Shown here: positions 1-24,233 of the stretch, in pieces | Position numbering within the stretch: position 1 is the stretch's first letter | How the letters are laid out: each line of letters starts with the position of its first letter | Origin: Myxococcales bacterium | Lineage (GTDB): Bacteria > Myxococcota_A > Polyangia > Polyangiales > Polyangiaceae | Assembly: GCA_023248785.1 (NCBI GenBank) | Contig: JAHFDX010000002.1 | Coordinates: 6,540 to 30,772, forward strand | Length of the DNA: 24,233 nucleotides | Direction: 5' to 3' | The notes under the pieces: generated by a model | Told to the model about the DNA's origin: nothing | What the model saw: only the letters and a program-made list of their open reading frames with translations | Database searches by the model: none | Position numbers and translations under genes: made by a program

Positions 1-1
1 C

Positions 2-241
2 ACGTTGAGCCAATCGGGCCTCGTCTTTTCGGGACTCTCGCCCGATCGACGTTTGGTCGAAATGATCGAGCTTCGTGAGCATCCACACTTTGTTGGCTGT
101 CAGTTCCACCCAGAACTCAAGAGTAGGCCTGCAGCGCCGCATCCATTGTTCGCAAAGTTCGTGGGTGCCGCGCTTCAAAGGCATGCAACGCGTAGCAAGT
201 CAGAACAACGCGCCAGCCAAGACCCGCGCGCGATCAATTAG
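2..241 (+). CDS. pyrG: CTP synthase, C-terminal fragment (5' part outside window)
   Basis: Translation [39 protein letters not shown] is the characteristic end of the CTP synthase glutaminase domain (HPE His-Glu pair). Frame is open to the left edge. Confidence 0.95.
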
Positions 242-361
242 CGCGAGGTATGGAACAGAGCGGACCGGTAGCCTAGAGCCTACAGGGCCCCACTTGAATT
301 TGTACGCAAGCGTTGTGCGTTTCATACTTGATGAAAGTGACCGCCTGAGGAGGGACACGCG

Positions 362-1360
362 ATGCAAAGCGCAGGACGGATTCGAGCTTCATGGGCCGCA
401 CTACCGATATTATCCGCGGTAGTTTTTTTCGATGCCTCCGCGCTCGCAGAGAGTACGAACGAGTGCGCGGCGGGCAAAGACGCGCCGATCCGGTTGACGG
501 GGGGGCCTACGCTAGAGCGCCCAACCTTCAAAGGATGCACGCGCGACGCGGGTTGCGGCGCGAGCGGCAGCATGTGCGCATGGACATTCGATGCAAAGGG
601 TAGCGATCTGCCCCGGGAGAAGCATGCGGCGTACAAGAAAACGCTCCTCGTGCTCCCGAGCGGCGCGCTCATTCCTGCCTTCGACAACGAGGCTCCGACT
701 GGATCGACCTATTCAGTGAAAGGGTGTTTTCGAAATCCAGATGCCGGGGTCGACTCCGCCGTGGTGCTGTTGACCAATCGCAGTTTGCGCTCAAACGCGC
801 TTTGTCTTTCAAATCGCCCTCCGAAACCGCCTGGAACAACTTCGGCGCCAACCGTCGCGCCGGCGGCGCCTGCCGTTGCGCCTCCGCTTCCATCGGACGC
901 AGGCGCGCAACGGGCGCTTATCATTAGTGCGTTTGCGCAGGGCCTGAAAGGCTACATGATCCGATACCCCTCCGCCGTCGCCGATTTTTACCACAACGGA
1001 ACGCTTTCAAATCTGAATGAGAGCTTCAAGGCCTTCTTCAAGTACGGAAAGTACACGGGCGAGTCGATGAACTTTGAACGTGGCTGCGTCGCCATGCAAG
1101 GCGCAACCCGTGCCGCAATTGAACCCGTGATGACCCGCCCCGGAATTCTGTGGGAAGCGCATCGCCTCGTCGTTGGAAACGTGGCTGAGCATCACGCGGT
1201 CGCGCTCTACAAGAAGGGTGCATCGATGGAGATGGGCATCGTGCTCGACCCTTGGATTGCGCAGACCAACGACATGGCAAAATCTGTGTTCGCCTTTGCC
1301 GCGTGGAAGTCGAAGATGTTCCATCTTGTGATGCTCGGCAGGCCGCGACTCGAAGACTAA
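362..1360 (+). CDS. Secreted protein (332 aa): Cys-containing N-domain, Pro/Ala linker, putative papain/transglutaminase-like C-domain
   Basis: SD GAGGAGGG just upstream of ATG 362. Signal peptide ending ASALA. Six Cys in the N-domain. Linker PPKPPGTTSAPTVAPAAPAVAPPLP. C-terminal motifs RGC (C242), EHHAV (H277/H278), VLDPW (D296). Confidence 0.8.
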   Translation: MQSAGRIRASWAALPILSAVVFFDASALAESTNECAAGKDAPIRLTGGPTLERPTFKGCTRDAGCGASGSMCAWTFDAKGSDLPREKHAAYKKTLLVLPSGALIPAFDNEAPTGSTYSVKGCFRNPDAGVDSAVVLLTNRSLRSNALCLSNRPPKPPGTTSAPTVAPAAPAVAPPLPSDAGAQRALIISAFAQGLKGYMIRYPSAVADFYHNGTLSNLNESFKAFFKYGKYTGESMNFERGCVAMQGATRAAIEPVMTRPGILWEAHRLVVGNVAEHHAVALYKKGASMEMGIVLDPWIAQTNDMAKSVFAFAAWKSKMFHLVMLGRPRLED

Positions 1361-1560
1361 GACGGATCACCTCGTACCCGCACTTCACACTCACGCATGA
1401 GATGTCGTTAACGCATGAGCTCGTCTGCGTATGGGTACGCGCGCCTCTACGAAGAACACGTGGCAACTGCCGGTAACCAGGCGGCGATCTCGATGGACAC
1501 CGGCCAAGGATGCCTTGACCTTCGCCCCATACTTCTAGGAATGGTCCGCATTTCGCTACG

Positions 1561-2073
1561 ATGCCGCTCATGCACATTTCACATTGTATGTACCCGCTCC
1601 TGTTCTCGCTGTTGGCCTGCAGCTCCACTCCATCCACGTCAAATTCGGGAGCTGACACGTCAAACGATGCGAGCGCTCCCGTCGATGCCGCGCGAGTCGA
1701 CGCAGCCGAACCCGATGCGTCTGCCAAGAGCGACGCTTTCGTCGACGCGATGCTCTCGGATGGATCCGATACCAAATCGGATGCCGCAACAACCTGCGTC
1801 TCCATCGGATGCAACTTGGCGCAAACCTGCGCAGCGTGCCCGACCGGCCTTGTGTGCGACGATCGAAAGGGCTCCGTCCAATGCGTCACGACCGACACGT
1901 TTTTTTCATGCGGCACGGGAACCAGGTTCTGCAACTCTTCGTGCGGCGTATGCATCTTGTCAGCCGCAAATTGCGGTATCAACTCATGCGACGCCAACGC
2001 AACAAAGTGTGGCGGGGCCAAGTGTGGAGCGGGCACGCACTGTGATTCGCAGAACGTGTGCGTACCAAACTGA
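1561..2073 (+). CDS. Cys-rich lipoprotein (170 aa; start may be a downstream Met)
   Basis: Lipobox LLAC-SS, Asp/Ala/Ser-rich linker, then 16 Cys in the last ~92 aa including CNSSCGVC. The N-region lacks basic residues, so the start is uncertain. Confidence 0.75.
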   Translation: MPLMHISHCMYPLLFSLLACSSTPSTSNSGADTSNDASAPVDAARVDAAEPDASAKSDAFVDAMLSDGSDTKSDAATTCVSIGCNLAQTCAACPTGLVCDDRKGSVQCVTTDTFFSCGTGTRFCNSSCGVCILSAANCGINSCDANATKCGGAKCGAGTHCDSQNVCVPN

Positions 2074-2078
2074 TGCCG

Positions 2079-2711
2079 TTAGCGCGTACCAAATAGACGA
2101 TCGCCCGCATCGCCGAGGCCGGGCAAAATGTACCCGTGTTCGTTCAATTTATTGTCAACTGCGGCTGTCACAATCGGCACGTCCGGATGCACCTCGTGAA
2201 AATTTTTGATCCCCTCCGGGCAAGCAAGCAAGCACACAAACTTGAGCGAACCGGGCTTGCTCTCCTTCACGCGTTCGATTGCAGCAACCGCCGAGTTTCC
2301 CGTGGCGAGCATCGGATCGCACACAACCACATCACGGTCTGACAGGTCGCCCGGCACCTTGTAAAAATACTCGATGGCCATATGCGTCTTCGGATCGCGA
2401 TACATGCCCACGTGCCCCACGCGCGCAGATGGGACGATTTGGAGCATACCGTCCAAGATCCCCTGCCCCGCGCGCAAGATGGCAATGAGCACAAGCTTCT
2501 TTCCATCAAGCACCGGCGCCTTCATTGGCATAAGCGGCGTTTCGATGTCTTCGTCTCGCGTTTTTAGATCGCGAAGGGCCTCGTACGCGAGCAGCATCGA
2601 AATCTCGGTGAGAAGACGTCGGAAGCTCGCCGTACTCGTCTCCTTCCTGCGCATGAGGGTGAGCTTGTGCTTGATGAGTGGGTGATCAACGACGGTGACG
2701 TGTGGAGGCAC
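2079..2711 (-). CDS. upp: Uracil phosphoribosyltransferase (URC6 equivalent)
   Basis: [30 protein letters not shown]-binding loop, [19 protein letters not shown] start with AAAGGG SD. Confidence 0.97.
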
Positions 2712-2748
2712 TGTGCTTTCCCTTTCTTACTCTCTAAAAACCTGTTCG

Positions 2749-3957
2749 CTAGAAAACGGTGCCATCGCTTTGAATGTGAAGCGGTGGCGATCCGTCGGCG
2801 CGTTTTTCACGTGCAAGCTTGCGACCCGTAGCCCACGTTCCGCCTTCAAGTACTTTCGCGAGTGGAAAATCCTCTTCGCTACGGTCCAAGCGTGAGCAGA
2901 CAAGCGGCGCGATGGCATCCAAAAGAGCCACGGTGAGCGCACGCCACTCGACGATGAACTCCATGTCGGGGGTGTACACTTTGTCGAACGCAGAACGTTC
3001 CTTGGGAACAAGAACGCCACCGTCCAAGAAAAGACCTCCGTTGCGATACTCTGGCAAACCCGTCATGGCGCCAACGTCCACCACACTCACGCCGCCTTTT
3101 TCGATGGGTTCGATGAGTGAGTACGTAAGCCACTGCGAGAGTTTGTGAAATGGAACGAGCGGCTCGAAACCTTCTCGCTCGAGCGGTGCGTACGGCCACA
3201 CGTCGCCAAGGTTTTCGCCTTCGAGCGAGATACGGCCTGGCCAGATAGAGGAAAAGCCATCGAGCACGGCCTGTAGCAAGGTCTCCGCGGGCAACTTCCA
3301 ACCTGTGGCCATGCGCCTCATGGCATCGAAGAGAAAGCCCGGCCTTCCTTGATCGCCAAATAGATCAGTGCGTGATTTTAATGCTGCCCCTAGGCTTCGC
3401 AAAAGCAAAGCTCGCCCTTCGAGCCCCACAAGGGGGTTTTCATCGGACACTTGAAATCCGCGCGCAATATCTGCGGTTGTGATGCGGGAAAGACCGTCGG
3501 CGTCGACGCGAAGTGCTCTTCGATCGCTCGAGAATGCGCCCGACAAAAACATGCGCACGCTTGCCACGGCAAGCCCCTCCGACCGAGCATACGAGCGCGC
3601 ACCCTCGCGGTAACTCCATCCACCGCCCGCGCCAGCGTCAAGAAGGACGCTCACGGTCGCGAGATCGAGCTTAGCGCGCGCACGTTCGTCATCATCGTCG
3701 GGTGACAGAAGCGAGTCGAGCTCCGCTTCGCGATCAACACCTCCCACACTGAAGTGACGCCATCGTGCATGAAACGGGACTTCAAGTGTCGGATAGGATG
3801 CGTGCGTTACCTCCGCAACAAGGTCAGCAAGCTTCGGTAATGCAAATTCGTTCAACACGAAATGTCGTGTTTTATCGGCCCGCGCGAGTTGCAGAACACG
3901 CCCCGATTGTTCGCGAACGGCGCCGGCCGAGCGCAAATACCGAACCCGGTCACCCAT
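2749..3957 (-). CDS. URC4 / DUF1688-family uracil catabolism protein (402 aa)
   Basis: Motifs PFHARWRHF, VSVLLDAGAG..W.Y, RSEGLAVAS, FHKLSQWLTYSL, TGLPEYRNGGLF, EWRALTV, LEGGTW..GR. ATG at 3957 overlaps the upstream stop by 8 bp. The ORF-track extension to 4059 lies inside URC1 and was trimmed. Confidence 0.9.
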   Translation of the reverse strand: MGDRVRYLRSAGAVREQSGRVLQLARADKTRHFVLNEFALPKLADLVAEVTHASYPTLEVPFHARWRHFSVGGVDREAELDSLLSPDDDDERARAKLDLATVSVLLDAGAGGGWSYREGARSYARSEGLAVASVRMFLSGAFSSDRRALRVDADGLSRITTADIARGFQVSDENPLVGLEGRALLLRSLGAALKSRTDLFGDQGRPGFLFDAMRRMATGWKLPAETLLQAVLDGFSSIWPGRISLEGENLGDVWPYAPLEREGFEPLVPFHKLSQWLTYSLIEPIEKGGVSVVDVGAMTGLPEYRNGGLFLDGGVLVPKERSAFDKVYTPDMEFIVEWRALTVALLDAIAPLVCSRLDRSEEDFPLAKVLEGGTWATGRKLAREKRADGSPPLHIQSDGTVF

Positions 3958-5197
3958 CGAGCGGACGCCCCTTAACGGCGGCGAGCTCATCGGCCGACGC
4001 GATCTTGCCTTCCGTGTAGTAGCCAGCAGCCTTCTTTGCCTCCATCTCAACGCGCGCATCGGCTGGAATGAGTTCGTCAGGAATCGGAATGCGGTTGATG
4101 ATGCGGATGCCGCTCGACGTGATGGCGTTGAACTTCATGTCACTCATCGAAGCGAAGTGGTCGATCTTGGTGATGCCCATCCATTGAAGCGCATCGGGCA
4201 TCAGCTCCTGAAAGCGCATGTCTTGGACGCCTGCGACGCACTCGGTGCGGTGAAAGTAATTGTCGGCCCTGTCGCCACCCTCTTGCCTTTTTCGGGCGTT
4301 GTACACAAGAAACTTTGTGACTTCGCCAAGCGCGCGCCCCTCTTTGCGGTTGTACACAATGACGCCCCGTCCTCCGCGCTGGGCCGTCTCGATGCAAATC
4401 TCGACGCCATGTGCCAGGTAGGGACGGCATGTGCAAATGTCGGAACCAAAGACGTCGCTTCCGTTGCACTCGTCGTGAACACGACATGCAAGTTCCACCG
4501 TCTCGTCGCCAAGCTGCGTGGGGCAGCCAAAGAAGTACACCGTAAGACCGCCAATCGGCGGCAAAAAGACCTTGAGATCAGGCCGGGTGATGAGTTCGGG
4601 GAACATGCCCCCCGTTTGCTCGAATAGACCCCTGCGCAGGTCGGACTCTTCAAGGCCAAATCTCTCCGCAACGCCAGGCAAGTACCAGACCGGCTCGATG
4701 GCCGCTTTCGTAACAGCCACATCACCATTTTCGGTGAGCAAGTGCCCGTCTGCCTGGAGGCGCCCAGCCTTCATCGCGTCGCGAATCTCAGGCATGTTCA
4801 TGTGGGCTTTGGTGATGGCAATCGTCGGGCGAATGTCGACCCCGCTCGTCAAGAGCTCAGCGAACACTTCCTGAGCCACGGCGCCGTACGGATCGATGCT
4901 CACAATTTTCTTGGGGTCAGCCCAACTCGGATGCGGCCCGATGGGTTCAGCAGCCGAAGTGTTCGTGAGATCCGCGCGATGCGTTTCAACAAGCTGCCCG
5001 GCAGCCACCGCAAGCGCCCGATAGACGGCGTACGAACCCGAGTGCGTGCCAATAACGTTGCGATCGCGTGGGTTAGTGAGCGTGGCCACGACCGGACCGC
5101 GCGCTTTTGGGTCTTTAGCTCCCCATTGAATTTCAAGTCCCTGCGATTGCTCGGAGGGATGCGACGTGAGGCGAATGTGTTTCTTCTTGTCAACCAT
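3950..5197 (-). CDS. URC1-type GTP cyclohydrolase II-like protein with extended N-terminal domain (415 aa)
   Basis: N-terminal RNVIGTHSGSYAVYRALAVA. RibA-like Zn motif RVHDECNGSDVFGSDICTCRPYL (C-x10-C-x-C), RKEGRALG and DMRFQ. Sits next to URC4 and upp. Confidence 0.9.
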   Translation of the reverse strand: MVDKKKHIRLTSHPSEQSQGLEIQWGAKDPKARGPVVATLTNPRDRNVIGTHSGSYAVYRALAVAAGQLVETHRADLTNTSAAEPIGPHPSWADPKKIVSIDPYGAVAQEVFAELLTSGVDIRPTIAITKAHMNMPEIRDAMKAGRLQADGHLLTENGDVAVTKAAIEPVWYLPGVAERFGLEESDLRRGLFEQTGGMFPELITRPDLKVFLPPIGGLTVYFFGCPTQLGDETVELACRVHDECNGSDVFGSDICTCRPYLAHGVEICIETAQRGGRGVIVYNRKEGRALGEVTKFLVYNARKRQEGGDRADNYFHRTECVAGVQDMRFQELMPDALQWMGITKIDHFASMSDMKFNAITSSGIRIINRIPIPDELIPADARVEMEAKKAAGYYTEGKIASADELAAVKGRPLDG

Positions 5198-5200
5198 CGA

Positions 5201-6709
5201 TCAACTCATCCAGTTCGAATCAGATTGGGTGGACCACTTGCGGGTGATTTTCTTGAGCGAACTCCAAAATTCGATCCCGCCGTGGCCGGTAATGTCGCCG
5301 TGACCAAACTTCGACTCGTGCGTGCCTCCAAACGAAAAAGGTTCACGGGGCACAGGCACACCAACGTTGACACCGATCATCCCTGCGTGGACTCGATTGG
5401 CCACATACTCGGCAACACCTCCGTTCGTCGTGAAGATCGAGGCGGCATTGCCGTACGTGCTCTGACCTTCGAGCGCAATCGCGTCGCCCAGCGTGGGCAC
5501 GCGAACAATCGACAAAACGGGGCCAAAAATTTCGACCTGAGCGGCGGGTGAATCAGGCTTCACGTTGTCCAAAATCGTGGGGCCGATCCAGGTGCCTGAC
5601 TTGTACTCCGCGTCACGTGGCTGCTTACCTCGACCGTCGACCACAACCTTCGCGCCCCGCTTCTCCGCGCTCGCGATAGCATCGGTAATTCGGGACAACG
5701 ACGCTTGATCGATAATTGCGCCCATCTGCGCACCGACTTCAATCGCTGCTGCTTTTTCGCGCAACCGCGCAACGATGGGTTCAACGTCGCCGACAGCAAC
5801 CATGACACTTCCGGCCATGCACCTTTGACCCGCACAACCAGTAAACGAGTCGAGCACGGACTGCGCCGTAAGTTCGATCTCAGCGTCTGGAACGACGATG
5901 AGGTGATTCTTCGCACCACCGAGTGCGAGCGCTCGCTTGCCACTTCGCGAGGCACGCTCGTACACGAACTTCGCGACGGGGGATGAGCCTACAAACGCCA
6001 CCGCCTTCACATCAGGGTGATCCAAAATGGCTTCGACGGCATCCTTTCCACCGTGAACAATGGAGAAGATCCCGTTGGTGAAACCGGCTTCGAGCATCAA
6101 CTCTCCCAGACGACATGCCGTCAGCGGCACCTTCTCAGATGGCTTCCACACGAAACAATTTCCGAGCACGACAGCAATCGGAAACATCCACATCGGGACC
6201 ATGGCCGGAAAGTTGAATGGCGTGATCCCTGCCACAACGCCCAACGGCTCACGGCGATATTCGCACGTAACCCCCCGGCTGACTTCGAGGTTTCCACCGA
6301 GATCGAGGTTCTGAATGCTGAGCGCAAACTCAACCACTTCGACCCCCTTCAACACGCCGGCACGCGCTTCGGCCACGGTCTTGCCTGCTTCGCTCGCAGC
6401 GGTGTGGGCCAGTTCATCAAGACACTTGAGTAACAGCTCACGATACGCAAACATGCGCTGGGTGCGCTCTTTAATTGGGGTGTTACGCCATCCGTCGGAC
6501 GCACGTTTCGCGCCTTCGACGGCTTGCGCTACGTGCATTGCGTTGCTCATCGGCACGCGACCGATGAGTTGCCCGGTGTACGGACTCGTAACGTCGCGCT
6601 CGTTTTCGTGCACGCCTACTACATCATGGGGGCCATGGGGTGCTCGCCATTCGCCCCCCACGAGGTTGCGGCACCGATAGACGGACTTCGTTAACTCAAC
6701 CAGAGGCAC
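5201..6709 (-). CDS. mmsA: CoA-acylating (methyl)malonate-semialdehyde dehydrogenase (MmsA/IolA family)
   Basis: ITPFNFPAMVPMWMFP, KPSEKVP, FVGSSPVA, ALGGAKNH, catalytic GCAGQRCMA, EIFGPVL, GVNVGVPVPREPFSFGG. AAGGAG SD 5 nt before the GTG start. Confidence 0.93.
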   Translation of the reverse strand: MPLVELTKSVYRCRNLVGGEWRAPHGPHDVVGVHENERDVTSPYTGQLIGRVPMSNAMHVAQAVEGAKRASDGWRNTPIKERTQRMFAYRELLLKCLDELAHTAASEAGKTVAEARAGVLKGVEVVEFALSIQNLDLGGNLEVSRGVTCEYRREPLGVVAGITPFNFPAMVPMWMFPIAVVLGNCFVWKPSEKVPLTACRLGELMLEAGFTNGIFSIVHGGKDAVEAILDHPDVKAVAFVGSSPVAKFVYERASRSGKRALALGGAKNHLIVVPDAEIELTAQSVLDSFTGCAGQRCMAGSVMVAVGDVEPIVARLREKAAAIEVGAQMGAIIDQASLSRITDAIASAEKRGAKVVVDGRGKQPRDAEYKSGTWIGPTILDNVKPDSPAAQVEIFGPVLSIVRVPTLGDAIALEGQSTYGNAASIFTTNGGVAEYVANRVHAGMIGVNVGVPVPREPFSFGGTHESKFGHGDITGHGGIEFWSSLKKITRKWSTQSDSNWMS

Positions 6710-6743
6710 ACTGGCTCCTTATGGGAGGGAGAAGGAGCGGGCC

Positions 6744-6772
6744 ATTATTTGCGCAAATCGATGATTTGTAAA
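6744..6772 (-). promoter_or_regulatory. sigma70-type promoter of the URC operon with overlapping 12-bp palindrome (candidate operator, 6747-6758)
   Basis: Minus strand reads TTTACA-N17-AATAAT (5/6 match at both -35 and -10), 35 bp upstream of the mmsA start. Perfect palindrome ATTTGCGCAAAT overlaps the -10 and spacer. Confidence 0.7.
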
Positions 6773-6837
6773 GGGACGGGTGACGTTTTGGTACCCACGC
6801 CGACACGCACGTTTACCCGGGCGGTTTACCCGATCGT

Positions 6838-7878
6838 CTATCTTCGCGCATGACGCTCAAAGAACGTAAGCACTGCGGGCATGAATGCCGAGCCAAACGC
6901 GGGAACGTGGCCTGCGCCATCGAGACTCCAAAGTTCCGCGGAGCCTCCCGAAGTGCAACTGTCGTAGCGCAGCGGCGCTGTTTCGGCGCCAACGAGATCT
7001 GCGACGTAGTCGACCTTGCTGTCCCTCATCGGTGTCGTCCCACACCCATTGCGATAGGCAAATGTTGCAATGGTGCTTTCGGCACTTGGATACATGACGC
7101 TCTTCGCAGGCTGTTTCTGGGTAAGAGTGCCGCCCTTGTAGCTGATGGTCGCATCGGCGGTGCCGTGGATGGTGAGCACGCCGATCGGAGAGTCCGGTGT
7201 ACACCGCGTTTGATCGGACCACGTTGCGCCCGCGAGAGCAGCCACCGCCGCGAATCGCTTCGACTGTTCGCACGCAAGACGCAGCGAGAGAAATGCCCCG
7301 TTCGAGTGTCCAACGAGGTAAACGCGTCCGGGATCGACTGCGTAGCGAGCGACGATCTGGCGCACAAGATCGCGGATGTAGCCGACGTCGTCCGGAGCAC
7401 GCGATTCGAGATCGCAACACGCATCAGTTGCGTTCCAGAATTGTTGACCCGTGCTGTCTGCGGTTCCGTTCGGCAGGGCAACAAGATATCCGCGCGGCAG
7501 CGCCTCGCGCGACACGCCGAGGTAGAAGTCTTGAACACTCCCGGTCGCGCCATACCCATGAAGAAGAACGATGAGCGGGTGCTTCTTGGTTGCATCGTAG
7601 CCATCCGGCAACTTGACGTCTGCGGGACGCGAACCCCCGATGGGTCCCGTCATATCAATCGGTGGGAGAGACTCTTCGGCATCGGACGCGCTTCCCTCCA
7701 ATACGGCGGCTTCAGGCCCCGCGGCTGCATCGACAATGGACGCGCCCGGGGTTGCGTCAACGCGCGTGTCCGTTGGAAGCGAGCGCGCCGGATCTTCTCG
7801 CGAAGCGCAGGACCCGCAAGCCAGTGTTGAAGTTAGTGCCGCGACGAACGCGGTGCGCGATGCGAGGTATTCCCCCAT
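6838..7878 (-). CDS. Lipid-anchored alpha/beta-hydrolase, PHB-depolymerase/LpqC-like esterase (start 7878 or 7914)
   Basis: LLHGYG oxyanion region, WNATDACC, nucleophile GHSNG, IHGTAD (Asp), GAGHVP (His). N-terminal hydrophobic segment ending TLACGSC, followed by an acidic linker. Confidence 0.85.
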   Translation of the reverse strand: MGEYLASRTAFVAALTSTLACGSCASREDPARSLPTDTRVDATPGASIVDAAAGPEAAVLEGSASDAEESLPPIDMTGPIGGSRPADVKLPDGYDATKKHPLIVLLHGYGATGSVQDFYLGVSREALPRGYLVALPNGTADSTGQQFWNATDACCDLESRAPDDVGYIRDLVRQIVARYAVDPGRVYLVGHSNGAFLSLRLACEQSKRFAAVAALAGATWSDQTRCTPDSPIGVLTIHGTADATISYKGGTLTQKQPAKSVMYPSAESTIATFAYRNGCGTTPMRDSKVDYVADLVGAETAPLRYDSCTSGGSAELWSLDGAGHVPAFGSAFMPAVLTFFERHARR

Positions 7879-7978
7879 GCATGCCCATTTGGCGGGCGTC
7901 GCACCAATAGTCAATGGTTATCAAGCGAAGAACCCCAGTCCCACAGGTTGGTCGTTCCGAAATACGCCTTGGCACGCG

Positions 7979-7995
7979 CTTCCGGGCCCCGGAAG
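7979..7995. terminator. GC-rich inverted repeat, possible terminator hairpin
   Basis: CTTCCGGG-C-CCCGGAAG lies 35-50 bp downstream of the stop of the minus-strand gene at 8030. No U-tract. Confidence 0.35.
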
Positions 7996-8029
7996 TTCGC
8001 ACGCTAACGCCGTCGACGATCGAATCGGT

Positions 8030-8314
8030 TCAATCCGGGAGCAACATTACGGCTCCGCGCTCTTCAACCACCTTGAGCTTGTCGCCGTTCTGGCAGTGGC
8101 CGCCAAAGCTTTTCCCATTGCTGCTCTTGGCGATGATCTTGCCGTGCGCGATGGACGTCGTCGTGTGCGAGCCCACGCTTTGGCCTGAGGTATTTCCGGA
8201 TTCGACAGTGAACGAATAGTTGGTCTCGTTGTGAATTCGGCAACTTGCGCTTGCAGCCTGCGCGCCGAGCACCCCAACCGATACCACCATGGCAAACGAA
8301 GCAAATCGAAGCAT
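8030..8314 (-). CDS. Small secreted hypothetical protein (94 aa)
   Basis: GGGGAG SD 6 nt before ATG 8314. Signal peptide MLRFASFAMVVSVGVLGAQAASA. Mature part is beta-rich with two Cys (CRIHN, GGHCQ). Confidence 0.75.
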   Translation of the reverse strand: MLRFASFAMVVSVGVLGAQAASASCRIHNETNYSFTVESGNTSGQSVGSHTTTSIAHGKIIAKSSNGKSFGGHCQNGDKLKVVEERGAVMLLPD

Positions 8315-8581
8315 ATTTGTCTCCCCGCGCACTCTTTCGGTCAACAGTGACACCTTGGACCGAGGCGCATTCATCAAGATGGGCGGACCAGCCCGCCAAA
8401 AGCGGAGTGTGCCCCAAGATTTGGCGCTGTCAAACCGGGGGTGGGCGTGCACAATACATACCCGCTTCGGCTGTCAGAACGTTCCAGCACGTGGCTCAGA
8501 CATGCTTTCACCAACAAAATCACCCGCGTTCCTGAAACCACCTCATTGACGCCTCCAAGCGTCGGCGCTTGTGTCCCGCCG

Positions 8582-8950
8582 ATGCTTAGCTTTCGATCGA
8601 ACAAAACTACACGGTGCACGTGGTTCACACTTGCGTGCGCATTGCCCTTCGTCGTCGCGTGCAGCGGTTCGGCTACCCAAGCTGACGCCGGCACGGATGC
8701 AAGTGCATCGAGTTACGATCCCGAAGCCAACGGCAAGTGCATCCTCGATTGCTTGGGTGCCTGCGGCCAAATCAAGGATGTCCAAAAGAGTGGTAACTGC
8801 ATGCTGAGTTGCGACGATCACTGCAAAGGGGTTGGCAAGGGCACTGGCGTCGAATGTCGCTCACGCTGCACATCAAACTGTTCCTCTGCACCTGACAAGG
8901 CACTGAGCACAGCGTGCGCTTCCGATTGCTCGAAAACATGTCCTTCATGA
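8582..8950 (+). CDS. Lipoprotein with four CX3CX3C repeats (122 aa)
   Basis: Signal with lipobox VVAC-SG, DAG/DAS linker, then 12 regularly spaced Cys. ATG 8582 is preferred over the ORF-track start at 8441. Confidence 0.75.
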   Translation: MLSFRSNKTTRCTWFTLACALPFVVACSGSATQADAGTDASASSYDPEANGKCILDCLGACGQIKDVQKSGNCMLSCDDHCKGVGKGTGVECRSRCTSNCSSAPDKALSTACASDCSKTCPS

Positions 8951-9073
8951 GCCAAACGAGGCGTTCGCTACTCGTGCCTCTCGTCGGTATGGCTTGCTCT
9001 TCTACCGCGTCATCGCAGTGACGTGCCCGACGGAGGCTCCTTCGACGCAGCAGACGCAGCAACAAATGCGTGA
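8947..9073 (+). pseudogene. Probable frameshifted micro-lipoprotein (24-aa ORF 8947-9021, with natural continuation to 9073 in the +1 frame)
   Basis: ATGA overlap with the upstream stop. MSQTRRSLLVPLVGMACSSTASSQ*; from 9017 the +1 frame reads SDVPDGGSFDAADAATNA*. Confidence 0.4.
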
Positions 9074-9152
9074 ATTGCAGGTTTCTGCATTCCCACCAAT
9101 CTCCCTTGACCGCCGCTCAATAGCGCTCGAGATATGGCAACAGGAGGCCGCC

Positions 9153-9719
9153 ATGCCGAGCGCCGTAGCTGCAATTCGTACCAAGGAACGTATTTTTTCT
9201 CTCTCGACCCTCAAAGACCGTTCCTTCGCCGATCTCGAACAAATGTACCGAAGTGCGAAGATTCCAGAATCGCTTTCGCCGCTAAAAGGACACCCTCGCG
9301 GGCGCATGCTCGCCACGCGTTACTTCGCAAGCGGCCCCGTCGCAAACGCACTTCGAAACTTCGCGTTTGCTTCCTCGTTCCCTTGGGAGGGAAAGAGTTT
9401 CACGAGCTCCGCGAAAAGTGGCACCGGCGTCAACCGCGTTCGCTTGGGCGGGCGGCACGCGCTCTTTCCGTTCATCACGAAAATTGCACCCTCGCTCGTC
9501 GATGACAAACCGTGCGTGGTTCTCGACTACGACCTCGCCGACAACCCATCGCTCATTCGAATGATCCACGACGAAGTGCGCGAGGTGGACGACGGCCTCT
9601 ACCTCGGCCCCGCCATGCGAAAGATCAAGAATGGATCGCCCGAGCTTGTGCTCTGGTTTGCGGTCGACTTTCACGAACCAATGCGACCGATCGGCGAAGC
9701 GCGAAGGCTCGTGGAATGA
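9153..9719 (+). CDS. Conserved-looking hypothetical protein (188 aa)
   Basis: GGAGG SD before ATG 9153. Motifs FPWEGKSF, G.NRV, DY....NP.LIRMIHDEVREV..GLYLG.A. ATGA-coupled to the SDR. Confidence 0.8.
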   Translation: MPSAVAAIRTKERIFSLSTLKDRSFADLEQMYRSAKIPESLSPLKGHPRGRMLATRYFASGPVANALRNFAFASSFPWEGKSFTSSAKSGTGVNRVRLGGRHALFPFITKIAPSLVDDKPCVVLDYDLADNPSLIRMIHDEVREVDDGLYLGPAMRKIKNGSPELVLWFAVDFHEPMRPIGEARRLVE

Positions 9720-10495
9720 AGGTACGGCCGCAGCACGCCTTGATTACGGGTGGTGGCGGTGCGATTGGCAACGCCATTGCAAAGTGCTTGATTCGTCGCG
9801 GCCTCGCCCTGCGCATCACACTCGTAGACATTGATGAAAAAGCGGCGCAGAGCAACGCCTCGTCACTGGGTCACGATACGCATGCCGTCGCTTGGGATTT
9901 GTCCCGCACGGACGATCTCCCTCGGCTCTATGAAGAGCTCACGCGCGATCGAGGTACGGTGGACTGGCTCTTCAATTGCGCCGGGATCATGGAGGTACAA
10001 ACGTTTGCGTCGCTCCCATGGGACACATGCACCCGCACGCTGCGCATCAACTTGGAGAGTCCACTGCGGCTCATGTCGCTTGCAGTGCCCGCCATGATCG
10101 AACGCGGTTCCGGTGTCGTTGTGAACGTGACAAGCATGGCCGGCGTCACGCCCATCAAGGGATGCGCGCTCTACGGCGCCTCGAAAGCTGGGCTTTCCAT
10201 GGCATCGGAAATCGCACGCATGGAGCTCGCGGCGAAGGGTGTTCGCGTGGTGACGGTTTACCCAGGCCCCGTGAGTTCGGCGCTCGAACGCCGCGCGCGC
10301 GCACAACTGGCACACACGCCTGCGACTCGTTGGATTCCAGTGGGCAAACCCGACGAGCTTGCCGAGCGCGTGATTGATGCGTGCGTGCACGGCAAGCCGA
10401 GGGTCGCCTACCCTGCGATTTATGACGTTGCGTCTCGCTTGCCGCAGCTTACGCGCCTTCTGACCGAGAGGCTGTCGCCGGAGCCGAGAGTGTAA
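9716..10495 (+). CDS. Short-chain dehydrogenase/reductase (259 aa)
   Basis: TGGGGAIG Rossmann motif, NCAG, NVTSMAG (catalytic Ser), YGASK (YxxxK), VYPGPV. ATG 9716 overlaps the upstream TGA. Confidence 0.92.
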   Translation: MKVRPQHALITGGGGAIGNAIAKCLIRRGLALRITLVDIDEKAAQSNASSLGHDTHAVAWDLSRTDDLPRLYEELTRDRGTVDWLFNCAGIMEVQTFASLPWDTCTRTLRINLESPLRLMSLAVPAMIERGSGVVVNVTSMAGVTPIKGCALYGASKAGLSMASEIARMELAAKGVRVVTVYPGPVSSALERRARAQLAHTPATRWIPVGKPDELAERVIDACVHGKPRVAYPAIYDVASRLPQLTRLLTERLSPEPRV

Positions 10496-10519
10496 CTTGG
10501 CCGGTTATGAATTCGTGCT

Positions 10520-12250
10520 TCACCCTCCGTACCGCAACGAAAACCGGGCTTCAGGCCCGTACGTAAACACCTCCCCTTCCTGCCCCGCGAGCAATCGCTC
10601 GTTCTGTGCCGTCCAAAAATTGGGATCGCACAGGTCGCCATGAAACTCGAGAAATGTGTCGCGTGAGGTGCCGGGAGGAAAAAGAAATGTTGGGAACTGC
10701 GCCGGGAAAATGTCGTTCGTATCGACCACCAAGCGCGACTCGCTCGACATCTCGTCGTCGTCATCACGCGACACCGGCAAGTGATGAAAGCGGCAGTCGG
10801 TGAGGTAGCAGACCTCGTCGTAATCGTAAAAAAGAACCCGACCGTAACGGGTAACACCGAAATTCTTGATGAGGAGATCACCCGGAAAGATGTTGGCTGC
10901 CGCGAGATCTTTGATCGCGTCGCCGTACTCGCGAATGCTGTCCCTCCTGCGTGCGTCGTCCGCGCTGCGCAGGTGCATATCGAGGGGGACGAGACGTCGC
11001 TCCATATAAAGGTGTTTGATCACAATCCGCTCTGCATCAATCTCGATGCTTCCGGGGATCAGTCGCACGATCTCCGCCTTTAGCGCCTCGTCAAATCGTG
11101 ACCAGGGAAATGCCACGTGCGTAAACTCGAGCGTATCGGTCATGCGCCCGACGCGATCGTGACCCTTGACGAGCTGGTAGCGCCCCTCGACCGAACGGCG
11201 ATCGGCATCTTTTGGCGGCTCGAACCAGTCACGAATGACCTTGAATACATAAGGGAATGACGGAAGCGTAAACACCAGCATCACCATCCCCTTGATTCCC
11301 GGCGCAAGAACAAACCTGTCGCTCGAGTGCTTGAGATGTTGCTGCAAGTCTCGGAAGAAAATGGTCTTGCCCTGTTTCTGCAGGCCAAGGAGCGTATAGA
11401 TCTCCGCCTTGGGCATGGTGGAAACGACCGTTTGGAGAAACTCTACGTAGGCAGCGGGCACCTCCATGTCGACCATGAAGTACACATGGCTCAGGCTGAA
11501 GAGGCGCCCGATGTTCCGTTCATCAAGCAGAATCGTGTCAACGTAGACGCTGCCCGTCGCGTCGCGCAAAAGTGGCACGACAAACGGAAACGTTCGCGCT
11601 CCATCAAGGACACGACCCACGGCATACGCCGCGCGATTGCGAAAGAACAGCGATCGCAACACTTGAATCTGGAAATTCGGGTGACGCGCCCACCCGCGAG
11701 GAAACGCCTCTCGGATCGCCTGCTTCACATAGCCTATGTCGCGGTCGAGATCTTGGAACGGGAGCGCGAGTTCGAAACGCAGCAAGATCTCGCGAAACGA
11801 GCGATCGATGGGATCGGGCGAGTCCGAGTAGTAGCATCGGTACGTTGGCTCTTCGCCGTCGAGATGCTCCGTCGAAATGGCGGGACGGGAGAAGATGTAG
11901 TCGTTTCGATGGTATCTGCGATCGAGGACGCGCGAAGCCACGGAGTTAAAGAACGTTTCGGCACACTCGGGCTGTTTATGTTCGTACAGCAGTCCGATGT
12001 ACGTAGTCTTGATGTGGGCCCAAAGACCCTCCTCGGTTTTCAGATGGGGAAAGCGTTCCGTCAAAACAGACACGGCTTCGCGGACGCGCTGATCGTACAT
12101 GTCGATCCGAGTTCGACTCGCCTGTCGAACCGCAGACCAATCCGCTTTTTCGAAGTGCCCCTTGGCTTGTTCGCTGACCTCGCGAAACAGTCGGTAGTGC
12201 TTGTCGAATCCGTGCAAGATGGTCTGCGCGACTTCGAGGCTCGAGCTCAT
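10520..12250 (-). CDS. aceK: Isocitrate dehydrogenase kinase/phosphatase (576 aa)
   Basis: ILHGFDKHYRLF, KQPECAETFFNSV, GLQKQGKTIFFR, APGIKGMVMLVFTLPSFPYVFKVIRD, HDRVGRMTDT, NIFPGDLLIKNFGVTRYGRVLFYDYDE. The ORF-track extension to 12397 was trimmed. Confidence 0.95.
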   Translation of the reverse strand: MSSSLEVAQTILHGFDKHYRLFREVSEQAKGHFEKADWSAVRQASRTRIDMYDQRVREAVSVLTERFPHLKTEEGLWAHIKTTYIGLLYEHKQPECAETFFNSVASRVLDRRYHRNDYIFSRPAISTEHLDGEEPTYRCYYSDSPDPIDRSFREILLRFELALPFQDLDRDIGYVKQAIREAFPRGWARHPNFQIQVLRSLFFRNRAAYAVGRVLDGARTFPFVVPLLRDATGSVYVDTILLDERNIGRLFSLSHVYFMVDMEVPAAYVEFLQTVVSTMPKAEIYTLLGLQKQGKTIFFRDLQQHLKHSSDRFVLAPGIKGMVMLVFTLPSFPYVFKVIRDWFEPPKDADRRSVEGRYQLVKGHDRVGRMTDTLEFTHVAFPWSRFDEALKAEIVRLIPGSIEIDAERIVIKHLYMERRLVPLDMHLRSADDARRRDSIREYGDAIKDLAAANIFPGDLLIKNFGVTRYGRVLFYDYDEVCYLTDCRFHHLPVSRDDDDEMSSESRLVVDTNDIFPAQFPTFLFPPGTSRDTFLEFHGDLCDPNFWTAQNERLLAGQEGEVFTYGPEARFSLRYGG

Positions 12251-12479
12251 TCTGCTACGCCGTACGTTACCCGATGGGGTGGCGCGATATTCCTGCTTTG
12301 CGCATCGCCGATGGTCATACCTTAGGCCACAGTATGGTTTGTCCACCCCTACATTCTCCGAACAGAGCGCATTGAACTCTTGAAGTCGACGTCTCATACA
12401 AGGGACGCGTATAGACTCAAGCCGTTGGCGATAACGTCGGGTGGAGTTTCGAGTTGTTTATCGAGCGAGGGAGAAATCG

Positions 12480-14447
12480 ATGCGACGAACACCGTGGGCA
12501 CTAGGAGCGATTGCGGCGGCGGCCGTGATCGTCGGAGGCGAGCGAGCGAGCGAAAGTGCTGCAGCTCAAGCGGGGCAGACCCCAGCGGCGTTCGACACCA
12601 TGAAGGCGAAGCGGGCCTCGTGCAACTTTGGTCGGGGAGACACCATCGACAAGACGGTGGGGCCATCCGTGCCGTGCGGCGACTCGATACCCATCAAGAA
12701 CGTGATCGTGCTGATGATGGAGAATCGTAGCTTCGATCATTACTATTCGGGTTTGGGTGGCGGAAAGAACCCGTACAATACCGAGCAATTTTCCGAGGCC
12801 GACAACACAAGCGTGGACGTCTGGCCCAACAAGACACACACAGGATTTAGCTACGACAGGAGCAACCGCAAAGTCTGGCAGTACAAAGAGAAACACTACT
12901 GCGTGCAAAATACGGCGCACACCTGGGAAGAGGTGCATCATCAGTGGAACAACGGGGCGATGGATCGCTTCGCCGCGGAGAGCGACCCCGGCGGCGGACG
13001 CGCCATGGGCTATTACAACGAATCGGATTTGCCCTTCTATTATTGGATCGCGAAAAACTATGCGATCAGTGATCGTTACTTTTCGACACACCTAGGTTCA
13101 ACGTGGCCAAACCGTTGGTTCTTTTACGGCGCCACAAGCTGGGGCCGAATCAATACGCCAGATGTACCCGTAACCTCAGTTGAACTCGCCCGCCAACCAG
13201 ACATCGTTCTGGCTATGCAGATGAAAGGCCACAGCGTGAAGTTCTACCGCGGAGGTGCCATTCAATGGGCGTCCGCAGGCTTTGGCGATCCATCGCGCCT
13301 CGGCCACGATCTCGAAGATTTCGAGGAAGACGTCACGAAGAACAGATTGGCCGATCTTACGATTCTCGATCCGAATTTTGCTCTCACCTTTAAGAAGGCG
13401 GGCAAACAAACCGACGATGAGCACCCCCCAGGCAATATTCAGAAGGGGCAGCGTCTTGCGGCGCGCGTGATCAAGGCCATCACGTCGAACCCGGCAGTGT
13501 GGAATAAGAGCGCGCTCTTTATCATGTACGACGAACACGGCGGTCTTTACGATCACGTGCCCCCCCCCGCGGCGTGTGACCCCGGCGATGGTGCTAGCAG
13601 GGGCAAAGTCGATCACGATGGGAAGGCGGTGAGGTTCGATAGGTATGGCGCGCGCGTTCCGCTTCTCGTGGTCTCGCCGTATGCGAAGCGCCATTACGTG
13701 AGCCACATGACGGCCGATCACACAAGCGTTACCCGCTTCATCGAAGCGAAGTTTGACCTCGGTGCGCTGACCAAACGCGACGCCAACGCGTGGCCGCTGT
13801 TCGACATGTTCGATTTCAGCAAGGCTCCGCAAGAAGATCCGCAGCTCAAGGCGCTAGCTTCCACAGTCGCAGCACCCACGGCGACGGGTGTATGGTTCAG
13901 TGCGGCCGAAGATGCGTGGTGTTCCACGCACGAACCGGCAACCGGCTTTCCAGAGGGCGGACCCGGTGCGTGCAGCGTAGGTGCGCGCGAGGCCGAGGGG
14001 AATGCACCCAACGGCTCGGCGGCCCTCGCGCAGGAAATGAAAGACCCTGGGTGTAGGGGTTCAAAGGGGGAACAAGCAGGTACCTTGAACGGCGGTGGAG
14101 ACGTGGACTACTTCTTTCACAATTCGGTCGACGGCTACACCTGCGGCGTTGAGCCTCAAGCCGAATTCACAGGTCCCGGAGTTGAGGTCTGCGTGTTCCC
14201 TGTTTGTGGCAATGGCGCGTCGGTCAAGATCAAGTGCGGCGATGGAGCCGCACTCGAAGAGCTGGGCATTGTCGAGCAAGGTTGCTGCAAGACCGGTAAG
14301 ACCGACAAAAGCGGCAAAGCTGTCTCGACGAAAATCGAAATGGACTACGACTGCATTGGCACGACCGATGAATCCGGGCGGATTTATTACCGCGTCAGCC
14401 AGAAGGCGAACACCTGCACGAACTACCGTTTCAAGTACAGCTACTGA
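12480..14447 (+). CDS. Secreted phosphoesterase / phospholipase C (PlcH/AcpA family) with Cys-rich C-terminal accessory domain (655 aa)
   Basis: VIVLMMENRSFDHYY, MGYYNESDLPFYY, GSTWPNR (nucleophilic Thr position), DDEHPP, YDEHGGLYDHVPPP, RYGARVPLLVVSPYAK, DHTSVTRFIE. GAGGGAG SD and N-terminal signal. Confidence 0.9.
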   Translation: MRRTPWALGAIAAAAVIVGGERASESAAAQAGQTPAAFDTMKAKRASCNFGRGDTIDKTVGPSVPCGDSIPIKNVIVLMMENRSFDHYYSGLGGGKNPYNTEQFSEADNTSVDVWPNKTHTGFSYDRSNRKVWQYKEKHYCVQNTAHTWEEVHHQWNNGAMDRFAAESDPGGGRAMGYYNESDLPFYYWIAKNYAISDRYFSTHLGSTWPNRWFFYGATSWGRINTPDVPVTSVELARQPDIVLAMQMKGHSVKFYRGGAIQWASAGFGDPSRLGHDLEDFEEDVTKNRLADLTILDPNFALTFKKAGKQTDDEHPPGNIQKGQRLAARVIKAITSNPAVWNKSALFIMYDEHGGLYDHVPPPAACDPGDGASRGKVDHDGKAVRFDRYGARVPLLVVSPYAKRHYVSHMTADHTSVTRFIEAKFDLGALTKRDANAWPLFDMFDFSKAPQEDPQLKALASTVAAPTATGVWFSAAEDAWCSTHEPATGFPEGGPGACSVGAREAEGNAPNGSAALAQEMKDPGCRGSKGEQAGTLNGGGDVDYFFHNSVDGYTCGVEPQAEFTGPGVEVCVFPVCGNGASVKIKCGDGAALEELGIVEQGCCKTGKTDKSGKAVSTKIEMDYDCIGTTDESGRIYYRVSQKANTCTNYRFKYSY

Positions 14448-14464
14448 GTAGCAGCCTAGCGGGG

Positions 14465-14482
14465 TGCTGAAACGTTTCAGCA
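14465..14482. terminator. Perfect 18-bp palindrome between the convergent PLC and rho genes; probable bidirectional terminator hairpin
   Basis: TGCTGAAACGTTTCAGCA, flanked by outer complementary arms TAGCAG (14449-14454) and CTGCTA (14485-14490). Confidence 0.55.
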
Positions 14483-14487
14483 GCCTG

Positions 14488-15753
14488 CTACGAATTCATG
14501 CTCTCCAAGAATTCCTGATTGCTGTCGGTCTTTCCGACCTTGTCGAGCAAGAATTCCATCGAGTCGATGACATTGAGCGGATGCAAAAGCTGCCGTAGCA
14601 GCCACACCCGTTGAAGCGCCCAATCCGGAAGCAGGAGTTCTTCTTTGCGCGTGGCGCTCTTGTTGATGTCAAGACACGGGAAAATGCGCTTCTCCATGAG
14701 CTTTCGGTCGAGGTGAATCTCGCTGTTACCCGTTCCCTTGAACTCTTCGAAGATGACCTCGTCCATACGCGAGCCGGTGTCGACGAGCGCCGTCGCGATG
14801 ATCGTGAGCGAGCCCCCCTCTTCCACGTTTCGCGCTGCCCCGAAAAATCGCTTTGGTTTGTGAAGCGCATTGGAATCGACACCGCCTGAGAGGATCTTCC
14901 CGCTCGGTGGAACCACAGTGTTGTACGCGCGCGCTAGGCGTGTGATCGAATCGAGCAAAATGATGACGTCTTGCTTGTGTTCTACGAGGCGCTTTGCCTT
15001 CTCAAGCACCATCTCAGCAACCTGCACGTGGCGCGTCGGCGGCTCGTCGAATGTTGACGAGATCACTTCGCCCTTTACCGTGCGTTGCATGTCGGTGACT
15101 TCTTCGGGCCGCTCATCGATGAGGAGCACAATGAGGTGCGCATCGGGGTGGTTCGTCGAAATTGCGTTCGAAAGGTTCTGCAAGAGCACGGTCTTGCCTG
15201 CACGTGGCGGTGACACGATGAGGCAGCGTTGACCCTTTCCGATGGGCACAATCATGTCGATGATGCGCGTCGACATGTTCCTCTTGTTGACCGGCCCTTG
15301 CGTCGAGAGCTCAATGTTGAAGCGCTTCGTTGGGTAGAGCGGCGTCAGGTTGTCGAAGAGGATCTTGTCGCGCGCTTCTTCTGGAAGTGTTCCGTTGATC
15401 TTCTCGACCTTGGTGAGCGCAAAGTAACGCTCGGTTTCCTTGGGTGGGCGAATCGCGCCGTCAACCTTATCCCCCGTGCGCAAATTGAATCTTCGGATCT
15501 GCGAGGGTGAAACGTAAACGTCGTCAGGACCCGGAAGGTAATTGTAATCGGTCGATCGCAAAAAGCCGAACCCGTCGGGCAAGCACTCGAGTACGCCTTC
15601 CGCGAAGATATTTCCGTCGCGCGCGGCGGTTTGGCGAAGCAGCTCAAAAATGAGATCTTGCTTGCGCATGCCTGCGCCGCCTTCGACGTTAAGTTCGCGG
15701 GCCATGGAGACGAGCTCGGGCATCGCCTTTTGCTTCAACTGTTGAAGATGCAT
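14488..15753 (-). CDS. rho: Transcription termination factor Rho (421 aa)
   Basis: [53 protein letters not shown]-loop, [35 protein letters not shown]. Confidence 0.98.
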
Positions 15754-16003
15754 GGGAGAAGTGACCGTCCTTCAGTGATGTCGCGATTTGGAGAGAGTGT
15801 ATTCAACCGTGCGCAGCAGGGTGCTGCGGCTTCGCGCAAACGAGGACCGTCGCGCGGGGTGCGAGCTAGCCTCGAGTAAAGTGCGGAGTCAAGCGTGGAT
15901 GGTCGCCGTTCGATTCATGTCCAACGCGGCGAATGTAGAAAGCTCTCTGTCTACGTACGGCCATACTATGCATATTGATTTCATGGCGGGAGATCGAAGC
16001 CTC

Positions 16004-17686
16004 ATGCACATTCCAAGGGCGACCATGCGCCGAGCAATCATTTGCGGATCCGCGCCTGCACTCGTCTCGAGCATTCTTGTCCCATTGGCACACGCGGTCC
16101 CCGACTGTCGAAAGCCGGGCTCTGAAGATATCCCGGCGTGTCGTCCCCGCCCACAGAAGCCCGGTCCACCTGTGGTTCTTGGAAACTACGATCTTGTTTC
16201 GGATTCGGCAGACGATAACGGCATCCCACGCAATCCACGATGGGCGAAACAAGAACGATATCGCCAGCGCACGGGGAAGACGGACTACACAAACCCCGAA
16301 GCACTGCCGAGCATTCGCCCGGACTGTCTCGACTTCTCAAAGAAGGGCGGATGGAACCTCTACGACGGATACAATCCCTTCATCGGCAACTCAACTTGCC
16401 GCGCGGCTCCAACCACCATCGATAACTGCTGGTTCGGCAAGTGCCTCTGGGGTCACTTCGAAACGGACTACCACGTATCCGGACACGCGAACTTTCAACC
16501 CGCCACTTTCGAAGGGCCCCTTCAATGGGAGTGCGCTGACAGTATTCCGAAGGGTGGCGATGTTGATTGGACGATGAACATCTACCCCGCGAACGGCGCG
16601 GGCGCCACCGGCTCCGATGGGCGAGTCCACCTCGAATGGGATCCGACCGAGTCGGGCGAAGACTTCACTACACCGTGGTGGTCGAGTTTTCGCAAAGGCA
16701 TTCACGACGGTTGGTCGTGGAAATCGATCACGGGGTACGACGAACCTACGTGCACCGCACAGCGTAAGACCGTTGGTGCGGCTTTCATGGACGGAAGGCG
16801 GGGCATCGTGACGGGACTGCTCGGACTTGACCTTGGCCACTCAAGCGCATCCGTCGAGCTTCATCCTGTATGGGCCATCGCCATCCATGCGAACGGCGTG
16901 AGGGCGAGCTCGCTGCAACCAGATCCAGCGTGGGACACGCTCCCCAGTGTTCCGCTCGATGACACGTGGGCTGTGATGGCGCGCAATTGGGGCAACGAAG
17001 GGTATTGCTCGTCGGGAGATTCGCATTTCCTCGAGACGAAAACCATTTCGATTCGCATCCCGTGGCCGACGAATGCGACGCAGGTCGAAGTGCTTCCTTC
17101 GACCACAATTTGGGGCTCAGTCTCGAACGGGAACAAGAACGATTCGAGCGATCTCGGGTGGGGCTATTGGATTGACCCCAAAAAGGAACATCGAGGTCTT
17201 GTGTTTGTAGCGGATCTCCCGCGTCCGGCCGCCCATGCGAATGTCTATGGTGAACTGCATCTGAAGTGGACGCTCGCGACCCAACGTCGTGTTCCACCGA
17301 TTGCGCTCGCGGCACTCGCTCCCGTCGAACATGTCGGACGCGATGGACACGATGGACACGATGGAGGTGAGACCGCACCCCAACTCATCAAGCGCATGAC
17401 AAAAGAACAACGGCGGGCGTTCGAGTCTGCAACTTCAGCACTACCCGCAGAGGCCGGCCCGTCGCGTTCGCCCGCGCTGCGGCTTCGCAATGGCACCGTT
17501 GCGAAGGCAGCAGCCACACCACCCAAGGCTCCACCTTTGGTCTCACCAATCCTCGATGCAGAGAGGCGCGGGCGGGATCACCAAAGGCTGACTGCGTTGT
17601 GTGCGGTGTACAAGGGTCACTTCCCGGAGCCTTGGTTCAAACAGGCATGCGATGGATTGCCGCGCATGCTGGGAGCGTCGCGTTAA
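16004..17686 (+). CDS. Large secreted hypothetical protein (~560 aa; start 16004 or 16025)
   Basis: Signal MRRAIICGSAPALVSSILVPLAHA. Trp/Cys/Asp-rich body with GLLGLDLGH..VELHPVWAIAIH and WAVMARNWGNEGYCS. Pro/Ala-rich tail. The ORF-track extension to 15788 looks non-coding. Confidence 0.8.
   Translation: MHIPRATMRRAIICGSAPALVSSILVPLAHAVPDCRKPGSEDIPACRPRPQKPGPPVVLGNYDLVSDSADDNGIPRNPRWAKQERYRQRTGKTDYTNPEALPSIRPDCLDFSKKGGWNLYDGYNPFIGNSTCRAAPTTIDNCWFGKCLWGHFETDYHVSGHANFQPATFEGPLQWECADSIPKGGDVDWTMNIYPANGAGATGSDGRVHLEWDPTESGEDFTTPWWSSFRKGIHDGWSWKSITGYDEPTCTAQRKTVGAAFMDGRRGIVTGLLGLDLGHSSASVELHPVWAIAIHANGVRASSLQPDPAWDTLPSVPLDDTWAVMARNWGNEGYCSSGDSHFLETKTISIRIPWPTNATQVEVLPSTTIWGSVSNGNKNDSSDLGWGYWIDPKKEHRGLVFVADLPRPAAHANVYGELHLKWTLATQRRVPPIALAALAPVEHVGRDGHDGHDGGETAPQLIKRMTKEQRRAFESATSALPAEAGPSRSPALRLRNGTVAKAAATPPKAPPLVSPILDAERRGRDHQRLTALCAVYKGHFPEPWFKQACDGLPRMLGASR
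17336..17365 (+). repeat. 9-bp tandem repeat (GGACRCGAT x3 + GGA) encoding GRD-GHD-GHD-G
   Basis: GGACGCGAT GGACACGAT GGACACGAT GGA, in frame within the secreted protein. Confidence 0.85.
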
Positions 17687-17842
17687 CCACGCTTCACCGA
17701 GTTTTTTCCCGACATACTCCTCGCGTCGTGTTGCGCGGTTTTCGAGGGCCGAGACGAGGTCGACCTCGACGGTCGGTCATCGAGACAGGCCGAGCAGAAG
17801 AGCTCGTAATCGAACGGCGAGGTGAATGCTCTCGCGACCGAC

Positions 17843-18397
17843 CTAGACGGCATCGAACTCATCGGCGGAGAACCATCCGTGCGCTCGCAGAAAACGTCGC
17901 GCAGCTTGCGCGAGTTCCAGCGCTGATGTGTACGCTGCGTACTTCTCGGGAAAGGTAGCGAGCACCTTATTCTTCGCACCGAAGAGCACGACTCGAGAAA
18001 CCGCGCGCGTTCCAACACTCGAGGCCGTGGGAGCAATACCCGCTAGCAGCTCAACGCTCACCATTTCTGTATCCTTGGTATCGAGCTCGACCCGCCGAAT
18101 CGACGCGAAGTTCACCTCCTTGTGAAAACCATCTCCGGCAAGCGTAAGCGTACCGCCCTCGAGCGAGAGCGTGAGCAATAGTCGTGTACGTTCTAGCCGG
18201 AACCAGGCCCACACAAGCAAGGGAACGAAAATGATTCCCAGCAGAGGTTGCATGAGCAGCCCTCCACCGAAAAGAATGGCAGCCGCGACGAAGAAGCCCA
18301 CGCGTCTACGTCGGTGACTACTCGCTTCGGGCTCGAGGCGTATGGTCGAAACAACCCCAATCGCTGAGGGTAGCTGTCGATAAGGAAGCATCTGCAT
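17843..18397 (-). CDS. Hypothetical membrane protein with two TM helices (~184 aa)
   Basis: N-terminal MQMLPYR, basic patch HRRRR, hydrophobic hairpin VGFFVAAAILFGGGLLMQPLLGIIFVPLLVWAWF, then a soluble beta-rich domain. Start uncertain (18397, 18391 or 18481). Confidence 0.7.
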   Translation of the reverse strand: MQMLPYRQLPSAIGVVSTIRLEPEASSHRRRRVGFFVAAAILFGGGLLMQPLLGIIFVPLLVWAWFRLERTRLLLTLSLEGGTLTLAGDGFHKEVNFASIRRVELDTKDTEMVSVELLAGIAPTASSVGTRAVSRVVLFGAKNKVLATFPEKYAAYTSALELAQAARRFLRAHGWFSADEFDAV

Positions 18398-18474
18398 GAT
18401 TGCCGTATAATTGTGCGCAGCGGTGCCTGCAATCGTGCGCCAGTCATCTGGCCACCTCAGCGGTAGGCAGACAA

Positions 18475-18492
18475 TTGTCATCGTTCTGTCAT
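18475..18492 (+). promoter_or_regulatory. Pho-box-like direct repeat (OmpR/PhoB-family site)
   Basis: TTGTCAT-CGTT-CTGTCAT: 7+4+7 layout with 11-bp period, matching the E. coli CTGTCAT half-site, 83 bp upstream of the acyltransferase start. Confidence 0.45.
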
Positions 18493-18575
18493 CGCCCCCC
18501 CAGGCGCATCACATGATGGCCATTCCCAGCCCCCCACAGGGAAAATCACGTTGATTCCACGTATCGTTCATCATT

Positions 18576-19190
18576 GTGAACCTACGCAGGATGATGGGTC
18601 GCGCGTTTCTTCGCGCGTTCGGATGGACAGCGGAGCATCACTTTCCTGACGTCGACAAGGCCGTGGTGATCGCGGCGCCGCACACGTCGGGTTGGGACTT
18701 GCCGTTCATGATTGCGTGCGGGTGGGCGCTCGACGTGAAGTTCAATTGGGTGGGCAAGAAAGAACTTTTCGCGCCGCCTTTTGGCTCGTTCATGCGCATG
18801 GTGGGAGGCCTTCCGGTGAACCGCGGCTCCAAGAGCGACACGGTCGGACGCATCGCGGAGGCCGTGCGCGCCGAAGACAAGGTTCTACTTTGCATCTCGC
18901 CCGAAGGCACGCGTTCCACAACCAAGCGCTGGAAGTCTGGGTTCTACTGGATTGCCGTCGAAGCGAATGTACCGATCGTGCTTGGCTTCCTCGACTTCGG
19001 AAAGAAGCGCGGAGGACTTGGCGCCGTGTTCTGGCCAACGGGCGACATCGTGCGCGACATGGATCAGGTGCGTGCTTTCTACAGCGGAATGAAGGGACGC
19101 AACCCGGGCAAGCAGAGCGAGATCGCGCTCGCGTCCGAGGATGAGCATCAGGGGCGAACGACCGCGCGATCCACCGCCACTGCCGCCTGA
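18576..19190 (+). CDS. Lysophospholipid acyltransferase (PlsC/LPLAT family)
   Basis: APHTSGWD (HxxxxD), GKKELF, PVNRG, SPEGTRS, WKSGFY. Start GTG 18576 or ATG 18591. Confidence 0.92.
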   Translation: MNLRRMMGRAFLRAFGWTAEHHFPDVDKAVVIAAPHTSGWDLPFMIACGWALDVKFNWVGKKELFAPPFGSFMRMVGGLPVNRGSKSDTVGRIAEAVRAEDKVLLCISPEGTRSTTKRWKSGFYWIAVEANVPIVLGFLDFGKKRGGLGAVFWPTGDIVRDMDQVRAFYSGMKGRNPGKQSEIALASEDEHQGRTTARSTATAA

Positions 19191-19265
19191 TCACTTCGCC
19201 TGGATCTGAGTCACGCTGACACAGTGGATCGGCGAATTTGCCGGCCAATTCTCACATCTTGCTCA

Positions 19266-19281
19266 CGGCACGCACCTTGCT
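19266..19281 (+). promoter_or_regulatory. sigma54 (-24/-12) promoter
   Basis: CGGCACGCACCTTGCT fits YGGCACG-N4-TTGCW with exact GG-N10-GC spacing. AGGAG SD at 19295-19299 and ATG at 19310 follow. Confidence 0.8.
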
Positions 19282-19309
19282 CAAAGGACGGCGCAGGAGC
19301 TCTTAATCC

Positions 19310-19645
19310 ATGAACCGAACGAAACACACATATTCCCGCGTGAGCCACACCATCGTCGCCATGGGCGTCGCGTTTGGTGCCGCGTGCAGCGGTCGCACGG
19401 ACGATCCGAACGGCGCAACCCTCAGCGATGGTTCCGCAACAGACGGCGGAACTGACGCAGACGCTTGGCCACATGAGAGCGCCACCGCGAAAGCGCCGGA
19501 CGCAAGCGATGCCGGCAGTTCCGATGCGGACGCTTGGCCACACGAGGGCGCCGACGTGAAAGCGCCGGATGCAAGCGATGCCAGTGAGGTCGACGCTCCG
19601 TGGGTTCACGAGGGGCCCAGCGTGCTGGATTCAGGACAGCCGTGA
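19310..19645 (+). CDS. Small acidic lipoprotein with three W-x-H-E repeats; candidate RiPP-like precursor (111 aa)
   Basis: AGGAG SD. Signal ending AFGAAC-SG. Repeats DADAWPHES, DADAWPHEG, DAPWVHEGP. TGATG-coupled to the next gene. Confidence 0.8.
   Translation: MNRTKHTYSRVSHTIVAMGVAFGAACSGRTDDPNGATLSDGSATDGGTDADAWPHESATAKAPDASDAGSSDADAWPHEGADVKAPDASDASEVDAPWVHEGPSVLDSGQP
19454..19582 (+). repeat. Two ~60-bp degenerate direct repeats with 69-bp (23-codon) period, in frame
   Basis: GACGCTTGGCCACAYGAG...GAAAGCGCCGGAYGCAAGCGATGCC starts at 19460 and at 19529. Confidence 0.9.
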
Positions 19646-20490
19646 TGCCCGCCGGATTGCCGAGCAAAAAACTCCGCCCACGCCTTCCGCAAAAATCGGC
19701 CACGCTCGTTGAGTTTCGCCTTCGACGTTACAAGCCCGTCGCCATTGAGTGGACTGACTTGCCCACAGACACCATTGCTCCATCGGAGCGAAGGGTCATC
19801 GCGCGTGTTTGGGCATCACGCGCTCGAAGTGAACACTCCGCCGTTGGAGCATTCTCGCAGCTCGCGTACGAAGCCGCGCGCCTCAACGCGCCCTCACCGA
19901 TTCTCGAAATGCTCACGCGCGCTGCACACGATGAAGTGCGACATGCAACGCTCTGCGACGATTACGCAGCCACGCTTGTTGGACCGGAATATCAGCCTCT
20001 TCCACGCATGGGAGTGCCTCACGGGCCAACCTTTGGACTCGAACCCTCGCGCGAACGCACGTTGCTTCGCATCGTTGCGTTGTCGTGTTTCAACGAAACA
20101 ATCACGAGTGCATACTTCACGCAGATGTTGAAGGGACCTCTTCACGCACCGGTTCGCACGCTCGTGAGTTCTCTGCTCGAAGATGAGATGGATCACGCTC
20201 GCGTCGGTTGGGCGTACGCGAAGGTAGCTATCGACGCGGGATGGGGTGAATCGGCCCTTACCCTCGCGATGGACAAGCTCGTCGCAAGCTGCATGCAGCC
20301 GCTTGTAGTGGCGCGACGTTTTGGACGCTCGCACGAAGCAATGCGGGCCTTCGGCTACTTTGCACCGGGGGAAGATTTTGCCATTGCCGTCGACACGTTG
20401 CGCTCGGTCGTGTTGCCCGGATTCAAAACGCTGGGCATCGATTCAAAAATCGGCCAAGACACACTTGAGGCCCTAACCCGCGCTAGCTAA
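19645..20490 (+). CDS. Ferritin-like (four-helix diiron) domain protein (281 aa)
   Basis: Full E...ExxH...E...ExxH ligand set: RSEHSA, HDEVRH, FNETI, EDEMDH. ATG 19645 overlaps the TGA of the upstream lipoprotein. No signal peptide. Confidence 0.85.
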   Translation: MPAGLPSKKLRPRLPQKSATLVEFRLRRYKPVAIEWTDLPTDTIAPSERRVIARVWASRARSEHSAVGAFSQLAYEAARLNAPSPILEMLTRAAHDEVRHATLCDDYAATLVGPEYQPLPRMGVPHGPTFGLEPSRERTLLRIVALSCFNETITSAYFTQMLKGPLHAPVRTLVSSLLEDEMDHARVGWAYAKVAIDAGWGESALTLAMDKLVASCMQPLVVARRFGRSHEAMRAFGYFAPGEDFAIAVDTLRSVVLPGFKTLGIDSKIGQDTLEALTRAS

Positions 20491-21679
20491 TTTCCTTCAG
20501 CACTTCGACAACCGTTCGCACGCCTTCACGTAACTCACCGTCGCTCACGATAAGCGGAGGCGTGAATCGAAGAACTCGTTCACCCGCCGCAGTGAGGAGC
20601 ACCCCGCGATCGAGAATTTTTCCTAGCCAATCTCGAGCAAGCAGGCCTTCGCGAAGGATGAGCCCTTGCAGCAAGCCAACTCCGCGTGAGCCTTCGCACG
20701 CGTTTGGAAGAGCCTTTGCTGCATCCTTCAAGAGCGAAGTGAGGAGCTGCCCGCGAGCCCTTACGGCATCGCAAAGCTTCTCGTTTTCGATCGTGCGAAG
20801 CACCGCAAGCGCTGCAGAACATGCCAGCGGATTTCCTCCAAACGTCGATCCGTGCGTGCCCGGTGGCAACGCATCGGCTACGCGCGCATTCGTCACCATT
20901 GCGCCAATCGGAACGCCTCCTGCGAGTCCCTTCGCGAGCGCGATCGCATCGGGTTCAATCTGCCCTTGAAATCCGAACATCTTCCCGAGGCGGCCCATAC
21001 CTGTCTGCACTTCGTCGACGAGCAAGAGAGCTCCATGCTCGTCGGCAAGTTTTCGCAGCCCGACAAGAAATCCCTCCGGAGCAGGCAGAACTCCGCCTTC
21101 ACCTTGAACGGGTTCCACCACGATGCCCGCCACATCGGCACCCATCGCAGCGCGCACTTGATCCAGATCTCCGTACGCGACGTGCGTAGTGGGGCCACAC
21201 TGCCCGAACCCCTCTCTGTACTTCGGGGTTCCTGTCAGCGTGAGTGCACCCATCGTGCGACCGTGAAACGCGTTGTGAAAAGCGATCATGCGCTGACGCA
21301 TCTTGTCACCGCGCGCATAGTGGTAGCGGCGCGCAAGCTTGAGCATCGCTTCGTTCGCTTCGGCGCCTGAGTTGCAAAAGAACGCGCGCGCGAGGCCCGT
21401 GTGTCGAACCAGTGCCTCGGCGAGCTCAATATTGGGTGCGTTGTAGAAGTAATTGGACACGTGAATGACGCGTGCTGCTTGCTCCGCAATTGCTTTCGTC
21501 AATTCAGGGTGCGCGTGCCCCAACGTGCTCACTGCTACGCCAGCACATAGGTCGAGGTATCGCTTTCCTCCCTCATCGTAGAGGGAGCAGCCCTCTCCGC
21601 GCACGAAGACGACTGGAGCGGGTCGATAGTTGCCGTAGAGGTACTGCTTTGCCAGTTCAAGATGCGGCGCGCTTTTCAT
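20483..21679 (-). CDS. argD: Acetylornithine aminotransferase (class III PLP, 398 aa)
   Basis: YLDLCAGVAVSTLGHAHP, FFCNSGAEANE, FHGRTMG, EPVQGEGGV, DEVQTGMGR, LAKGLAGG (PLP Lys), HGSTFGGNPL. ATG 21679 with GAGG SD and ATGA overlap. Confidence 0.9.
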   Translation of the reverse strand: MKSAPHLELAKQYLYGNYRPAPVVFVRGEGCSLYDEGGKRYLDLCAGVAVSTLGHAHPELTKAIAEQAARVIHVSNYFYNAPNIELAEALVRHTGLARAFFCNSGAEANEAMLKLARRYHYARGDKMRQRMIAFHNAFHGRTMGALTLTGTPKYREGFGQCGPTTHVAYGDLDQVRAAMGADVAGIVVEPVQGEGGVLPAPEGFLVGLRKLADEHGALLLVDEVQTGMGRLGKMFGFQGQIEPDAIALAKGLAGGVPIGAMVTNARVADALPPGTHGSTFGGNPLACSAALAVLRTIENEKLCDAVRARGQLLTSLLKDAAKALPNACEGSRGVGLLQGLILREGLLARDWLGKILDRGVLLTAAGERVLRFTPPLIVSDGELREGVRTVVEVLKEIS

Positions 21680-22467
21680 CCAGACCTCTTTTGTAGGATG
21701 GCATTGGCGACTTGGACAAATCCAGCGCCACTTGGAAAAGAAGCGATGTACCGCGGAGGGACGGACAACGCGGACATATGATCTGCCACGTTCGAGACGC
21801 CAAAAGTCGTATGAAATGCGGCAAAACACGCGGCGTCGTTGCCACTGTCGCCAATGAAGGCAAGCGACCTACGCAGGGCGGTTGGGTCGGCGTCCCAGAT
21901 CGATCGCGCAAACTGAAGCGCGCCGGTTGCCTTGTCGTGGGCGTCAAACGTTGCGTGCAGATGGACGCTTGAAACACTGACCCGTGCGCCGTGTGCAAGC
22001 ACCACGTCGCGCATCATGGCCACGCGGTCCGGTGGGACACGTTGATGTTCACCAATGTCCCACGTGAGGTCTGATGCACGAAGGTGCGCGTCACCGGCCA
22101 CTTTTGCATCAGGGACGCGGTTTCGCATTTCGTCCGCGAGCCTTGCAAGTCGAATCCGGCGACTACGGCGTTCGTCGGGAACACACGAATCGACGACTTG
22201 AACCCGTGACCTTTCGCGGACAACGAATAGGTTGCCGTTCTCGGCGATACCTCCTGAAACAGGAAAAATGCGCACAAGCACTTCGACCCATCCAACCGGA
22301 CGCCCCGTCACGATGGCAAGCTTCAGCCCCGCATCGGAAAGATCCCAGAGAGCCTGGTAGGTCTGCGAACGAAGAAGACCGTCGGTAAGAAACGTGTCGT
22401 CGAGATCGAACAGGAGGCCCACGAGCCTCGCGGCTTCTTCCGTTTTGAGATCCCTAAGCGGTTGCAA
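21676..22467 (-). CDS. HAD-superfamily hydrolase, subfamily IIB-like (start TTG 22467 or GTG 22482)
   Basis: Motif I DLDDT, motif II VTGRP, IAENG, K in DKATG, motif IV IGDSGND. GGAGG SD 6 nt before TTG 22467. Confidence 0.88.
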   Translation of the reverse strand: MQPLRDLKTEEAARLVGLLFDLDDTFLTDGLLRSQTYQALWDLSDAGLKLAIVTGRPVGWVEVLVRIFPVSGGIAENGNLFVVRERSRVQVVDSCVPDERRSRRIRLARLADEMRNRVPDAKVAGDAHLRASDLTWDIGEHQRVPPDRVAMMRDVVLAHGARVSVSSVHLHATFDAHDKATGALQFARSIWDADPTALRRSLAFIGDSGNDAACFAAFHTTFGVSNVADHMSALSVPPRYIASFPSGAGFVQVANAILQKRSG

Positions 22468-23671
22468 GCATAACCTCCGCACGACCCCCGGGGATGATTC
22501 GCGCGATCAGTGCTTTTAAGTACAGCCCCTCCCCAAATGCCGCAGGAACAGGATGGTCTGGACCTTGAAAGTGACGCTCAAGCACGATCGCTTCGCATCC
22601 GGCACGGCGCGCTCCTAGAGCCAACGCGCGCGTGAGGGCATAGAGATCGATTGCGCTCGAACACGAACAGAACGCGAGCAAGCCTCCTTTACGGGTTGCG
22701 AGGCATCCCGCTTGAGCCCATCTTTCATAGGCACCGAGCGCCTTGTCGCGATTGGCCCGCGTGGGGGCGAGTCGTGGCGGATCGACGATGACTCGATCGA
22801 ACGCATGGCGATTCGCTTCATCTGAAAGTACTTTGCGCGCATCTCCACGCCGGAACTCAATTCGATCCGAAACGCCATTGCGCTCCGCGTGCTCTTGACC
22901 CACACGCAGCGCGGCCGGGCTCTCGTCCACCGCAAGCACGAACTTTGCCCCCCCCCGCGCAACGCCGAGAGCAAACGATCCGACAAATGTGCACGCGTCG
23001 AGCACCTTTTGCCCAGGGGCCAACGCTTCGATGCGTTCTCGTAACATTCGCTGATCAAAATAGTATCCCGTTTTTTGCCCGATCTCGACGGGAATGGAAA
23101 ATGCGAGGCCTCGCTCTTTGAATTCAAACGCGGGACCGATCTCGCCGCAGAGGAGAGCTCGCTCCGATGTGAACCCCTCGAGTTGCATCACGTGGGTCGG
23201 CGTTCGGTCTGAAATGGAACGTGGCGCCACAAGGTCGGTCAGAGCGTCCAGCGCCATCGCTTGCCGCCTCTTCATTCCTACGGTGAGAAATTGAACGACA
23301 AGCGCATCGCCCAAACGATCCACGATGAGCCCGGCAAGGCCATCCCCTTCGGCATGAACCAATCGGTATCCCGTCGTGCCCTCGTTCGGCAAGCCTAGCT
23401 CGCCCCGCGCAGCCAACGCACCCGCAAGCTTGGATCGAACCCACACATCGTCGAGCGTTTCCTCAGGGTTGCGCGACAGGATGCGCAAAACGATGGCGCT
23501 CGACGGCGAATAGAAGCCCCGACCGAGAAAATTGCCATGCGGATCGATCAACTCAACCACATCGCCCGGCTCGGCGGCCCCCTGCAGACGCTCGACAGCT
23601 TGGGCGTACACCCACGGATGACCAGCCCACACGGCCTGGACGTGCCCCCGCTTGAGCTTCAGCGTTGCCAT
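22454..23671 (-). CDS. rlmI: PUA-domain class I SAM-dependent rRNA methyltransferase (RlmI-like m5C family)
   Basis: GHPWVY, YRLVHAEGDGLAGLIVDR, GQKTGYYFDQR, VLDACTFVGSF, VDES, DPPR, FCSCS, GPDHPV...GLYLK. Confidence 0.85.
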   Translation of the reverse strand: MATLKLKRGHVQAVWAGHPWVYAQAVERLQGAAEPGDVVELIDPHGNFLGRGFYSPSSAIVLRILSRNPEETLDDVWVRSKLAGALAARGELGLPNEGTTGYRLVHAEGDGLAGLIVDRLGDALVVQFLTVGMKRRQAMALDALTDLVAPRSISDRTPTHVMQLEGFTSERALLCGEIGPAFEFKERGLAFSIPVEIGQKTGYYFDQRMLRERIEALAPGQKVLDACTFVGSFALGVARGGAKFVLAVDESPAALRVGQEHAERNGVSDRIEFRRGDARKVLSDEANRHAFDRVIVDPPRLAPTRANRDKALGAYERWAQAGCLATRKGGLLAFCSCSSAIDLYALTRALALGARRAGCEAIVLERHFQGPDHPVPAAFGEGLYLKALIARIIPGGRAEVMLATA

Positions 23672-23813
23672 GAACTTCGAGTACTCGAGAGGTGTTCTGG
23701 AGGAAAGACCGACCTCGGCTCGTCACCAGAACTGACCCTCAAGGTTACGTTCCCGTAAATGTTCGAAGTCCCTGCGCTGTGCTCTCGTCTGTCCTCTTGA
23801 GGTGAAAACGTAC

Positions 23814-24233
23814 ATGAAACGTCTATTTGTTGGTTCGACCGTCGCATTGTGTTCGCTTGTGTCGTTGGGTGCATACGCCCGCAATTGCACACCCGGATCC
23901 GGCATCTGCGCTCACGCCGGTGCAGGCGTTGTTGTTCGCACGCCACACGCACCAAACGTCGTTGTGCGGACTCCCGAACCTCGCGTGGTTGTGGTTCACG
24001 GACGCCGGGTCGTTGTGCGGACTCCCGAACCTCGCGTGGTTGTGACCTCCGCGCCGCCACCCGTCGTCGTATATCGACCTGCACCACCCGTCGTTTATGA
24101 ACCCGCACCCGTAGTCATCGGATATGCACCGCCACCGACTGTTGTGTATCAACCAGCGCCGCCCGTGTATCAACCCGTATCGCCAGTTGTGTACGAACCA
24201 AGGCCAGCGCCTGTGTACCGTCCGGTGCCGCAT
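23814..24233 (+). CDS. Secreted Pro/Val/Tyr-rich repeat protein, 3' end outside the window (absent from the ORF track)
   Basis: GAGGTG SD, ATG 23814, open to the right edge: MKRLFVGSTVALCSLVSLGAYA-RNCTPGSGICAHAGAGVVVRTPHAPNVVVRTPEPRVVVVHGRRVVVRTPEPRVVVTSAPPPVVVYRPAPPVVYEPAPVVIGYAPPPTVVYQPAPPVYQPVSPVVYEPRPAPVYRPVPH. Confidence 0.85.
   Translation, partial: MKRLFVGSTVALCSLVSLGAYARNCTPGSGICAHAGAGVVVRTPHAPNVVVRTPEPRVVVVHGRRVVVRTPEPRVVVTSAPPPVVVYRPAPPVVYEPAPVVIGYAPPPTVVYQPAPPVYQPVSPVVYEPRPAPVYRPVPH
23958..24044 (+). repeat. Two identical 36-bp direct repeats (23958-23993, 24009-24044) encoding VVVRTPEPRVVV
   Basis: GTCGTTGTGCGGACTCCCGAACCTCGCGTGGTTGTG x2 with a 15-bp spacer; 51-bp period, in frame. 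Confidence 0.95.

Follow-up and report, generated by a model that had tools for sequence, protein, structure and literature searches.

What becomes of the three-carbon unit of uracil in a bacterium whose URC genes stand directly behind a gene for a CoA-acylating semialdehyde dehydrogenase? The question is raised by a locus in the stretch of 24,233 nucleotides analysed here (the window), whose host, a myxobacterium, is known as an uncultured groundwater MAG. Of the four pathways of pyrimidine degradation URC is, to our knowledge, the least characterised, and we know of no demonstration of the fate of the C3 fragment in bacteria. From the comparison of sequences we consider it likely that the locus is a catabolic operon for pyrimidines of the URC type with a dedicated aldehyde dehydrogenase added to it, by which the C3 fragment would be converted to acetyl-CoA. 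The features concerned are the following:

6744..6772, minus strand: promoter-like element TTTACA-17-AATAAT found by a consensus scan, 35 nt 5' of the mmsA start
5201..6709, minus strand: mmsA, 502 aa, start GTG at 6709 (PF00171, TIGR01722)
3950..5197, minus strand: URC1/urcA, 415 aa (PF12471 and PF00925, NF005536)
2749..3957, minus strand: URC4/urg3 (DUF1688), 402 aa (PF07958)
2079..2711, minus strand: upp, 210 aa, start GTG at 2711 (TIGR01091, NF001097)

The sequence-only reading had described a co-oriented and tightly packed set of four genes, and the ORF check recovered the minus-strand order mmsA-URC1-URC4-upp with the same coordinates and with all three junctions reproduced from the sequence. 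The TGA of mmsA (5203-5201) is followed after a 3-bp gap by the ATG of URC1 at 5197; the TGA of URC1 (3952-3950) and the ATG of URC4 at 3957 lie within an 8-bp overlap, ATGGGTGA; and a 37-bp gap separates the URC4 stop at 2749 from the GTG of upp at 2711. The longest URC4 frame begins at 4059, and the start at 3957 is preferred because homologues of 396-417 aa span 99-100% of the 402-aa form. An AAGGAG ribosome-binding site can be read directly 5' of the mmsA GTG at 6709. The -35 box of the promoter-like element, CCCTTTACAAAT, is kept in a relative of the same genus (L021). Since the consensus scan returned 3 sites against 2.4 expected, the element is weak evidence by itself, and a single promoter for the four genes, which is proposed from that consensus match only, is an unproven candidate. 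No inverted repeat was found in the mmsA leader, the terminator scan stayed at background level (8 against 8.6 expected) and an Rfam scan of the whole window gave no family at gathering scores. Among sequencing runs, the locus was located in one DNA run of a groundwater metagenome and in no RNA run listed.

Profiles of the Pfam and TIGRFAM type matched all four proteins and bore out the gene identities claimed earlier. URC1 contains the domains PF12471 (GTP_CH_N, 282.7 bits) and PF00925 (GTP cyclohydrolase II, 49.5 bits), scores 763 bits against NF005536 and aligns end to end, over residues 7-415, with the bacterial UrcA of PDB entries 7EJ3/7EEV (608.8 bits), a protein from a different organism. 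UrcA (PDB 7EEV, 7EJ3; Zhang, Wei, Lin et al., ACS Catal 2021;11:8895) is described as an enzyme of uracil degradation that hydrolyses UTP in two steps. The identity of URC1 to UrcA, counted on the printed alignment, is about 70%, and the region of the Cys-rich zinc motif is conserved between them. By transfer of activity from this homologue, the URC1 of the window is predicted to be a UTP cyclohydrolase which opens the uracil ring of UTP. Two earlier points have to be amended in consequence of this match to a solved enzyme: the description of the URC1 step as poorly understood is outdated at such a level of identity, and the ring opening would occur on UTP, and not on the UMP or uridine which the sequence-only reading named as substrates for its proposed assay.

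URC4 matches PF07958 (DUF1688) at full length (E 1.9e-144, profile positions 1-420) and has more than 8000 homologues, carrying the NCBI name 'URC4/urg3 family protein'. At the sequence level, its profile gave noise only against the PDB (E about 0.5). The AlphaFold model (pLDDT 93.3) finds its best solved folds in the DUF2419/Qng1 queuosine-5'-phosphate glycosylases (Foldseek E 1.3e-9, probability 1.00, TM 0.62/0.75); the predicted fold of URC4 resembles these, although URC4 is longer by about 80 residues and the sequence identity is 16-20%. Such a fold suggests that an N-glycosidic bond of a nucleotide is cleaved, and in yeast URC4 degrades ribosylurea to urea. On the basis of the fold and of the yeast genetics we infer that URC4 is an N-glycosidase acting on a ribosylurea nucleotide, a substrate that would differ from the queuosine-5'-phosphate of Qng1. 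The upp product scores 265.7 bits against TIGR01091 (cut-off 208.35) and 281 bits against NF001097 (cut-off 114), and is predicted to be a uracil phosphoribosyltransferase, the equivalent of URC6.

The protein heading the operon belongs to the methylmalonate-semialdehyde dehydrogenases (MMSDH): it scores 494 bits against TIGR01722, above the cut-off of 448.5, and matches human ALDH6A1 and bacterial MMSDH structures with E values of 1e-114 to 1e-102. The alignment shows that Cys297, the oxyanion-hole Asn166 and Arg296 beside Cys297 are kept, and that the position of the catalytic Glu is occupied by Leu263 within a GGAKNH motif, where other ALDHs of the same genomes carry E-(L/T)-GGK. A review recognises ALDH6 by the catalytic Cys and the oxyanion-hole Asn, with Asn, Leu or Phe in the place of the Glu, and Leu at this place is a mark of CoA-dependent deacylation. 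As a member of this family the enzyme is predicted to decarboxylate malonate or methylmalonate semialdehyde oxidatively, in a reaction requiring NAD and CoA. Arg296 is the equivalent of the carboxylate-binding Arg283 (1T90 numbering). The second carboxylate-binding residue, Arg107, corresponds to Lys121 in a column assigned by aligning the protein with human ALDH6A1 and canonical MmsA, so that the charge is kept and the residue changed; Lys is found there in 120/120 close homologues as against Arg in all 11 canonical enzymes, and ten more alignment columns are specific to the same clade. The URC-linked proteins of this clade, which we call class B, are 52-73% identical to the window mmsA across two phyla, compared with 39-45% for the canonical MmsA of relatives. 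Their TIGR01722 scores are 423-502 bits versus 540-820 for the canonical enzymes, many of the Bdellovibrionota members falling just under the cut-off (423-448 bits), and in the MmsA tree the canonical clade has a support of 95/87. Judged by these sequences, class B is a separate, lineage-specific clade of putative CoA-acylating (methyl)malonate-semialdehyde dehydrogenases.

With Lys at one of the two carboxylate-binding arginines, the substrate preference of class B is not assured. The fixed exchange, the further clade-specific columns and the scores under the cut-off would also suit a CoA-dependent aldehyde dehydrogenase working on something else, either methylmalonate semialdehyde derived from 5-methyl-UTP/thymine-type substrates or a different aldehyde arising from URC1/URC4. 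We regard this as improbable, for the Lys preserves the positive charge, the protein retains the Cys, the Asn and the Arg beside the Cys and likewise has no Glu, and work in yeast indicates malonate semialdehyde/3-hydroxypropionate as the C3 product.

The surroundings of the URC genes in other genomes were surveyed by clustering of the neighbouring ORFs, for which the core genes were masked and the ORFs weighted by GC3. Of 80 loci drawn from many phyla about 70 contain URC1-URC4-upp, and the recurrence of the arrangement in dozens of genomes places the gene order far beyond chance. The bacterial cluster is already known and widespread, and the locus is a variation on an established pathway rather than a new pathway. 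Among the 80 loci, the pyrimidine-related neighbours comprise cytosine deaminase (806 bits), uridine kinase and a nucleoside-type ABC transporter. A co-oriented mmsA lies directly upstream in 16/80 loci, all but one of them from Myxococcota or Bdellovibrionota. In the window's phylum, 12 of the 15 other genomes with URC4 have class-B mmsA immediately 5' of URC1, as do 31 of the 48 URC4-bearing Bdellovibrionota; it was found there in none of the sampled Proteobacteria, Cyanobacteria, Legionella and Mycolicibacterium loci. The concatenated URC1+URC4 tree (FastTree, midpoint root) does not join the operons of Myxococcota and Bdellovibrionota as sisters; that the mmsA-URC1 junction arose only once is possible, but receives no support from this tree. 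No reductase is consistently linked to the URC genes: SDRs within 7 kb occur in 6/80 loci and are generic, so that they could not be called malonate-semialdehyde reductases, and the same holds for the SDR of the window at 9512-10495. The survey of mmsA versus reductase neighbourhoods proposed by the sequence-only reading came out in favour of mmsA, whose clade is conserved upstream of URC1 in both phyla and co-occurs with URC4. The literature searched makes no mention of mmsA together with URC genes, the gene-neighbourhood analysis of the UrcA paper itself lying outside the scope of that search.

The same distribution bears on the reading of mmsA as a housekeeping (methyl)malonate-semialdehyde dehydrogenase of valine, beta-alanine, inositol or propionate-related catabolism, incidentally adjacent to the URC genes and with its main flux not in pyrimidines. 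The gene is the sole MMSDH-family member found in the window's genome, and likewise in five other, better-assembled genomes with the linked form, so that it may also, or mainly, serve other pathways. Furthermore, in 13 of the 48 URC4-positive Bdellovibrionota the MMSDH is instead a canonical one, unlinked to the URC genes, and the NCBI annotation of the class-B proteins is that of an ordinary MMSDH. Linkage is not obligatory either, since one relative (G037) lacks URC genes and yet carries class B, among neighbours that are uninformative (a trypsin-like protease, AAA_28 and TetR). Against this, adjacency and orientation are conserved in two phyla, and within Bdellovibrionota the clade is nearly confined to URC4-bearing genomes, being present in 34/48 of these and in 2/73 of those negative for URC4. 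Among the relatives sampled, ten MMSDH genes score within the range of class B, and eight of them adjoin or lie near URC genes; the other two are that of G037 and one in G025 which is frameshifted and 39-46% identical. The canonical MmsA of relatives sits in genomes without URC4 in 10/11 cases, and no 3-hydroxyisobutyrate dehydrogenase (mmsB) above cut-off was found in the window's genome. Taken with this evidence, a housekeeping role with incidental adjacency appears unlikely.

In this genome a second MMSDH and a dihydropyrimidinase above cut-off were also not found, and these absences, like that of mmsB, are provisional at a genome completeness of 86%. In the window, an aminotransferase of class III at 20483-21829, considered as a beta-alanine transaminase, is ArgD. 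A urease alpha subunit is encoded elsewhere (937.8 bits), and by gene content the parts of a URC system are present, with URC1, URC4 and the UPRTase contiguous, urease as the probable route for the urea and mmsA as that for the C3 aldehyde.

We propose for the catabolic operon a route in which Upp would convert uracil and PRPP to UMP, and housekeeping kinases would raise UMP to UTP. URC1/UrcA may then open the ring of UTP by two successive hydrolyses, as does its close homologue 7EJ3/7EEV, leaving what we take to be a ribosylurea nucleotide and malonate semialdehyde. URC4 would free urea from the former, as its fold and the yeast genetics suggest, and the urease encoded elsewhere would turn this urea into ammonia. 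Class-B MmsA, by its family, catalytic residues and gene linkage, would oxidise and decarboxylate malonate semialdehyde with NAD+ and CoA to acetyl-CoA, and by this step the ring carbon would be kept, unlike in yeast, which excretes it as 3-hydroxypropionate. The oxidation of malonate semialdehyde to acetyl-CoA, as put forward from the sequence at the outset, stands as the most economical reading, given a distinct MmsA clade that is conserved upstream of URC1 and co-occurs with URC4. That the cluster is instead a salvage or sanitising module, in which URC1/URC4 clear damaged or surplus uridine nucleotides, can be adduced from its upp being the sole copy found in the assembly (genome 86% complete) and from there being, as far as we know, no bacterial growth phenotype for URC genes, yet it is very improbable: salvage offers no role for a CoA-acylating dehydrogenase, the cluster is accompanied elsewhere by cytosine deaminase and by uptake systems, the genome encodes a urease, and yeast grows on uracil as nitrogen source through its URC genes.

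Beyond the catabolic operon itself, we tentatively advance a broader scheme, to which we give somewhat less than an even chance. Class-B MmsA, with the Arg-to-Lys exchange as its mark, may be dedicated to malonate semialdehyde, and its evolution in Myxococcota and Bdellovibrionota may have been tied to that of the URC operon. Combined with a Qng1-like URC4 as ribosylurea-nucleotide glycosidase, it might allow these largely predatory lineages to burn the pyrimidine rings of prey RNA for carbon, energy (acetyl-CoA and NADH) and nitrogen, other bacteria using URC for nitrogen only. The putative recycling of prey RNA by a predator fits the distribution, but cannot be told apart there from shared ancestry. 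What is gained is incremental, as the pathway, the bacterial core cluster and the first enzyme are already published. Still, a conserved operonic partner points, in two phyla, to malonate semialdehyde as the fragment and acetyl-CoA as its fate, the Lys-for-Arg exchange offers a natural sequence signature with which to probe substrate recognition in MSDH, and a candidate activity is supplied for DUF1688.

Compared with canonical MmsA/IolA/ALDH6 enzymes (B. subtilis 1T90, human ALDH6A1, Pseudomonas/Sinorhizobium), the window mmsA has in common the family, the length, the Cys, the Asn, the Arg beside the Cys and the Leu for Glu, but it falls in a separate clade with Lys for the second carboxylate-binding Arg, and its genomic partner is URC1 and not mmsB, iol or bau genes. 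The Rut and reductive (Pyd) pathways both pass through malonate semialdehyde, which is reduced to 3-hydroxypropionate in Rut; some bacteria with the reductive route oxidise it by means of an enzyme of the MmsA type. The locus differs from both in the ring opening, which is predicted to be carried out by a cyclohydrolase on UTP, and no dihydropyrimidinase above cut-off was found in its genome, which is 86% complete.

The closest known system is the URC pathway of yeast (Lachancea kluyveri URC1, URC4, URC6/UPRT, the URC3,5 urea amidolyase and URC8; S. pombe urg1/urg3), in which degradation proceeds at the nucleotide level to urea and a C3 unit. Three core proteins are common to the yeast and window sets, namely URC1 with its N-terminal extension, URC4/DUF1688 and the UPRTase. 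Unlike in yeast, the genes of the window form one compact operon, and the urea, broken down by urea amidolyase in yeast, is probably handled by urease. Work in yeast, with the role of URC8, points to malonate semialdehyde/3-hydroxypropionate as the C3 product. In the window no URC8-type reductase is linked and a CoA-acylating dehydrogenase heads the operon; with a dehydrogenase in place of the reductase, the predicted C3 end product is acetyl-CoA instead of 3-hydroxypropionate.

The window has a GC content of 58.7% and comes from contig C759 of a metagenome-assembled genome of 827 contigs, 86% complete, which originates from a groundwater metagenome; in the public set, a 'Myxococcales bacterium' MAG (genome G003, locus L021) is its nearest relative. 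The operon, 6709..2079, is formed by four minus-strand ORFs:

6709..5201, minus strand: mmsA, first ORF, an aldehyde dehydrogenase matching the NCBIfam model for CoA-acylating methylmalonate-semialdehyde dehydrogenase (494 bits, cut-off 448.5)
5197..3950, minus strand: URC1, second ORF, carrying the two URC1-typical domains, GTP_CH_N and GTP cyclohydrolase II
3957..2749, minus strand: URC4/urg3, third ORF, DUF1688
2711..2079, minus strand: upp, fourth ORF, uracil phosphoribosyltransferase

Reading the junctions from the sequence shows that 3 bp separate mmsA from URC1, that URC1 and URC4 overlap by 8 bp (ATGGGTGA) and that 37 bp lie between URC4 and upp. An AAGGAG ribosome-binding site stands ahead of the GTG start codon of mmsA, and 35 nt upstream of the gene lies a promoter-like TTTACA-17-AATAAT, a weak consensus call whose -35 box is kept in a same-genus relative. 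Both the profile matches and these junctions agree with the gene identities and tight packing proposed in the sequence-only reading. That reading had also considered the URC1 step poorly understood, which has to be corrected: the window protein matches PDB 7EJ3/7EEV from end to end (608.8 bits), and these structures are UrcA, described in the available account as carrying out a two-step UTP hydrolysis in uracil breakdown. Thus the first step is already defined, with UTP as substrate.

The next gene upstream of mmsA, co-oriented and 128 bp away, encodes an alpha/beta-hydrolase (6838-7914, minus strand) that resembles the catalytic domains of extracellular short-chain PHA depolymerases at 132 bits, under the cut-off of 150; its adjacency to the operon is not conserved among the other surveyed loci. 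At 4 kb from the operon a full-length AceK is encoded (10520-12397, minus strand; E values of 1e-103 or lower for the two Pfam domains). AceK is the isocitrate dehydrogenase kinase/phosphatase, which gates the glyoxylate shunt used for acetyl-CoA assimilation, and its proximity to a predicted acetyl-CoA-yielding operon, seen in this window of one genome, is suggestive. No Pfam/NCBIfam match was obtained for the long ORFs overlapping on both strands downstream of upp (362-2209: 362-1360 plus, 1038-2036 minus, 1415-2209 plus and 1561-2073 plus), nor for those at 15788-17686 (plus, 632 aa), 17843-18481 (minus, 212 aa) and 19600-20490 (plus, 296 aa).

The sequence-only reading had suggested surveying URC1/URC4 neighbourhoods for mmsA. 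A pattern scan with one genome per species gave 599 URC4 loci, 80 of which were kept with 10-kb flanks. The order URC1-URC4-upp is found in about 70 of the 80, in hosts spanning Alpha-, Beta- and Gammaproteobacteria, Legionella, Cyanobacteria, Mycolicibacterium, Myxococcota and Bdellovibrionota. The survey bore the suggestion out, with a co-oriented mmsA homologue directly upstream of URC1 in 16/80 loci, all from Myxococcota or Bdellovibrionota plus one further bacterium, and none in the other phyla sampled. The core is also accompanied by a nucleoside-type ABC transporter (13 loci), a cytosine deaminase (8 loci; 806 bits), generic SDRs (6 loci) and, immediately 3' of upp in Bdellovibrionota, a uridine kinase (5 loci); such recurrent neighbours support a role in pyrimidine use. 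Furthermore, 13 loci from Cyanobacteria (among them L039, L048, L051, L069, L073, L076, L084, L089-L091, L094 and L096) share a TPR protein of 156 aa, encoded divergently upstream of URC1, which may act as a regulator or partner particular to this lineage.

The linked MmsA constitutes a clade of its own, hereafter class B. Among 40 same-order relatives, matches to the (methyl)malonate-semialdehyde dehydrogenase (MMSDH) model split into two score groups: a canonical one at 540-765 bits, on unrelated contigs and in 10 of 11 cases in genomes without URC4, and a lower one at 477-502 bits, of which 8/10 adjoin or lie near URC genes. The two exceptions are found in genomes G025 and G037. The G025 gene is frameshifted, only 39-46% identical to the window MmsA and, judged by its sequence, closer to canonical MmsA. 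G037 holds a class-B gene (L119, G037:C17, 8628-10109; 60% identity, with the signature Lys) with uninformative neighbours and no URC gene within 8 kb; URC4 was not found in this 85% complete genome. By tblastn against the window MmsA, linked proteins are 52-73% identical, Bdellovibrionota included, and canonical enzymes of close relatives 39-45%. In an IQ-TREE phylogeny, whose rooting on two very long outgroups is unreliable, canonical MmsA forms a clade (95/87) apart from the linked sequences, and the linked Bdellovibrionota proteins form a single clade (96/99). The ALDH6 hallmarks listed in a 2025 review (catalytic Cys, Asn, an Arg adjoining the Cys, and Leu for the catalytic Glu) are all retained in the linked clade; at the position of the second carboxylate-binding Arg (1T90 Arg107), 120/120 close homologues have Lys and 11/11 canonical enzymes have Arg. 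Five carriers with better assemblies (Vitiosangium, Archangium, Corallococcus, Fluviispira and Bdellovibrio) have no MMSDH apart from the linked gene. In Cystobacter fuscus strain NCWS (L042, 7228-8701) mmsA lies in three adjacent pieces in different frames, and in G019 (L125, 4529-5111) upp is in two overlapping pieces; these splits represent either frameshift mutations or assembly errors.

URC4 is rare in the window's phylum (5/151 evenly drawn genomes). Class-B mmsA lies directly upstream of URC1 in 12 of the 15 other URC4-bearing genomes there, two of the 12 being cut by a contig end. In one more the distance is 5 kb: at this locus (L121, G030:C183, 3577-8785) mmsA and URC1 are separated by an opposite-strand gene for a 1338-aa Ser/Thr kinase-AAA ATPase and by a small outer-membrane beta-barrel gene, apparently inserted into the operon. 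One genome has a canonical MMSDH alone, elsewhere, and one an atypical URC4-upp pair without URC1 (L133, G021:C578, 7773-9651; divergent URC4 with 37% identity and 295 bits to PF07958, then upp, and neither URC1 nor mmsA in the vicinity). Among evenly drawn Bdellovibrionota URC4 occurs in 48/121 genomes, 31 with class-B mmsA directly upstream of URC1, three with an unlinked class-B gene, one with no MMSDH and 13 with a canonical MMSDH elsewhere instead, at 673-819 bits (G192, G202, G210, G226, G233, G240, G247, G254, G261, G267, G279, G285 and G297); class B occurs in 2/73 URC4-negative genomes. These are raw counts from related, non-independent genomes, in which the pattern is nevertheless clear. 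Among the matches listed at E 1e-100, no sampled Bdellovibrionota genome shows both types. This complementary distribution suggests functional replacement, and, judging from the 13 genomes in which URC genes are accompanied by an unlinked canonical MmsA, the two types seem interchangeable for the C3 job.

The most economical reading, which we hold to be probable, is a route from uracil through UTP and ring opening to urea and acetyl-CoA by means of class-B MmsA. Upp would convert uracil into UMP and housekeeping kinases UMP into UTP, whose ring UrcA would open, reportedly giving a ribosylurea nucleotide and malonate semialdehyde. URC4 would then release urea. Its AlphaFold model, built from a 38-sequence alignment (pLDDT 93.3), has as only significant solved neighbours the DUF2419/Qng1 queuosine-5'-phosphate N-glycosylases (E 1.3e-9, probability 1.00, TM 0.62/0.75), and the predicted fold is consistent with an enzyme that hydrolyses a ribosylurea nucleotide at its N-glycosidic bond, yielding urea. 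Urease, whose alpha subunit is encoded in the genome (937.8 bits), would convert urea to ammonia, and class-B MmsA would oxidatively decarboxylate malonate semialdehyde to acetyl-CoA. In the 86% complete assembly, no match above cut-off was obtained for urea carboxylase, 3-hydroxyisobutyrate dehydrogenase, uridine kinase or dihydropyrimidinase. The operon mmsA and upp are the sole copies found in that genome, and for mmsA this speaks for the main rival, a shared housekeeping enzyme; such a role is nonetheless improbable, weakened by the clade-specific linkage across two phyla and by the missing mmsB (none above cut-off in the same assembly). Use of the proposed uracil route by predators would fit the distribution, itself confounded by relatedness, since predators abound in the two phyla and a uridine kinase gene joins the cluster in Bdellovibrionota.

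The URC pathway, its bacterial core cluster and its first enzyme are already published; a literature search with key papers outside its reach returned none on mmsA linked to URC genes. New here are the quantified neighbourhood survey of URC loci, the recognition that the linked MmsA forms a clade of its own, marked by a fixed Arg-to-Lys replacement, and its distribution complementary to canonical MmsA. According to the available accounts, URC1 and URC4 were defined by Lachancea kluyveri genetics, uracil being converted in this yeast into urea and 3-hydroxypropionate with URC4 acting on ribosylurea. In the yeast route the aldehyde is reduced to 3-hydroxypropionate, whereas in the window operon it is predicted to be oxidised to acetyl-CoA.

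Follow-up and report, generated by a model that had tools for sequence, protein, structure and literature searches.

We identify a two-gene unit in a myxobacterial genome that codes for a small, acidic, lipoprotein-like protein and a ferritin-like diiron protein, and propose that the two probably constitute the substrate and enzyme of an undescribed peptide- or protein-modification family with a RiPP-like logic that is widespread in Myxococcota. As a property of the family the RiPP-like reading is supported because the two genes are consistently paired, the pairing is reciprocal in genome searches, the enzyme clades agree with the core motifs of their partners, and a prediction of the complex passes against controls. 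A bolder extension, which we advance more tentatively, is that the pair might exemplify a phylum-wide, previously unrecognised modification superfamily, in which a ferritin-like diiron maturase reads a Sec signal peptide as its leader and so couples modification to release for export and lipidation, comprising at least a dozen core classes and reaching eight or more cassettes in a single genome.

The gene pair and its surroundings

The pair lies on the forward strand of a stretch of 24,233 nucleotides, referred to as a whole as the window. Gene 1 (P0001; 19310..19645) was defined from its open reading frame and translation and encodes a putative precursor lipoprotein of 111 residues, which belongs to the W/H variant of the core class that we designate A. 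At the N-terminus we find a basic n-region (R3, K5 and R10), a hydrophobic stretch (TIVAMGVAFGAA) and a cysteine, Cys26, within F-G-A-A-C, which we take to satisfy the PROSITE-type lipobox rule. Residues 1-26 (19310..19387) thus resemble a signal peptide ending in a lipobox, and correspond to the N-terminal motif that the family conserves; like the common type of leader in the family, this one has no twin arginine.

Past Cys26 the protein consists of nothing other than acidic and small residues and three motifs read from the translation: D-A-W-P-H-E-S (residues 51-57; 19460..19480), which aligns with D-A-F-P-x-E-G of relatives; D-A-W-P-H-E-G (residues 74-80; 19529..19549), residues 75-80 of which fall in the predicted interface discussed below; and A-P-W-V-H-E-G-P (residues 96-103; 19595..19618), which is matched in the alignment by the final D-x-F-P-Q-E-G-P of relatives. 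The translation therefore confirms the preliminary description of this gene as coding for a 111-residue lipoprotein-type protein with acidic spacers and three W-x-H-E motifs, with the lipoprotein assignment being a prediction from sequence. The first two motifs are borne on a tandemly duplicated unit of 69 nt or 23 codons (19444..19581, forward strand; family D1 of our repeat search), the two copies of which (19444-19512 and 19513-19581) are 83% identical; Tandem Repeats Finder at default scoring listed no array for this duplication.

A search of 5.8 billion proteins with P0001 recovered only itself, and a search of its own genome yielded matches at chance level only. Neither gene 1 nor the precursors of other classes matched any Pfam or NCBIfam family above the cut-off; the N-terminus of one precursor showed a faint match to NF058595 ("invert_tail"; E 0.12). 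The tie between P0001 and other precursors is visible via synteny and architecture only, its architecture aligning with that of the genes upstream of the closest relatives of the enzyme.

The start codon of gene 2 (P0002; 19645..20490, forward strand) is the ATG of a TGATG at 19645, resulting in a one-base overlap with gene 1. The neighbours of the pair code for a PlsC-type acyltransferase and, convergently, for a class-III aminotransferase, and none of the adjacent genes encodes a protease or an exporter, in agreement with the preliminary description. Likewise, no reductase or ferredoxin partner, which is normally required for turnover by diiron oxygenases, is encoded near the pair. The sequencing runs that contain this sequence are groundwater-metagenome DNA runs only, with no RNA run among them.

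Upstream of gene 1 we found a Shine-Dalgarno-like AGGAG (19295..19299, forward strand) by direct reading of the sequence, 10 nt before the ATG, and a sigma-54-like -24/-12 element, CGGCACGCACCTTGC (GG-N10-GC; 19266..19280, forward strand), 29 nt ahead of it. The latter is one mismatch away from TGGCACG-N4-TTGC and scores at 10 of 11 consensus positions, against a background of 3 in 1,260 segments of 200 nt. It is the sole match in the window at one mismatch or fewer, where 0.98 are expected by chance window-wide, and we estimate the chance of such a match on the same strand of the 120-nt spacer at about 0.002. The near-perfect sigma-54 promoter of the preliminary description thus stands as a one-mismatch match at this locus, but not as a conserved element, since sites of this kind sought upstream of the homologous genes across loci showed no conservation. 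It is plausibly a local feature and not a property of the system.

Gene 2 encodes a ferritin-like diiron protein

The 281-residue product of gene 2 is a ferritin-like diiron-carboxylate protein by its translation, lacks a signal peptide or any hydrophobic segment at its N-terminus, and displays a predicted set of metal ligands comprising E63 (codon 19831-19833), E97-x-x-H100 (19933-19935 and 19942-19944), E151 (20095-20097) and E181-x-x-H184 (20185-20187 and 20194-20196). These positions are kept in 258 to 268 of 268 relatives, and a covarying pair of cysteines, Cys104/Cys148, lies beside them in this family. A hydrophobic N-terminus was seen in just 7 of these 268 unfused relatives; the remaining 261 are devoid of an export signal. 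Translation and alignment of the relatives hence bear out the view of gene 2 as a TGATG-coupled, signal-free protein with a full E/ExxH/E/ExxH set.

No Pfam or NCBIfam family matched gene 2 at or above the cut-off; the AurF family (PF11583) gave 13.7 bits (E 0.036) against a cut-off of 29.6, which places gene 2 outside that family. A sequence search of the PDB recovered designed diiron bundles as the sole matches. The AF2 model of the protein (pLDDT 91) is closest in fold to the hydroxylase of soluble methane monooxygenase (sMMO; Z 18.6), followed by proteins like aldehyde-deformylating oxygenase (ADO) and PaaC (17.4), R2 (16.9) and R2lox (16.3). Ferritins and Dps, the iron-storage members of the superfamily, are bundles of about 160 residues that form cages; they matched the model with Z of only 9-11 over about 145 residues, and an identity as an iron-storage ferritin or Dps was rejected on this ground and given the length of 281 residues with extra helices like those of the oxygenases. 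Over the O2-activating diiron enzymes as a whole (sMMO and toluene monooxygenase hydroxylases, PaaA/PaaC, ADO, RNR R2, R2lox and AurF/CmlI) the fold is shared with Z of 11.7-18.6, together with the same E/ExxH/E/ExxH ligand set, whereas sequence similarity is under every family cut-off and the Cys104/Cys148 pair is a feature of the family of gene 2. Judging from the modelled fold and the ligands, gene 2 is a member of the O2-activating branch of the ferritin-like diiron-carboxylate superfamily. Its family is large and unnamed, with 3,844 cluster representatives, and is present in 116 of 301 sampled Myxococcota genomes.

Conservation of the pair in Myxococcota

We collected 80 relatives of the enzyme from GTDB species genomes, 5 of which sit at loci truncated by the end of a contig, leaving 75 that can be judged. 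A small gene on the same strand lies directly upstream of the enzyme gene in 70 of these 75 (63 by a strict match to the N-terminal pattern and 7 by inspection), and in one of the truncated loci (L108) the C-terminal end of the precursor is still visible. The pairing also holds in other families of Myxococcota, and the conserved upstream peptide gene that the preliminary description had anticipated beside homologous enzymes is therefore present.

The small proteins so recovered combine a conserved signal-peptide-like N-terminus with a hypervariable low-complexity body and a short class-specific motif. The N-terminal segment takes the form [ILM][WF][RKHN][TV][VIL]V.[AG]G[AIV][MA]L, of which gene 1 presents the most divergent copy in the family, with S at the W/F position, and in the relatives what comes next, at the corresponding place, is either a lipobox Cys or an AxA site for signal peptidase I. 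Within this segment the first and second codon positions hardly vary whereas the third does, and the protein body is hypervariable; the segment is under purifying selection at the protein level.

Reciprocity was assessed with a 25-position N-terminal profile run against five genomes (45.6 Mb). The best 4 matches, and 6 of the best 12, immediately precede independently found enzyme genes on the same strand, and a seventh match among the best 12 is divergent from an enzyme gene. A 15-residue profile run against the window's own genome recovered nothing significant and missed even P0001, because the precursor copies in that genome are divergent; the cassettes there were located from the enzyme side instead.

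No further conserved neighbours were seen beyond the two genes, the remaining synteny being taxon-specific; in Kofleriaceae, genes for a HEAT-repeat protein and a lipoprotein lie beside the pair. A candidate fusion of precursor and enzyme, P0130, was set aside, as its C-terminus resembles frameshifted sequence.

Core classes follow the enzyme clades

The core motifs are class-specific and often placed at the exact C-terminus. Some classes consist of repeats (D-A-F-P-Q-E-G-P or P-R-E-G-P-P-P-P), others are typified by GRGF[IV]L[SA], MVLIL, GW[PHQ][TI]TK or CxPWGPPxPP, and still others are Cys-rich (CGCPCCW...CCGG and CPWAGxDPCxC); no residue is universal to the cores of different clades. The W-x-H motif, on the conservation of which the preliminary description had relied, is not conserved: in the closest relatives F takes the place of W, and H is exchanged for Q, S, T or A, and other clades bear unrelated cores. 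What gene 1 and its closest relatives have in common is [DG]-[AGS]-[FW]-P-x-E-[GT].

In the enzyme tree the core classes correspond to clades, with a support of 100 for B, 96 for C, 93 for D and 98 for A and E together; the window's enzyme falls among those of A and E (support 93). The clade with the second type of leader (support 99) is drawn from four taxonomic families, and that with W-x-T-T-K cores (support 98) from three. Enzyme clade predicts both core class and leader type across host families.

Predicted complex and fused paralogues

Modelling of the enzyme with its peptide, as proposed in the preliminary description, returned a score of 0.73 for the complex of gene 1 and gene 2, as against 0.00 for the best control. 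This score is the model's own confidence, obtained from unpaired, self-made alignments; among 80 solved complexes, 58 attain the mark that it passes, and among 110 mismatched pairs, 2 do so, counts that are only approximate here because of the use of self-made alignments. In the predicted complex the N-terminus and the second AWPHEG of gene 1 (residues 6-28 and 75-80) lie near the metal site, and the surface that they contact on gene 2 includes R59, E63, E97, C148, R186, G188, W189 and G259, all of which are conserved. Physical binding of the two proteins and the position of the partner are thus to be read as predictions of the model.

The enzyme also has a sister clade of fused paralogues, which comprises 436 proteins at E <= 1e-20 and forms a single clade with support of 99. 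In these a lipoprotein signal is followed in one chain by a Gly-rich linker, a Cys-rich module and the diiron domain. The AF2 model of a fused paralogue assigns the first 10 residues a pLDDT of 91 and the linker one below 50, which is consistent with docking of the N-terminal motif on the diiron domain in cis. Some N-termini of the fused clade, like some leaders of the second type, have R-R followed by hydrophobic residues.

Proposed mechanism and alternative explanations

We suggest that the ferritin-like protein would act in the cytoplasm, binding two metal ions, most likely iron, via E63/E97xxH100/E151/E181xxH184 and activating O2. It would recognise the small protein by its conserved N-terminal segment, a stretch that would at the same time provide a Sec signal peptide with its n- and h-region, and the flexible acidic body could then let the short core, here D-A-W-P-H-E-G in three versions, reach the metal site. 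The core motif would be oxidatively modified ahead of export, after which release of the N-terminus would permit export through Sec, and the protein would be lipidated at Cys26 and cut by signal peptidase II to leave an acidic peptide that is modified and anchored by its lipid. The catalytic step, its placement ahead of export and what becomes of the product are what we infer here. The general architecture is that of RiPP systems, with a conserved adjacent precursor gene (70 of 75 loci) and a conserved recognition segment joined to a variable core. The original proposal, in which a precursor is encoded beside a metallo-oxidase and processed by Sec and signal peptidase, accordingly gains support from the pairing, the reciprocity, the match between clades and cores and, at the level of a model, the predicted complex. 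As for the reaction, oxidation at or adjacent to the aromatic-Pro position is offered with low confidence; hydroxylation of proline or an aromatic residue, alpha-hydroxylation of glycine with cleavage, and oxidative decarboxylation of the C-terminus were each found to fit some cores, and none fits them all.

The pairing and the predicted binding would be accounted for equally well if the diiron protein bound the small protein without modifying it, serving either as a holdase that senses metal or redox state and controls export, or as a metallochaperone supplying metal to a metal-binding peptide. Such a role would agree with the ligand-like nature of many cores, with their His/Glu/Asp or Cys residues (WPHE here, DPC repeats, CGCPCCW), and with the lack of a reductase partner nearby. 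We nevertheless regard it as unlikely, given that the fold and ligand geometry match the O2-activating enzymes and not storage or sensor ferritins, that the GRGFILS, MVLIL and PREGPPPP cores are without ligand-like residues, that the enzyme clades track the short core motifs as they would a substrate, and that the predicted interface sets the core motif beside the ligand residues. It is less probable still that the diiron protein acts outside the cytoplasm, exported with the lipoprotein or assembled onto it as a membrane-tethered periplasmic or surface complex. Against this stand the common leader type, the window's included, which lacks a twin arginine, the 261 of 268 unfused enzymes without an export signal, the predicted burial of the signal segment against the enzyme, where it would not be free for the translocase, and the inability of Sec to carry a folded partner. 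The idea draws its strength from the sister clade, the whole of which consists of single exported-type chains with a lipoprotein signal and a diiron domain, and from the R-R and hydrophobic N-termini of some fused proteins and some second-type leaders, which resemble the Tat signals that export folded metalloproteins. The fused clade is also a counterpoint to the substrate-enzyme reading that we prefer: as it lies behind its own lipoprotein signal, its diiron domain would be exported, which would be awkward for a strictly cytoplasmic enzyme acting before export.

The specific chemistry envisaged in the preliminary description, in which Trp and His would be oxidised or cross-linked in each W-x-H, as in biarylitides, to give a lipid-anchored chelator, fares even worse and appears very doubtful. 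It would make sense of the three W-x-H-E motifs, two of them inside a recent duplication, of the predicted location of residues 75-80 (AWPHEG) at the active-site interface, and of the recurrence of Trp in other cores (CCW, CPWAG, GWPITK, WGPP and SWLSW). However, the closest relatives have replaced W by F and H by Q, S, T or A, carrying D-A-F-P-Q-E-G-P instead, and a Trp-His link therefore cannot be the conserved reaction of the clade; moreover, no P450 is present and the precursor is of 111 residues, not a pentapeptide. Finally, an ordinary acidic lipoprotein might merely chance to precede an unrelated ferritin-like gene, as the low complexity of P0001, its want of a sequence homologue and the unconserved sigma-54 site would allow. 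The 70 paired loci out of 75, the genome-wide reciprocity, the protein-level selection on the N-terminus, the agreement of clades and cores across host families and the predicted complex, which passes against its controls, render such a coincidence scarcely credible.

Comparison with known systems and implications

DybA/DybH and the ChrA/ChrH relatives, which include members from Myxococcota, represent lipidated RiPPs made via the lipoprotein pathway (PMC13056109). As in the DybA-type systems, the precursor has a signal peptide for signal peptidase II (or I), here predicted from sequence, a signal-free cytoplasmic iron enzyme would modify a short, often C-terminal motif prior to export, and the cluster is minimal, without a dedicated protease or exporter. 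The differences lie in the enzyme, which in DybA-type systems is an MNIO (DUF692, a TIM barrel) with a C-terminal helical domain and here a predicted four-helix-bundle diiron protein of the ferritin-like type; in the core, which is CPxCGxG there and takes many unrelated forms here; and in the signal peptide, which is not described as a recognition element there, whereas here conservation resides in the signal-like N-terminus. Bufferins, in which BufA is accompanied by the MNIO BufB and the DUF2063 protein BufC, are peptides with Sec signals, which a non-haem iron enzyme modifies while they are in the cytoplasm, giving metal-binding periplasmic products (PMC11626156, PMC12452194). The present family resembles them in being large and discovered by bioinformatics, but has an enzyme of a different superfamily, no DUF2063-type partner and, in the window's core, no Cys. 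Membership among the MNIO-dependent RiPPs (bufferin, methanobactin or DybA-type) was rejected, as no match to DUF692 or DUF2063 occurs in gene 2, its relatives or their neighbours.

In biarylitides the P450 BytO acts on MxYxH pentapeptides, and the window's core shares with them an aromatic-x-His tripeptide; membership was rejected on the absence of a P450, the signal-bearing precursor of 111 residues and the unconserved W-x-H. To our knowledge no O2-activating ferritin-like diiron enzyme acts on an adjacently encoded ribosomal peptide, the fold is not known in RiPP biosynthesis, and there is no precedent for a cytosolic enzyme recognising its substrate by the signal peptide itself. Our literature search, whose coverage excluded most subscription journals, found nothing linking ferritin-like proteins to RiPP maturation.

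The enzymes that modify ribosomal peptides include radical SAM, YcaO, P450, MNIO and BURP-type proteins. If the two genes encode enzyme and substrate, they would add to these a new superfamily with many unexplored cores, and would provide a first function for thousands of "hypothetical" or "ferritin-like domain-containing" proteins of myxobacteria, a phylum heavily mined for natural products. They also suggest a dual use of the signal peptide, at which a cytoplasmic enzyme would first dock and which would then direct export. Two points could not be read from the window alone: what is conserved is the signal-peptide-like N-terminus itself, and the pair represents a family that extends across the phylum. 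The system is readily testable, as two genes suffice without accessory genes, the ExxH ligands lend themselves to clean negative controls, and members are present in cultured strains of Sorangium and Polyangium (L091, L095, L101, L104 and L111).

A coupled gene pair for a putative lipoprotein and a diiron protein

Gene 1 (19310-19645, + strand) translates into a protein of 111 residues, P0001, and has an AGGAG 10 nt before its start. The N-terminus of P0001 combines basic residues with a hydrophobic run, TIVAMGVAFGAA, followed by Cys26 within F-G-A-A-C. The remainder is rich in Asp, Ala, Ser and Gly and bears the motifs D-A-W-P-H-E-S, D-A-W-P-H-E-G and A-P-W-V-H-E-G-P, the first two of which are carried by a 69-nt tandem duplication (83% identical). 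Sequence searches recovered no homologues of P0001. The final A of the gene 1 stop codon, TGA, is also the first base of the ATG of gene 2 (19645-20490), whose 281 codons specify P0002, a ferritin-like diiron protein without a hydrophobic N-terminus. The sequence confirms the preliminary description of a putative lipoprotein with three motifs coupled to a diiron gene. Housekeeping genes with no relation to the pair border it on both sides: upstream lies one for a PlsC-type acyltransferase, and downstream, in convergent orientation, one for a class-III aminotransferase. Two ORFs just upstream of the pair, 15788-17686 (+, 632 aa) and 17843-18481 (-, 212 aa), have no Pfam match.

The sigma-54 promoter proposed for the pair stands as a good local match to a -24/-12 element (19266-19280, one mismatch), but is absent from the homologous loci; one match of such quality is expected by chance across the window, yet not at this position specifically. 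Six Kofleriaceae loci related to one another, with precursors of a DPC-repeat subclass (L050, L065, L071, L080, L081 and L082) share a different motif, TGGTCCGCCGCATGC / TGGT[CTG]CG[GC]CGCATGC, 40-150 nt upstream of the precursor gene, which may be a group-specific -24/-12-like promoter.

P0002 belongs to a family without a name

No family in Pfam or NCBIfam reached its cut-off with P0002 (AurF, 13.7 bits versus 29.6). At E <= 0.001 its own family comprises 3,844 cluster representatives, and 541 remain at E <= 1e-10; all are annotated only as "hypothetical" or "ferritin-like domain-containing" and come almost exclusively from Myxococcota. Members occur in 116 of 301 sampled Myxococcota genomes (E <= 1e-15), with a maximum of at least 8 copies in one genome, and about ten are found in the window's own genome, a groundwater MAG that is 86% complete. 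Among 268 relatives E63, E97, H100, E151, E181 and H184 are retained in 258 to 268, and Cys104 (in ExxHxxxC) and Cys148 (in CxxE) covary and are retained in 257; only 7 have a hydrophobic N-terminus. The AF2 model of P0002 (pLDDT 91) matched methane monooxygenase hydroxylase (Z 18.6), PaaC-like proteins and aldehyde-deformylating oxygenase (Z 17.4), RNR R2 (Z 16.9), R2-like ligand-binding oxidase (Z 16.3), AurF/CmlI (Z about 12), and ferritins and Dps (Z 9-11). On account of these structure matches P0002 is predicted to be a diiron protein of the O2-activating type, in a family that has no name.

Most enzyme genes are preceded by small genes with a conserved leader

Small lipoproteins of P0001-like build, with the motif D-A-F-P-Q-E-G-P, precede the two closest relatives of P0002. 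We examined 80 loci from species-representative genomes, calling genes by our own stop-to-stop ORFs and pattern rules, with approximate start codons. In 63 of these a small same-strand gene (85-226 aa) lies directly upstream, its N-terminus matching [ILM][WF][RKHN][TV][VIL]V.[AG]G[AIV][MA]L, and in 7 further loci the upstream N-terminus matches by eye; 5 have no upstream small gene of the precursor type, and the other 5 are truncated where the contig stops, one of them still retaining the C-terminal end of a precursor. The architecture of a precursor adjacent to an enzyme, also part of the earlier proposal, therefore holds as a property of the family. Behind the conserved segment stands a lipobox Cys or an AxA site, as a cleaved export signal would require. 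Its codon positions 1 and 2 are almost fixed and position 3 varies freely; hence the constraint on the segment is at the protein level. Conversely, we ran a 25-position profile built from the segment against five genomes (45.6 Mb in total): the top 4 matches, and 6 of the best 12, fell directly upstream and on the same strand of independently located enzyme genes, and a seventh of these 12 was divergent from one. Chance adjacency of the two genes is, in our estimate, exceedingly improbable.

Besides the pair, no further gene common to the loci was found. Some loci (L022, L053, L113) have two tandem precursor genes. At L038:3221-3805 (-) and L132:1426-2187 (+) a precursor-like gene stands in convergent or divergent orientation to the enzyme gene rather than directly upstream, so the pair is not always one operon.

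Core motifs follow enzyme clades

Precursor bodies behind the signal are of low complexity and fast-changing, with short core motifs kept within classes, often at the extreme C-terminus. Class A has D-A-F-P-x-E-G-P repeats (Polyangiaceae and this window), class E P-R-E-G-P-P-P-P repeats (Polyangiaceae, one Sandaracinaceae), class B RPR...GRGF[IV]L[SA] (Kofleriaceae), class C CGCPCCW..NCLNTEPCC...GCCGG (Sorangium, Polyangium) and class D MVLIL or CVLIL (Sandaracinaceae and others). Other families of Myxococcota show CCWLM..HPCC and CPWAGxDPCxC; several families and the window's genome show GW[PHQ][TI]TK or WPTTKG, and C[ST]PWGPP[AV]PP, the latter preceded by a second type of leader, RRALRAAA. 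Most cores place an aromatic residue beside Pro, Gly or Cys, MVLIL and PREGPPPP being exceptions.

In enzyme trees core class and leader type go with the enzyme clade and not with the host (support 100 for class B, 96 for C, 93 for D and 98 for A+E); the second-leader clade (support 99) draws members from four taxonomic families and the W-x-T-T-K clade (98) from three. P0002 forms a long branch beside the A/E enzymes (support 93). Such agreement is expected in some degree for any co-inherited pair; where it crosses families, it argues for ancient paralogues that differ in their substrates. Within the Kofleriaceae clade L048-L100 the enzyme is almost invariant (branch lengths 0.01-0.2) and the precursor middles alternate between Ala/Lys/Glu-rich, Asp-Pro-Cys-repeat and Gly/Ser/Thr-rich, with identical flanks throughout, namely the N-terminal motif and the RPR...GRGF[IV]L[SA] end.

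Predicted contact and possible function

A single controlled complex prediction, of P0002 (alignment A1) with P0001 (alignment A2), scored 0.73, which is the model's own confidence and no measurement; the best of three controls scored 0.00. As many as 58 of the 80 solved complexes attained this mark, as did 2 of the 110 mismatched pairs; these counts are only rough as our own alignments were used. The confident interface comprises two stretches of P0001, residues 6-28 (the signal-like segment, Cys26 included) and residues 75-80 (the second motif copy, AWPHEG); on P0002 it takes in ligands and residues invariant in the family, namely R59, E63, E97, C148, R186, G188, W189 and G259. Binding and its location are thus supported by the model. 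A second, weaker indication of contact comes from a fused sister clade, described below: in its AF2 model the first ten residues have pLDDT 91 and the linker < 50, as expected if the conserved N-terminal motif rests against the diiron domain.

The best-supported explanation, to which we give somewhat better than even chances, is that the pair is an enzyme and its substrate with RiPP-like logic. The diiron protein would dock on the N-terminal segment of the precursor, and the flexible body would bring the core motif to the metal site for oxidation; the signal, once freed, would then route the product via Sec, Lgt and signal peptidase II. The sequences establish the two genes with their motifs and ligand set, the reciprocal pairing, the selection on the leader and the clade-core agreement; we infer the catalysis, its timing and the product's fate. 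Were the diiron protein a non-catalytic partner, an export gate or a metallochaperone, it might contact the precursor without oxidizing it, a reading that we consider unlikely though of appreciable weight. The earlier proposal of a Trp-His cross-link is far less probable: F replaces W in every close relative, and in place of H there is usually Q, S, T or A, F-P-H-E-G in L033 and L034 being exceptions. As that proposal had itself named non-conservation of W-x-H as refuting it, its Trp/His part falls as a property of the family.

An exported diiron complex is only slightly more probable than that cross-link. It draws on R-R in some leaders and on a fused sister clade of 436 proteins at E <= 1e-20 (L020, L024-L026 and, in the window's genome, L007 on contig C41 and L008 on C441; alignment A4), in which a lipoprotein signal with a conserved L-R-x-R-I-L is followed by a Gly-rich linker, a Cys-rich beta module (CCY...CCGRPF) and the diiron domain. 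This order would imply an exported diiron domain, which modification before export leaves unexplained.

Among systems already described, the lipidated RiPPs DybA/DybH and the bufferins come closest; their signal-peptide precursors are modified before export by cytoplasmic MNIO iron enzymes (PMC13056109, PMC11626156, PMC12452194). In the window the enzyme belongs to another superfamily, the pair has no partner protein, and it is the signal-like N-terminus that is conserved. The literature searched, with incomplete coverage, yielded no ferritin-like maturase of ribosomal peptides.

Other loci in the genome and window

Three further cassettes lie elsewhere in the window's genome. That on contig C519 (2967-4051; L004) has the leader TKLFAAVVLVGASLGMAGC and terminates in DTGWHTTK. 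The enzyme gene of this cassette is divided between two overlapping frames, a sign of a frameshift or assembly error. The one on C177 (L002) has a WPTTKG motif and then a Cys-rich module; in that on C88 (L003) the leader is RRAALRAAAK and the core CTPWGPPVPP. Unrelated to the pair, the window encodes an AceK-type isocitrate dehydrogenase kinase/phosphatase (10520-12397, -), here in a myxobacterial MAG. A four-gene run (2079-6709, -) codes for uracil phosphoribosyltransferase, DUF1688, a GTP-cyclohydrolase-II-like protein with a GTP_CH_N domain, and aldehyde dehydrogenase, which we take to resemble the URC pyrimidine-degradation set (URC6, URC4, URC1).
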